64,000 nucleotides of DNA from Polyangiales bacterium (GTDB lineage Bacteria > Myxococcota_A > Polyangia > Polyangiales > Ga0077539): assembly GCA_044229975.1 (NCBI GenBank), contig JBGARZ010000003.1:256001-320000 (forward strand), in the 5' to 3' direction. Each line of letters begins with the position of its first letter. Position 1 is the stretch's first letter. The position numbers and the translations under genes were made by a program. Shown one piece after another: positions 1-64,000 of the stretch. The notes below the pieces were generated by a model. It searched no databases and had not been told where the DNA came from. It saw only the letters and a list, made by a program, of their open reading frames with translations.

Positions 1-33
1 GAATGGTCCTATGGTCGACGCGAGCTGTTGCCC

Positions 34-618
34 ATGGCCCTGACCGCGCCCGCCGCCGAGGAGAAGGCCCTCGTCGAGGCTGCCCAGGCCGGCGACGTGG
101 AAGCGGTGCGAATGCTCGTCGACCGGGTCTCGCGACCGCTCTACGCCGCGGTGATCCTTCCTCGCATCGGCATCGCGGCCGACGCCGAGGACATCCTCCG
201 CGAGACGCTGCTGCGGGCCATCGATCGCATCCACACGTTCCATTGGACGGGCGCGGGGTTCTTCCCGTGGGTGCGGCAGATCGCGATCCATCAGGTGATC
301 GACCACGTGCGCCGGGTGCAGCGCCGCACCCGCCTGGAGGAGCGCTTCGAGCGACAGGCCGGCGACGTGATGCCGCTCCATCACGCCGGCGCCGAGGAGG
401 CGCTCATCGACCAGCAGGAGCGAACCCTCTCGCTCAAGACCATGAGCGTCGCGATGGACGCGCTCAATGATCGGTACCGACAAGCCATCACGCTGCGGCT
501 GCTGGAAGAGCGGAGCCGCGAGGACTGCGCCGCGGCGCTGGGCGTGACCCTGGGAAACTTCGACGTGATCCTGCACCGCGCGCTGGCTGCGCTAAGAAAG
601 GCCTATGGTGTGCGATGA
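34..618 (+). CDS. ECF-type RNA polymerase sigma factor
   Basis: LVEAAQAGD, region 2 (AEDILRETLLRA..FFPWVRQIA) and region 4 HTH (LNDRYRQAITLR..SREDCAAALGVTLGNFDVILHRA). ATG at 34 preferred to TTG at 28. Confidence 0.9.
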   Translation: MALTAPAAEEKALVEAAQAGDVEAVRMLVDRVSRPLYAAVILPRIGIAADAEDILRETLLRAIDRIHTFHWTGAGFFPWVRQIAIHQVIDHVRRVQRRTRLEERFERQAGDVMPLHHAGAEEALIDQQERTLSLKTMSVAMDALNDRYRQAITLRLLEERSREDCAAALGVTLGNFDVILHRALAALRKAYGVR

Positions 619-1118
619 GCGCTGCCGACGACTCGTGGAACCCCGATGACGGCCCGCCCCCGACGGACGAAGAGCGCGCTGAAGCCGCCCGGCTGACGGA
701 CGCCCTCGCCCGCCCTGCGGCCCCTGATGACCCCGACCTGCGCGAGCTCGTCGCCGTCGCGCGCCGCGTCCACGCCACCGCGCACCCCGACCGCGACGAT
801 CAGCGCGCGCGCGTCGACCGCATCGCTCGCGAGGCGCTGGCCACCGCCCGCCCGCAGACGTCACCCGTGCGTCGACTCGTGCGCCGCGCGTGGCCCTTCG
901 CCGTCGCGGCGGCGGCCCTGATGGTGGTGGGCGTCTCGATGGGTCGACCGAGCCCGCGCGTCGGTGCGGGCGAAGGCGCGGTGAGCATCTCCCGCGACGT
1001 CGACGATGTGCTGCGCGCGCCGGTGCGATCGGGCGCAGCCTCGGCGCCCGCGACGCAGGTGTACGAAGCGCGGCTCACGGCCTGGCGCGACGCCTACCTC
1101 CGCGGGGCGTCGCGATGA
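615..1118 (+). CDS. putative anti-sigma factor (single TM)
   Basis: ATGA overlap with the sigma gene. Helical N-terminal part, then RR-flanked TM (WPFAVAAAALMVVGVSM) and a short C-terminal domain. Confidence 0.65.
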   Translation: MSAADDSWNPDDGPPPTDEERAEAARLTDALARPAAPDDPDLRELVAVARRVHATAHPDRDDQRARVDRIAREALATARPQTSPVRRLVRRAWPFAVAAAALMVVGVSMGRPSPRVGAGEGAVSISRDVDDVLRAPVRSGAASAPATQVYEARLTAWRDAYLRGASR

Positions 1119-1657
1119 TGCGTCGGTTCGCCGCCTCCGCGGCGCTCGCACTCGGCCTGTTGGGCGGGTGCGCGGCGCAGGGCACTCACCACGGCCCGCT
1201 GCCCTCCAACGAGGCCGTGATGGCCGTGCTCGGGACGGTGCGCGCGCTGCACCACGAGGCCGACGTCTTCGAAGGAGCGGGCGACTTCGAGCGCGCGACC
1301 GGCGCCGTGCGGCGCATCCTCGCCCTCGAGTTCCCGCGCAACATGGCCGAGGCCGAAGACCTCCGCGCCGACGCCTACGGGCGACTCGCCGAGCTCGCCC
1401 TCCGCCGCGCCGCCCCCGACGAGGCCCTCGCGCTCGCCGACACCGGGCTGCGCGACACCCGCCGCGAGGGCGTGCTCCGCGCTCGCCTGATGATGGTGCG
1501 CGGGCAGAGCCTCGGCGCGCTCGCCGACCGCGCCCACGCCGCGGACGACGAGCCCGGCGCGGCGCGCTACCGGACGCAGGCGCTGGAGGCGTTGGAAGGA
1601 TCCATCGCGCTCAACCAGCGACTGCTGCGCCGCCTCGCCGATGGTGGCGCACCGTGA
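1115..1657 (+). CDS. TPR-like helical lipoprotein
   Basis: MMRRFAASAALALGLLGGC lipobox, TPR-like helices (AYGRLAELAL..DEALAL), ATGA overlap with the previous gene. Confidence 0.7.
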   Translation: MMRRFAASAALALGLLGGCAAQGTHHGPLPSNEAVMAVLGTVRALHHEADVFEGAGDFERATGAVRRILALEFPRNMAEAEDLRADAYGRLAELALRRAAPDEALALADTGLRDTRREGVLRARLMMVRGQSLGALADRAHAADDEPGAARYRTQALEALEGSIALNQRLLRRLADGGAP

Positions 1658-2253
1658 GACGACTCAGTCTCTGCGTGCTCGCCGCGCCGCTCACGCTGCT
1701 CTCGGGGTGCGCGATGTCCTCCGCGCCGCGAGGGTCGTCGGCCGCGCCGTCGTCGTACCAGACGCGCTCTACGCCGGTGATCACGAGCACCACCACCACC
1801 CCGGTGAGCGGAGGCATCTCGCCCTTCTACCAGACGCAGCCCGCCACCCCGTCGAATCAGCGCGAGCCCACGGCCGCGCCGCCGCCTCCGCAGGCGCTGG
1901 TCGAAGACGCCCCGCCCCAGGTGCCGGCTGCCACGACGACCGTGCAGACCGTCGGTGAAGAGACGACGGTCTCGGTGCCCGACGGCGTCGGCACGGGAGA
2001 ACGGATGCGGATGCAGGAGGCTCGCATCGGCGCGCAGGTGCAGCGCATCCGCGACGAGCAGATCCGCATCGCGACCAACCCCGGCGTCTGTCGTGACGTG
2101 TGCTTCGCGGCGGGGTCGATCTGCCTCGCCGCTCAAGAGGTCTGCCACCTCGCGGGCGACGCCGACGGGCGCTGCGCCCGAGCTCGCGCGGCCTGCACCG
2201 AAGCGGGTCAACAGCGCGACGGCACCTGCCCGGTGTGTCCGCCGACGCACTGA
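1654..2253 (+). CDS. lipoprotein with Pro/Thr linker and 8-Cys C-terminal domain
   Basis: GTGA overlap, LLSGC lipobox, CRDVC..SIC..EVC..RC..AC..CPVC. Confidence 0.7.
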   Translation: MRRLSLCVLAAPLTLLSGCAMSSAPRGSSAAPSSYQTRSTPVITSTTTTPVSGGISPFYQTQPATPSNQREPTAAPPPPQALVEDAPPQVPAATTTVQTVGEETTVSVPDGVGTGERMRMQEARIGAQVQRIRDEQIRIATNPGVCRDVCFAAGSICLAAQEVCHLAGDADGRCARARAACTEAGQQRDGTCPVCPPTH

Positions 2254-2308
2254 CGCGGGTGCGAGTTGGGCGGGCGACTTCCGTCCGCCTGTACTAGCGT
2301 CGTCGCCC

Positions 2309-3154
2309 ATGAGCCGCGCGTCGTCCTTCGCTTTCGCCCTCGCGGTCCCGCTCCTCTCGACCTCCCTCGCGTGGTCGCAGGTGCCCCCCGAGGAGACCCT
2401 CCCGCCACCGCCGCCGCCCGCGACGACGACCGCACCTCCCACGACGCTCGCACCTCCGGCGGCGCCCGCGGCCACCCCGCCCGCGCCATCGCTGCTCGCC
2501 CCTGGTTCCGCGTGGTCGCTCGCGGCCCCGCAGCCCCAGCGGGCCTACACGCGCGAGCGTCTGCGACTCCTCAACCAGTCGCTGCTCAACCTCCCCGAGC
2601 GCAGCCGATCGGCGCGCGTCACCGAAGGCATCATCAACCTCGCCCTCGGCGGCGGCTTCATCGCGCTCGGGTTCCTCTTCGCCAACGACGACCCCGCCGC
2701 GGACACCTCGCTGCTCAGCACGTTGATGTGGTTTCAGGGCGGGTACAGCGTGCTCAACGGGGCCGTCTCCCTCGCCTGGGTGCCCGCCCGCGAACGCCTC
2801 CCGCCCGTCTACGGCGCCATGCCCATGCGCACCGCCGCCAACCGCCGCGCGCGCCTCGAATACGGCGAGCAGGCCCTCGACGCCATGGCCCGCGACAGCC
2901 GCCTGCGCCGCACGCTCACCGGCATCGGCGGCGCCGTGCTCGGCGTCGGCACCATCGGCATCCTCTACCGCGATCAGATCTTCAACAACGAGGCGATGCC
3001 CGAGCCGGTCGAGTTCAACTACCTGATGATCGGCCTCACGCTCGTGAACGTGGCCGCCAACATCATCACGGTGTTTTCACAGACGGAGGAGGAGCGCCTC
3101 CGCGCCAACTACCAACAGGAGCTGCAGCTCCTGCGCGAGAGCGCCGGAGACTGA
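2309..3154 (+). CDS. hypothetical membrane protein with signal peptide and Pro-rich linker
   Basis: MSRASSFAFALAVPLL..AWS signal, poly-Pro stretch, four hydrophobic segments, GC3-rich frame. Confidence 0.7.
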   Translation: MSRASSFAFALAVPLLSTSLAWSQVPPEETLPPPPPPATTTAPPTTLAPPAAPAATPPAPSLLAPGSAWSLAAPQPQRAYTRERLRLLNQSLLNLPERSRSARVTEGIINLALGGGFIALGFLFANDDPAADTSLLSTLMWFQGGYSVLNGAVSLAWVPARERLPPVYGAMPMRTAANRRARLEYGEQALDAMARDSRLRRTLTGIGGAVLGVGTIGILYRDQIFNNEAMPEPVEFNYLMIGLTLVNVAANIITVFSQTEEERLRANYQQELQLLRESAGD

Positions 3155-3158
3155 CGAT

Positions 3159-4469
3159 TCAGGGGGCGGGAGCGGCGGCGGGGCGGGCAGCAGCGGGGCG
3201 GGCAGCAGCGGGGCGAGCGGCAGCGGGGCGCGCCGGGGGACGAGCGCCCGGACGGCCCGGGGCAGCCTGGGTGGCGCACGCCGGAATTAGCGTGAGCGCG
3301 ATGCCCTCGTCGGTGGACATGCCCTCGCCGTCGAGCGCGGCGTAGGCGTCGATGCGGAGGCACGCGTGCGGCACGACAGCAGGCTCGTCGGAGGCCATCG
3401 CCTCGTGATGGGTGCGGGTCGCCTCGGCCGGCGCGGTGAACGGTCGCGCGGTCACGCCAGCGCAACCGACGACGGCGCTCCAGCGGGTGCCGAGCGGCTG
3501 CGAGGGCACGACACACGCGTTGGGATCGACCGCTGCGGGAGCGGCCTCTTCTTCCTCTTCGGCGCCCATGACCATGGGCTCCGGGGGCGGGCCGTAGAGC
3601 TGCGCGGGCGTCTCCTTGGCCTCCGGAAACGCGGTGACCACGATGGCGCGGAGCTGGTCCATCGTCCATCGCACGGCGGTCTCGCGGGCGGCGGCGTCGG
3701 CCGGGTCGGCGGCGGTCTGCGACTCCAGCTCCCACCACTGGGTGAGCCCGCGGTTGCGCATCACGGTGAACACCTGGTTGACCGTTCGGTCGGTGCCCAC
3801 GCGCACCATGTCGAGGCTCAGCGTCGCGCGGCGCGGCAGCGCGCTGCGGCCCGGAACCGGGATGAAGAAGTCCTGCACGAAGTCCTTGCGGCAGTGCGAC
3901 GCGCGGCACTGCGGCGGCGCGTTTTCGAAGGCGGCGCCGAACTCCGGGTTGCCCTGGACGATGGCTCCCATGCCCTGGCCCCACGCGTTGAGCCCGCCGA
4001 AGAGGCGAACCCAGCGGTTGAACGACAGGCGCCCCCACTGACGGGTGCGCGCGGCCGAAGCGCGAAGCTCCTCCTCGCGGCGAACGCGGTCGGCCTCGTC
4101 CTGCGCGCGACGCGCGGCCTCAGCCTCGGCGCGGGTGCGCTCGTACACGGCGAGGCGCTGACGGGCCTCCTCGACGTGCGTGCCCGCCGGGAAGGCGCGC
4201 AGGTACTCGTTGAGGCCATCGAGGGAGGCGCGGTGATCGGCCCAGTAGTCCTCCTCGGTGGCGTTGATGACGGCCTGCACCTCCGGGCGGAAGCGCCCGT
4301 TGGGCTGACCCGAGAGGTACTCGCTCGCGGCGGCGAGGCGGTCGGACCCCTCGGCGGCGTAGCGGAAATTGCGGTAGGCCGTGTAATCGGCGCGGGAGGC
4401 GACCACGCGGCAGCCCGCCACGGTCATCGCCACCACCGTCATCGCCCTGAACATGTCTCGCGAACGCAT
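3159..4469 (-). CDS. hypothetical lipoprotein
   Basis: VAMTVAGC lipobox; two YLxxxPxGxF/H..EA motifs (TPR/BamD-like); coiled coil; low-complexity (ARPAA)n tail. Confidence 0.75.
   Translation of the reverse strand: MRSRDMFRAMTVVAMTVAGCRVVASRADYTAYRNFRYAAEGSDRLAAASEYLSGQPNGRFRPEVQAVINATEEDYWADHRASLDGLNEYLRAFPAGTHVEEARQRLAVYERTRAEAEAARRAQDEADRVRREEELRASAARTRQWGRLSFNRWVRLFGGLNAWGQGMGAIVQGNPEFGAAFENAPPQCRASHCRKDFVQDFFIPVPGRSALPRRATLSLDMVRVGTDRTVNQVFTVMRNRGLTQWWELESQTAADPADAAARETAVRWTMDQLRAIVVTAFPEAKETPAQLYGPPPEPMVMGAEEEEEAAPAAVDPNACVVPSQPLGTRWSAVVGCAGVTARPFTAPAEATRTHHEAMASDEPAVVPHACLRIDAYAALDGEGMSTDEGIALTLIPACATQAAPGRPGARPPARPAAARPAAARPAAARPAAAPAP
3175..3234. repeat. 15-bp tandem repeat, 4 imperfect copies, encoding (ARPAA)n on the - strand
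   Basis: gcggcggggcgggca/gcagcggggcgggca/gcagcggggcgagcg/gcagcggggcgcgcc. Confidence 0.85.
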
Positions 4470-4489
4470 CGGTTGGACCTCAGTGGCTC

Positions 4490-5014
4490 TCAAGGCGCGC
4501 CGCAGGTGTTGGGTTCGCGGCAGAGCGCGGTGCACGACGTCGGCGGGTTGGCGATGACGTCCGGCAGGCTGTTGCACGACGTCTCGGCGATGGCGTGACC
4601 GCACGCCGTGATGTCGCCCTGAAACGCTCCGCAGAACTCCCCGGAGTAGCGCGTGCACGAGTGGGGACACGCGTTGATGCCGAAGAGGTCTTGCCGGATG
4701 GCGCCGCGCACGCACTGGATGAAGGCGTTTTCCGACTCGTTGTTGCAGTCGGCGCCCGGGTTGGAGATGGAGCGGCAGAGCACCCCGCACTCGCGCAACC
4801 GGAAGCAGAGGTGCGCGCACATGCCCTGGTCGAAGTAGTCGTACTCCGCCTCGGCCTGCGAGCCTGGGATGTCGACGTTGGCGTTGGCGCCGCCGCAGCC
4901 GCCGATGTCGCCCGGCGTCGGCGCCGCGATGAAGGCCGCCGCGATGGTCAGCACGAGCAGCGCCGTCCAGCGAGGGCGGCGAACGTTGGGGGTCTCTCGC
5001 ATCTCCGCCGTCAC
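4490..5014 (-). CDS. Cys-rich exported protein
   Basis: RRPR plus hydrophobic leader, APTPGDIGGCG, then about 14 Cys. GTGA overlap with the upstream gene (alternative ATG at 5002). Confidence 0.7.
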   Translation of the reverse strand: MTAEMRETPNVRRPRWTALLVLTIAAAFIAAPTPGDIGGCGGANANVDIPGSQAEAEYDYFDQGMCAHLCFRLRECGVLCRSISNPGADCNNESENAFIQCVRGAIRQDLFGINACPHSCTRYSGEFCGAFQGDITACGHAIAETSCNSLPDVIANPPTSCTALCREPNTCGAP

Positions 5015-5697
5015 GGAAGCACCTCGTAATCCACCAGAATCCCAAGGCCGCCGCCGATGATCGGGTACACCGCGCCGCCGTTGCCGAAGTAGAGATCGAA
5101 GATCGCCTCGGCCGTGATCGCGAGCCCCGAACGCACGTAGAACGCCCCGCCCGCCGCGACCTCGACGCCCACCGCGAGCTCGGGGCAGAAGCCCCACCCC
5201 GGCGGATAGACGGTGTTGCGGTTGGCCGGCAGCCCGCTGCCCGACCAGTCACGCGTGCGGTCGATGGGCACCGCGAGGCCCGCGGGCCGCGAGCACGCGC
5301 CGCGCGTGATGAGCAGCGGCACGTTGACGCGGGCGTGGATGTTCCAGGCGTCGGTGAGGCGGCGGTACATCTGCACGCCGGGCTGTACCGCGAGCTGCGG
5401 GCCGTTGGCGTCGATGCCCCCCTGGAGTCCGAGCGACGGGCCGAGGAGGAATCTCCCTGCGTGGATGAACGCGTACGTCCCCTCCAACAGCACCGACGGC
5501 GGCGAGAGCCGACCGAAGGAGAACGGGTCCCTGATGCGGGCGCCGATGCCGAACTCCGCTCGCACGAGGATGTGCCGCTCGTTGGGCTGCGACGACCACC
5601 CGCCGGGCCTGGGCGACGCCTCCTCGGCGGTCTGCGCCGAGGCGGGAACAGCAGCCAGGACGAGCCCGACCGCGAAGAGGAAAGCGCGCGTTTTCAC
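5011..5697 (-). CDS. putative outer-membrane beta-barrel protein
   Basis: ASA signal peptide, alternating amphipathic beta strands, C-terminal GILVDYEVLP. Confidence 0.6.
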   Translation of the reverse strand: MKTRAFLFAVGLVLAAVPASAQTAEEASPRPGGWSSQPNERHILVRAEFGIGARIRDPFSFGRLSPPSVLLEGTYAFIHAGRFLLGPSLGLQGGIDANGPQLAVQPGVQMYRRLTDAWNIHARVNVPLLITRGACSRPAGLAVPIDRTRDWSGSGLPANRNTVYPPGWGFCPELAVGVEVAAGGAFYVRSGLAITAEAIFDLYFGNGGAVYPIIGGGLGILVDYEVLP

Positions 5698-5748
5698 CGT
5701 GCGCGCATGGTAGACACGGCCCCGCGCCCATCGTCAACGGAGCAGTGC

Positions 5749-6396
5749 GTGCCCGCGAAAAGGTCTCCCTCCCACTCGTACCTGAGCGTCGTCGGCCTCG
5801 TCTGCGCGGTGATCTCCGGCTGCCCCTCGACCGCGTCGCGTGTCGTCGATGCCGCGTCCGCCGACCGACCGTCGCTCGATGCAGGCGCTCGCCCTCGCGC
5901 GCGGCGCGGTCGGCGACGACGCCCGGTCGCCCACGCGCCCGTGGCGGGTCACCCCGCGGTGGCCACCAACGACCCGGTCGAGACCATCGACGACGATGAG
6001 GGCCCCGCACCGCCGCGGCCGCGCATGACCGAGACGGGTCCCACGCTCCCCGAAGACATGGGGCCGCCGCCCTCGCAGGAGCTCGACCTCACGCAAAACG
6101 CAGGCGGTCCCATGGGGCTCGAACCCGCGCAGGTGCGACGCGCCATGGAGCCGTTGATTCCGCGGCTCACCAACTGCGCGGCGGCGACGACCGACGAGTC
6201 GGGCCGCGGCCCGCGCGGTCGGGTGGGGGTGCGCCTGCGCGTGCACGGCGACGGTCGACCCACCGCGGCACGCGTGAGCGGCGGCGGCGGGACGGGGGAG
6301 TTCGTGCTGTGTGTTCGGAGGGTGGTGGCGTCGGCGCGCTTCGACCACTTCGCGGGCCCCGACGTCTTCGTGACGTGGGGCTTCGACGTGGACTGA
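5749..6396 (+). CDS. lipoprotein with AgmX/PglI (TonB-C-like) C-terminal domain
   Basis: ISGC lipobox; LTNC..GRVGVRLRVHGDGRPTAARV..FVLCVRRVV..F..F.G pattern. Confidence 0.6.
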   Translation: MPAKRSPSHSYLSVVGLVCAVISGCPSTASRVVDAASADRPSLDAGARPRARRGRRRRPVAHAPVAGHPAVATNDPVETIDDDEGPAPPRPRMTETGPTLPEDMGPPPSQELDLTQNAGGPMGLEPAQVRRAMEPLIPRLTNCAAATTDESGRGPRGRVGVRLRVHGDGRPTAARVSGGGGTGEFVLCVRRVVASARFDHFAGPDVFVTWGFDVD

Positions 6397-6403
6397 CCGA
6401 CCG

Positions 6404-9213
<2,810 letters not shown>

Positions 9214-9217
<4 letters not shown>

Positions 9218-11847
9218 CGCGCACCTCCCACGAAGCCCGACGCGCGCCGTCTCCGTCTCCGCGCGCCCACGGCGAGCGACGCGCCCACGAGGACCACCCA
9301 CCCCGCCGACGAGCCCGTCGGCTGGCCACCGCGGACGGAGCAGCTCCCGCCCGAGCCGATCACCCGGTCGCGCGTGAGGGGCGTGAGCGTCGGGTCGACG
9401 CACTGGCCGTCGCGGCACACCACGTTGCCGCCACCGCCGCAGGTCACCCCGCTGCACGGGTCATCGACGAGCACGCCGTTGCGGCACACCCGCCCAGGCT
9501 GCGAACCCACGTTCTGACACGGGTCCATCTGGCAGGTGCCGCGGCCCTCCATCACCACGCAGGTGGTCCCGAGGTCGCATCGAACACCCTGGCAGAGGTC
9601 GGCGATGCAGGCCCCGTCGCGGCAGCTCTGGCCCCCAGGGCACCGGATCGTCGCGCAGCTCGCCACGCACTGGGCGGCGCCCGTCGCGTCGGGTCGGCAG
9701 AACTGCCCGGCGCCGCAGGTGCGCGTCGCGCAGCCGTTGTTGATGCACGAGCCGCCGCGGCAGAGCTGGTTGCCCGTGCAGCCGAGGCCGTAGCAGGAGT
9801 TCTCCACGCAGCTCGCGCGGCCATCGCGCACGGTGCACACGCGGCCCGTCGGGCACATCATCGCGGCGCACTCGTCGACGCAGCGGTTGTCGACGCACAC
9901 CTGGGTGGGCGCGCAGATCTCCGTCCCGCACATCGGCGGCACGCAGAACCCATCGCGATCACACGCCAGCCCGATGGAGCACGGGAACTCCCCGGGCAGG
10001 CACGGCGTCCGGCACTGGCACGCCACGCAGCGGCCGCCGCCCGGGCACAGGCTCCCCGCTCCGGCCACGTCCTCGTCGATCATGCCGTCGCAGTCGTCGT
10101 CCATGCAGTTGCAGCGCTCGGGCGTGCCCGTCGCGCCGCCCTCGCAGCTGAGCCTCCCGTCGCGGCAGCGCTGCGTCCCAGCGCGGCACAGCGGCGCGCC
10201 GTCGGCGCTCGTCATGCAGCTCGCGCCGCCGCCCGGGTTGCCCTCGTCCACGAGGCCGTTGCAGTTGTTGTCGAGCCCATCGCAGATCTCGTCGCGCCGC
10301 ATGGTCTCGTCGGCGTTGCAGACGAAGCGACCGCCGCGGCACTCGAAGGTGCCCGCCCGACACACGCCCGCGGCGAGGCCGCAGGTGCCCGCCGAGGGGA
10401 TGCCGTCGTCGATCATCCCGTTGCAGTCGTTGTCGACGCCGTCGCACACCTCCGGCCGAGGCTGCGGCGCGTTGCAGACGAAGCGCCCGCCCACGCACAC
10501 CGCCATGCCCGGCCCGCAGACCAGCTCACCCGCGGCGCACGGGCGCGCCGCCACGCCCTCGTCGACCATCCCGTCGCAGTCATTGTCGACGCCGTCGCAG
10601 ACCTCCGTCGCGGGCGACGGCGCCGAGCAGCTCCCCCACGCGCCGGCCGCGCACACCTCGCGGCCCGAGCCGCAGGTGGTGCTGCACGGGCGCGAGAGCC
10701 CATCGTCGATCATGCCGTTGCAGTTGTTGTCGCGGTTGTCGCAGACCTCGGGCAGCGGCGCGGCGCTCACGCAGTCGCCCCACGCCCCGGCCGAGCAGTA
10801 CTGCGTGCCCGCGCCGCAGTCGCCGGTGCAGGCCCGCGACACGCCCTCGTCGATGGTGCCGTTGCAGTTGTTGTCGATGTTGTCGCAGACCTCGACGCTG
10901 GCCGGGCCCGGCGTACAGGTCACGGTCATCCCGCCCTGACAGGTGTCGACGGTGCGCATGCACGCGCCCACGCCGCAGGTGGTGGTGCCGAGGCCGTCGT
11001 CGATCATGCCGTTGCAGTTGTTGTCGCGGCCGTCGCAGGTCTCGGGCACCGGGTTGCACACCGGAACGAGACCAATGGAGCGCACGAGCACGTCCTCGAA
11101 GTCGTTGTCGCCGCCGCGGAAGAGGTCTTCCCACGCGAAGTAGAACCCGTCGCGGAAGGTGCGCGACGAGTAGATGAGGAAGTGCACGTAGTCGCCGTCG
11201 TCGTTGATGCTGTTGTCCGTCGAGTAGACGCGGCGGTCGGTGGCGTTGACCGGCGCGCAGTCGAGCGTCTCGCCGTCGGCCACGGCCTCCGGGGTCATGA
11301 TGTAGAAGGCGATGGGCCCGCCGCGCCAGGTTCCGCGCGTGCGGAAGCAGTCGAAGTCGAGCTCGACGATGTTGGGGTTGACCCAGTGGGTGCAGGTGCC
11401 GTCCGCGGGCAGCGCGCGCCGCGGGCCGCCGGTACAGGGACAGTCGCACGACGCCGCGAGGTCACGGCACGCATACACCTGCTGCCGCGAGCCCGGCACG
11501 AAGGGGCTGTCGCCGACGTTGTACCAGCCGAAGCGGCTCTGATAACCGGCCCCCTCGCCCACCATCGTGAACTGCGCGATGCGACGACCGTCGCTGCGCA
11601 CCGACGGCACGAAGGTCTGCGGGTTGACGGCGGCGTTGGTCTCCGCGTCGAGCACCCCGAAGCCCTCACCGGGCGCGGGGTTGGTCACCGTTGGGACGAG
11701 GTCGGCCCGCTTGTCGAGGCACTCCTGCAACGCCTCGGTCTGCGGAACGATCACCCCGTCGACCTGGTTGATGATCGCCTGCGCCGGCAGACCGAAGAGC
11801 AGGAACACGCCGAGGAGCGATAGGAACAGACTGGTTCGGACCCGCAT
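9214..11847 (-). CDS. surface protein: DUF4114-like head, MopE-type repeats, Cys-rich stalk, MYXO-CTERM
   Basis: AQA signal peptide; AWEDLFRGGDNDFEDVLV; 7 MopE-type repeats; GGSCSV..TM..RRRRRR tail; AGGAG RBS upstream. Confidence 0.85.
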
Positions 11848-11988
11848 ACGATGAGCTCCTGCGTCGATCGCACGCACCACCAATCGATGGCGCACGGACG
11901 CGCTTGGACTGTCGCAGAGTCCGGCGCGCATCCGCAAGGCAGACCTTGTCCTACCCCGGTCGCCACCGTACGCCGCGGGATCGTAGCC

Positions 11989-12885
11989 TCAGCCGCGCTC
12001 GGAGCGGCCCGCCGTGGTCGCCGCCCACCCGCGCGGGTGCAGCACGATGGCCCGCGCTGCGTCGCCCAGTGCGCCCCAGCGAGCCTTCAGCGCGGGGTCG
12101 CCGAGACGCGCCAACGCCCGGTCGAAGGCGGCAGCCCGGTGAGCTTCGGTCCCGACCCTGAGCGCCAACAGTCCCCGCGCGGCGTCAGCGAGGGCGCTGA
12201 CCCCCGACACCCTGGTCTCGTCGGAGGTCACCGAGGTCGCGACGATGGGACATCGACCATCGATCGGGCTGAGCCTCGCCCGCAGCACCCGGGTCGCGGT
12301 CTCCGTGGCGACGAGACGCTCGGGGTCGTCGGCCGGGGCTTCGCGGTCGAAGGGTGGCAGCTCGTCGACCCGGTGGAGCGCGACGAGCAACGACGGCGCG
12401 GCGCCACGGCGCAGGGTCCACGCCCGGAGCAGCACACGCAGATCGTCCACGTCGTCGTCGATGCCCGCATCGACCTCGGTCGCCGAAAACACCGCGAGCG
12501 CCAGGTCGGGCGGGTCGTCGTGAAGCGCGTCGGCGAGCCGCGCGCGCAGCCCCGGCGAGCCCGCCGAACGAAGGCCGGGTGTGTCGTGGACGAGGACGGT
12601 TCCACCCCACGGGACGACGGCGCAGGACACGGCGTGCGCGGCGCCGGTCGACGCGAAGGAGGCGAGCGCCATCGCGAGCGACGACTTGCCTACGCTCCGG
12701 CGACCGACGATGGCCATCGACGGCGCCCAGCCGTGCGCCGGCACCTGCCCCAGGCGAAAGCGCGTCAGGCGCGCGACGGGCTCTCGCGACAGGTCGAGCT
12801 CGATGGTGGGCACTGGCGGCGCGACCTCGCCGATCGCGTCGGCCATGGCGCGCGCGTCGACGATGGGGTCGCGGCGTTCACTCAT
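11989..12885 (-). CDS. degenerate GTPase-domain protein (paralog of the upstream gene)
   Basis: G1 GRRSVGKS, G3 DTPG, altered G4 HRVD. Confidence 0.7.
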   Translation of the reverse strand: MSERRDPIVDARAMADAIGEVAPPVPTIELDLSREPVARLTRFRLGQVPAHGWAPSMAIVGRRSVGKSSLAMALASFASTGAAHAVSCAVVPWGGTVLVHDTPGLRSAGSPGLRARLADALHDDPPDLALAVFSATEVDAGIDDDVDDLRVLLRAWTLRRGAAPSLLVALHRVDELPPFDREAPADDPERLVATETATRVLRARLSPIDGRCPIVATSVTSDETRVSGVSALADAARGLLALRVGTEAHRAAAFDRALARLGDPALKARWGALGDAARAIVLHPRGWAATTAGRSERG

Positions 12886-14113
12886 CGGGCTTGGTGACGT
12901 CCGATGGCGGCCCCTGCTCGGCCGCCTCGGAGAAGGCCCGGCGCGCCTCTTCGGCGCTCGCGCCGTCGATGAAGTACCGGACGGCGGCGATGCCGAGGGC
13001 CCAGGTTCCGGTCGCGGCGATGGCGCCGGAGAGGGTCGCGCCGACAGCGGGAATGAGCTTGAGCGCCGCGCGAACGGCCTCGCGCAGCCCGACGCCGGCG
13101 CCGACGGACACGCCCAACACCGCGAGCCACTCGGTGACCGCCCGGGGACCGAGCGGGCGACCCGACGCGTACACGATGCCCGTGAGCATCGACGACTGAA
13201 GCGGAACCAACACCGCGAGGTCGGCGATGGGCAGCGGCGTCGCCCCCACGACGAACGACACGCTCGTCGCCGTCCCCACGAGGCGCATCGCCACGCGCCG
13301 GCGCACCGTGCGCGCGAGGTCGAAGGCCCGGGCCGCTTCGATCTGCGCCGACACTGGCAGGCACTGGTGGATCTCTACCGAGAGGGCGTCGAGGTTCCAC
13401 CGCCAGTCGGTGACGGCCGCGTCGCCCTCGAAGCGCTGCCAGGTGCACACGGGCACCACCGGGAGCGACGCGCCGACGACCCGCGCCACGTGGCCGCGCA
13501 GCGTATCCACCGCGCGCTGGATGGCCGCCCGCTTCTCCGGGTCGGCGTCGTAGGGAGGCGCCTTGCGCGCGGTGGGCGGCAGCTCGTCGACCTTCGTCAC
13601 GACCACCACGACGGGCACGAGCCCACCGACGTCCCCGATGGACGCGCGGAGCGCCACGAGCTCAGCGAGGTCTTCGTCCACCCCCGCGTCGACCTGGCTC
13701 GCCTTGAACAACCACAGCAGCACATCGGGTCGCTCGCCGCGGAGAGCACGCTCGACCTCCGCTCGCCGCTCGGGCCTTCCGCCCGCCCGCAGCCCCGGGG
13801 TGTCGAGCCAGCGCGCCTGGCGACCACCGAGCGCGAGGTCGACCCAGGCCGGCGCCACCGTGGTGTCCTCGACCGCCCCCACCGTCAGCGCCTCGCGACC
13901 CAGAAGCGCGTTGGCCAGTGACGATTTTCCGCTCCCCCGACGACCCAGCACCGCGACCCGGGGCGGTCTGCGCCCCACCAGCAGCGCCCTCAGATCGCGC
14001 AGCTCGTTGGCAATCTTCTGCGCGCCGGGGATGCGTTTGAGCAGCTCTTCGACGTCGTTGAGCGTGTCGGCCACGTCGCGGGCGTCGGGCGGGGGTGTCG
14101 GATCGGCTGCCAT
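12878..14113 (-). CDS. Era/YeeP-like GTPase with C-terminal DUF697-like membrane domain
   Basis: G1 GRRGSGKS, G2 EDTT, G3 DTPG, G4 TKVD; C-terminal PLPIAD..LQ..LKLIPAVG..AIAATGTWALG. Confidence 0.85.
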   Translation of the reverse strand: MAADPTPPPDARDVADTLNDVEELLKRIPGAQKIANELRDLRALLVGRRPPRVAVLGRRGSGKSSLANALLGREALTVGAVEDTTVAPAWVDLALGGRQARWLDTPGLRAGGRPERRAEVERALRGERPDVLLWLFKASQVDAGVDEDLAELVALRASIGDVGGLVPVVVVVTKVDELPPTARKAPPYDADPEKRAAIQRAVDTLRGHVARVVGASLPVVPVCTWQRFEGDAAVTDWRWNLDALSVEIHQCLPVSAQIEAARAFDLARTVRRRVAMRLVGTATSVSFVVGATPLPIADLAVLVPLQSSMLTGIVYASGRPLGPRAVTEWLAVLGVSVGAGVGLREAVRAALKLIPAVGATLSGAIAATGTWALGIAAVRYFIDGASAEEARRAFSEAAEQGPPSDVTKPDE

Positions 14114-14260
14114 GCGGGCGTCGCCCATCGTACGACGCGGCCGCTCCCCCGTCAGGCCAACCGCCCCGCGCAGTCTATTCAATGACGCACTGCGGGCCAC
14201 GCGCCTCTGTCATGGAGCCTATTGCGGAAGCTCTGGGGTTCGGCGAAGGATACGCGCGCC

Positions 14261-15244
14261 ATGCCCAAGCCACTCTCTCGTTGGTCCATCGCCCTCGTCA
14301 CCGCTCTCTCCATCGGCAGCGCCGCGGAGGCCCAGCGGCTCATCTCCGTCGCCACGCTCGCGCCCAGCGGCTCGACCTGGATGCGCGGGCTGGAGGCCGC
14401 CAACCGCGAGCTCCGCCGACGCACCAACGGCGCGCTCGGCCTGCGGTTCTACCCGGGCGGCGTGCAGGGCGACGAGTCCGAGGTCATCCGCAAGATGCGC
14501 CAGGGCCGCCTCGACGGCGCCGTGGTCACGGGCGTCGGGCTCGGGCAGGTCCACCGGCCGGTGCTGGCCTTCATGCTGCCGGGGATGTTTCCCAACGAGG
14601 CCGCGCTCAATCGCTCGCGGCTCGCGCTCGCCGCCGAGGTCGAGGGGCAGTTCAACACCAACGGCTTCGTGCTCGCCTCGTGGGGCTCGTCGGGCGGCCC
14701 GCGGCTCTTCTCGCAGCGCGCGATCCACACCCCCGCCGACCTGCGCCAGGTGCACCCGTGGATCTGGCGCGACGACGTCATCCTCCCCGCCCTCTACGGC
14801 GAGGTCGGCGCGACGGGCGTGCGGCTCGCGCTCCCCGAGGTGCTCGCCGCGCTCCAGACCAACCGCATCGACACCTTCATCGCGCCTCCGCTCGCCGCGC
14901 TCGCCCTCCAGTGGTCGACCCGCGCGAGCTTCGTCTCTGAAGGCGCCAACAGCTACAGCGTCGGCGGCATCCTCATCTCGCGCCGCGCCTGGGACACGCT
15001 CCCGGCCGACCAGCAGACCACCACGCGTGAGGTGATCAACCAGTTCAACGGGCTCATCGCCCGCAACGTGGTGCGCGACGACGAGAGCGCCCTGCGCGCC
15101 ATGGCCACCCGCGGCATCACCCAGGTCGCCTACACCCCGGCCGAGCGCGAGCAGTGGACGCAGCTCTTCACGCGAACCCGCGCCCGCCTCGTCGGCACCG
15201 TCTCCGACGCCGCCTGGATGGAGCGCGTCCGCACCGCGCACTGA
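14261..15244 (+). CDS. dctP: TRAP transporter substrate-binding protein (DctP/TatP-like)
   Basis: Signal peptide; ATLAPSGSTW; FYPGGVQGDE..VIRKMRQGRLDG; LALQW. Confidence 0.85.
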   Translation: MPKPLSRWSIALVTALSIGSAAEAQRLISVATLAPSGSTWMRGLEAANRELRRRTNGALGLRFYPGGVQGDESEVIRKMRQGRLDGAVVTGVGLGQVHRPVLAFMLPGMFPNEAALNRSRLALAAEVEGQFNTNGFVLASWGSSGGPRLFSQRAIHTPADLRQVHPWIWRDDVILPALYGEVGATGVRLALPEVLAALQTNRIDTFIAPPLAALALQWSTRASFVSEGANSYSVGGILISRRAWDTLPADQQTTTREVINQFNGLIARNVVRDDESALRAMATRGITQVAYTPAEREQWTQLFTRTRARLVGTVSDAAWMERVRTAH

Positions 15245-15257
15245 CCGCCCCGCCCGC

Positions 15258-17207
15258 CTAGCCCGTCGCGCTCTCCAGCAGCCGTTCGATCAACATCGCC
15301 ACCGTCGGGTCGCGCTCGTCGCCGAGCCGGAGGTAGAGCCTCGCCCGCACCTCCTGCGAGCGGACGTCGAGCGCCGAGAGCGCCACGCTCCGCACCCCGG
15401 AGTCGACGTGGCCCAGCGCCTCGAACACCAGGTCGAGCGACGCGGGGCCGCGCGCCAGCAGCATCGCCAGCGCCTCCTGCACCACCACCGCGTCGCCGCC
15501 CTGGAGCAGCGCGCGGAGGTGCTCGGTCGGAACGTCATCGCCCAGCGCCTGGAGGGTCGCGAGGGCGACCTCGGGGTCGGGGTCTTCGAGCAGCTCGGCC
15601 GCGAGCGTCGGCGGGAAGAGCCCGCGGTCGGAGAGGCACAACACCGCCGCGAGCCGGTGCGCCGCGCGTGGGTCGGCGAGCCAGCCGATGAGGGTCAGCT
15701 CGTCCACCGCGCAGCCCCGCAGCGCCGCGAGCGCCGACCCTCGCAACGCTGGTCGCTCCAGCAGCTCCTCGCACGGGGCGACCCACCGCGCATCGCCGAT
15801 GGCCTCGACCAGCTTGAGGCCGAGGGTGAGCTCCTCGGACTCCGCCATCAGCAGCGCCGCGTCGACGAGCGAGGCATCGATGGCGCGGCCCGCGCGAACC
15901 CACTCCAGCGCCACCGAGAGCCCCGCGGGAGAGGCGTCGAGGGCGGCGTCGACCAGGGACGCGGGCGCCTCCGTCGTGCGCGACAGTAGCGTGCGCGCCA
16001 CGGCGCCAAAGTCGGCGCCCTTGGGAGCGCTTCGCATGTTGGTGAGCAGCCGACGCCAGACGCCCTCGACGCGCGCCAGCGGCGCGTGGCGGGCGAGCGA
16101 TCGCAGCGCCTCCGCGCCCACCTGCGGGTCGTCGACGATGCGAGCGAGGGCCGCGAGCACGTCGTCACCCATCGCCGCGTCGGAGGCCGCGATGGCGCGC
16201 AGCACCGCGCGGCGGGCAGCAGGGCCGAGCGTCGCGGCGTGCGCGAGGGCGGCGGTGGCCATGTGGGTCACGGCGACGTCGAGGGCGTCTTCACACGCCG
16301 CACGCAACGCGGCCGAGTGGTGCGAGAGCCCACCGAGCACGACGGCGAGCGCGGCCTGGTTGGCCGCGTGGCCGAGCATCCACACCGCGGGGACGGCGAG
16401 CTCTTCGCGCGGGTCGGCCGCGAGCGTGAGGACGGCGGACGACCACCGCGGCGACGACTCGACGAGCGGCGCGCGCAGGCGGCGATCGCCCCGCCGACCG
16501 AAGGACTCGCACGCGCGCACCGCCGCGGTGAACACGCGGCGGTCGGTTCGCTCCATGGCCTGGAGCACGGCCTCGAAGGCCGCCGGGTCGGGGTGGACCA
16601 CGAGCAGCGAGAGCGCCAGGCGCGCCGTGAGCGGGTCGCGCACGCACGCCACGAGCGCGTCGACGGGCGCATGCCGCGCGCGGGCCTGGAGCGCGAGGAG
16701 CGCCCCGATGCGCACCACCGGGTCGCGATGGTGCAGCGCCGCGATGAGCACCGGCACGGCCGATGGGTCGGGCAGCGCGGAGATGACCTCGATGGCCGCC
16801 GGAGGCAGGTTGGGGTCCTCGTCGTCGAGGAGGGCCGTGAGCGTCGGAAGGCACTCGCGGGTCACCGCCTCCATCAGCGCCTCGACGAGGAAGCGCCGCC
16901 GCGGACCGACGGTGCGCGTGAGCCGCGCGAGCACCTGCGGCTGCGCGACGGCGTGCAGCGTTCGGAGTGCCTCCAAAGCGGCGTTGCGCGCCTCGACGTC
17001 GTCGGCGAGCACCCGGTCGAGGAGGCGCTCGATGATCATCCCGTGGTCGGGCGCGCGGGAAAGCGCGAGCGCCGCCTCGCGCCGCACCCGCCAGTCGTCG
17101 TCGCCGAGGCCGAGCAGCAGCACCGGGATCATCCCGGCCGCGCCCTCGCTGTCGAGCGAGGCGAACTCCATCGCGCGCACCGCCGATGTGTCATCAACGA
17201 AGGTCAT
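15258..17207 (-). CDS. HEAT-repeat (PBS lyase-like) protein
   Basis: Repeated LxDxDxxVRxxAxxAL motifs. Confidence 0.85.
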   Translation of the reverse strand: MTFVDDTSAVRAMEFASLDSEGAAGMIPVLLLGLGDDDWRVRREAALALSRAPDHGMIIERLLDRVLADDVEARNAALEALRTLHAVAQPQVLARLTRTVGPRRRFLVEALMEAVTRECLPTLTALLDDEDPNLPPAAIEVISALPDPSAVPVLIAALHHRDPVVRIGALLALQARARHAPVDALVACVRDPLTARLALSLLVVHPDPAAFEAVLQAMERTDRRVFTAAVRACESFGRRGDRRLRAPLVESSPRWSSAVLTLAADPREELAVPAVWMLGHAANQAALAVVLGGLSHHSAALRAACEDALDVAVTHMATAALAHAATLGPAARRAVLRAIAASDAAMGDDVLAALARIVDDPQVGAEALRSLARHAPLARVEGVWRRLLTNMRSAPKGADFGAVARTLLSRTTEAPASLVDAALDASPAGLSVALEWVRAGRAIDASLVDAALLMAESEELTLGLKLVEAIGDARWVAPCEELLERPALRGSALAALRGCAVDELTLIGWLADPRAAHRLAAVLCLSDRGLFPPTLAAELLEDPDPEVALATLQALGDDVPTEHLRALLQGGDAVVVQEALAMLLARGPASLDLVFEALGHVDSGVRSVALSALDVRSQEVRARLYLRLGDERDPTVAMLIERLLESATG

Positions 17208-17283
17208 GGGGCCACCGACAGCGTCTCGTGCCGTTTCACGCGCGCGCCGACGCTACCACGGGCCCCGACCGCGCCGTCCCCGC

Positions 17284-17754
17284 TCACGTCAGCCTCGCGA
17301 GCGACGCGGAGTCGGCGAGCACCACCAGGGTGGGCGGACGATCGCGCTCGGAGGCCACCCGCGCCACGCCGACGACGTGCGGGCGAGGTGTGCCGGGGAG
17401 CGACGCAGCGGGCTCGACGGTGTCGGCCGACACGCGGTGGATGCGCGTCACGGCGTCGACGAGGAGCGCGACGTCCTCGTCGCCCGACGCCACGAGGAGC
17501 AGCCGGGCCGCCGCCGAGGGCAGCGGGTCGGGGAGCGAGAGCTGCCGACGGAGATCGACGACCGTGATGACGCGCCCGTGGAGCGCGACGACGCCCCGCA
17601 CCACCCGCGGCGCGCGCGGAACCTCCGTGATGGGCGCGACCCGCGCGACCTCGCGCACCGAGGCGATGGGCAACGCGAGGTGCTCGGCGCCGACCAGGAA
17701 GCCCAGGTAGCGATCGGCCTCTGCGACGAGGCCGTCGAGCTCGCGGCGCGTCAC
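17284..17754 (-). CDS. cheW: chemotaxis coupling protein CheW
   Basis: YLGFLVG.E.LALPI..VREV..ITEVPRAP..VRGVVALHGRVITVVDL. Confidence 0.93.
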   Translation of the reverse strand: MTRRELDGLVAEADRYLGFLVGAEHLALPIASVREVARVAPITEVPRAPRVVRGVVALHGRVITVVDLRRQLSLPDPLPSAAARLLLVASGDEDVALLVDAVTRIHRVSADTVEPAASLPGTPRPHVVGVARVASERDRPPTLVVLADSASLARLT

Positions 17755-19751
17755 GACGAACCTCCGTCGAGCGAGCGGTCGCTCGCGAGCAGGTCGTCGA
17801 TCAGCGCTGCCGGATCGAGCACCAGCGTCGCCCGGTGGTCACCCAGCTCCGCGGCGCCCGCGAACCCCCGAACCTCTCTCAGCCCGGCGCCCAGCGGCTT
17901 GATGACCACCTCGCGCCTCGACACGATGCGCCCGACGCGCAGGCCCACGACGCGCCCTGCGAAGGAGAGCAGCACGGCAAACGGATCTTCGCCCTCACCT
18001 GCACCGTGACCCATCCATGACCCCAGCGAGAACAGCGGGATGCTGCGGCCGTGGCGCGAGATGACCGCGCGGCCGTCGACCCGCTGCGCCGCGTCGGCCG
18101 CCACGCGCACCACCTCGGAGATGGCCGCGAGCGGGACGGCGTAGCGGTGACCCGACGCCTCGACGACGAGGCACGCGACGATGGCGAGCGTGACCGGGAG
18201 GGTGATGGTCACGCGGGTGTAGACGCCGCGCTCGCTCCGCAGGTCGACGACGCCGCCGAGGCGCGCGATGGCCGAGCGCACCACGTCGAGACCCACACCG
18301 CGCCCCGAGGTGCCGGTGACCTCTGCGCGGGTGGAGAAGCCCGGTCGGAAGAGCAGTCCCAGGAGCTCCCTCTCCCCCATCGCCCGCGCCGCCGCGGCGT
18401 CGACGAGACCGCGCGCCACCGCCACCCGACGAACCTCCCCTGCGTCGATGCCGCGGCCGTCGTCCTCGACCTCCACGACGACGTGGCTGCCCGACTGCCA
18501 GGCGTTGACGGTGATGGTTCCTTCGCGGTCTTTGCGTCGCGCGAGGCGATCGGCGGGGGACTCGATGCCGTGGTCGATGGCGTTGCGAAGCAGGTGCAGT
18601 AGTGCGGCCCCGAGCTCGTCGACCTGCTGCTTGTCGAGCGAGGTCGCCCCGCCCGTCACCACGAGACGCACCTCACGTGAGAGCTCGCGCGAGAGCTTCC
18701 TCACCTCCCGCCCCAGCCGCTCGAACACCTGCCCCAGCGGAACCATCCGCGCCTCCAGCAGCTCCCGCTGCATCGAGTGGATGGTGCGCCCGAGCGAGCG
18801 CTGCAACCGCGCGAGCTCGGCGGGTTCTACCGACGACGCACCGCGGGCGCGCTCGGCCAGCTCGGCGAGTCCGTTGCGGAGCAGCGCCAGGTCACCCACG
18901 TCCGCCAGCAGGTGATCGAAGCGACGGATGTCCACCCGCACCGACGGAGCCACCCGCCCCGCTGCTCCTCCCACCGTCGAGAGCTCCCCGAGGGGCACCA
19001 GCGCGCTCGTCGCCCCCGTCGCCAGCGCCACCACGTCGACGGCCACGCGCTCCAGGGCGTTGCGCACCTCCGCAGGCGTGCGCTGCGACGCCAGCAGCAC
19101 GTCCAGCTCCAGCTCGTCGCCCGTCATGTCGCCCGTCGGCACGCACGCGATCACCTCGCCAAACTCCGAAGCCTTCGCCCTCGCCTCGGTCAGCGCCCCA
19201 TCGACGCGCTCTAGCGAGGAGCGCACCCGCACAGCGAGCACGTCGTCTCCCGCCGTCAGCCGTGCCCGCAGGCGGTGCTCCTCGTGCGTGGTCAGTCCGC
19301 GCGCCCACTCGGGGAGCGGCGCCTCGTCGGCCGGGGCGTCGTCTCCGGTCGCGCGCTCGCGCATCCGCGAGAGCACCTCGTCGAAGGCAGGGTCGTCGCT
19401 CGCATCGCCCGCTCGCAGCGAGAGCACCCGACGAGAGAGCGTCGCCGTCGCGTCGTCGAGCAGCGCGTACACCGCATGGTCCAGCGCGAGGCGATCGAAG
19501 CGCAACGCGTCGAGGAGGTCTTCGAAGGCGTGGGCGAAGTCCGCGATCGCGGCGACGCCGAAGAGCCCGCTGATGCCCTTGAGCGTGTGCACGGCGCGGA
19601 AGATCTCTCGCAGATGTTCGGCGTCGGCGGGACGTCGCAGATCGGCGTCCTCCAGGGCTCCGACGTGGCGCTCCATCACGTCGACGAGGTCGAGCGCCTC
19701 GGCGAAGAGCTCTTCCCGGGCGCGAGCGTCGAGCAGCGTGGGGTCGTCCAT
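17751..19751 (-). CDS. cheA: chemotaxis histidine kinase CheA
   Basis: HPt IFRAVHTLKG; dimerisation VRVD; HATPase HLLRNAIDHGIE, DDGRGID, GRGVGLDVV; C-terminal CheW-like domain. Confidence 0.95.
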   Translation of the reverse strand: MDDPTLLDARAREELFAEALDLVDVMERHVGALEDADLRRPADAEHLREIFRAVHTLKGISGLFGVAAIADFAHAFEDLLDALRFDRLALDHAVYALLDDATATLSRRVLSLRAGDASDDPAFDEVLSRMRERATGDDAPADEAPLPEWARGLTTHEEHRLRARLTAGDDVLAVRVRSSLERVDGALTEARAKASEFGEVIACVPTGDMTGDELELDVLLASQRTPAEVRNALERVAVDVVALATGATSALVPLGELSTVGGAAGRVAPSVRVDIRRFDHLLADVGDLALLRNGLAELAERARGASSVEPAELARLQRSLGRTIHSMQRELLEARMVPLGQVFERLGREVRKLSRELSREVRLVVTGGATSLDKQQVDELGAALLHLLRNAIDHGIESPADRLARRKDREGTITVNAWQSGSHVVVEVEDDGRGIDAGEVRRVAVARGLVDAAAARAMGERELLGLLFRPGFSTRAEVTGTSGRGVGLDVVRSAIARLGGVVDLRSERGVYTRVTITLPVTLAIVACLVVEASGHRYAVPLAAISEVVRVAADAAQRVDGRAVISRHGRSIPLFSLGSWMGHGAGEGEDPFAVLLSFAGRVVGLRVGRIVSRREVVIKPLGAGLREVRGFAGAAELGDHRATLVLDPAALIDDLLASDRSLDGGSS

Positions 19752-19766
19752 CACGCGCTCAGCGTG

Positions 19767-20135
19767 TCACCCGCGGTACGGGCGCACCGCGTCGAGCAGC
19801 TGCGTCGGCGTCAGCGGCTTCTCGACGTACCCGTTGGCGCCGAGACCGAGCGCCTTCGCGCGGTCGGCCTGGCCCGCCTCGGTGGTCACCATCACCACCG
19901 GGATGGCGCTCGTCGCGGCGTGCCGACGGAGCATCGCGAGCAGCTCCAGACCCGACACGTTGGGGAGGTTGACGTCGAGCAGCACGCAGCGTGGCGGCGA
20001 GGCGACCGCGAGCCGAAACGCCTCCAGCGCGGCGCCCACGGCGACGACCTCGTCGACCCCGTCACCCTCCAGCACCGCGGTCATGAAGGTCCGCATGGAT
20101 GCCGAGTCATCGACGATCAGGAAGCGCTCCACCAC
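19767..20135 (-). CDS. cheY: CheY-like single-domain response regulator
   Basis: LIVDDS, LLDVNLP, VTTE, YVEKP. Confidence 0.88.
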   Translation of the reverse strand: MVERFLIVDDSASMRTFMTAVLEGDGVDEVVAVGAALEAFRLAVASPPRCVLLDVNLPNVSGLELLAMLRRHAATSAIPVVMVTTEAGQADRAKALGLGANGYVEKPLTPTQLLDAVRPYRG

Positions 20136-20183
20136 CGCACCATATCGAAGACCGCGGCGGCCGTGTCCAGCAACGGGCCGCGT

Positions 20184-20537
20184 TCAGGTGGCGCCGCGCG
20201 GGATGGCCGGGCGGGCGGTGCCCTCCTCCGCGGCGAGCTCGCCGAGGCGGCGGAGGTAGCGAAACGAGTAGATGCCCGAACCGTGACCGTCACCCCAGGT
20301 GAACTGGAGGGCGTACGAGCCGACCTCCTCCAGGGCCGTGATCTCGGCGTTATTGCCGGGGATGAACTTGATCTCCCCGGAGTGGCCCTGACACCCCGCG
20401 CACGGGCAATAGCCGCGCAGAAACGCGTTGGGCAGCACCGAGGTGTGACCGTCGACCCAGTCGATCTCCGTCACCGCGGCGCCCACCGGGGCGCGCACCA
20501 TCGTCGGCGTGGTGGCCTTCGGATCGTAGGTCATCAT
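20184..20537 (-). CDS. DUF971 / gamma-butyrobetaine hydroxylase N-terminal-like protein
   Basis: W.DGH..LRGYCPCAGC..VGSYALQFTWGDGHGSGIYS. Confidence 0.88.
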   Translation of the reverse strand: MMTYDPKATTPTMVRAPVGAAVTEIDWVDGHTSVLPNAFLRGYCPCAGCQGHSGEIKFIPGNNAEITALEEVGSYALQFTWGDGHGSGIYSFRYLRRLGELAAEEGTARPAIPRGAT

Positions 20538-20575
20538 GTGCGCTGATAGTCCCCGCGCGCCGTCGATGGCAAGCG

Positions 20576-21175
20576 CTACGGGGTCGCGGTTGCCTTGCGG
20601 TTGAGACCGACGAGGAAGATCTCGACGCTCTCCTTGCGCGACGCCTCGGGCTTGATGAGCTTCACCGTCTCGTAGCGCTCGCGGAAGCGCTTGCGCACGG
20701 CCTCGAACTCCGCGCCCTGGAAGATCTTCGCGACGAGGTTGCCGCCCGGCGCGAGGCAGCGGTCGCCGATGTCGAGGGCGCGGTCGACGAGCTCGGCCGA
20801 GATGGCCGCGTCGGCTTCTTTCGTCCCTGAGGTGTGCGGCGCCATGTCGGAGACCACGAGGTCGAAGGGGCCGAGCGCCGCGAAGTCGTCCAGCGGCGCC
20901 GCCATCACGTCGAGCTCCATCGCCTTCACGAAGGGCGGAACCGTCACCCGCAGCGGGTTGAGGTCGACCGCGACGATGCGGCCCTTGCCGCCGAGCTTCG
21001 TGGCCATCCACTGCGTCCAGCTACCGGGCGCGGCGCCCAGGTCGAGCACGCGCAGACCCGGCCGCAGCAGCTTGCAGCGACGGTCGATCTCTTCGAGCTT
21101 GTAGACGGAGCGGGCGGCGAAGCCCTCTTTGTGGGCCCGAGCGGTGAACGGGTCGGGTTTACCGCCGGGCTTCAC
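20576..21175 (-). CDS. rlmE: 23S rRNA Um2552 2'-O-methyltransferase
   Basis: ARSVYKL.EI, VLDLGAAPGSW, VVSDMAP, AKIFQG, KPEASRKES.E. Confidence 0.95.
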   Translation of the reverse strand: MKPGGKPDPFTARAHKEGFAARSVYKLEEIDRRCKLLRPGLRVLDLGAAPGSWTQWMATKLGGKGRIVAVDLNPLRVTVPPFVKAMELDVMAAPLDDFAALGPFDLVVSDMAPHTSGTKEADAAISAELVDRALDIGDRCLAPGGNLVAKIFQGAEFEAVRKRFRERYETVKLIKPEASRKESVEIFLVGLNRKATATP

Positions 21176-21187
21176 GGGACGGGCAGA

Positions 21188-21889
21188 TCAGGCGTGACGG
21201 CCGTTCTTGACGGCGCCGCGGACGGTCACGATGCCTTCGGCCGCGCCGGGGACCGCGCCCTCGATGAGGACGAGGTTCTGCTCGGCGATGACCTTGACGA
21301 TCTTGAGGTTCTGCATGGTCGAGCGGGTGTTGCCGTGCTGACCGGGCATCTTCTTGCCGGGGAGCGTGCGACCCGGGGTCATGTTGGTACCGATCGAGCC
21401 GCCGTGACGGAAGTACTCGTGGGTACCGTGCGACGACACGAAGCCGGCGAAGTGGTGGCGGCGGATGACGCCCGAGAAGCCGCGGCCGACGGTGGTGCCG
21501 GACACGTCGACGAACTGCCCCTCCTTGAAGATGTCGGCCGCCGTGAGGACGTCGCCCTCGTTGTACTTGGCGGCTTCCTCGGCGCTCAGGCGGATCTCCT
21601 TGAGCGTGCGGGGATAGACGTTGATGTCGTGGCCCTGCTTGTTCTTGACCGAGCGGGCGGGGGCCTTGCTCTTGTCGAAGTAGCCCTGAAGGGGCTTGGA
21701 GGTCAGCTTGGCGCGGCGCTCGCCGAAGGAGAGCTGGAGGGCAACGTAGCCGTCCTTCTCCTCGGTGCGCTTGCGCACGACGATGCACGGACCGGCTTCG
21801 ACCACGGTCACGCGGGCGACGTTGCCGGTCGCGTCGAAGACCTGCGTAAACCCGAGCTTCTTGCCAATCAAACCAGGAAGAGTGTTCAT
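21188..21889 (-). CDS. rplC: 50S ribosomal protein L3
   Basis: GLIGKKLGFTQVF, KDGYVALQL, VDVSGTTVGRGFSGVIRRH, HGGSIG, KKMPGQHG, GAVPGA. Confidence 0.97.
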   Translation of the reverse strand: MNTLPGLIGKKLGFTQVFDATGNVARVTVVEAGPCIVVRKRTEEKDGYVALQLSFGERRAKLTSKPLQGYFDKSKAPARSVKNKQGHDINVYPRTLKEIRLSAEEAAKYNEGDVLTAADIFKEGQFVDVSGTTVGRGFSGVIRRHHFAGFVSSHGTHEYFRHGGSIGTNMTPGRTLPGKKMPGQHGNTRSTMQNLKIVKVIAEQNLVLIEGAVPGAAEGIVTVRGAVKNGRHA

Positions 21890-21912
21890 GAGTTGCCCTG
21901 TTAACCCTGCGG

Positions 21913-21949
21913 AGGGCGCGCACTATACGGAGATCGAATCCTCCGTCAA
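21913..21949 (-). promoter_or_regulatory. sigma70-like promoter of rplC with GC-rich discriminator
   Basis: - strand TTGACG (21949-21944), N16, TATAGT (21927-21922), then GCGCGCCC. Confidence 0.7.
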
Positions 21950-22884
21950 GACGTTCCCAGGACCTCCGGAAGGGCCACCACGCTGCGGCGCGTGACCACC
22001 GCGTCGCGAACGCTCTCCGAGATCACCGCGCCGTCCCACGCGATGACCCGCTGCAACGTCACCGACGGGGCAACGAGCACGCCCGAGCTCAACACACACG
22101 GCGCCGCGAGCCTCGCCCGATCGACGCCCGACGGCGCGACGATGCCTTCCGCCGAAGACACCACGCCCGGCCACGTGAGGGCGCCCGTGGCGAGCGCGAA
22201 GTTCACGGCGGCGTAGCGTTCGAGCGTGCCCAGGTCGAACCACGGGCCGTCGTCCACGACCCCCGCGATGACCTCACCGCGCGCCAGCAATCGCCGCAGC
22301 GAGTGCCGCACCACGCAGCCCTCGACGGGCAGGTCATCGGCGACCGAGCGCGACACCAGATACACGCCGGTGAAGACGCAGCGCCGCGTGGTCACCACGG
22401 GTGCTGGTCCCTCGTCGAGGATGCGCCGCACCCTCCCTTCGTCATCGACCTCGATGGCGCCGAGCGCGCCCGCTCGCGGGTCGTCGCGCAGCACCATCGT
22501 CACCTTCGCGCCGAGCGCGCGATGACGCTCCCAGGCGGCCGCGAGGTCGGGCCGCGAGAGCACGTCACCGTTGAACACCACGAAGTCGTCCCCCAGGTGC
22601 GGCAGCGCGTTGCGGATGGCGCCGCCCGTCCCGAGGAGCGTCGGCTCGACGAGCACGCGGAGGTCCATGCCGTGCGAGGCGCAGTGCGGCGCGAGGGCGG
22701 GCTCGACTTGCGCCGCGAGGTGGTGCGCGTTGGCGACGACGTGACGGACGCCTCCAGCAGCGAGGTGATCGAGGGCGTAGGCGGCGAGCGGACGACCGAG
22801 CACCGGGACGAGAGGCTTGGGGCGCTCGTCGGTGAGGGGTCGAAGGCGGGTGCCGAGGCCGGCGCAGAGGAGCAGGGCGTGCAC
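21946..22884 (-). CDS. NDP-sugar pyrophosphorylase / nucleotidyltransferase (MurU-like)
   Basis: ALLLCAGLGTRLRPLT..PKPLVPV, LLGTGGAI, NGD, WFDLGT. Confidence 0.9.
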   Translation of the reverse strand: MHALLLCAGLGTRLRPLTDERPKPLVPVLGRPLAAYALDHLAAGGVRHVVANAHHLAAQVEPALAPHCASHGMDLRVLVEPTLLGTGGAIRNALPHLGDDFVVFNGDVLSRPDLAAAWERHRALGAKVTMVLRDDPRAGALGAIEVDDEGRVRRILDEGPAPVVTTRRCVFTGVYLVSRSVADDLPVEGCVVRHSLRRLLARGEVIAGVVDDGPWFDLGTLERYAAVNFALATGALTWPGVVSSAEGIVAPSGVDRARLAAPCVLSSGVLVAPSVTLQRVIAWDGAVISESVRDAVVTRRSVVALPEVLGTS

Positions 22885-22987
22885 GACAGCGGTGGCTCTA
22901 CCGCGGCGCGACCACGGAGGGCGACATTCCGACGGGTGGGTAAGCGGAGGTTGCGCGACCGGCCGATGGGCCTCTATGTAGCCGCCG

Positions 22988-23926
22988 GTGGGAAGCGCGT
23001 CCCTGAGGCCCGGGCTCGTGATCGACGATCGGTGGGAGCTCTTGTCCCCCATCGCGACCGGGTCGTGCGGCGAGGTGCTCGCGGCGAGGGAGGCGACCAC
23101 CGGGCGGCCCGTCGCGGTGAAGGTGATGCGCTCCGACCTGCTCTCCGACCCGGTGTCGGTGACGCGCTTCGAGCGCGAGGCCGTCGCGACCGCGAGCATC
23201 CATCACCCCAACGTCGTGAGCGTCCTCGCCCACGGCCGCCACGAGGGCCGCCCCTACCTCGTCATGGAACTCCTCCTCGGCGAGACCCTGGAGACCCGCC
23301 TCGCGCGCGGCCCGCTCCCGCTCGCCGAGGCCCTCGCCACCGTCACCCAGATCGCCCACGCCCTCGACGCGGCCCACGCCCGCGGGGTGATCCATCGCGA
23401 CCTGAAGCCCGACAACGTCTTCCTTGTGACGGGCGACGATGCCGTCACCGTGCGCGTGCTCGACTTCGGCTACGCGAAGCTCGCCGAGCACCTCATCGGC
23501 GACGCCGGGCTCACCGGCGCCAACGCCCTCCTGGGAACGCCCCTCTACATGGCCCCCGAGCAGGTGCAGGCGTCGCGCGAGGTCGATGCCCGGGCCGATC
23601 TGTGGTCGCTCGGGGTCGTGGCCTACGAGCTCGTCGTGGGAAGGGCCCCCTTTCCCTCGACCAACCTCGCCGACCTCTTCGTGGAGATTCTCACCGCACC
23701 CATTCCGAAGCCGTCGGTGGTCAACCCTGCCCTCCCGCCGGCCGTCGATGCCTGGTGCGCGCGGGCCCTCGCCCGCCCCCGGGAGCAGCGCCCCGCGACC
23801 GGAGCCGCCCTCGCCGAGGAGCTTGCCGCGGCGCTGCGCCCTCCGCGCCGCAGCTCTCGCGCCCTCGCGGTGGCGCTCGTGGTGGCGGCCGTCGTCCTCG
23901 CGCTTGCGATCGCTCGGACGCGGTGA
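22988..23926 (+). CDS. Hanks-type Ser/Thr protein kinase with C-terminal TM tail
   Basis: VAVK, HRDLKPDN, DFG, GTPLYMAPE, DLWSLG. Confidence 0.93.
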   Translation: MGSASLRPGLVIDDRWELLSPIATGSCGEVLAAREATTGRPVAVKVMRSDLLSDPVSVTRFEREAVATASIHHPNVVSVLAHGRHEGRPYLVMELLLGETLETRLARGPLPLAEALATVTQIAHALDAAHARGVIHRDLKPDNVFLVTGDDAVTVRVLDFGYAKLAEHLIGDAGLTGANALLGTPLYMAPEQVQASREVDARADLWSLGVVAYELVVGRAPFPSTNLADLFVEILTAPIPKPSVVNPALPPAVDAWCARALARPREQRPATGAALAEELAAALRPPRRSSRALAVALVVAAVVLALAIARTR

Positions 23927-23939
23927 TACCCGCGCCGTA

Positions 23940-25259
<1,320 letters not shown>

Positions 25260-25306
25260 GCGTGTGGTAGGGTCGTCGCGTTCCAACGCACAAGGAGAGC
25301 GTCGTC

Positions 25307-25501
25307 ATGGCATCTGCGCGTGAAGAGAAGCAGAAGGAAGCCACCAAGCGTGGCGCGCTCGCGGTGGCCGCGACCGCGGGCTCGGTCGCCGTCGCCGTCG
25401 CGGGCGGCCCGGTGACCCTGGTCGCCGCGGGGCTCGGCGCGAGCGCCGTGCTGGGCTACCGCTGGGTGAAGTACCGCATCGACAACTCCATCCGGTTCTG
25501 A
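25307..25501 (+). CDS. small membrane protein (64 aa)
   Basis: AGGAG RBS, hydrophobic hairpin, WVKYRIDNSIRF end, GC3 bias. Confidence 0.7.
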   Translation: MASAREEKQKEATKRGALAVAATAGSVAVAVAGGPVTLVAAGLGASAVLGYRWVKYRIDNSIRF

Positions 25502-25637
25502 GCGTCGGCGACCCTTTTCCAAGGGTGCCGAGTCGCCTTGATTCTTGCGAAGCGTGCGTGTAACCGTCGCGCGCCCTATGCGCTCCCCCTCGAAGTCAGG
25601 TTTGTCCCTCGCGAAGGAACGTTCACGCAGCCGCTGG

Positions 25638-26249
25638 ATGGCAGCGCTCGTGGCGCTGATGCTCGCGGTGGCGGCCCCGAAGCTCTACGCGCAGGTTCGC
25701 CTCGCGGTGGTCGACATGCAGCGCGCCATCCTCGAGACCGAGCAGGGCCGCCACGCGAAAAACTCCCTGAAGACCGTCTTCGAGGCGCACCAGGAGGAGC
25801 TCAACGCGGTGCAGGAGCGCTTGAAGCGCCAGAAGTCGGACATCGAGAAGCAGCAGCGGCTCATCGCTCCGGCGGCGCTCCAGAAGCGCATGGCCGACTA
25901 CCAGGAGCAGGTGGTCAACCTCCAGAAGGTCTACCTCCAGTATCAGCAGGAGCTGGCGCAGCGTGAGGCCGAGCTCACCAAGCAGATCCTGGTGAACCTC
26001 CAAGGCGTCGTGCGGCAGATCGGGACGGCCGAGGGCTACACCGCGGTCTTCGATCAGAGCGGCGTGGTCTGGGCGCCGACGCACATCGACCTCACCGATC
26101 GCGTGATCGCCGAGTACAACCGGCAGTTCCCGGCGGCGGCGGCGCCTGCGGCACCGGCCGAGGGCGATGCGGGTACGCGGCCCGCCCGGCCGGCGCGACC
26201 GGCGACGGGCGCTGGGGCCAATCCCCACCCGCGCGGCGCGCAGCAGTGA
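25638..26249 (+). CDS. skp: Skp/OmpH periplasmic chaperone
   Basis: Signal peptide, LAVVDMQRAI, coiled coil, GYTAVFD..DLTDRVI. Confidence 0.9.
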   Translation: MAALVALMLAVAAPKLYAQVRLAVVDMQRAILETEQGRHAKNSLKTVFEAHQEELNAVQERLKRQKSDIEKQQRLIAPAALQKRMADYQEQVVNLQKVYLQYQQELAQREAELTKQILVNLQGVVRQIGTAEGYTAVFDQSGVVWAPTHIDLTDRVIAEYNRQFPAAAAPAAPAEGDAGTRPARPARPATGAGANPHPRGAQQ

Positions 26250-26299
26250 CGGATGTGCGGGGGATGGTGGCAGTGGGAACGGTCAGTGGAGGAATGGCG

Positions 26300-26878
26300 A
26301 TGAATCGTTGGATGGTGACGGCGCTCTGTGGAGCGATGGCAATCGGCTGTGGCGCGAGCAACGACGGTGGGGTCAACACCCCGGTGGACAGCGGCGTCAG
26401 CGGCGGCACGGACGTGGGCACGATGACCGACCGTGGCACGACCGCGACGACCGATCGTGGGACGACCCCGACCACCGATCGTGGCGCGACCACCGATCGC
26501 GGGTCGACCACGCCCGACTCGGGCACGCCCAGCCAGTTCGGCATTTGCGGGGAGGCGCTCAACACGGCGCTCTGCACCTGCGGCATGGATGCGAACTGCC
26601 AGCAGACGGCCCTCAACGCCGCCTTCATGCGGAGCTCGACCTGCCAGACCTGTTACACGAACGGCATCTCGGCCTGCTGCCCCGACGAGGTCATGGCCAT
26701 CCAGACCTGCGCCACGGACAACGGCTGCATGGATCAGGCGTGCCTCCAGGCCCGGTGCGCCACGCAGTTTACGGCCGCCAACACCTGCCTGATGACGGCG
26801 CAGCAGTCGAACGCGACCTGCCAGACCGCCTTCCGTCGCTGCTTCGGGCCCGCCTTCCCGATGATCGCCTGCGAGTGA
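26300..26878 (+). CDS. Cys-rich lipoprotein
   Basis: GGAGG RBS, AIGC lipobox, TDRG repeats, about 15 Cys in a helical C-terminal domain. Confidence 0.8.
   Translation: MNRWMVTALCGAMAIGCGASNDGGVNTPVDSGVSGGTDVGTMTDRGTTATTDRGTTPTTDRGATTDRGSTTPDSGTPSQFGICGEALNTALCTCGMDANCQQTALNAAFMRSSTCQTCYTNGISACCPDEVMAIQTCATDNGCMDQACLQARCATQFTAANTCLMTAQQSNATCQTAFRRCFGPAFPMIACE
26426..26504 (+). repeat. four imperfect coding repeats (TDRG)
   Basis: accgaYcgYggS recurs four times: TDRGTTAT-TDRGTTPT-TDRGAT-TDRG. Confidence 0.7.
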
Positions 26879-26888
26879 GCTGACGCCC

Positions 26889-27413
26889 TCAGCGGTGGCG
26901 CGCGGCGAGGTAGACGTACGCGCGCCATCCCTCCTCGATCATCGTCCGGTCGGCGTCGCCCAGGCGCCGCACCTTCTTCGCCGGACTCCCCAGATACAGC
27001 CAGCCTGACTCCAGCCGCGAGCGCGGCGTCACCAGCGCCCCCGCGCCGATGATGACGTCGGACTCCACCTCCGCGAGGTCGAGCACGATCGCGCCCATGC
27101 CCACCAGCACCCGATCGCCGATGGTGCAGCCGTGCAGGATCACCCGATGACCCACCGTCACTTCATCGCCGATGGAGGTCGTCGACAAGCCGGTGGTCGC
27201 GTGGACCATGGAGAGGTCCTGGATGTTGGAGCGCGCGCCCATGCGGAGCGGGGCCACGTCGCCGCGCAGCACCGCGCCGTACCAGATCGAGCTCTCGGGC
27301 CCGACGGACACATCACCGACGGCGACCGCACCATCGGCGAGAAAGGCATCGTCCGCGAAGGTCGGCGTGACGCCCTCGAAGGCGCGCACCAGTCCGCGCA
27401 GGTGAGCGCTCAC
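26889..27413 (-). CDS. gamma carbonic anhydrase family protein (YrdA-like)
   Basis: SIWYGAVLRGD, SNIQD..VH, TVGH.VILHGC. Confidence 0.93.
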   Translation of the reverse strand: MSAHLRGLVRAFEGVTPTFADDAFLADGAVAVGDVSVGPESSIWYGAVLRGDVAPLRMGARSNIQDLSMVHATTGLSTTSIGDEVTVGHRVILHGCTIGDRVLVGMGAIVLDLAEVESDVIIGAGALVTPRSRLESGWLYLGSPAKKVRRLGDADRTMIEEGWRAYVYLAARHR

Positions 27414-28816
27414 GCCTGGACCACCGGCAGCGCGACCCGACGATGCGTCGCGACGACCTTGGCGGGCGCCTCGCGCTTCACCGAGTCGAGGCGGCCTTCG
27501 AGCGAGTGCTTGTTGGCCCGCATCACCTCGGCCACGACCACGGCGCCAGCATCGAGGCCGGGACCACCGGGGAGATGGACGATCTCGTTGCGGCGCGTTC
27601 GGCCGACGCGGGTGGTCGCGCCAGGGCGGCTCGGGCCCTCGATGAGCAGCTCGACGCGCGCGCCCACGAGCGAGGCGAGGTTGGCGCGGGTGAGCGCCTC
27701 GGAGACCTCGAAGAGCGCGAGCAGGCGCTCCTGCTTCTCTTCGTCGGTGACGTCGTCGCCGAGGCGCAGCGCGGGCGTGTGCGGGCGCGGCGAGTACTTG
27801 AACCCGTAGAGCGCCGTGAAGCCGACCTCGCGCACCATGGAGAGCGTCTGCTCGAAGTCGTCGCGGGTCTCGCCGGGGAAGCCGACGATGATGTCGGTGG
27901 TGAGCGTGAGCGACGGGCGCGCGGCCCGCAGCGCATCGACGCGGGCGACGTACTCCGCGCGGGTGTAGCGGCGGATCATGCGACGGAGCATGCGGTCGCT
28001 GCCCGACTGCACGGGCATGTGGACGTGGTCGGCGAGCACCGGGAGCTCGGCGTGGGCGCGCACGAGCGAGGCCGTGAGGTGGCGGGGGTGCGGCGAGGTG
28101 TAGCGCAGGCGATCGAGGCCCGGCGCCTCGGCGGCGATGCGGCGGAGCAGCGCGGGAAACTGCGACTCGTCGGGATCGCGGTCAGCCTCGACGGGGACCT
28201 CCGGGTCCATGAAGCTGTTGACCGTCTGGCCGAGGAGGACGACCTCGCGGGCGCCGCCGTCGACGAGCGCGCGCACCTCGCGCACCACGTCGGAGGCCGA
28301 GCGGTAGCGCTCCGGCCCGCGCGTGTACGGGACGATGCAGAACGAGCACCGCTCGTCGCAACCCTTCATCACGGTGACGTAGGCGCTCGCGCCCACGCCG
28401 CCCTCGCGCACCTGGTTGGTGAGGAAGCGCGGGTCGTCGACGTCGAAGACCGTTCGCACCGCGGGCGTGGCGCCCATCTCGGCGTCGCGCACGAGGGCGG
28501 GGAGCTCGCCGATGTTGTCGGGGCCGATGACCACGTCGATGAAGGGCATGTCCTTCACGAGGCGCTCGCCCTCCTGCTGGGCCACGCAGCCGGCGACCAC
28601 GAGCACCACGTCGGACTTCTTCAGCCGCCCGGCCTCGCTGCGCAGCTTCTGCTCGCCCTTCTCGCGCACCGAGCAGGTGTTGATGACCACCACGTCGGCG
28701 CCGTCGACCTCGTGGCCGACCTCGTAGCCCGCGGCGAGCATGAGCTCCTCGATCCGCTGCGAGTCGTGGACGTTCATCTGGCAACCGAAGGTCACCAGGG
28801 CCATGCGCTTGGTCAT
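27410..28816 (-). CDS. miaB: tRNA-i6A37 methylthiotransferase
   Basis: TFGCQMNVHDS, NTCSVREK, GCDERCSFC, YTSPHP, TDIIVGFPGET, TRAM domain. Confidence 0.96.
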   Translation of the reverse strand: MTKRMALVTFGCQMNVHDSQRIEELMLAAGYEVGHEVDGADVVVINTCSVREKGEQKLRSEAGRLKKSDVVLVVAGCVAQQEGERLVKDMPFIDVVIGPDNIGELPALVRDAEMGATPAVRTVFDVDDPRFLTNQVREGGVGASAYVTVMKGCDERCSFCIVPYTRGPERYRSASDVVREVRALVDGGAREVVLLGQTVNSFMDPEVPVEADRDPDESQFPALLRRIAAEAPGLDRLRYTSPHPRHLTASLVRAHAELPVLADHVHMPVQSGSDRMLRRMIRRYTRAEYVARVDALRAARPSLTLTTDIIVGFPGETRDDFEQTLSMVREVGFTALYGFKYSPRPHTPALRLGDDVTDEEKQERLLALFEVSEALTRANLASLVGARVELLIEGPSRPGATTRVGRTRRNEIVHLPGGPGLDAGAVVVAEVMRANKHSLEGRLDSVKREAPAKVVATHRRVALPVVQA

Positions 28817-28893
28817 CGGGATTTTCCGGGGGTACGTGAGGGGAAAGGCGCGGGAGGTTGTTCCGACGCGCGCGCAGGGTCAAGCGGGTGGAG

Positions 28894-29709
28894 CTACGGC
28901 GTGGGCTCGGCGAGCAGGCGCACGATGGACTGCTGCAACGCGGCGGGCGACTCGGTGCCGATGGTCACCGTGCGGACGTGCCCGCCGCGGTCGATGATGA
29001 CCATGGTCGGGAGGTTCTGGACGGCGTAGCTGCGCATCGCGGTCGCGTTGGAGGCGAGCGTGTAGCGGATGCCCATGCTCATGCCGATGCGACGGGCGAT
29101 CTCGACGGGCTCGTCGGTGAGGCCGAGCACCGTGAGGCCCTGCGCGCGGTACTGCTCCGAGAGGCGGTTGAGCACCGGCATCATCGTGCGACACGGGCCG
29201 CACCAGCTCGCCCAGAAGTCCACGATGACCACGTGGCCGTGGAGGCGCGCGAGGTCGAGCGGGTCGGTTCCCATGGCCACCGAGCTGGCACCGAGCACCG
29301 GCGGAACCTGCCCCACCCGCAGCGGCCGCCCCGGCGTGTTGTCGGGCGCCGCTTCGAGGCGCACCCGCACGGGGACCCGGCGCACCCCGCGGCGCAACAC
29401 GAGGGCGTAGTCCGACCCGGCGCCCGCCGCGCGAACCGAGGTGGTGAAGCCCTCGACGCTCCCGGGCGCGACGCCCTGAGACAGCACGATGACGTCACCG
29501 ATGGTCACGCCCGCGCGCTCGGCGGGGCTCCCCGGCACCACCCGCTCGACCCGCAGCCCCACGCCCGGAACCTCCCGTAGCCCCGCCCCGAGGAAGCCCG
29601 GCGCGCTCGCGGCCGTACCGGGCCGCGGGTCGGCCGCTGCGATCGTGGGGCCGACCGTCGTGAGGAGCGTCGTGAGGAGCGCGGCGAGCATCGAGGGCGT
29701 AGGGCGCAT
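28894..29709 (-). CDS. exported PDZ + TlpA-type thioredoxin
   Basis: [19 protein letters not shown] (PDZ); [10 protein letters not shown]. Confidence 0.88.
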
Positions 29710-29779
29710 GAGCGCGCCGACCGTGCGGTGTCGGGCCCTGGGTCGTCAAGCCGCGAGCGGGGTTAAGCTCTCCCGCCGG

Positions 29780-32146
29780 ATGATACGAAGCCGAGGTCGA
29801 AGCGTGCTGCTGGTGTGGGCCTCGGTGGCGCTGCTCGGCCTCGACTGGCCGGGCCAGGGGGCCGTGCGCGCCGCGGAGTTTGCGAGCGCAGACCCCGGTC
29901 GGCGCACGGAGCTGCTGCACCTGCTCGCGCCTTCGACGGAGCCCGAAGCGCAGGCGGTCATGGCGCGCGCCCTCACCGACGCCGACCCCGGCGTGCGCGA
30001 GACGGCGCGGCGGCTCGCGGTGCGCTTTCCGTCGGAGGCGATGGTGGCGCCGCTGCTCGGGGTGCTCGAAGAGGCCGACGCCGGGGCGCGCCTCGATGCG
30101 CTCGACGCGCTCGCGGGGCTGACCTCGGCCGACGCGCGGCGGGCCATCGAGCGTTCGCTCTCCGACCGCAGCACCGCGGTGCGCGCCCACGCGGTGCGGG
30201 CGCTCGCGCGGGCGGGCGTCGACGCGGTGGTTCCGCTGCTCGACCGGGTGCATGACCCCGAAGGGGACGTGCGCGAAGAGGCCGCGAGGGCGCTCGGAGA
30301 GATCGGCGACGCCCGCGCGGTGCTGGCGCTGGTGGGCATCTCGCAAGACCCCATCCCCGAGGTGCGGCTCGCGACGGCGCGGGCGCTCGGTCGCCTGCGA
30401 GGCGAGGTCGCGACGCGCACGCTGCTCGGGCTCGTCCATGACGCGATGCCCGAGGTGCGGAGCGCGGCGCTCGTCGGGCTCGCGCGGCTCGCCGATGCGT
30501 CCATGGTTCCGACGCTCGCGGCGCTGGCGCGACCCGAGCGGGCGGCGATGTTCGCGGGCCAGGACGACCTCGCCAGGGCGGCGGTGCGAACGCTCGGCGC
30601 CATCGACGCGCCTGACGCGCGGCGGGCCCTGATCGACCTCGCGCTCGGCCCGGATTCGCTCCAGGCGAGGGCCGCGGCGGAGGCCCTGCTCGAACACCCG
30701 TCGCGCCTTCGCGGTGAGGTGGGCTCGATGCTGCCGAGGGTCGACCGCCGCAACGTCGGCACCGTCGCGGCGCTGCTCGGCGCCATCGGAGGTGACGAGG
30801 TCGCCGACGCGCTGCTGGAGATGGTTCGGCGCGACGCGCGGTCGGGCGATGCGGACACCCTCGTGCTCGCGCTCGGCGCGTCGGGCTCCGACCGGGCACT
30901 GCGCGCGCTCCTCGAACGCCTCACCACCGCTCCTCCCGTCGGCACCACCTACCGCACGCCCGGCTGCCCACGCGGAACCATCGACCCCGTCGTCCTCCTG
31001 GCCCTCGCCCGCTGGGACGAGACCCGCCACGGCCTCGACCCGCTCGCCATCGACCCCATCGCCGAGGCCCTGCGCCGCGTCGAGCCGTCCTGCCACCTGG
31101 TGTTGTCGTCGATGCTCCGCCTGCTCGGTTCGACGGGCAACGACCGCGCAGCACCGACGCTGCTCGGGTTTCTGCCGCACCCCGATGCCGCGGTGCGCGC
31201 GGCCGCCGTGGCGGGCCTTGGCCGCGCCGTCGCGCCGTCGGCGCTGGCGCCCCTCGTCGAGGCGCTCTCCGACCGCGACGTCACGGTGCGCTCCGCGGCA
31301 GCCTCGTCTCTGCGCGCGTACCCCGCCGCCCTCCTGGCACCGGCGCTCGTCGCGCGGTGGCGTGACCCGCGCGCGGTCGACCGGGGCGGGCTGCTCCTCG
31401 CCCTCGGGAACGCCCTCGCCCGCGATGAGCAGACAGCTCGCTCGGCGCACCGATCGGTGCTGATCGACGCCGCGGCGGAGGGCGCGTGGCGGACGCGCGC
31501 GGCGGCGCTGAGGTCGCTCGGCGAGGTCGCCGCAGCGGGCGACGCGGAGTCCCTCGGCGCGGTGTTGCGCTTCGCATCGGACGCGAGGCTCGGAGCGGTT
31601 GCGACGGAGGCGCTCGGCAACCTGCCGACGGCCGCGGTCACGCCCGCGGTGCTCGCGGCGCTGCGGACGAGGCCCACTGCGGACGCGGTGTGGGCGCTGC
31701 GCGTGGGAGGCGTGGCGTCGGTCGAAGCGCTCCGCGGAGTCATCGAGGGCGGGGCATCCCGTACGGCACGCAACGCGCTCGCCGCGCTGTCTCGCATCGA
31801 CCTCGCTCAGGTGGACCAGCCGACGCGCGCGTCGCTCCGAGCGGCGCTCGATCGCCTCACGGCCAACAGGGACGCAGCCGCATTGCGGGGCAACGTCTGC
31901 GCCGTGCGACGTCGGCTCGGCGAGGGCTGCGACGGCGACTCCACCACGACGCCGGCGATGGTGGCGCGAAGCTCCGACCTCCGCGTGATCGACGCATCGC
32001 GAGTGCCCGTGACGCGAGCGGTGCAGGTGATCCTCGGCGACGGTGTGTCGATCTGGGTGACGCCCGATGCGGACGGGTGGGTTCGGGTTCGCGACGACGC
32101 GCCGGGCGCGCTCCGGGTCGCCGAAGGCAGCGAGGAGAACTCCTAG
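29780..32146 (+). CDS. HEAT-repeat protein with N-terminal signal-like segment
   Basis: Numerous LxDxxxxVRxxAxxAL repeats; leader SVLLVWASVALLG. Confidence 0.85.
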   Translation: MIRSRGRSVLLVWASVALLGLDWPGQGAVRAAEFASADPGRRTELLHLLAPSTEPEAQAVMARALTDADPGVRETARRLAVRFPSEAMVAPLLGVLEEADAGARLDALDALAGLTSADARRAIERSLSDRSTAVRAHAVRALARAGVDAVVPLLDRVHDPEGDVREEAARALGEIGDARAVLALVGISQDPIPEVRLATARALGRLRGEVATRTLLGLVHDAMPEVRSAALVGLARLADASMVPTLAALARPERAAMFAGQDDLARAAVRTLGAIDAPDARRALIDLALGPDSLQARAAAEALLEHPSRLRGEVGSMLPRVDRRNVGTVAALLGAIGGDEVADALLEMVRRDARSGDADTLVLALGASGSDRALRALLERLTTAPPVGTTYRTPGCPRGTIDPVVLLALARWDETRHGLDPLAIDPIAEALRRVEPSCHLVLSSMLRLLGSTGNDRAAPTLLGFLPHPDAAVRAAAVAGLGRAVAPSALAPLVEALSDRDVTVRSAAASSLRAYPAALLAPALVARWRDPRAVDRGGLLLALGNALARDEQTARSAHRSVLIDAAAEGAWRTRAAALRSLGEVAAAGDAESLGAVLRFASDARLGAVATEALGNLPTAAVTPAVLAALRTRPTADAVWALRVGGVASVEALRGVIEGGASRTARNALAALSRIDLAQVDQPTRASLRAALDRLTANRDAAALRGNVCAVRRRLGEGCDGDSTTTPAMVARSSDLRVIDASRVPVTRAVQVILGDGVSIWVTPDADGWVRVRDDAPGALRVAEGSEENS

Positions 32147-34425
32147 GGCCCGAGCGCGAGGAGCGTCCTCGCGAGGTCGCGGCGATCCATCACGGCGCGG
32201 TGCCGCTCGACGACCGCACGCATCTCGCGCGCCATCTCGACGTCGCCGACCTGCGCCGCGATCGCCATCCGCAGCGCCGCCGCCCGCCACGTCCGCGTGA
32301 TCGAGCCCGGGTCCATCCACACATCCTCGGTGCGCAGCCAGCGCCTCGCCTCTTCGCGATCGACCACGCCGAACACCACGCCCGCGAGCACGGCCCGCCG
32401 CCCCGCCCGCGGCACGACCCCCGGCTGCCGACGCAGCCAGCCCATCAGCATGTCGCCGCGGCGCTCCGTCAGCGCCTCCCGCGCGTCGCGCGCGTCGATG
32501 GAGTGCAGCGCCACGTAGGCGAGACCCGCGACGTCCCGATCGGCCCAGCGCCGAACCGCCAGTGGGACCATCGCCTCGGGTGCCCGCTCCCCAACCCCGT
32601 CGAGCTCGCCGAGCGCAGCGTCCACCGCGTCGTGATCGCCCGAGGCGGCCGCGATCCATGCCTGTGCGTGGAGCAGCTCTCGCCGCGTCGACGCTGTGAC
32701 CGACCCGGAGTGATCGTTGGCCCAACGGATCGTCTCCAGCGCTCCGATGAAGTTGCCGCTCGCCGCCAACGCACGAGCCTCCGAGATCGCGAGGCGCGCC
32801 GCGTCGGCCTCCAGCCCCGGCGTGAGCGCGGGCATCGCGCGGTATCGCCGCAGCAGGTCGGCCTCGTACGGGCGCACCGCCAACACCCCGTCGAGGGAGA
32901 GCGCGTCGAACCCCTCACCGGACGGTCGCGCGCAGCGACCGCTCGGCTCCGCGCAGTCTCGGAGCGAGCGAAAGGCCGCGTACTCGTGGCGCTCCGCCCA
33001 GTCCAACGACGGTCGCGGGTACCACTCGCCATCGCCGTCGCCCGCGGCCAGCCACGACGCCGCCGACTCACCGCGCGCGATCGCCACCTCCGCGCGCAGC
33101 GATCGACACGCCGCCGACTCGCGCTGACCCAACCGCAGCTCCAGCCGACGAAGCGCCTCGTCGTCCCCTGCCCTCGCACCCGACGCATCCGCGAAGCACC
33201 ACATCGCCTGCACGTACGCGTCCTCGTCGTGCTGTCCACGCCGCCCGGCCGCGCTCTCCGCCGCCCGCCGCGCGGTCGCCGCCGCGTCCGACCAGCGCCC
33301 CGCCATCGCGTGCACCGTCACGGCCCGATGCAGCTCTGACTCCGTCCGCAGCCCCGCGGCCCCCGCCCGCAGCGCATCGCTCGCCAGCGCAAACTCCCCG
33401 AGGCCCGCGCGAATCCACGCCGCGCGCACCTTCGGCTCTGCCCCGTCACACGTCATGAGCACGTCGGCCGCCCCACGGTGGTCGCCCATCTCCTCCATCG
33501 CGTAGGCCCGCTCGACACGCGGCGCTCCCCGCAACCGCAGCGCCGCGTCGAGCCACTCCTTCGCCCGCACGTCGCGCCGACGCGCACACCGCGTCGTCAA
33601 CGCCACCGCGTCGAGCGCATCCCGCCGATGCAGCGGCGACGCCGACGCCAGCACCGCGCGGCCCATGCCCGTTCCGTCGCACCACGCCCGCGTCGTGCCG
33701 ACCTCCACCGGGCCCCGCATCGCCGCGGCCGACCGCATCGCCACCGCCGCGCCCGCGGTCATCACCATCGCGCCCAGCATCGCCAGCGCCGCCGCGCCCG
33801 CCGCCCGCTGTCCTCGCGTGCCGACCCCTCCAGAGACCACCTCCGCCGCGACGCGCACCCGACCGTGGGCGCCCGCCACCATGCGCCACGTCGGCGCGGC
33901 CCCGCGGTACCCCGACACCGCCGCGGCCTCCGCCGTCGCCGGCTCCAGCACGCCCTCGACGCGCACCGCCTCGCCCGCCCGCAGCGCCGTGCGCCCGACC
34001 ACCCTCGCACCGTCGCCCGACACCGCCGTCGCGACAGCGTGTGCCGCTCCGACGATCACCTCGGGCTCACCCGCGATGCGAATCACGCCGCTGCGCGTCT
34101 CCAGCGTGAGCGTCCCGGTCACCCCGGTCCGCGGCGGGCTGATGGTCCCATCGGGCAGCGGCGCGTACCGCTCGGTCACCACCACCACGCCCTCCGCGGC
34201 GTCCGTCGAGCGCAGCGTCCCACGCAGCACCGCCGCGACCCCTTCCCCCGCCGGAACCTCCTCGCGCACCACGCCGAGCGAGGCCAGCATCCGCCGATGT
34301 GACGCCCCGCGCAGCCGCCGCCACACGCCCGGCGCGACCCACGCCCCCAGCAGCGCGAGGCACGCGACCATGAGAGCGAAGAGCTCGGGCCCGTGGGCCA
34401 ACCACAGCATCCAGCGCGGGTTCAT
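32143..34425 (-). CDS. hypothetical membrane protein with TPR-like C-terminal region
   Basis: Long GC3-biased ORF, two TMs flanking a beta-rich domain, helical repeats. Confidence 0.65.
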   Translation of the reverse strand: MNPRWMLWLAHGPELFALMVACLALLGAWVAPGVWRRLRGASHRRMLASLGVVREEVPAGEGVAAVLRGTLRSTDAAEGVVVVTERYAPLPDGTISPPRTGVTGTLTLETRSGVIRIAGEPEVIVGAAHAVATAVSGDGARVVGRTALRAGEAVRVEGVLEPATAEAAAVSGYRGAAPTWRMVAGAHGRVRVAAEVVSGGVGTRGQRAAGAAALAMLGAMVMTAGAAVAMRSAAAMRGPVEVGTTRAWCDGTGMGRAVLASASPLHRRDALDAVALTTRCARRRDVRAKEWLDAALRLRGAPRVERAYAMEEMGDHRGAADVLMTCDGAEPKVRAAWIRAGLGEFALASDALRAGAAGLRTESELHRAVTVHAMAGRWSDAAATARRAAESAAGRRGQHDEDAYVQAMWCFADASGARAGDDEALRRLELRLGQRESAACRSLRAEVAIARGESAASWLAAGDGDGEWYPRPSLDWAERHEYAAFRSLRDCAEPSGRCARPSGEGFDALSLDGVLAVRPYEADLLRRYRAMPALTPGLEADAARLAISEARALAASGNFIGALETIRWANDHSGSVTASTRRELLHAQAWIAAASGDHDAVDAALGELDGVGERAPEAMVPLAVRRWADRDVAGLAYVALHSIDARDAREALTERRGDMLMGWLRRQPGVVPRAGRRAVLAGVVFGVVDREEARRWLRTEDVWMDPGSITRTWRAAALRMAIAAQVGDVEMAREMRAVVERHRAVMDRRDLARTLLALGP

Positions 34426-34482
34426 TGTGGAAGAGAGCCTACCCAGCAGGACGCCGGGGCGACAGCGGCGGGCGGGCGGACG

Positions 34483-35337
34483 TCAGAACAGTTCGAGGTA
34501 CATCGCCCACGAGAGGGCCGCGAAGGTCGCGTAGCCGACGCCCGTGTGGATGGTGCGAAAGGCCCGACTCGCGTCCGCGTCGGTGATCCGCGCGCCGACC
34601 ACGCCGAGGATGGGCATCAGGATCATCCCGATGCCGTGTACCCACGCGAGCGTCTTGTGCAGGCGTAGCGTGCTCGACGCGCGGTCGGTGCCCACCGAGG
34701 CGTTGTCGGGGTCGGGCGCGGCGATCGCGAGGATGCCTGCCGTCGTGTAGAGCCCCGTCGTGAGGAAGCTCGACCCGAGGTGCAGCGCCCCGAGCAGGCC
34801 CGACCCGCAACCGAAGGCGCTCGGGTCGCTCACGCACGCGCCGTCGCCAAACCAGGTCGGGCGGTTGATGGCCAGCATCGTCCCGAGCACCTCCGTCACG
34901 AGCAACGACCCCCACGCCGCGATGCCAAAGGCCCGGTGCGTGCGAAGAAGCGAAGCCCGTCGGCGCAGGACGTAACGCGCTTGCCGATCGGACTCGCGGC
35001 AGGTCTCGCAGTCGATGTCGCAGCTCTCACACGCCGCGGGCTCGGCGGCCGTCGAGCTCGTCGCGGGCGTCTCCGTCGCGGCGGCCGTCACCGCGGCGCT
35101 GGCAGCCGCGGGCGTCGCGTCGGTGGCGCGCGTGGCGGCCTGGGCGAGCCAGCGGTTGCGGAGCGCGGTGCCGCCGTCGAGGCCGAAGCTGCGAACCCGC
35201 AGCCCGACGTCCATGGTCCAGACCGACGGCGCGGCGGCCTCACCTTGAAGCGTCAACGTGGATGGCAACGCCTCGATGGTGCGCAACTGCGCGGCACCCG
35301 ACATCGCGACCAGAAACAACGCGGCTGAACCGATCAT
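34483..35337 (-). CDS. hypothetical 4-TM protein with His-bearing helices and a Cys cluster
   Basis: Leader peptide, CESCDIDCETC, four TMs each carrying His; GAGG RBS. Confidence 0.7.
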   Translation of the reverse strand: MIGSAALFLVAMSGAAQLRTIEALPSTLTLQGEAAAPSVWTMDVGLRVRSFGLDGGTALRNRWLAQAATRATDATPAAASAAVTAAATETPATSSTAAEPAACESCDIDCETCRESDRQARYVLRRRASLLRTHRAFGIAAWGSLLVTEVLGTMLAINRPTWFGDGACVSDPSAFGCGSGLLGALHLGSSFLTTGLYTTAGILAIAAPDPDNASVGTDRASSTLRLHKTLAWVHGIGMILMPILGVVGARITDADASRAFRTIHTGVGYATFAALSWAMYLELF

Positions 35338-35423
35338 CGGGCCTCTCTCCTCTCGTGACGAACCGTCACGAAGAAGGCCACAGCCCCGCCGCGTCGCTCA
35401 AGGGAAATGCCCGTCGATGCGTC

Positions 35424-36350
35424 CTAACGACGCAGGGCGCGGACGCCCGCCTTGTGCACCTTGCCGGGCAGCTCGCGGCCCACTACGGCCGAGGCAACAC
35501 GGCCCGCCTCGATGAGCTTGTCGAGGTCGATGCCGGTCTTGATGCCCATGCCGTGCAGCGTGAAGACGAGGTCTTCGGTCGCGAGGTTGCCCGCCGCGCC
35601 CGGCGCGTAGGGGCAGCCGCCGAGGCCGCCCACCGAGGCGTCGAAGGTGCGCACGCCCAGCTCCAGCCCGACCAGCACGTTGGCCAGCGCGGTGCCGCGC
35701 GTGTCGTGGAAATGCAGCGCCAGCTGCTGCGCCGGAAACTCCCGCAAGAACATCTCGACGATGCGCTTGGTCTGCACCGGCGTGCCGATGCCGATGGTGT
35801 CGCCGAGGGACACCTCGTAGCAGCCCATCTCCAGGAGCGCGCGCGTGATGGCGAGGCCCTTCTCCGGGTCGACCGTTCCCTCGTAGGGGCAGCCCCACAG
35901 CGTCGACAGGTAGCCCCTCACGCGACGCCCCGCCGAGAGCGCCTTTGGAACCATCTCGCGAAACACGTCGAGGGTCTCGGCGACGGTCTTGTTCACGTTC
36001 TTGCGGTTGTGGGTCTCGCTCACCGAGAGGAAGACCGCGACCTCGCCGAGGTCGGTGACGAGCGCACGGTCGAGGCCCTGCTGGTTGGGGCAGAGCGCCG
36101 AGTAGCTCACGCCCTCCGGGCGCTTCAACAACCGGCACAGCTCCACCGCGTCGGCGAGCTGCGGAACCCACTTGGGCGACACGAAGCTGGTCACCTCCAG
36201 GCGCCTCAACCCTGCCGCGACGAGGGCCTCGATGAGCCGCACCTTCGCGGGCGTCGGGACGGTCACGGCCTCGTTCTGCAACCCGTCGCGCGCGGAGACC
36301 TCGTAGACCGAGACGTCATCGGGCAGCGACTCAAACAGCGTGGTTTTCAT
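35424..36350 (-). CDS. hydroxymethylglutaryl-CoA lyase
   Basis: EVSARDGLQNE, SFVSPKWVPQ, LGDTIG, HFHDTRG, GGCPYAPGAAGN. Confidence 0.95.
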   Translation of the reverse strand: MKTTLFESLPDDVSVYEVSARDGLQNEAVTVPTPAKVRLIEALVAAGLRRLEVTSFVSPKWVPQLADAVELCRLLKRPEGVSYSALCPNQQGLDRALVTDLGEVAVFLSVSETHNRKNVNKTVAETLDVFREMVPKALSAGRRVRGYLSTLWGCPYEGTVDPEKGLAITRALLEMGCYEVSLGDTIGIGTPVQTKRIVEMFLREFPAQQLALHFHDTRGTALANVLVGLELGVRTFDASVGGLGGCPYAPGAAGNLATEDLVFTLHGMGIKTGIDLDKLIEAGRVASAVVGRELPGKVHKAGVRALRR

Positions 36351-36397
36351 GGCGACTCCGCGGAGCCTACCGCATCTCGCGGGCATCGCCCTCGCGC

Positions 36398-36425
36398 TTG
36401 ACGCACGGCATCGTGCGCGTACACC
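36398..36425 (+). promoter_or_regulatory. possible sigma70 promoter for thrS
   Basis: TTGACG-N16-TACACC; the -10 is imperfect. Confidence 0.3.
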
Positions 36426-36480
36426 GTGCGTCGCCCGCCGCGGGGAACAGGCCCCACGTCGGCGCAAAGGTCAGCAGGTC

Positions 36481-38478
36481 ATGAAGGTCACCGCAGGACA
36501 GCTCCTCAAGGATCGCAATCGTCTCCCACCGAACGCGGTCGCCGCGCTCATCGACGGTCGCACCGTCGATCTGCACACGCCGGTGGAGGCGACCGAGACT
36601 ACCGAGGCCAAGCCCATCCTCGCGGACGATCCGCGCGCGCTGCCCGTCATCCGTCACTCGACGGCGCACGTCATGGCCGACGCGGTGCAACGCCTCTTCC
36701 CGGGGACGAAGGTCACCATCGGGCCGAGCATCGACAGCGGCTTCTACTACGACTTCGACCGCCGCGACGGGCGCTTCACCGAGGACGACCTCGCGCGCAT
36801 CGAGGTGAAGATGAAGGAGATCGCGGCGGCCGATACGCCCTTCGTCCGCGGCGTCATGACCCGCGAAGAGGCGCGCGAGAAGCTCACGAAGATGGGCGAG
36901 ACCTACAAGATCGAGATCCTCGACGGCATCCCCGCGGGCGAGGACATCTCGTTCTATCAGCACGGCGACTGGATCGACCTGTGCGAGGGCCCTCATGTGC
37001 CGAGCACGAAGTTCCTCTCGGCGGTGAAGCTCACCTCCGTGGCGGGCGCGTACTGGCGCGGCGACGAGCGGCGGCCGATGTTGCAGCGCATCTACGGCAC
37101 CGCCTTCCCGACGCAGAAGGCGCTCGACGCCAACATGAAGCAGCTGGAAGAGGCGAAGGCGCGCGACCACCGCAAGCTGGGCAAGGAGCTCAAGCTGTTC
37201 ATGTTCCACGAGCTGGCGCCGGCGTCGCCGTTCTTCCAGCCGCGTGGTGCCCACCTCTACAACGGGCTCATCGCGTACATGCGCGACCAGTACGCGCGGC
37301 GCGGGTACTCCGAAGTCATCACGCCGCAGATCTTCGACAAGGGCCTGTGGGAGACCTCGGGGCACTGGGAGAACTACCGGGACAACATGTTCCTGGCGCT
37401 GGGCACCGACTCGCTGGAGCCGACCCGCGAGGGCCACGGCACCCCGATGAACCAGGTGTTCACGCTCGACGAGAAGGTCACCGAGGCGCTCGGCTCGGTG
37501 AGCGCGGGCTACATGTGCGGCTGCAAGGCGATGAACTGCCCGTCGCACTGCCTCATGTTCGGCGCCGATCGGAAGTCGTACCGCGACCTTCCCCTGCGCA
37601 TGGCCGACTTCGGGCGACTGCACCGTTACGAGCGCTCGGGCGTGACGCACGGGCTGTCGCGCGTTCGCACCTTCTCGCAGGACGACGCGCACATCTTCTG
37701 CACCGAAGAGCAGATGCCCGCCGAGATCGGTGGCTTCTTCGACCTCCTCGACGAGGTCTACGCCGACCTCGGGATGAACGAGGTCAAGATCTTCCTCGCG
37801 ACGCGCCCCGACAGCGGCTACCTCGGCACCATCGAGTCGTGGGATCGCGCCGAGAAGATCCTCGGCGACGCGGTGCTCGCGAAGGGTCGCACCTTCGAGA
37901 TCGCCAAGGGCGAAGGGGCGTTCTACGGGCCGAAGCTGGAGTTCCACATCACCGACGCCATCGGGCGTTCGTGGCAGCTCGGCACGCTCCAGGTCGACCC
38001 CAACCTCCCCGAGCGCTTCGACCTCTCGTACATTGGCGCCGACAACACCGCGCACCGGCCGGTGATGCTGCACCGCGCCGTGCTCGGCTCCCTGGAGCGC
38101 TTCCTGTCGCTCTACATCGAGCACACGGCGGGATGGTTCCCGGCGTGGCTCGCGCCCGAGCAGATCGTGCTCGTCACGGTCTCGGACAAGCACCTCGACT
38201 TCGCGCAATCACTCGCAGCGCGACTGCGCGCGGCGGGCCTGCGCGTCGACGTCGACCCGAGCAACGAGAAGCTCACCGCCAAGATCCGCAACGCGTCGCT
38301 GATGCGCCCGCCGTACATCGGGGTCATCGGCGACAAGGAGCTGGAGAACGACGGCGCGACGCTCCGCAAGGGGCGCACCGACCTCGGGTTCATGTCCACC
38401 GTCGACCTCATCGCGAAGCTGAAGGCGGAGTCCGTGGCTCCCTCTCGCGCTGCTGCTGCGGCCGCCGTCAGCGGCTGA
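36481..38478 (+). CDS. thrS: threonine--tRNA ligase
   Basis: RHSTAHVMA, DLCEGPH, RDHRKLG, MNCP.H, HRYE.SG..HGL.RVR, HRAVLGSLERF. Confidence 0.98.
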   Translation: MKVTAGQLLKDRNRLPPNAVAALIDGRTVDLHTPVEATETTEAKPILADDPRALPVIRHSTAHVMADAVQRLFPGTKVTIGPSIDSGFYYDFDRRDGRFTEDDLARIEVKMKEIAAADTPFVRGVMTREEAREKLTKMGETYKIEILDGIPAGEDISFYQHGDWIDLCEGPHVPSTKFLSAVKLTSVAGAYWRGDERRPMLQRIYGTAFPTQKALDANMKQLEEAKARDHRKLGKELKLFMFHELAPASPFFQPRGAHLYNGLIAYMRDQYARRGYSEVITPQIFDKGLWETSGHWENYRDNMFLALGTDSLEPTREGHGTPMNQVFTLDEKVTEALGSVSAGYMCGCKAMNCPSHCLMFGADRKSYRDLPLRMADFGRLHRYERSGVTHGLSRVRTFSQDDAHIFCTEEQMPAEIGGFFDLLDEVYADLGMNEVKIFLATRPDSGYLGTIESWDRAEKILGDAVLAKGRTFEIAKGEGAFYGPKLEFHITDAIGRSWQLGTLQVDPNLPERFDLSYIGADNTAHRPVMLHRAVLGSLERFLSLYIEHTAGWFPAWLAPEQIVLVTVSDKHLDFAQSLAARLRAAGLRVDVDPSNEKLTAKIRNASLMRPPYIGVIGDKELENDGATLRKGRTDLGFMSTVDLIAKLKAESVAPSRAAAAAAVSG

Positions 38479-38496
38479 GCCGCTCCCCCCTCCCAA

Positions 38497-39801
38497 CTAC
38501 CTCTCGCAGCTCGTGACGCCCCGGCAGTCGGGGTCGGCGCAGTCCATCAGCCCGTCGCCATCGTCGTCGGTCGCGTCGGCGCACGCGGTCTCGTAGGCGA
38601 CCCCGAGCGGGCGGCTGTCGAGGCGCCACGATGCGGGCGGTGTCGCGCCGAGAAAGCGCATCACCGTGGGATGCACATCCATGTGCGAGACGAACCCGTC
38701 GGGCAGGTGGGGATTGACCGTGGGCCCCGCGACGAACAGCGGGATGTCGCGGTTGTCGCGGTCGAGCGCACCGTGACTGGTCCCCGCGCCGCCGTGGTCG
38801 GTGCACACGACGACGAGCCAGCGCTCGTTGGCGATGCCGGGTCGCGCGACGATGGCGTCGAAGAGCGGGCGAACCAGCGCGTCGACGCCTTCGAGCGCGG
38901 CGCGATAGGCGGGGTTGGAGAGCGCGAAGCCCGTGTCGTGGCCCGCGTGATCGACGTCGTCGAAGTGGGTGAAGTGGACGTCGTAGTTGGACGAGGCGAT
39001 CCAGCGGACCATGGTCGACGAGACCGTCGGGCCGAGGCCCCAGGTGCGGACGTCCATGGCGCGCGTCTCGACGATGCCGCCGACGATGTCGGGCCACTGC
39101 GCCGCCACGGCGACGCGGAGGTGCAGGTCGTCGTGGGCGCGCGCGAGGAAGGTCGGCCACGCGAGGTCACGGTCGGCGTACTCGCCGTTGGCGACGACGC
39201 GGTGGTGATCGGGCCCGACGCCGGTGAGGATGGAGGTCCAGCCGGGAGCGGAGGTGGTGGGGCCCGTGAGCTGGGTGCTGACGTGGAAGCTCGCGGCGGC
39301 GTGCGAGAGCAGCGAGCGGAGGTTGGGCAGCGTCGCGCCTTCCATCGCATCACCGCGCACGCCGTCGATGCCGATCACCAGCACCTTGGGCGCGGCGTCG
39401 GGACGGGACGAGCCGAGCGCGCGGAGTTCGACGTCGGCGAAGGTGAGCACCCGCCCCGCCGCATCACGCACCCGCACCCTCCCCCGATGAACGCCCCCCG
39501 GAACCATCGCGCCGACGAGCTCGACCCGGAGCTGCGACGTCGAGACGAGCGAGCCGCGGAGCCACGGGACGTCCGCGTCGACGACGACGTCACCGCACGG
39601 CGCGCCCTCCCACGCGAGCGCCTGCGTCACCGTCTCGCTCTCCTGCCCCACCCAGAAGAACGACGGCGCCGCGCCCTCCATGCGCACGGCGGAAGGACAC
39701 GCCATCGCGTCGGTCGACCCCGCGTCTGCGGGGGTGATGGGCGCTGCGGAGCAGGCCGCGGACAGCGTTGCGAGAGCGAGGAGGCGGTGGAGGGTTCGCA
39801 C
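38497..39801 (-). CDS. alkaline phosphatase superfamily (NPP-type) lipoprotein
   Basis: LSAAC lipobox; IGIDGVR, TSAPGWTSILTG, DDVDHAGH, TDHGG; C-terminal CAD..DDDGDGLMDCADPDC. Confidence 0.85.
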   Translation of the reverse strand: MRTLHRLLALATLSAACSAAPITPADAGSTDAMACPSAVRMEGAAPSFFWVGQESETVTQALAWEGAPCGDVVVDADVPWLRGSLVSTSQLRVELVGAMVPGGVHRGRVRVRDAAGRVLTFADVELRALGSSRPDAAPKVLVIGIDGVRGDAMEGATLPNLRSLLSHAAASFHVSTQLTGPTTSAPGWTSILTGVGPDHHRVVANGEYADRDLAWPTFLARAHDDLHLRVAVAAQWPDIVGGIVETRAMDVRTWGLGPTVSSTMVRWIASSNYDVHFTHFDDVDHAGHDTGFALSNPAYRAALEGVDALVRPLFDAIVARPGIANERWLVVVCTDHGGAGTSHGALDRDNRDIPLFVAGPTVNPHLPDGFVSHMDVHPTVMRFLGATPPASWRLDSRPLGVAYETACADATDDDGDGLMDCADPDCRGVTSCER

Positions 39802-39854
39802 GGCGGGAGTCTCGGCCCGTCGTACGGCGCGGCACAAGCCGCGAGGTGATTCGG

Positions 39855-40280
39855 TCAGGTGTTGTCGGGCAGGTACGCGATGGCGTGCACGAGGGCCACG
39901 AGGCGCTCGCGCTGCTCGGGGTCGAGGTTGGTGAACTGCACCCCGAAGCCGGGGTTGAGGTTCTCCCCATCCGGGCGGAAGGGGTTGATCCAGGCCACGG
40001 TGCCTTCGAGGTCGAGCGGCTCTTCACCGGGGGCCGCGAAGCGCAGGCGCAGCGGGCGGTCGAGGTCCGGCGGCGACTGGCTGTGGATGAAGATCCCCAT
40101 CTCGGAGATGTTGGTGATGTACGAGTAGAGGAAGTTCTCCCCGTCGTTGCAGTCGACCTCCCAGTTGGCCACGTCGACGCGGAGAAACGAGCGTCGCTCC
40201 GGGCCACCCGCGGGAGGCATGGAGGGACGTCCCAGACGCTCCGAAGGGGCGCCGTCGTCGTTGTTCTTGTCGCCGCTCAT
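39855..40280 (-). CDS. PilZ domain protein (TIGR02266-like)
   Basis: ERRSFLR and NISEMGIF c-di-GMP motifs; PGFGVQF. Confidence 0.9.
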   Translation of the reverse strand: MSGDKNNDDGAPSERLGRPSMPPAGGPERRSFLRVDVANWEVDCNDGENFLYSYITNISEMGIFIHSQSPPDLDRPLRLRFAAPGEEPLDLEGTVAWINPFRPDGENLNPGFGVQFTNLDPEQRERLVALVHAIAYLPDNT

Positions 40281-40287
40281 CGTTGCC

Positions 40288-42840
40288 TCACCGCACGTTG
40301 ACCCTGGCGACGACGACCCGGTTGTCGCGGTCGTGATCGCCGCCCTCCAACCGCATCCGATCGCCGCCGTCGAAGAGACCCATGAAGACCGTGTACGCGC
40401 CGGGGCGGTACGTCAGGGGGACGTTGATCGTGATCTGGTCGTTGATGTAGTCGCCCGCCTGCCAGTAGCGCGTCGGGTACTTGCCGTTGACGCCCTCGTG
40501 GTCGCCGTTGATGCGCGGCCCCTGCCCGTCGGTGTGCACGAAGAGCTGCCAGTTGCGGGTCGAGTCGGCGATCACGTGGAAGTGGAACGTCACCTTGAAC
40601 GACCCACCGAGCGGGACGTAGCCGCGCCCGTTCATGTCGACGTCGGCGCCGATGTATTCGAAGGCGTTCTCGAAGACCGACGGCTGCCGCGCCGGGCGCT
40701 GCATGGTGGGCCGCGTGGACTGCACCCACGGCTCCAGCGGGTTGCGGTTGGGGCGCCCCTCCAGGTCGTTCATCGCGACGAAGAGGTTGCTGTTGGTCGC
40801 GTCGACGATGGGGATGTTCTGGTGCCGCTCGCGCCGGTACGCCCGGTTGAGCGACGGGAACACATCGCTCCCCAGCACCATGAAGCTGCGGCGACCGCCG
40901 GTGAGCCAGCGCACCGCCTGATCTTCGCTGGTGAGGGTCTCGGGCAGCGCCTGCGTGTAGTACCGCGTAGCCGGGTCGTCGCTCGGGCCACCGAAGCGCG
41001 CGACCGGCTCCTCGGCGTGGCGCAGCGAGCGGATGACCGCCCAGACGCCGCGCGGGGACATGTGCTCGGACAGCGCGGGGATGAAGCCCTGCGTGTAGAT
41101 GAGCGCCACCGCGAGGGCGGCCACGGGCACCCACGCGACGCGCGACCCGACTACCCTGTTGATGGGGTTTTCGTCGCGGCCGAGCCAGGCGAAGAGGTTC
41201 CAGATGAGGATGAAGCCGAGGACCGCGGCGATCGCACCGACGGGCGCGAGCGCGAGCGCCGTCATGCCGTCGCGCAGCGGCGTCGTGATGCCAGTCACCC
41301 CACGAACGCTCAAGCCGATCACGATGCAGGCGCCGGCCGCGAAGGCCAGGATCATCCGCAGGTGCGAGAGCAGGAAGGTGCCGATGGCCGCGCGCCCCAT
41401 CTCGGCGGACTCCGCCTTCATGGTGTTGCGGGCGTCCTCCTCGACGTCGAGCATCCAGTCGTAGGGGCGACGCACGGCGAAGGGCTCGACGCGCCCGGTG
41501 CCCTGGAAGAGCACCAGCACCGAGAGCCCGAGGAAGAGGGCCGTCTCGATGAGGTGGAAGCCCTCGGCGGGCATCGGCGGCGTCTCACCCCCGGCGGCCC
41601 GCGCCGCGCGGACGTTGGACAGCCACGCGCTGAACTTCATCGCGAAGCCCTCCGGGAAGGTGGGCCCACCGTCGGGCAACCCCAGGGCCGCGTAGGCCGC
41701 CTTCGGAAACTGGAGGAAGTCGCGGAGCATGAGCAGCGTGAGGAGCGCACCCGCGATGGCGACGGTGCGCCACGGCGACCGCTCGCGCTCGGCGTCGCGG
41801 AGCAGCACCGCGAGCCCGAGGGCGATGGGCGCGACCACCACGAAGGCGCTCATGCCGAAGAGTTGCATGTGGAAGGTCTGGAGCGCGAAGCCCAGCGCGA
41901 TGGCGAGGAAGGCCGTGAGCCGCATGCCGGCCTCGCGCCACGCGTCGGCCTCGCGCGCCTCGTCCTCGGGCAGCGTCGGGTCGACCTCACCCGCGGCCAC
42001 CGGCGACGGCGGGCTCACGAGGCGCAGCAGTCCGAACGGAACCAGCCCCGTCCACGGGAAGGAGCCGTGCGCGATCTGCTCGAAGTACGCCTCGAAGGTC
42101 TGCCACTGCGTGGGAGACGGCGACTGCGGCGAGGCACCCACCCAGAACGAATACCCGGACGGCGGCTTGGACGCGACGCTGAGGCACACGATGGCGAGCG
42201 CTGCCGCGGCAAGGAACGAGACCGCGCTGGTGAGCCGTGTGAGCCGCGACTCGGCGCCGAAGCGCAGGAGCCCCGCGAGGCCCACGGCACCGACCACCGG
42301 CACCACGCCGAGCATCACCCCGGAGGCGCGCGAGCCCAGCAGCAGACCCAGCGCGGCGATGACGGCGCCGCCGATCTGCCAGCGCTGCGTGCGGCCCCAC
42401 AGGAGCAGCACGAAGCCCGCGAGCGCCAGCGTCGACGCGCTCTGCGCCACGCCGCCACCGAACATCTGCCGCGCGTTCATGAAGACGAGCGGAATGGTCG
42501 CGTAGGTGATGCCGACGTACGCGGCGAGGCGACGGTCGCCCGCTCCGCGCGCCGCGGCCATGAGGGCGCACACCGACGCAAACGCGAGGAGCGCCGTGGG
42601 CAGTCGACCACCGACCTCGGACACGCCGAAGCGGAAGCCCAGCGCGACCGCCGCGACCTGCCCGGGCGGGCGGTCGAAGTTGACCGTGCGACCGGCGAGG
42701 AGGTCACGCGCCATGTCGGCGACGTGGATCTCCGCGGGCTGCCAGATGCCGAAGCGCTGGAGGCCGAAGAGGAGGACGAGCACCGCGGCGGTGATCGAGA
42801 CGAGGTAGGTGACCCAGCGATCGCTGGCGGTGTTCTTCAT
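40288..42840 (-). CDS. GT-C (ArnT/PMT-like) membrane glycosyltransferase with periplasmic C-terminal domain
   Basis: WQPAE..VADMAR, DRPP..GVSE..GRLP, FPW; many TMs; C-terminal LFVH..NGDH..YPT..W.AGD. Confidence 0.75.
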   Translation of the reverse strand: MKNTASDRWVTYLVSITAAVLVLLFGLQRFGIWQPAEIHVADMARDLLAGRTVNFDRPPGQVAAVALGFRFGVSEVGGRLPTALLAFASVCALMAAARGAGDRRLAAYVGITYATIPLVFMNARQMFGGGVAQSASTLALAGFVLLLWGRTQRWQIGGAVIAALGLLLGSRASGVMLGVVPVVGAVGLAGLLRFGAESRLTRLTSAVSFLAAAALAIVCLSVASKPPSGYSFWVGASPQSPSPTQWQTFEAYFEQIAHGSFPWTGLVPFGLLRLVSPPSPVAAGEVDPTLPEDEAREADAWREAGMRLTAFLAIALGFALQTFHMQLFGMSAFVVVAPIALGLAVLLRDAERERSPWRTVAIAGALLTLLMLRDFLQFPKAAYAALGLPDGGPTFPEGFAMKFSAWLSNVRAARAAGGETPPMPAEGFHLIETALFLGLSVLVLFQGTGRVEPFAVRRPYDWMLDVEEDARNTMKAESAEMGRAAIGTFLLSHLRMILAFAAGACIVIGLSVRGVTGITTPLRDGMTALALAPVGAIAAVLGFILIWNLFAWLGRDENPINRVVGSRVAWVPVAALAVALIYTQGFIPALSEHMSPRGVWAVIRSLRHAEEPVARFGGPSDDPATRYYTQALPETLTSEDQAVRWLTGGRRSFMVLGSDVFPSLNRAYRRERHQNIPIVDATNSNLFVAMNDLEGRPNRNPLEPWVQSTRPTMQRPARQPSVFENAFEYIGADVDMNGRGYVPLGGSFKVTFHFHVIADSTRNWQLFVHTDGQGPRINGDHEGVNGKYPTRYWQAGDYINDQITINVPLTYRPGAYTVFMGLFDGGDRMRLEGGDHDRDNRVVVARVNVR

Positions 42841-42950
42841 GGGGCCTCTAAGGGTCGAAAGCGCGCGGAGACTAGATCACCCCCGACGGCGAACACAACC
42901 GCCGCAGTGGCGCCGCGCAGCGCACCGCGGTGGTAGCGTCACGCGCCCTC

Positions 42951-45194
42951 ATGGCAGGCACCAACCGCACGCGCGCGATCTTCTCGCTCCTCGTCCTGAT
43001 GCTGCTGTCGGTGGCGCGCTCGGCCTTCGGACAACCGGTCGCCATCCCGCGCGGCCACGAGGAGGAGATCGCCGTCATGCTCGGGCGCGGCGAGTCCCTC
43101 GCCGGTGGATGCCGATGGGCGGGCGCCGAGATCGGCCCCTCCGCGGTGCGCGCGCGATACACCTGCGGGTCGGGACCAGCCGTCGCCCTGCGCCTGTCGC
43201 TCCCGGGCACCGGGCCCGCTGGAGCAGTGGCCGCGGGCCGCTTCGACGTCTCGGTCGACGACCCGGCCCACACCGCTCTCCGCGACGCGGTGGCCGCGCG
43301 CGTTCGCGGTGGCGGCTCTCAGCCGATGGTGGTTCGGGTGTCCACGCGCGCCTCCACCCATCACATCGGTCCCTTCGAGCTCGGTCGCGCCCACGTCGGC
43401 GACGACCTCGTGCGCCCGCTCTGGCTCGACCTCCCGCTCGCGCTGCTCGTCGTCCTGCTCCTTGCGCGCGCGCTGCGACCGGCAGGCACTCGGAGCGACA
43501 TCCTGTGTACGGCCCTCGCCGTCGGCGCGCTGCTCGCCATCGCGCACTACCTCGGTCGAGGCGTGCCCGCACACACCGACGTGCTGCGCGACCTCCTCTA
43601 TGCGCGCGACTGCGTCGAGAGGAGCCGCTGCCACGCGCTCGGTCCCGAATCGAGCGTCAACTTCGTTCGCCACGGCACCACCTGGCTGCGCCTGCCCGAG
43701 TGGGTCCTCCGCCTCGGCGGAACCGAACGCGCCCTCCGCATCGTGGTCGAGCTCTGCCACGCCCTCGCCCTCGTCATCATCGTGCTGGGCGCCCGGCGCC
43801 ACGGCGCCTACCGCACGGCACCCATCGCGGCGCTCGCGGCTGGCGTCGCGTCCCTGTGGGTCACCTCCCACCCGCTCCTGTGGCACCCATCCATCCTGCC
43901 CCTCTGCGCCGCGCTCTACGCGATGCTGCTCCTCGACGCGATCCACGCCCCGTCGCCCCTCGCATGGATCGTGTCCGGTGCGGCGCTGGGTCTGCTGCTC
44001 GACGCCCACCCGTCCTCCATCGCGCTCGTGCCGGGCTTCGCGTTCGTCGCCTGGGCCCGCGCGCCTCGCCCCGGGCTGAGCGCGCCCCTTGGACTGCTCG
44101 CGATGCTCGGTGCGCTCGCGGTGCCTTCACCGCTGCTGCTCATGGCGCGCATCGCGGCCGCCGCAGGCGATCGTCGCGCCACGCTGCTCGTCCTCGGCAT
44201 CATCGCGGTGATGGTCGCGGGCTATGCCGTGCGCCGACGCGCGGGCTCGCTCGACGTCCGCGTCGCGACCCTCCTCGGTGCGTTGATGCACATCGCGACC
44301 CTCGCCCTGCTGGCGATCGTTTCGAAGCGCACGGAGGTCCGCTACCTCACGACGGCGATCCCCTTTGCCGCCTACCTGCTGGCCTTGTGGGTCCCGCCGA
44401 TCCCCGCCGCGCTCGCGGGCCTGGTGGCCGCGGTGCTGGGCGTGTCCATGGGCCGCAGGCTCTACACCGCGGGAGGCGCCGTGTGGTCCATCGACGAGGC
44501 GCGCGCCGTGTCGGTCTCGGCGCCCCTGCGCGGCCGCTCCTGGGTCGACCTCGCGGGGCGCCTCCAGTACGTCGAAGGCGACGGCATCCGCGCGGCGCTC
44601 GGCCTCTTCGCGCCGCAAGTGCGCCCCGGCGACGCCCTCGGTCCCGACGTCATCCTCGTCCTGCGCCTCCGCCGCATCGAACTACCCCGACATCCACCCC
44701 CCACGTGGACCCTCGTGCCGCTCCTGTTTGGCGACGTCGCGGTGGTGCGCGCGCTTCGCTCGTACATTCCCCTCGGCGTCACTCGCGCTTGCGTCGAAGA
44801 GACCTGCCAGGACGTCGACCTCGGGGCATCGCCGTCCGTCGGCCCGGCGATGCACTTCGGACCGCGCGCCTACTTCGCCTCGCCCGCGCTCGAAGCGCTC
44901 ACCCGCCGGGCCCACGAGGGTCACCGCGTGCGGTTGTCCTTCGCCATCTCGGTCCCCGCGGGGGGCCGCGATCACCGCGTGTCCGTCGGCCGACGGGAGG
45001 TCTGGCGCATCGACGGCCTCACCGGCGACGTCGTCGGAACGCCGCAACCCGACGGCTCCATGATCATCGATGGCTCCCGCGCGGGCACCGGAACCCTCCT
45101 GGTCTCGACGACCGTCCGTGGCAGCGCCACGCCCCCACTCATCGAGACCGCGACCGACGAGACCGAGCTCACCGCGCTCATCCGCGGACGCTGA
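42951..45194 (+). CDS. polytopic membrane protein, possibly GT-C-like
   Basis: Signal peptide, TD..RDLL.ARDC..GP.SS..HG loop, about 10 TMs. Confidence 0.6.
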   Translation: MAGTNRTRAIFSLLVLMLLSVARSAFGQPVAIPRGHEEEIAVMLGRGESLAGGCRWAGAEIGPSAVRARYTCGSGPAVALRLSLPGTGPAGAVAAGRFDVSVDDPAHTALRDAVAARVRGGGSQPMVVRVSTRASTHHIGPFELGRAHVGDDLVRPLWLDLPLALLVVLLLARALRPAGTRSDILCTALAVGALLAIAHYLGRGVPAHTDVLRDLLYARDCVERSRCHALGPESSVNFVRHGTTWLRLPEWVLRLGGTERALRIVVELCHALALVIIVLGARRHGAYRTAPIAALAAGVASLWVTSHPLLWHPSILPLCAALYAMLLLDAIHAPSPLAWIVSGAALGLLLDAHPSSIALVPGFAFVAWARAPRPGLSAPLGLLAMLGALAVPSPLLLMARIAAAAGDRRATLLVLGIIAVMVAGYAVRRRAGSLDVRVATLLGALMHIATLALLAIVSKRTEVRYLTTAIPFAAYLLALWVPPIPAALAGLVAAVLGVSMGRRLYTAGGAVWSIDEARAVSVSAPLRGRSWVDLAGRLQYVEGDGIRAALGLFAPQVRPGDALGPDVILVLRLRRIELPRHPPPTWTLVPLLFGDVAVVRALRSYIPLGVTRACVEETCQDVDLGASPSVGPAMHFGPRAYFASPALEALTRRAHEGHRVRLSFAISVPAGGRDHRVSVGRREVWRIDGLTGDVVGTPQPDGSMIIDGSRAGTGTLLVSTTVRGSATPPLIETATDETELTALIRGR

Positions 45195-45200
45195 CCCCGA

Positions 45201-46574
45201 TCAGCACTCGATGATGTTCACCGCGAGACCGCCGCGCGCGGTCTCCTTGTACTTGGTGCTCATGTCGGCGCCCGTCTGGCGCATCGTCGCGATGACCTTG
45301 TCGAGCGACACCTTGTGCTTGCCGTCGCCCGCCATCGCGAGCCGCGCGGCGTTGATCGCCTTCACGCTGCCCATCGCGTTGCGCTCGATGCATGGCACCT
45401 GAACCAGGCCCCCGATGGGGTCGCAGGTGAGCCCGAGGTTGTGCTCCATCCCGATCTCCGCGGCGTTTTCCACCTGCTCGGGGGTGCCGCCCATCACCTC
45501 CGCGAGCGCGCCCGCCGCCATGGAGCAGGCGACCCCGACCTCCCCCTGGCAGCCGACCTCGGCCCCCGAGATGGACGCGTTCTTCTTGTAGAGAATCCCG
45601 ATGGCCCCCGCGGTGAGCAGAAACCTCACCACGCCGTCGTCGTCCGCGTTGGGAATGAACCGCCGATAGTAGTGCAGCACCGCCGGGATGATCCCCGCCG
45701 CCCCGTTGGTGGGCGCCGTCACCACGCGACCCCCGCCCGCGTTCTCCTCGTTGACCGCGAGCGCGAAGAGGTTGACCCAGTCCATCGCGATGAGCGGATC
45801 ACTGGCGCCACCCGCAGCGCAACGCAGCCGCCGGTACAGCGCAGGCGCGCGTCGCCGCACCTTCAACCCGCCAGGGAGAATCCCCTCGTGGTCGCACCCT
45901 CGCTGCACGCAGCCCGCCATCACCGCCCAGATCTCCAACAGCCTGCTGCGAACCTCCTCGGCAGGTCGCCACGCGCACTCGTTCTGGAACATCACCGTGC
46001 TCACGGACAATCCCCGGGCGTGGCAGATCTCCAGCAGCGCCTGCCCCGTCTCGAAGGGGTGCGGCATCGCGGCGCGATCGGCCGCGAGGCCCTCGGCGAC
46101 ACCGTCCTGGTTCACCACGAAGCCGCCGCCCACCGAGTAGAACACCCGCGACGCGAGGGTCGCTCCATCCGCCCCAACCGCGGTGAAGCGCATCCCGTTG
46201 GAGTGCAGCGGCAGCGTCTCGCGCCGATGAAACACCAGGTCTCGCTCGGGCTTGAACGCCACCTCATGGCGCCCCAGCAGGCTCAGCCGCCCCGCAGCGC
46301 GCACGGCCTCGACCCTCGCCCCCACGGCCTCCGGATCGACCGCCTCGGGTCTCTCTCCGAGCAGCCCCACGACGACGGCCACGTCGCTGCCGTGCCCCTT
46401 CCCCGTGTGCCCCAGCGAGCCGAAGAGCTCGACCTTCAGACCCGCCACGCGCTCGATCAGCGCGGCGGCGTGGAGCCCTTCGGCGAAGCGCAGCGCGGCT
46501 CGCATCGGTCCGACCGTGTGTGAGCTCGACGGACCGATCCCGATGCTGAACATGTCGAACACGCTGATGGTCAC
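45201..46574 (-). CDS. sdaA: L-serine ammonia-lyase (Fe-S)
   Basis: [52 protein letters not shown]. Confidence 0.96.
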
Positions 46575-46625
46575 CGGCCGAGCATAGCCCCCTGCGACGG
46601 CGCTCGTCGGTATATGGTCGGGCCC

Positions 46626-47078
46626 ATGGCTGGAGATCTGGTTCGATTCGGGGTCGCGATGGATGGTGACCTCCTGCAACGCTTCGACGAGCACATCGGG
46701 GCCAAGGGCTACGCCAACCGCTCCGAGGCGCTGCGCGACCTCGTGCGCGCCGACCTGGTCAACGCCCACCTCAAGCGCGACGGGCTCGCGGTCGCCACGC
46801 TGACCCTGGTCTATGACCATCACGTCCGCGAGCTCTCCGAGAAGCTCACCGACATGCAGCACGACCTCGGCGAGCACGTCGTCTCGACCCTGCACGTCCA
46901 CCTCGATCACGACCACTGCCTGGAGGTCATCGTGCTGCGCGGCCCGGCGGCCCTCATCCAGTCGGCGGCCAACCGCCTGCTCGCCACCAAGGGGGTCGAG
47001 CACGGGCAGCTCGTCGCGACGGCCCTCCCCGAGCACACGCACCAGCACGCCGACGACCAGCACCACGGCACGCGCTGA
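46626..47078 (+). CDS. nikR: nickel-responsive regulator
   Basis: [33 protein letters not shown]. Confidence 0.95.
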
Positions 47079-47208
47079 CGCGTCGACCCTCGGCGCCGAC
47101 ACACAGTGGCACGGCCCCGACGTGTCGGCCGTCGCGCGTCTCGGTCACGCATCGCCCATCGCCACGAGGACGGTGCATGGCACACGCCTTGAGAGCACCA
47201 TCGGGTTC

Positions 47209-50058
47209 ATGAGCTCCTTGCGATCGCCCCACCTCGCGTCCCTGACCGCTTCCGCGCTGTCGGGTCTGCTGTTCGTCGGCTGCGGCGATCCGATGCCTGC
47301 GGCGCCTCCCTCCGATGCGGGCCTCGGAGACGTCCCCGTCGATCGGCCGGTGGAGGTCGACTTCGCCGATCACACCGTCCCTCGCCTCGCTTCGGCGGCG
47401 GAGTTCCAGGCGATCGCGGCCGAGGAGTTTGGCCTGTCGACGGTGAAGTTCATCATCACGGCCTTCAACGACCCCACGGCTCGCAACGGCCGCTTCTACG
47501 ACAGCACGTTCTTCACCCTGCACGACCAGTGGTACTGGTTTCGCCTGCTCAACGGGGCGCGCATCCCCGGCGACTTCGTCGAGCCCGTGCAGGGCCTTCG
47601 CTTCGACACCATCGCGGACATCAACCGCTGGGCCGCGACGCAGCCGGTGCTCCCGCTCGACCTCGCGTTCTACGGCGACCGCCTCTACTCCCCGCGCTTC
47701 TACGACTACGCCTTCGGGGCCACCCGCCGCTTCGGCCTCGCGACCGTCGTCCGCGTCCCGCCCCGCGCGTCCAACCCCGAGCGCTGGGCCTTCGAGCTGG
47801 AGTACAGCGACTCGGTCTCGCACGCCGAGCTGACCATCTTCTTCGACGCGCTGCGTGCCCGCCTCCCCGCCGCCATCGCGAGCGAGCTGCGCTTCCTCAT
47901 CCGCTCGCCCGAGCAGGAGTCCCTGGGTCAGCGCATGGAGGCCGACCACCTCGCCAACTGGGACCGCCTGCTGCGCTACGGCGACATCGTCGTTCCGGGC
48001 GCGCGCGAGGTGTACAGCGAGGGCATCGCCGCGGGCCGACTCCGAACCATCCGCCGCGGAGAGTCCTTCGACACCGTCAACAACAACGACGTGGTGGTGA
48101 TGGAGGCGATCCCTGACGTGCTCCCCGACCTCGCCGCGCTCGTCACGGCGGTGCCGCAGACGCCGCTCGCGCACATCAACCTGCTGGCCCGCAACCGCGC
48201 CATCCCCAACGTCCACGTCGCGGGCATCCTCGAAGACCCGACCATCAACTCACTGGAGCACGGCTACGCGCCGGTGCTGGTCTTCGCCGAGGCGCCCGAC
48301 CGCGTGGTGCTGTCACCCATCACCGAGGCGCAGTACGGGCGTTACCGCGCCCTCGTCGACCTCCCGGCGCGCGTGGTCACGACGCCGCCGGTCGAGACGA
48401 TGCCGTACCTCATCGACCTCACCGCGCGCGACCCCGCCGAGATCGCGACGCTCGCCTCGACCATCGGCGGCAAGTCGTCGGGGATGATCGCCCTCCTGCA
48501 CGCGCCCGACCTCGACCTGCCCGACGCGCCGCACAGCATCACGGTGCGCGCCTACGTCGAGCACTTCGCGCCGATGCGCGCACGCGTCACCGCCGCCCTC
48601 GCCGACGAGGCCCTCGGCAGCGACGCACGCGCCCGACGACTGGTGCTGGAGGGCATGGCCGCCTTCCGTGCGCGCACCGCGGCGGCGGCCGACCTCGCCT
48701 ACGCCAACGCCTTCGTCGCGGCCCGTCCCGCAGGCAACGCGGCGGGCGACTTCGCGCGCGGCAATGGCGTCCGCGGCCTGGTGGAGTCGACGCCCATCGC
48801 CCCTGCAACCCTCGCGGAGATCGACCGCGTGCTCCGCGCGGCCTACGCGACGCTGGCTCCGACGCAGGGCATCCGCTTCCGCTCGTCGTCCAACGTGGAG
48901 GACATCGAGGGCTTCAACGGCGCGGGCCTGTACGAGTCGTACACGGGCTTCCTCGACCCGGTCTTGCAGCCGCGCGCGTCCGACCGCGACAAGACCATCC
49001 AGCGCGCCATCCAGCGCGTGTGGGGATCATACTGGGGCGTCGAGGCCTTCGAAGAGCGCCGCGCCGGCCGCATCGATCACCTCTCAGCCGCGATGGCGGT
49101 CATGGTGCACCCGCGCTTCGACGACGAGCTCGAGCGCGCGACCGGCGTGTGCACCTTCACGCAGCTCCCGCCCAACACCGCGGACGCCGAGGAGCTGGAG
49201 ATCAACACCCAGCCCGGCGCCGAGAGCGTGGCCAACCCCAACCCGGCCCTGCTGCCCGAAGTCGTGCGCGTCTCTCGCACCCGCGGCTCCGACACGCTGC
49301 GCATCACACGCGTTCGCCGCGCGACGCTCTCGCCCGACCGCGACCTCTTCACCGACGACGTCCTTCGCGCGCTCTTCGCAGACACCGCCGCCGTCACGCA
49401 CCGCTGGCTCGAACGCGAGAACACCCCACGCCCCGCCGCCCGGCGCTCGCGCACGCTCACGCTCGACTTCGAGTTTCACGACATGCTGGGCGGCTGGCCC
49501 GCCGTCCGCACGGGACCCGTTCGCCCTGCGCGACTCGTGCTCAAGCAGGCGCGCACCCTCGAACCCGCGCCTCGCGTGACGTCGACCGAGTCGCAGGCGT
49601 GGCCGGTACCGCGCGACATCCTGTCCCGCGCTCGCCGCGTCACGACCCAGACCTGCACCGGCGATGTCACCGCGGGCGTGACCCTCACGGCGACCCTGCT
49701 GCGCGTGCAGACCGACGCCTCGCTCACCCCCGACGTCGGCTTCGCCGCCAACCCCTTCGACGCCTCCCTCACCCTCACCGCCCGCGGCGTCGTCGCGGCC
49801 CTCGGCTGGTCTGCCGACGCCACCTATGCGGCCGACCACACGGCGTTCACCACCACCCGCGACGGAACCTCCCGCGTCTTCGACGTCGCCACCGCATCGC
49901 CCGCGCGGACGGGCCTCGACCGCGCCCGTCTCGACGCCGACGGCACGCTCACCGTCACCCGCGGCGCGCGCACCGTCACAGCCCGCCTGACGTGCACCGA
50001 CGAGCTCCTCTTCGCGACGCCGCGCGACTTCCTGCTCGGCCTCGTGCCGCCGCGGTAG
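47209..50058 (+). CDS. lipoprotein with phospho-His swivel and PEP-synthase/PPDK ATP-grasp domains
   Basis: LFVGC lipobox; TPLAHINLLARNRAIP; GGKS; RSSSNVED..FNGAGLYES; VWGS; DFEF; KQAR. Confidence 0.8.
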   Translation: MSSLRSPHLASLTASALSGLLFVGCGDPMPAAPPSDAGLGDVPVDRPVEVDFADHTVPRLASAAEFQAIAAEEFGLSTVKFIITAFNDPTARNGRFYDSTFFTLHDQWYWFRLLNGARIPGDFVEPVQGLRFDTIADINRWAATQPVLPLDLAFYGDRLYSPRFYDYAFGATRRFGLATVVRVPPRASNPERWAFELEYSDSVSHAELTIFFDALRARLPAAIASELRFLIRSPEQESLGQRMEADHLANWDRLLRYGDIVVPGAREVYSEGIAAGRLRTIRRGESFDTVNNNDVVVMEAIPDVLPDLAALVTAVPQTPLAHINLLARNRAIPNVHVAGILEDPTINSLEHGYAPVLVFAEAPDRVVLSPITEAQYGRYRALVDLPARVVTTPPVETMPYLIDLTARDPAEIATLASTIGGKSSGMIALLHAPDLDLPDAPHSITVRAYVEHFAPMRARVTAALADEALGSDARARRLVLEGMAAFRARTAAAADLAYANAFVAARPAGNAAGDFARGNGVRGLVESTPIAPATLAEIDRVLRAAYATLAPTQGIRFRSSSNVEDIEGFNGAGLYESYTGFLDPVLQPRASDRDKTIQRAIQRVWGSYWGVEAFEERRAGRIDHLSAAMAVMVHPRFDDELERATGVCTFTQLPPNTADAEELEINTQPGAESVANPNPALLPEVVRVSRTRGSDTLRITRVRRATLSPDRDLFTDDVLRALFADTAAVTHRWLERENTPRPAARRSRTLTLDFEFHDMLGGWPAVRTGPVRPARLVLKQARTLEPAPRVTSTESQAWPVPRDILSRARRVTTQTCTGDVTAGVTLTATLLRVQTDASLTPDVGFAANPFDASLTLTARGVVAALGWSADATYAADHTAFTTTRDGTSRVFDVATASPARTGLDRARLDADGTLTVTRGARTVTARLTCTDELLFATPRDFLLGLVPPR

Positions 50059-50067
50059 AGCCCCCGC

Positions 50068-51171
50068 TCAGCCGCCCGAGAGCGCCGCGTCCATGGCCCG
50101 CGCGCAACCCCGCGGCGTGGCCCCCGGCGCGCGTCCCAACACCACGAACCCATCGCCGTCCTCATCGACCCGCCCGAGGTCGCTGGTCTGGATGGCGATG
50201 GCGCTCCCGAGGTTCATCAGGTCGACGACGCGGACGAGCCCGACCCGCCCGCGTGGCACTTCACGCAGCGTCTCCGGGTCGACCATCGTGACCCGCATCC
50301 AGGGCGGAACCCGATAGCTCGCCCTGCCCTCGCGACGCGCTTCGTATCCCTGCGAGCTCAGCTCCGTCATGCCGTACTCACCGAGGATGCCCGCCGGCGG
50401 GAGACCGAAGGTCGCCGCGATCATCCCGCGCAGCACCTCGGGGTCGACCTCACGCGACCGCCCCTTGAAGCCCCCGGTGGGCATCGCGACGCTCCCGTTC
50501 GGGAGCCGCCACTGCTTCGCGCCGACGGCATCGAGCAGATGCACGAAGCCGAAGCTCGTCCCCAGCAACGCGACCGGCACGCCATCACCCATCGAGCGAT
50601 CGAAGGCCGCGGCCACCGCCGCGACATCGAGCGCCGCGTCGCGAACCGTCCATGCGTCGTCGAGACGCGCCGTGCCCCGCCTCGCATCCCAGGTCTCGGC
50701 GAAGCGCGCCAACATGAACGACAGCGACGACGCGGGCGCCCCCGACTCCGACTCCGCGAGCAGCACGAAGCGGTACTCGGCTTCGGGCAACAGCCACCGA
50801 CGAGCCGACGCGATCGCGGCCGCCTCGTAGAGATCAGTGCTCGCGAAGGGATGCCGTCCGCGGACCTCCTGGGTGGTCCCGCTCGTCTCGAACACCCGCA
50901 CCGTCTCACGCTCCGGGAAACAGGCGACCCGAACGGTCTTGAATACGTCGGTCGGTAAAGCCGGAACCTCCGCCAACGCCTCGGGCGCCCTCTCGCCAAG
51001 CGTCCGGGCGGCGATGCGCGCGACGACCGGGTTGTGCGCTCGCTGCCACGCGAAGACCGCGAGCCCGAGCGCCTCGACGGCGTCGTCGGTAATCGCCCCC
51101 ATCGGCGTCGTGGCGAGCGAGCGCAGGCGCTCGTGGAGCGCGGTCCCTTCGCGGTCGAGCCACCCGGTCAC
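50068..51171 (-). CDS. LuxE-like acyl-protein synthetase
   Basis: PALPTDVFK, FETSGTT, TGGFKGR, EYGMTELSSQ, IQTSDLG, LGRA..PRGC. Confidence 0.88.
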   Translation of the reverse strand: MTGWLDREGTALHERLRSLATTPMGAITDDAVEALGLAVFAWQRAHNPVVARIAARTLGERAPEALAEVPALPTDVFKTVRVACFPERETVRVFETSGTTQEVRGRHPFASTDLYEAAAIASARRWLLPEAEYRFVLLAESESGAPASSLSFMLARFAETWDARRGTARLDDAWTVRDAALDVAAVAAAFDRSMGDGVPVALLGTSFGFVHLLDAVGAKQWRLPNGSVAMPTGGFKGRSREVDPEVLRGMIAATFGLPPAGILGEYGMTELSSQGYEARREGRASYRVPPWMRVTMVDPETLREVPRGRVGLVRVVDLMNLGSAIAIQTSDLGRVDEDGDGFVVLGRAPGATPRGCARAMDAALSGG

Positions 51172-52520
51172 GCGGGCACCTCGATTGCGAGCACGTCGGC
51201 CAGGGTCGTCGCAAAACCCTCGATCTGAGCGTCTGTCATGCACGCAGGCGGCGTGAGCGTCAGAACATCCCCGTCGACGCCGCCCGTGAGCATCACGTAG
51301 CCGCGCTCCAACATGCGGCGGCAGACTGCGAGCGCGCGACGGAGGCCACCCTCCACGGTGATTCCGATCAGCATGCCCGCAAAGGTAAGCCGACGAACGC
51401 CCCCGCCCTGTCGCGCGAGCGCCACCCGCAGCGAGCCCTCCAACGCGGCGGCGCATCTCGCGATCATCGCGCTCGTCTCGGGTCGCTCGAGCACATCCAG
51501 CGACGCCAACGCTGCCGCGCAGGACAGCGGGTTGCCGAGGAAGGTCGACGTGTGAATCGCCTCTCCCACCGACGCGCCCCAGGCAAGCGCAGACTCCTCG
51601 CGAACGATCGCCGCACTCACCGGAACGCCCCCACCCAGCGCCTTCCCGACCACGACGACGTCGGGCTCGCAGCCCATCGCGAGCGACTGGAGCCACGGGC
51701 CGGTGCGCCCGAGCCCGGTGTAGATCTCATCAACGATGAGCAGCGCGCCGCGCTCCTTCGCCACCGCTCCGAGCGCCGAGAGCGCGCCCGCGGCGACCGG
51801 CTCGACGCCACCGCGCCCGAGGATGGGCTCGATCAACACGGCGCCGACGACTCCATCGGCCAGCGCGAGACGGGCGGCCTCCACGGAGCGCTCCAGGTCC
51901 GCGTTCGAGGGATATGGAGCGAAGCGCACGTTGGGATTCAGCTGCCCGGCGAAAGGCTCACGAAAGGCCGACTTGTAGCCGCACTCGGCGAGCGCTCCGT
52001 AGCTGAGCCCGTGGTAACCGCCCTCAAACGCGAGAACACCCGGTCGTCCGGTCGCGAGCCTCGCCGTCTTGAGCGCAGCCTCGACCGAGTCCGCCCCCGA
52101 GATCCCGAGAATCACCCGCGAAGGCCACGGCACCATCGCCGCAAGGCGCGCCTCGACCGCGATCTTCGCCGAAGACGGGTACACGTCTCCGAGGGCGTGG
52201 AGCAGCTTCCCGGCCTGCCGCTGCACCGCCTCGACGACCTCGGGGTGCCCATGACCGAGCAGCGCGACGCCAAAGCCCCCGGTCAGGTCGACGTACCGAT
52301 TGCCATCGGCGTCGATGACGTTGGCGCCCCTTGCCCGCACCCACACGATCGGATCGTGCGAGGCGCCGGTCAGCTCCTCGCGCCGACGGCGACGAGCGGT
52401 GAGCCCAGGGCACTCGACCGCGGCAAGTTTGTCGACGAGCGAGCGCGTGACCTCACCACCTGGTTCGCCGGAGCGAAGCAGCGGAGGGAGGTCACCGTTG
52501 AAAGGGAGGGAGTCGGACAT
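51168..52520 (-). CDS. class III PLP-dependent aminotransferase
   Basis: DADGNRYVD, SGADSVEAALK, YHG, EPILG.GG, DEIYTGLGRTG, GKALGGG, HTSTFLGNP. Confidence 0.93.
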   Translation of the reverse strand: MSDSLPFNGDLPPLLRSGEPGGEVTRSLVDKLAAVECPGLTARRRRREELTGASHDPIVWVRARGANVIDADGNRYVDLTGGFGVALLGHGHPEVVEAVQRQAGKLLHALGDVYPSSAKIAVEARLAAMVPWPSRVILGISGADSVEAALKTARLATGRPGVLAFEGGYHGLSYGALAECGYKSAFREPFAGQLNPNVRFAPYPSNADLERSVEAARLALADGVVGAVLIEPILGRGGVEPVAAGALSALGAVAKERGALLIVDEIYTGLGRTGPWLQSLAMGCEPDVVVVGKALGGGVPVSAAIVREESALAWGASVGEAIHTSTFLGNPLSCAAALASLDVLERPETSAMIARCAAALEGSLRVALARQGGGVRRLTFAGMLIGITVEGGLRRALAVCRRMLERGYVMLTGGVDGDVLTLTPPACMTDAQIEGFATTLADVLAIEVPA

Positions 52521-52566
52521 GGCGAACCTCCACCGGCGCGCGGTGGAGGGGTCCGCGGAGGGGCGA

Positions 52567-53118
52567 TCAGCCCGTGGTGGAAGGCTCTTCGGCCGAGCGC
52601 GAGCGGGGGGCTTCGGCGCGGACGGCCTCGGTCACCGGGCTCACGGTCACGGCGGTCTTCGCGCCGACCTTCGGATCGCGAACGACGAGTTCAATGAGGC
52701 ACATCTCGGCGTTGTCGCCGCGACGGTTGCGGGTCTTGAGGATGCGCGTGTAGCCACCCTTCCGACCGATGAAGCGCGGGGCGATCTCGCGGAAGAGGTG
52801 CTCGATCACGTCGATGCGCTCGACCTGGCCTTCCACGATGCGCGAGCCGATGCGCGGCAGGAAGGAGCCGATGTCGCGCTTGAGCGCGAGGCGGGCGGCG
52901 GCGACCTTCGGGTCGCTGACGTTGGCGGCGCTCGCGTCGGCGCCGAGGCGGGCGACGCGTGTGATGAGCTTCTCGGCGATGCCGCGCAGCTCCTTGGCCT
53001 TGGGCACCGTGGTCTCGATGCGCTCGTGGGCGAAGAGGTTCGCCGCGAGGTTCCGAAACATCGCGTCGCGGCTGGAGCCGTCGCGATCGAACTTCCGACC
53101 CGAATTCTGGTGACGCAT
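52567..53118 (-). CDS. rplQ: 50S ribosomal protein L17
   Basis: MRH..GRKF.R, I.TTVPKAKE, RKGGYTRI.K..R.GD.A. Confidence 0.96.
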   Translation of the reverse strand: MRHQNSGRKFDRDGSSRDAMFRNLAANLFAHERIETTVPKAKELRGIAEKLITRVARLGADASAANVSDPKVAAARLALKRDIGSFLPRIGSRIVEGQVERIDVIEHLFREIAPRFIGRKGGYTRILKTRNRRGDNAEMCLIELVVRDPKVGAKTAVTVSPVTEAVRAEAPRSRSAEEPSTTG

Positions 53119-53158
53119 GGGGATGGTTCCTGGGGTTCTATCTCGGTATCAGGTGATC

Positions 53159-54190
53159 TCAGCCGTGCTCGGCCTTCCAGCGCTCGAGCAGACCCGGCCA
53201 GTTTTCGATGTGCGTGCCCAGCTGGAGGTTGAGCTCGTTGAGCTTGTCCTTGATCTCCTTCAGGGACTTGCGGCCGAAGTTCTTGGTCTTCAGCAGGTCG
53301 GCCTCGGTCTTCTGCACCAGTTCGCCGATGTAGGAAATGTTGGCGTTCTGCAGGCAGTTGGCGCTGCGGACCGAGAGCTCGAACTCCTCGACGGACTTGA
53401 AGAGCGCGTCGTTGATCGGCTCCTCGCGGGTCGCCGACGGCATCGAGACGACCTCGTCCTGCTCCTGGAAGTTGATGAAGATCTGGAGCTGCTCCTTGAG
53501 GATCTTCGCCGCGTAGGCGACGGCGTCCCGCGGGCGCACGGCGCCGTTGGTCCACACTTCCAGCGTGAGCTTGTCGTAGTCGGTCATCTGGCCGACGCGC
53601 GCGTTGGTGACCGTGTAGTTCACCTTGCGGACGGGCGAGAAGAGCGAGTCGATGGGCACCCAGCCGATGGCCAGGTTGGGGTCCTTGTTGCGCTCGGCCG
53701 GGACGTACCCGCGACCCATGCCGACGATGAGCTCCATGGACAGCTTGCCGCCCTTGGAGACCGTCGCGATGTGCTGGTTCGGGTTGAGCACCTTGATGCC
53801 CGTCATCGCCTCGGTCTTGATGTCCCCCGCGGTGACCGCGCCGGGGCCTTCCTTCACCAGGCTCAGCGTGTAGCGCTTGGCTTCGGCGGCGTGGAACACG
53901 ACCTCCTTGAGGTTGAGCACGATGTCGGTGACGTCTTCCTTGACGTCATCGATGGTCGTGAACTCGTGGAGGGCTCCGTCGAGGCGGACGGCCGTGATGG
54001 CCGCGCCCTGGAGCGACGAGAGCAGCACGCGCCGGAGCGAGTTGCCGATGGTGATGCCGAAGCCGCGCTCCAACGGCTCGCACACGAACTTGCCGTACGA
54101 CTCGGAGTGAGTGTCCCGATCCTCCTCAAGGAGCGCCTTGGGGCGGATGAGGTCTCGCCAGTTACGGGCCTGCGTGGACGACTGCGTCAT
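53159..54190 (-). CDS. rpoA: RNA polymerase alpha subunit
   Basis: [40 protein letters not shown]. Confidence 0.98.
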
Positions 54191-54343
54191 GGAAACCCTT
54201 TCCCTTCGAACACCACACAGCGCGAGGCCCCACCCGGACATAGCCGAAGGAGCCATAACTCGCGCGGATTCTTCAAACCTACGAAGCCTCTTCGCGAACC
54301 GTCGGGGCCGCTGCCGCCGCGAAGGCGGGCGTCCCCTACCACA

Positions 54344-54766
54344 TCAGACGCGGCGCCGCTTGGGCGGTCGGCATCCGTTGTGCGGGATCGGGGTGACGTC
54401 ACGGATGAGCGTCACGCGGAAGCCCGCGGTGGACAGGGCGCGAAGCGCGCTCTCGCGGCCGGCCCCCGGACCCTTGATGAACACGGCGATCTCACGCATC
54501 CCGTGCTCGGAAGCCTTGCGGACGGCGTCCTCGGCCGCGACCTGGGCGGCGAAGGGGGTGCTCTTGCGAGAGCCCTTGAAGCCGCGCGATCCGGCCGACG
54601 ACCAGGCAATCGTGTTGCCGTAGATGTCCGCGATCGTGACGATCGTGTTGTTGAACGTCGCCTGGATGTGGCAGACGCCCTTCGGCACGTTCTTACGAAC
54701 CCTCTTCTTGCCCTTGAGCCCGGCCTTGGCCGTGCTCGCTCCGCTCGTCGCTTGCGCCTTCGCCAT
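54344..54766 (-). CDS. rpsK: 30S ribosomal protein S11
   Basis: [38 protein letters not shown]. Confidence 0.98.
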
Positions 54767-54806
54767 CGAAGTCCTCTTGTGCTCTCTACGGTCGGTCTGG
54801 AGACGG

Positions 54807-55190
54807 TTACTTCTTCACCGGAGCCGCGCGCGAGACCGCGAGACCCTTCCGCGGGCCCTTGCGGGTGCGGGCGTTGGTGTGCGTGCGCTGCCCGTTGACG
54901 GGCAGGCTCTTGCGGTGACGGAGGCCGCGGTAGCAACCGAGGTCCATCAGGCGCTTGATGTTCATCTGCACCTCGCGGCGCAGGTCGCCCTCGACCTTGT
55001 AGTCGCCCTCGAGCACCTCGCGCACGCGACGAAGCTCGGCCTCATTGAGGTCCTGGGTCTTCTTGTCGGGCGCGATGTCTGCCTTCTTGCAGATCTGGAG
55101 CGCGGTCGTAGCGCCGATGCCGTAGAGGTACCGGAGCGAAATCGAGATGTGCTTGCGACCCGGAAGGTCGACGCCTGCAATGCGTGCCAT
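54807..55190 (-). CDS. rpsM: 30S ribosomal protein S13
   Basis: [29 protein letters not shown]. Confidence 0.98.
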
Positions 55191-55193
55191 GTC

Positions 55194-55307
55194 TCAGCCC
55201 TGCCGCTGCTTGTGTCGGGGGTTCTCACAAATGATCCGCACCACCCCACGGCGGCGGATCACCTTGCACTTGTCACAGATCTTCTTAACGGACGGTCGGA
55301 CCTTCAT
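55194..55307 (-). CDS. rpmJ: 50S ribosomal protein L36 (Zn-ribbon type)
   Basis: Translated by hand (below the ORF cutoff): [37 protein letters not shown]. Confidence 0.97.
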
Positions 55308-55316
55308 CGCTCCATC

Positions 55317-55571
55317 TCACTTGTGTCGGTACGTGATACGGCCTTTGGAAAGATCGTAGGGGCTGACCTCGACGCTCACCTTATCGCCCGGGAGGATGCG
55401 GATGTAGAACTGCCGCATCCGGCCGGAGATGGTGGCGAGCACGTCGAGCCCGTTGTCACACTTCACGCGAAACATCGCGTTGGGGAGTGCCTCAAGGACG
55501 GCGCCCTCGAATTCAAGCTTGTCCGCCTTGGCTTCGCGCGGCTCGGTGGGACGGTTTCTGTTGCGTGCCAT
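55317..55571 (-). CDS. infA: translation initiation factor IF-1
   Basis: [36 protein letters not shown]. Confidence 0.97.
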
Positions 55572-55577
55572 GCGGCT

Positions 55578-56222
55578 CTATCGCGCTCCGATCGCCCGGA
55601 AGATGGACTGGGTGACATCATCGACCGCACCCACGCCATCCACACGCCGAAGGAGACCCTTGTTGCCGTACCAGGCAACCAGAGGCGCCGTCTGCGCTGC
55701 GTAGTTTGCGAGTCGCGGGCGGACCACCTCTTCGCGATCATCGTCGCGAACCAGCAGCCGCTCACCACCCTCACCGCGGTCCGGCGAGGGGGGCGGATCA
55801 TACTGACGGTGATAGATCCGTCCAGTGGTTTCGCCCACGAGGCGTCCAGTAATCCGCTCGATGATGAGCGTGTCGGGCACCTCGAGGAGCACGACATGGG
55901 CGATCGCCCGGCCGCGCTTCGCGAGGATCTTCTCGAGGTTTTCCGCCTGCGGAACCGTGCGAGGGAAGCCGTCGAGCACGAATCCGCCGACCGCGTCGGG
56001 CTCACGGAGACGCTCATCGACCAGGCCGATCACGACCTCGTCAGGGACCAGAGCTCCGAGCGCCATGAACTCATCGGCCTTGCGCCCGAGCTCGGTGCCG
56101 GCCTTGCGAGCCGCACGCAGCATGTCGCCGGTCGCGATCTGCGGCACGCCCAGCTTCGAGCAGAGGCGCTGCGCCTGCGTGCCCTTGCCAGCTCCCGGCG
56201 GTCCGATGAAGACCACGTCCAT
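55578..56222 (-). CDS. adk: adenylate kinase
   Basis: GPPGAGKGTQA, TGDMLR, LDGFPRT, RDDD. Confidence 0.97.
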   Translation of the reverse strand: MDVVFIGPPGAGKGTQAQRLCSKLGVPQIATGDMLRAARKAGTELGRKADEFMALGALVPDEVVIGLVDERLREPDAVGGFVLDGFPRTVPQAENLEKILAKRGRAIAHVVLLEVPDTLIIERITGRLVGETTGRIYHRQYDPPPSPDRGEGGERLLVRDDDREEVVRPRLANYAAQTAPLVAWYGNKGLLRRVDGVGAVDDVTQSIFRAIGAR

Positions 56223-56224
56223 GA

Positions 56225-57547
56225 CTAGGCGGCCCTCCGACCCTGGATGCGCGGACCACCGGGACCCGCGAAGCCTTCGAGGTGGCGCGAGATCAGGTAC
56301 GACTCGATCTGGTTCACCGTGTCGAGCGCGACGCCCACCACGATCATGATGGAGGTGCCACCGAACGGTGAGGTCACGCGCAGGTACTGCTGCATGAGGC
56401 CAGGCAGGATGCAGATGAGGGCCACGTACATCGCGCCGCCGAAGGTGATACGCATGAGCACCTTCTCGATGTAGTCGGCGGTCTCCTTGCCGGGGCGGAT
56501 CATGGGGATGAACGCGCCCTGCTTCTTCAGGTTATCCGCCAGGTCCACCGGGGGGAACGTGACCGACGTGTAGAAGTAGCAAAAGAAGACCGTGAGCAGC
56601 ACGAACAGCGTGTTGTAGACCCAGTCGCCACGCTGCACGACCTCGCTGGCCCCCTGCATATAGGGGATCTTGAGGTTGGCGAGGGTCGACGGGAGCATGA
56701 GCACCGTCGAGGCGAAGATCGGGGGAATCACGCCAGAAGAGTTCACGCGCAGCGGCAGGTGCGTGCGCTGTCCCCCGTACATCTTCCGGCCGATGATGCG
56801 CCGCGAGTACTCGATTGGGATGCGACGCTGACCGCGCTCGAAGAAGACAATGGTGGCGACCGACCCGAGGATGAGCACCGCGGCGATGAGCAGCGACACG
56901 GGCGTGATCTGCCCGGTGCTGGTGAACTGCCACGTCTGCGCAAGGGCCTGCGGAAAGTCGGCGACGATGCCGGCGAAGATGATCAGCGAGATGCCATTGC
57001 CGATGCCGCGCTCCGTGATCTGCTCACCCAGCCACATGATGAACGCGGTGCCCGTCGCGAGGCTCAGCATGGTCATCAGCCGGAAGCCCCAGCCTGGGTC
57101 GCGCACCACCGACACGAGGTCGACGGTCTGCTTGCTCTCCAGGTAGAGCGCGATGCTGAAGCCTTGCACCATGGCGAGGACGATCGTCGCGTAGCGGGTG
57201 TACTGGTTGATCTTGCGCTGGCCGAGCTCGCCTTCCTTCCGCAGCTCTTCGAGCGGCTTGAAGATCGAACTGAGCAACTGGAAGATGATGGAGGCGGAGA
57301 CGTAGGGGGCGACGCCGAGCGCAAAGATGCTTACCTGCTCCAGCGCGCCGCCAGAGAAGAGGTTGAGCATACCCAGGAGCGAGCCGTTGTTGCTCTGCCC
57401 CATGAACTCCTGCATGGCCTGACGGTCGGCACCGGGGACGGTCACGTAGACGCCCACCCGATACACCGCGAGCATGCCGAGGCTGAACAGGAGCCGCCGT
57501 CGAAGCTCCGGGATCTTCGCGATGTTGCTGAGCGCGCCGAGTGCCAT
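56225..57547 (-). CDS. secY: preprotein translocase subunit SecY
   Basis: SIFALG..PY.SASII, WLGEQITERGIGNG, IRPG, FGGTSIMIVV. Confidence 0.98.
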   Translation of the reverse strand: MALGALSNIAKIPELRRRLLFSLGMLAVYRVGVYVTVPGADRQAMQEFMGQSNNGSLLGMLNLFSGGALEQVSIFALGVAPYVSASIIFQLLSSIFKPLEELRKEGELGQRKINQYTRYATIVLAMVQGFSIALYLESKQTVDLVSVVRDPGWGFRLMTMLSLATGTAFIMWLGEQITERGIGNGISLIIFAGIVADFPQALAQTWQFTSTGQITPVSLLIAAVLILGSVATIVFFERGQRRIPIEYSRRIIGRKMYGGQRTHLPLRVNSSGVIPPIFASTVLMLPSTLANLKIPYMQGASEVVQRGDWVYNTLFVLLTVFFCYFYTSVTFPPVDLADNLKKQGAFIPMIRPGKETADYIEKVLMRITFGGAMYVALICILPGLMQQYLRVTSPFGGTSIMIVVGVALDTVNQIESYLISRHLEGFAGPGGPRIQGRRAA

Positions 57548-57658
57548 TTACAGGTGTTCCTTGCGAAGGTTTCGGGGACGCGGCGATGAGGACGAAACCC
57601 TTCGGTCCCGATCCTCACCGCCGAACGCCGACGATCGGCGCGCGTCTATAACCCGAGA

Positions 57659-58153
57659 TCAGCCCTTCGCGCTTCCCTCTGCCGGAGCCGCCGTGGTCGA
57701 AAGCAGCTCGATGGTTCCACCGAGCGCTTCGATCTTGGCCCGGGCGCCCGCCGAGATGCCGTGCACCTTCAGCGTGAGCTTGCGGGTCAGGTCGCCGTCG
57801 CCGAGGATCTTCACGCGCTCAGCGCGCTTCTCGACGAGACCGACCGTCGCGAGGGCCGCGAGGTCGACGGTGGCGCCTGCATCGAAGAACTTCTCGAGCG
57901 CACCCACGTTCACCGCGGAGATTTCCGTGGCGAAGAGGGTGTTGCGGAAGCCGCGCTTCGGCAGACGCCGCTGCATCGGGGTCTGCCCGCCCTGGAAGCC
58001 CATCTTGCTGAAGTTGCCGGGGTGCCGGGCCTTCTGGCCCTTCTGTCCCTTGCCCGAGGTCTTACCCAGGCCCGAGCCGACACCGCGACCACGACGGGTG
58101 CGCTTGCGCACCGCCCCAACCGGGGGGTGCAGATTGCTGAGAACGTTAGCCAT
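57659..58153 (-). CDS. rplO: 50S ribosomal protein L15
   Basis: GRGVGSGLGKTSG.GQKGQKAR, GGQTPMQRRLPKRGF. Confidence 0.97.
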   Translation of the reverse strand: MANVLSNLHPPVGAVRKRTRRGRGVGSGLGKTSGKGQKGQKARHPGNFSKMGFQGGQTPMQRRLPKRGFRNTLFATEISAVNVGALEKFFDAGATVDLAALATVGLVEKRAERVKILGDGDLTRKLTLKVHGISAGARAKIEALGGTIELLSTTAAPAEGSAKG

Positions 58154-58337
58154 CGATCTCCTCCACCGTGACAAGGTGGATCACCTTCTTGATCGCACCA
58201 CGAAAGGACGGGGTGTTCGCCACCACGACCTCAGTGTTCGGCCCGCGGAGCCCGAGACCATTCAAGGTCGTCTCGAACTGGTACCGCTCGCCGATCGTCG
58301 ACTTGGTCTGCTTCACTCGCAGCTTCGCCTTGGACAT
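58146..58337 (-). CDS. rpmD: 50S ribosomal protein L30
   Basis: KSTIG, TL.GLGL, RGAI.KV.HLV; position between rpsE and rplO. Confidence 0.93.
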   Translation of the reverse strand: MSKAKLRVKQTKSTIGERYQFETTLNGLGLRGPNTEVVVANTPSFRGAIKKVIHLVTVEEIDG

Positions 58338-58346
58338 GTCCGCCAC

Positions 58347-58853
58347 CTACGCCGTCTTCTCGGAAAGGTCTTCCGCGGTCTTGCCGCGGCGAGCCGCCGT
58401 CGCGCCGATGTCGCGCAGCTGCTTGAGCGCCGCGATGGTCGCCTTCACCGCGTTGTGCGGGTTGCGGCTACCGAGGCTCTTCGAGAGGATGTCGCGAATG
58501 CCCGCGCTCTCGACCACCGCGCGAACCGCGCCGCCGGCGATGACGCCCGTACCCGCCGAGGCGGGACGGAGCAGCACCTCACCGGCGCCGAAGTGACCCA
58601 CCACGTCGTGGGGGATGGTCGCGCCGACGCGCGGCACGGAGAACAGGTTCTTTCGAGCCTGCTCGTTGCCCTTGCGAATCGCCTCGGGGACCTCGTTGGC
58701 CTTACCCAGGCCGACGCCCACGCGGCCATTGCCGTCACCCACCACAATGAGCGCCGAGAAGGAGAAGCGACGACCGCCCTTCACCACCTTGGCGACGCGG
58801 TTGATGTTGACCACCCGCTCCTTGAGCTCCGCGCCCTCGTCGTTATCTGCCAT
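58347..58853 (-). CDS. rpsE: 30S ribosomal protein S5
   Basis: [24 protein letters not shown]. Confidence 0.97.
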
Positions 58854-58883
58854 CGACATCGATGCGTCTCCCTCTTCCGAGCC

Positions 58884-59246
58884 TTAGAAGCTCAGGCCCG
58901 CCTTGCGGGCGCCATCGGCGAGCGCGCCGACACGGTTGTTCGCCTGGTAGACATACCCGTTGCGGTCGAAGACCACCTTCGCGATGCCCTTCTCAAGGCA
59001 CAGCTTGGCGACGGCCTCGCCGACCTTACGGGCGGCGTCGAGCTTCCGGTCTTCCTTCACCGAGTCGCGCACCGACGGGGACAGCGTCCCCACGGCGACG
59101 AGGGTGTTGCCGAGCACGTCGTCGATCACCTGGGCGAAGATGTTCTTCGATGAGCGGAACACCGTCAGCCGCGGACGCTCCGCGGTACCGGTGACCCTGC
59201 CTCGAATACGCGCCTTGCGCCGGAGCCTCTGTTCTTCGTTCTTCAT
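58884..59246 (-). CDS. rplR: 50S ribosomal protein L18
   Basis: [31 protein letters not shown]. Confidence 0.97.
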
Positions 59247-59300
59247 CGTATTTCCAACCTTGTACGGCCCTCTCGTCGGAGAGAACCGGCTACGGTCTAG

Positions 59301-59900
59301 TTACTTGCCGCCCTTGCCGCCCTTGCCAGCCTTGCCCGCCTTCTGGCGGATCTTGACCAGCACGGGGCTCGCCGTCGGCGAGCCGTCGACCATCAGTCGC
59401 ACGCCCTTGCCCTTGTAGGGCTCCGGGGGACGGAACGACTGGATCTGGGCCACCGACTTGCCGAGCAGGTCACGGTCGACCGTCTCGAGAATCAGCACGG
59501 TGTTCTTGCTGTCACCCGGGATCTGCACCGAGAGCCCCTTGGGGACCTCGAAGACCACCGGGTGGGACAGGCCGAGGGACAGCGTGAGCGTCGAGCCCTT
59601 GAGCTCGGCCTTGTAGCCGGTGCCCTCCAGGCGAATGCCCTTCTTGTACCCAGCCGACACGCCGGTGACGGCGTTGTTGAGGTGCGAGCGGAACGTGCCG
59701 CTCATACGAGACCCCAGCTCCTCGGCCACGCCTGCCTTCGGGGCGACGGTGGCCTGGCCATCCTTCGTGACGATCTCCACATCGGAGCTCATCGCGCGGC
59801 GGACGGTGCCCTTGGGGCCCTTTACCTCGAAGAAGTCCGCGCCCGTCGTAACGGTCACGCCCTTCGGGAGAGCTACTGGACGCTTGCCAATCCTGGACAT
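59301..59900 (-). CDS. rplF: 50S ribosomal protein L6
   Basis: MSRIGK.P, RPPEPYKGKG. Confidence 0.97.
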   Translation of the reverse strand: MSRIGKRPVALPKGVTVTTGADFFEVKGPKGTVRRAMSSDVEIVTKDGQATVAPKAGVAEELGSRMSGTFRSHLNNAVTGVSAGYKKGIRLEGTGYKAELKGSTLTLSLGLSHPVVFEVPKGLSVQIPGDSKNTVLILETVDRDLLGKSVAQIQSFRPPEPYKGKGVRLMVDGSPTASPVLVKIRQKAGKAGKGGKGGK

Positions 59901-59904
59901 GGCC

Positions 59905-60303
59905 TCACCAAACCTCGCAGAGGAGTTCGCCGCCGACGCCGAGGCTGCGAGCCTGGCGATCGCTCAACACGCCGCGGGAGGTGCTGAGCACCGAGATCCC
60001 GAGGCCGCTACGGACCTTGGCGATCTTGTCGACGCCCACGTACACCCGGCGGCCCGGCCGCGAGACGCGGCGGATGCCCTCGATCGCCGGCTGGCGGTCG
60101 CGGCCGTACTTGAGGACGAGCACGATCGTGCCGCGCCCCTCCTCGCCGACGTCGTCCGCCACCGAGGCCACGTAGCCCTCGGAGACCAGGATCTCGGCCA
60201 CCGCACGCTTCAACTTGGAAGCGGGCATCACCGCGCGCTCGTGGCGCGCCATCACCGCATTGCGAACGCGGGTCAGCATGTCTGAAATCGGATCGGTCAA
60301 CAT
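59905..60303 (-). CDS. rpsH: 30S ribosomal protein S8
   Basis: DPISDMLTR.RN, VSRPGRRVY, GGELLC.VW. Confidence 0.97.
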   Translation of the reverse strand: MLTDPISDMLTRVRNAVMARHERAVMPASKLKRAVAEILVSEGYVASVADDVGEEGRGTIVLVLKYGRDRQPAIEGIRRVSRPGRRVYVGVDKIAKVRSGLGISVLSTSRGVLSDRQARSLGVGGELLCEVW

Positions 60304-60313
60304 GGTCGCCCTC

Positions 60314-60499
60314 TCACCAGCTCGCCTTGGTCACGCCGGGCAGATCGCCCTTCAGTGCCAGGTTGCGGAGGCACACGCGGCAGAGCTCGAACTTCCGGTA
60401 GTAGGCGCGCGCACGCCCACAGACCTTGCACCGGTTGCGGTGGCGCACCGCGAACTTCGGGGCTTCTTGCAGCTTCGCAAACGAACAGGCACGTGCCAC
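60314..60499 (-). CDS. rpsN: 30S ribosomal protein S14 (type Z)
   Basis: RCKVCGR..LCRVC.R..LPGV.KASW. Confidence 0.96.
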   Translation of the reverse strand: MARACSFAKLQEAPKFAVRHRNRCKVCGRARAYYRKFELCRVCLRNLALKGDLPGVTKASW

Positions 60500-60530
60500 G
60501 GTTTCTCTCCCGTCTTCTCTTCAGTGAATC

Positions 60531-61220
60531 CTAGTGACGAAACGGCATCCCGAGGTGTTGGAGGAGGGCGCGGCCCTCTTCATCGTTCACCGCGGTGGTG
60601 GTGATGCAGATGTTGAGTCCCTTCACCTTCTCCACCGTGTCGTAGTTGATCTCCGGGAAGATGATCTGCTCGCGCAGGCCGAGGGTGTAGTTGCCCTTCC
60701 CGTCGAACGCCTTCGGGCTGACACCCTTGAAGTCGCGGACGCGCGGCAGCGCGAAGGTGACCAGGCGATCAAGGAACTCCCACATCCGCTCGCGGCGCAG
60801 CGTCACCATGGCCCCGATGGGCACGCCGGTGCGCAGCTTGAACGTCGCGATGCTCTTGCGGGCGCGGGTCACGACCGGCTTCTGGCCCGTGATCGCGGTG
60901 ATCTGCTCGACGCCCATGTCGATGATCTTCGCGTTACCCACGGCTTCGCCGAGGCCCATGTTGATGGTGATCTTCACCAGCCGCGGCACCTGCATCGGGT
61001 TGGAGTACCCGAACTGCTTGAGCAGCGTGGGGACCACCTCGCCACGGTACTTGTCGCGCATGCGCGGGGGGATCTTCTCCTCCGGGCCGCGGGGAGCCGC
61101 GTCAGCCGCAGGGGCCGCCGGCTTCTTCTTGGTCGCCGTGCCGGCCTTGGCCTTCGCCGGGGACACCGGCTTGGCTCCGCCCTTCGCCGCTTCGGGCTTC
61201 TTCTTCTTATCGTCCGCCAT
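60531..61220 (-). CDS. rplE: 50S ribosomal protein L5
   Basis: [25 protein letters not shown]. Confidence 0.97.
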
Positions 61221-61315
61221 CGTCTCTTCCTCTTCGGCTTCGCGTTTCCGTCAGCGCTCTACTGGCGCCCTGCAACGGGTCTCGCGCCCGGTTATCTCTT
61301 CAGCGAGCCCGGTAT

Positions 61316-61648
61316 TCAGACCGTCTCGGCCTTGATTTCCTTGCCACTCTTCACACCGACGCGGGTCTTGGACCCGTCCGCCGCGACCGCCGTGCGGACG
61401 CGCGTGCCCTTGCCCGTCTCCGGGTCGACCGGCATCACCTTCGAGAGGTGGATCGGGCGCTCGGCCTCGATGATCCCACCCTCGCGGTTGCGCGGCGTCG
61501 GGCGCGTGTGGCGCTTCACCTTGTTGATCCCCTCGACCAGCACTCGCTGGTGCTCGGGGAACACGGTCAGCACCTTACCAGTGCTGCCCTTCTCATCACC
61601 GGAGATCACCACCACGGTGTCTCCCTTGCGGATTCTCGCGAGGCTCAT
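61316..61648 (-). CDS. rplX: 50S ribosomal protein L24
   Basis: [22 protein letters not shown]. Confidence 0.96.
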
Positions 61649-61649
61649 G

Positions 61650-62018
61650 TCAGATGACCTCCGGCGCCAGGGAAATGATCTTGCTGAACTTCTTGGCGCG
61701 CAGCTCACGGGCGACCGGTCCAAAGATGCGGGTCCCGATGGGCTCGTCTTCCTTGTCGATCAGCACCGCGCTGTTCGTGTCGAACTTCACGTAGGAGCCG
61801 TCGGGTCGCGAGTACTCGCGCACGGTGCGAACGACCACCGCGCGTGCGGTCTGGCCCTTCTTCACCTTCATGTTGGGGAGCGCTTCCTTCACGCTCACCA
61901 CGATGATGTCCCCGAGGCCCGCGTACTTGCGCCGCGAACCGCCGAGCACCTTCACACACTGGACGCGACGCGCACCGGAGTTGTCCGCGACGTCCAGGAT
62001 TGTCCGCATCTGGATCAT
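61650..62018 (-). CDS. rplN: 50S ribosomal protein L14
   Basis: [20 protein letters not shown]. Confidence 0.98.
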
Positions 62019-62044
62019 TGGTCTCTACCGCCTCTTCCGAACGC

Positions 62045-62335
62045 TCAGGACTGTTCCGGCCGCTCGACCAGACGGATGACCGTCCAGCGCTTCTCACGGG
62101 AGATGGCCCGGTGCTCCCGGATCTCCACCACGTCGCCAGCCTTGAACTGCTGCTGCTCGTCGTGGGCCTTGTACCGCTTACGCTGGCGGATGTACTTGCC
62201 GTACGTCGCGTGACGCACCGAGCGCACCACCTCGACCACCACCGTCTTCTGCATCTTCGCGCTCGTGACCTTGCCGATCAGCGTTCGCTTGCGGCCGTGG
62301 GCCTCGGCCTCCACCGCGGTTGCTTCCGTCGTCAT
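62045..62335 (-). CDS. rpsQ: 30S ribosomal protein S17
   Basis: G.V.S.KM.KT, YKAHDE, GD.V.I.E.R.IS..KRW. Confidence 0.96.
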   Translation of the reverse strand: MTTEATAVEAEAHGRKRTLIGKVTSAKMQKTVVVEVVRSVRHATYGKYIRQRKRYKAHDEQQQFKAGDVVEIREHRAISREKRWTVIRLVERPEQS

Positions 62336-62339
62336 CGAA

Positions 62340-62549
62340 TCACCCCTTCGCCTTCGCGCGGCCCGAGCGCACCGTCAGGGCGCGGGCGAGGTCGTGCCGG
62401 AGCTTGCTGATCCGGCTCGTGTCATCCAACAGGTTCGCGTGGTTGCGAAACCGGGTATCCAGGAGGCCCTTGGTCGTCTCGTCGATGTAGGCGTTGAGCT
62501 CCACATCGGACTTCGCGACCAGGTCTTTTGCAGTCGTTCCCTTGGCCAT
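62340..62549 (-). CDS. rpmC: 50S ribosomal protein L29
   Basis: Position between rplP and rpsQ; I..LR.DLARA.T. Confidence 0.9.
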   Translation of the reverse strand: MAKGTTAKDLVAKSDVELNAYIDETTKGLLDTRFRNHANLLDDTSRISKLRHDLARALTVRSGRAKAKG

Positions 62550-62560
62550 CGTCGTCTCCC

Positions 62561-62974
62561 TCAGCCGATCGCGCGGGTGATGACCCGAGCCTCGAGCGGC
62601 AGCTTGTGCGCGGCGAGACGGAAGGCCTCGCGGGCCACGTCCTCCGGGATGCCGCCGAGCTCGTAGATCACGCGCCCGCGCAGCACCACCGCAACCCAGC
62701 CCTCAACAGCGCCCTTGCCGTGACCCATGCGGGTCTCCAGGGGCTTCTTCGTGATCGGCTTGTCCGGGAACACCCGGATCCACAGCTTGCCCGCGCGCTT
62801 CACGTGGCGGGTGATTGCCATACGGGCGGCTTCGATCTGGCGGGCGCTGATGTGCCCGGACTCCACGATCTGCATCCCGAAGTCACCGAAGGACACGTCG
62901 GACCCGCTCTGCGCGGTGCCCTTCAGGTTGCCCTTCATCTGCTTGCGGTGCTTGACCTTCTTCGGCGAAAGCAT
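62561..62974 (-). CDS. rplP: 50S ribosomal protein L16
   Basis: [27 protein letters not shown]. Confidence 0.98.
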
Positions 62975-62995
62975 TGCTTCTTCTCCGGCGCTCGC

Positions 62996-63697
62996 TCAGC
63001 GGGTTCCCGGGCGGCGCTTCTTCTGCGGAAGCACCTCACCCTTGAACAACCAGACCTTGACCCCGATGGAGCCGTACGTGGTGTGCGCCTCCGCGGTGCC
63101 GAACTCGATGTCCGCGCGGAGCGTGTGCAGCGGCACCCGGCCCTCGCGGTAGCTCTCCACGCGCGCCATCTCCGAGCCGCCGAGGCGACCCGCGCAGCGG
63201 ATGCGGATACCGCGAGCGCCCAGCTTCATGGCGGCGCCGACGGCCTTCTTCATCGCACGGCGGAAGGACACGCGGCGCTCGAGCTGCGTCGCGACGGTCT
63301 CCGACACGAGCTGCGCGTTGGTGTCCGCCTTGCGGATCTCCTGCACGTCGATGACGACGTCGTCGGCGTTGGCATTGGTGTAGTGGAGGAGACCGGGGAA
63401 CGGCGCCGCGCCCTTGCGCTCGGCCGGCTTGCCCTTCTTCAACTCCTCAACGCCCTTGCCGCCCTTGCCGATCACGATGCCGGGGCGCGCGGTGTAGATG
63501 ATGACCTTCACCTTGGCGGCCGCACGCTCGATCTCGACCGCGGAGATACCCGCGTTGAGGAGCTGCTCCTTCACAACACGCTTCAGCGTGATGTCTTCAT
63601 GGAGCCAGGCAGCGTAGTTGCGCTGCTCGAACCACTTCGAGTTCCAGGTCTTGATGACCCCGAGGCGGAACCCATACGGATGAACCTTCTGTCCCAT
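62996..63697 (-). CDS. rpsC: 30S ribosomal protein S3
   Basis: [31 protein letters not shown]. Confidence 0.98.
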
Positions 63698-63704
63698 TGG
63701 TCGC

Positions 63705-64000
63705 CTATCCCTGCGTCGCGGTCTCGGTGGTGGCCTCGGCCTGCTCGCCGGACCGGATCTTCTTGGTCGCCTTCTTCGGGGGCGGCGGCCGGTCGGTCAG
63801 CGTGATCGCGATGTGGCTGACGCCCTTCGTGATCTGCGTCGCGCGACCCATCGCCCGCGGCCGCCAGCGGCGGAGGTGCGAGTTGGGGCCCTTGTCGACC
63901 GAGCCGATGGACACGTACAGCCCGTCGACGTCGACCGAGGGGTTGAGCACGCGCGCATTGGCCAGCGCGGACTCGATCACCTTGCGGACGACCGGTGCCG
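63705..64000 (-). CDS. rplV: 50S ribosomal protein L22 (5' end outside the window)
   Basis: SALANA, VDKGP..RR.RPRA.GRA..I.K..SHI. Confidence 0.95.

Follow-up and report, generated by a model that had tools for sequence, protein, structure and literature searches.

A predicted exported swivel-His dikinase-like lipoprotein of a Polyangiales bacterium and a possible genomic link of its family to VTC-DUF4956 genes

The passages cited below on PEPS, PPDK, RPH, HpeHI, TalE and GWD all place these enzymes inside cells or plastids. The gene described here raises the question of what such an enzyme could phosphorylate, and with what energy, if it were exported. The gene is located at 47209..50058 on the + strand of a 64-kb window (the whole stretch of DNA analysed, 64,000 nucleotides) and encodes P0001, which we describe as an exported swivel-His dikinase-like lipoprotein. 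The same energy-supply question covers many secreted CotH kinases, and P0001 offers a single soluble enzyme for testing polyphosphate as a phosphoanhydride energy carrier of the envelope.

Gene, export signal and domains of P0001

The ORF encodes 949 amino acids with no stop inside the frame, and its GC content per codon position is 0.71/0.53/0.93. The open frame 5' of the ATG overlaps a NikR gene and has a non-coding look in this frame, with GC values of 0.44/0.85/0.82. The AF2 model of P0001 (pLDDT 91) has the domain order N-domain, His domain (residues 264-384), ATP-grasp (397-785) and beta tail. The initial annotation had proposed a dikinase-like exported protein with the domain order of GWD; the ORF, the conservation of the lipobox and the fold matches of the AF2 model confirmed this.

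P0001 begins with a predicted Sec/SPII signal peptide (47209..47283) ending in the lipobox LFVG-C25, followed by a Pro/Asp-rich disordered tether of residues 26-49 (47284..47355; pLDDT <50 for residues 22-45). The lipobox had been noted in the sequence before, and we scored its conservation with a custom test of motif plus hydropathy, not with SignalP. In this test 113/121 long-subfamily homologues were positive compared with 0/1285 internal windows, and a stricter first version gave 102/121. The negative homologues were mostly truncated gene calls. Among short-subfamily homologues, 108 of the 120 were positive. After exclusion of 7 fragments or odd-length proteins, the other 114 of the 121 homologues were aligned, and C25 proved at least 90% conserved. 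These sequences lead us to predict that P0001 is a membrane-anchored, extracytoplasmic lipoprotein. A cytoplasmic enzyme made from a later start, with a lipobox of no significance, is barely credible. Relatives without a signal peptide do exist in the cytoplasm, including those of Streptomyces, and the lipobox test was our own; but the lipobox counts in both subfamilies, the invariant Cys pair of the tail and the signal-peptide-like N-termini of other kinds in distant low-GC relatives all argue against it. A true start downstream of Cys25, raised earlier as an objection, is likewise not favoured.

Residues 50-262 (47356..47994) form an alpha/beta domain with 7 helices and 9 strands (pLDDT 95). 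The N-terminal domain is thus present as first described, but it comprises about 213 residues after the tether and not about 250. It has the conserved polar residues K80, H105, Y160, R173 and D201, which from their conservation are presumed to be a second, acceptor active site. No Pfam family was found across 95 N-domains, and Foldseek gave no match at E<=0.001. A fold search against 48,161 chains returned none with Z>=5 (best 4.2), which proves neither a different nor a new fold. RPH was not among the matches listed from the N-domain fold searches, which does not exclude the fold of the RIF-binding domain. Two ESM Atlas matches, with scores of 0.81 and 0.77 (the latter a PF22973 cluster), are leads only. 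The conserved residues are common to P0001 and the cytoplasmic Streptomyces relatives. This link of the long-subfamily N-domain is transitive via short-subfamily profiles; compared directly, the N-domain profile did not match one Streptomyces sequence significantly. The gene of the Streptomyces relatives is flanked by one for an ATP-grasp ligase and one for an MFS exporter, which suggests a small-molecule kinase setting.

The swivel phosphohistidine domain (47998..48360) contains His322 (codon 48172-48174), whose counterpart by alignment in the solved PEP synthases is the histidine of GRTSH. In the AF2 model this domain matched the His domains of EI, pyruvate-kinase and PPDK with Z of 10.3, 9.7 and 8.1. 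His322 was invariant in 114/114 aligned homologues, so that both the conservation and the swivel fold expected of this site were found.

The ATP-grasp (48397..49563), of the RPH/PEP-synthase type, matched PF01326 with an E of 3e-11. The closest solved ATP-grasps are those of RPH-Lm (5hv1; PMC4844700) and HpeHI (9goj; PMC12167813), with Z of 27.7 and 20.0; the alignment from residue 397 to 5hv1 had an rmsd of 2.6 A over 293 residues. K422, R558, S577, E755, Q780 and R782 are invariant in the homologue alignment and are the counterparts of RPH-Lm K22, R117, T136, E297, Q309 and R311. According to the cited passage, K22, R117 and T136 matter functionally in RPH (PMC4844700). Alignment to RPH-Lm and PpsA upheld the full motif set read earlier, in that the nucleotide-phosphate residues are kept. 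The hinge Gln of the ATP-grasp (Gln183 in RPH) is replaced by H634 in P0001. By its conserved His and its PPDK-type ATP-grasp phosphate residues, P0001 is, as judged from sequence and model, a member of the swivel-His dikinase (PEP-utiliser) superfamily. K779 hardly varies within the long subfamily; we weighed contact with polyphosphate as its role but did not adopt the idea.

The beta-rich tail was also recovered, as a beta domain of about 130 amino acids in the AF2 model (residues 809-936; 49633..50016). By model and conservation, this domain defines the 'long' subfamily. C816 and C929 are invariant and are predicted to form a disulfide. The fold matches of the tail were weak only (BtaiB, Z 8.7; PliC, Z 7.5).

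Comparison with known dikinases

As far as sequence and model tell, P0001 is neither a PEP synthase, an RPH nor a GWD, and belongs to a large uncharacterised family. PPDK_N was the only Pfam match at E<=1, and a PDB sequence search with P0001 alone gave no significant match. PEP synthase and PPDK have the ATP-grasp and His domains of P0001, but in the reverse order, with the ATP-grasp before the His domain. Their pyruvate/PEP TIM barrel is absent from P0001, as originally stated: PEP-utilizers_C (PF02896) had no match at E<=1, and there is no barrel in the AF2 model. Against the PEP synthase model TIGR01418, P0001 scored 30 bits (cutoff 740). The initial annotation had expected automatic pipelines to mislabel the protein as PEP synthase; the names found were instead 'PEP/pyruvate-binding domain-containing protein' or 'hypothetical protein', and once 'rifampicin phosphotransferase'. 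RPH differs from P0001 in being cytoplasmic, in its His motif (GGxxxH, QTPLAH in P0001) and, in the passages cited above, in the order ATP-grasp, substrate (RIF) domain, His. P0001 scored 17 bits against the RPH family model PRK06241, whose cutoff is 883.

GWD has the same order of acceptor domain, His domain and ATP-grasp, as described in the cited part of the StGWD1 report (PMC13553574), and a swivel mechanism is expected in P0001 as in GWD. However, P0001 is not a GWD, because it lacks the CBMs and the helical central domain of that enzyme. The GWD central domain has about 440 amino acids and 20 helices according to the same part of the report, compared with the smaller alpha/beta acceptor domain of P0001, and before residue 50 there is no room for the N-terminal CBM45/starch-binding CBMs. 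P0001 also differs in being a lipoprotein, from a bacterium, and in its additional beta tail. The GWD-type His domain PF22973 was not found in P0001, and 7/30 relatives matched it at 12-16 bits (cutoff 27). Kinship with GWD holds for the domain order and at most for a weak similarity of the His domain, whereas the acceptor domain is of a different fold type.

TalE, an N-P-bond-forming kinase, is PEP-synthase-like and, at 79 kDa including its tag, comparable in size to P0001 in the cited passages of PMC6482885. Unlike P0001 it is a cytoplasmic biosynthetic enzyme. An ATP-grasp ligase gene and an MFS transporter gene accompany both the TalE gene and those of the Streptomyces relatives.

Distribution of the family and association with VTC-DUF4956

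The exported family comprises 1357 clusters at 50% identity (E<=1e-30) and is thus a large exported branch of swivel-His dikinases, for whose acceptor domain Pfam has no match and solved structures no clear one. A genome holds several paralogs, and their accessory domains vary, LTD and the beta tail being examples. Our literature search, made mostly without subscription papers, found no published account of such a dikinase lipoprotein family, in myxobacteria or elsewhere, and none linking polyphosphate, VTC and a periplasmic dikinase.

The P0001 gene stands alone. Conserved neighbours of long-subfamily genes were just generic kinases and lineage-specific synteny, and none of the local genes (nikR, sdaA, LuxE-like, aminotransferase) came up again in a cluster of >=3 loci. 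There is no VTC (polyphosphate-polymerase-domain) gene within the window. We take the VTC-DUF4956 genes to make and export polyphosphate. The single VTC of this genome is on another contig (C32), beside a dikinase paralog, in an operon of the order VTC-DUF4956-lipoprotein-lipoprotein-dikinase-DUF2252-DUF2490. Ten short-subfamily loci in 8 genomes, chosen for their nearness to VTC, are in or beside VTC-DUF4956 operons. Two long-subfamily members (L153 and L075) are so placed, and a third, L199, is uncertain, its counterpart at 99% identity being without the module. VTC lies within the examined flanks of only 3/161 long-subfamily loci, where 0.26-0.39 would be expected by chance, and 2-3 of the 161 adjoin it.

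VTC was present in 28/29 genomes carrying the long subfamily, compared with 68/172 non-carriers, and all 12 carrier families have it. These raw ratios overstate the link, because a control gene was, through lineage alone, strongly and negatively associated with VTC (39/123 vs 57/78). The within-family test gave p of 0.12 for the long subfamily (not significant), 0.03 for the short one and 0.06 for any member. VTC is rare in Acidimicrobiia. Among actinobacterial-type carrier MAGs VTC was found in 13/18, compared with 13/151 genomes of the class background, in which both carriers were VTC-positive. No VTC match was found in 12/50 carrier MAGs, among them those of three very close relatives of P0001 (G220-G222, at 66-69% identity; 8.4-9.8 Mb, completeness unstated), or in 10/70 short-subfamily carriers.

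In Gram-positive pel loci, VTC and DUF4956 also form a pair, as accessory genes next to cotH, which encodes a secreted kinase-like protein; the cited passages on these loci name no dikinase (10.1101/768473, PMC12345266). In the diderms studied here, unlike in pel loci, VTC-DUF4956 joins HlyD/TolC or DUF2490 and the dikinase family. Yeast VTC, of the eukaryotic vacuole, provides a precedent for coupling the synthesis of polyphosphate to its passage through a membrane, as described in the cited part of PMC9911596. Our literature search found no reported activity of bacterial VTC or VTC-DUF4956.

Possible phosphate source and acceptor

We tentatively favour the reading, at a little below an even chance, that P0001 is an extracytoplasmic swivel-His phosphotransferase which phosphorylates an envelope acceptor bound by the N-domain, likely on phosphoanhydride energy supplied by VTC-DUF4956. 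Polyphosphate would be made by VTC and moved outward by DUF4956 acting with HlyD/TolC or a DUF2490 barrel. The ATP-grasp site would then charge His322, either from local ATP regenerated by polyphosphate or from the polymer itself, and the His domain would swing to the K80/H105/Y160/R173/D201 site, where a small molecule, peptide or glycan would be phosphorylated. Like CotH kinases, the family may consist of end-user kinases, a role that its multiple copies per genome and their differing accessory domains suit better than that of an ATP generator. End-user kinases could be added anywhere in a genome having the VTC-DUF4956 module, which would explain the stand-alone position of the P0001 gene. 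Since the family travels with presumed polyphosphate-export genes, it likely phosphorylates outside the cytoplasm with polymer energy; plain ATP fits equally well, because the nucleotide site is intact.

A wider proposal, possible but doubtful, is that polyphosphate powers extracytoplasmic phosphorylation in many bacteria. VTC-DUF4956 (with HlyD/TolC) would be the exporter, and the P0001 family would be the first polyphosphate-charged dikinase type, phosphorylating envelope targets by way of an acceptor fold that would be new, or making ATP in a place believed to have none. If true, the polyphosphate reading would reveal the phosphate source of exported CotH-type kinases, and an enzyme driven by polyphosphate, whether kinase or ATP generator, would be useful in biocatalysis.

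Alternatively, the enzyme might form ATP, as bacterial PPDK does: polyphosphate that has been exported would replace PPi and charge His322 at the N-domain, and AMP would be converted to envelope ATP for exported kinases such as CotH or DUF2252. We hold this somewhat unlikely. The intact nucleotide site, the presence of CotH in 26/29 carriers compared with 78/172 others, and the family members adjoining CotH in operons are consistent with it, and the ATP source for CotH is called unanswered in the cited passage of 10.1101/469122. However, CotH was not found in this genome, G119 or G011, and the long subfamily is absent from 68 of the 96 VTC-positive genomes (any scored member from 32). Several paralogs per genome would be odd for a housekeeping generator, and cytoplasmic relatives, which have no need to make ATP, share these N-domain residues.

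An ATP-dependent ecto-kinase with no polyphosphate role, using ATP from prey, lysed cells or cytoplasmic leak, is unlikely in our estimate; the VTC link would then reflect lineage and lifestyle. The canonical ATP site, the solitary gene, the within-family test of the long subfamily, the carriers with no VTC match and the large lineage effects all agree with it. It leaves unexplained why several lineages and subfamilies have members inside VTC operons, and why VTC is enriched in Acidimicrobiia carriers. As to prey-derived ATP, suggested at first, no test supports it; Acidimicrobiia MAGs have lipoprotein members as well, and the genomics points to VTC-DUF4956 instead. A scavenging hydrolase, with water as the acceptor and extracellular ATP or polyphosphate converted via phospho-His to AMP and phosphate for phosphate uptake, seems quite improbable. 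Family operons do include phosphate-selective porin, phytase-like and metallophosphatase domains, and GWD is able to pass phosphate to water according to the cited part of PMC13553574. But the five conserved residues of a second site in a dedicated domain would be superfluous for hydrolysis, and simpler phosphatases exist.

Part of the tblastn 'CotH' matches proved to be LTD domains. Weak 'DUF4956' matches (E ~4e-12) lie beside five low-GC distant members and were left out of the counts.

Gene, domains and export signal

The dikinase-like protein P0001 is real and predicted to be exported; it is encoded by an ORF at 47209-50058 (+) of 949 aa with GC periodicity of the coding type. The names of its nearest homologs indicate that the host probably belongs to Myxococcota. 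On one side of the gene is a nikR-like gene, on the other a LuxE-like gene that converges with it. The NikR-type gene, immediately 5' of the dikinase gene, forms a divergent pair with an L-serine dehydratase gene (window 45201-47078), a pair that was not a recurring neighbour among the long-subfamily loci compared. Downstream, on the minus strand (window 50068-52520) and in the direction of that strand, a class III aminotransferase gene is followed by the LuxE-like acyl-protein synthetase gene; homologs of the latter occur in 123/201 genomes of the phylum. A word search with P0001 gave 235 homologs, 120 of them listed. In a profile search with its family, relaxing the threshold from E<=1e-30 to E<=1e-3 raised the number of clusters from 1357 to 3385; the weaker ones may include ordinary PEP-synthase-type proteins.

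The AF2 model of P0001 had a pLDDT of 91. Residues 264-384 resembled the swivel His domains of EI (Z 10.3, rmsd 3.8, 112 aligned), PK (Z 9.7) and PPDK (Z 8.1), and residues from 397 resembled RPH (Z 27.7, rmsd 2.6, 293 aligned). Foldseek concurred, with matches to RPH, HpeI and PEPS. H322, in the same column as the PEPS histidine, was invariant in 114/114 aligned homologs (7/121, fragments or of odd length, were excluded). The RPH-Lm residues K22, R117, T136, E297, Q309 and R311 correspond to K422, R558, S577, E755, Q780 and R782 of P0001; RPH activity depends on the first three, according to the relevant part of PMC4844700. The hinge Gln of RPH is replaced by His634 in 112/113 long members. 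The phospho-His swivel and ATP-grasp motif set read in the initial annotation are thus upheld, as is its beta-rich tail, residues 809-935 giving weak matches to small beta domains only (Z 7.5-8.7). P0001 does not show the defining features of PEPS/PPDK, RPH or GWD, but by analogy it may work much as GWD and RPH do.

The N-terminal domain (50-262) had a confident fold (pLDDT 95) and no Pfam match. K80, H105, Y160, R173 and D201 were kept in 96-108/113 long-tailed and 61/67 short-tailed proteins, the exceptions being mostly gaps. Because the non-redundant alignment of 180 sequences was preselected on His and ATP-grasp motifs, only the N-domain conservation counts as independent. When 41 short-subfamily N-domains were made into a profile, the 93 long ones scored a median of 20 bits (reversed controls, <=4) and a Streptomyces relative 50 bits. 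The five residues form a candidate second active site.

The lipobox proposed earlier proved to be conserved: our own motif-plus-hydropathy test found it in 113/121 long-subfamily proteins (102/121 in a stricter version), in 108/120 homologs of a paralog, and in 0/1285 internal windows used as control. It was also present in actinobacterial members wherever the start is called. Mature P0001 has three further cysteines. Two of them (C816 and C929) show no variation among the aligned homologs and lie on outer strands of the modelled beta tail, a placement that would fit a disulfide.

Paralogs and cytoplasmic relatives

Two paralogs of P0001 occur in its genome, G000, each with a lipobox-like signal. 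One belongs to the operon described below; the third member (L002:7717-9675 (+), contig C33) has 653 aa, a lipobox, no beta tail and no VTC nearby. Three Streptomyces plasmid records contain relatives with the same domain order. In the two annotated records the relative lacks a signal peptide, and its gene has an ATP-grasp ligase gene on one side and an MFS exporter gene on the other, in a cluster preceded by a PAS regulator (L185:7568-12248, L186:7562-12389). Such clusters may encode orphan pathways towards a phosphorylated peptide; their layout recalls TalD/TalE/TalB as depicted in PMC6482885.

In an ATP-grasp tree (FastTree, 297 columns, 40/46 sequences; P0229, L199, L049, L043, L252 and L249 failed the domain cut), the cytoplasmic Streptomyces pair fell outside the exported forms (0.95), which adds a sister group to the family. 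The long subfamily joined three VTC-adjacent proteins (1.00), chosen for that adjacency. P0120, P0160 and P0189, of the long subfamily, have an N-terminal lamin-tail domain, as do many CotH proteins.

Linkage to VTC-DUF4956 and a possible role

On contig C32 of G000, an operon (L001:3648-12462) encodes VTC, DUF4956, a lipoprotein, a DUF1554-like lipoprotein, a short dikinase paralog, DUF2252, DUF2490, an unknown protein and an LTD protein. The dikinase and DUF2252 occupy the usual place of CotH, and a second DUF2252-like gene was seen by tblastn near an LTD-like gene on contig C20 (~352668-355755). Homologs of an unannotated lipoprotein of ~340 aa (L001:9958-10968 (-)) adjoin short-subfamily dikinases at 17/30 loci with 1.5-kb flanks and 9/10 wider loci, making it a candidate partner or substrate.

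Ten short-subfamily loci (8 genomes), chosen for VTC nearness among the 150 of 240 matches listed, were part of VTC-DUF4956 operons or adjoined them, and HlyD, TolC and CotH were frequently present as well; ten other top-scoring loci had no VTC match. For the long subfamily, VTC and DUF4956 were found at 3/161 partly redundant loci (1.58 Mb flank), where 0.26-0.39 were expected by chance (P(>=3) 0.002-0.008; P(>=2) 0.03-0.06). At L153 the VTC, DUF4956, adaptor, TolC, LTD lipoprotein and dikinase genes share one strand, at L075 module and dikinase are divergent, and L199 has the module plus CotH. The L199 case is questionable: at that spot, a record with 99.4% identity has no module.

Among 201 genomes of the phylum, VTC was present in 28/29 long-subfamily carriers versus 68/172 others, in 60/70 short-subfamily carriers versus 36/131 others and, similarly, in 84/104 genomes with CotH versus 12/97 without. 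Carriers from 50 of 80 homolog loci had VTC in 38/50 genomes, including 13/18 of actinobacterial type; the actinobacterial class background was 13/151, with the dikinase family in 2/151, both VTC-positive. Other results speak against the link. The within-family test for the long subfamily (families f1-f30, two informative) was not significant (p 0.12). The neighbouring LuxE-like gene showed an equally strong but negative association with VTC, from lineage alone, and MAGs of three among the closest relatives had no VTC candidate. This locus adds a beta-tailed, stand-alone subfamily whose occurrence nevertheless follows that of VTC in two phyla.

The envelope is commonly regarded as devoid of ATP. 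The gene associations would be explained most simply by energy that the VTC module supplies to P0001-type dikinases. Beyond the domain anatomy, we infer every step of the mechanism: the His domain would carry phosphate between the ATP-grasp and N-domains, a shuttle expected because of the established chemistry of RPH, HpeHI and GWD, as outlined in parts of PMC4844700, PMC12167813 and PMC13553574. We tentatively favour P0001 as an end-user kinase. That it instead generates ATP is rather unlikely because of the paralog expansions, the N-domain residues common to the family and its cytoplasmic biosynthetic relatives, and the failure to find CotH in G000. We consider an ecto-kinase independent of polyphosphate unlikely too, and a scavenging hydrolase improbable.

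According to 10.1101/469122, it is unknown from where CotH obtains its ATP. The cotH-VTC-DUF4956 trio is already published, with no function given in the pertinent passages (10.1101/768473, PMC12345266), and our literature search found no paper on the exported dikinase family.

Other genes beside the modules

HlyD-type adaptors of ~700 aa lie beside VTC-DUF4956 at L114, L115, L119, L120 and L153, some with a phytase-like or DUF6929-type C-terminal domain. Distant members at L252:7701-9536 and similar low-GC (33-38%) loci have signal-peptide-like N-termini without a lipobox, and five have a weak DUF4956-like neighbour. In Acidimicrobiia (L173:480-2918, L174:752-3682) the gene preceding the VTC-DUF4956 pair codes for a Na/Ca exchanger or a P-type cation ATPase, so that the pair may have some connection with calcium handling.
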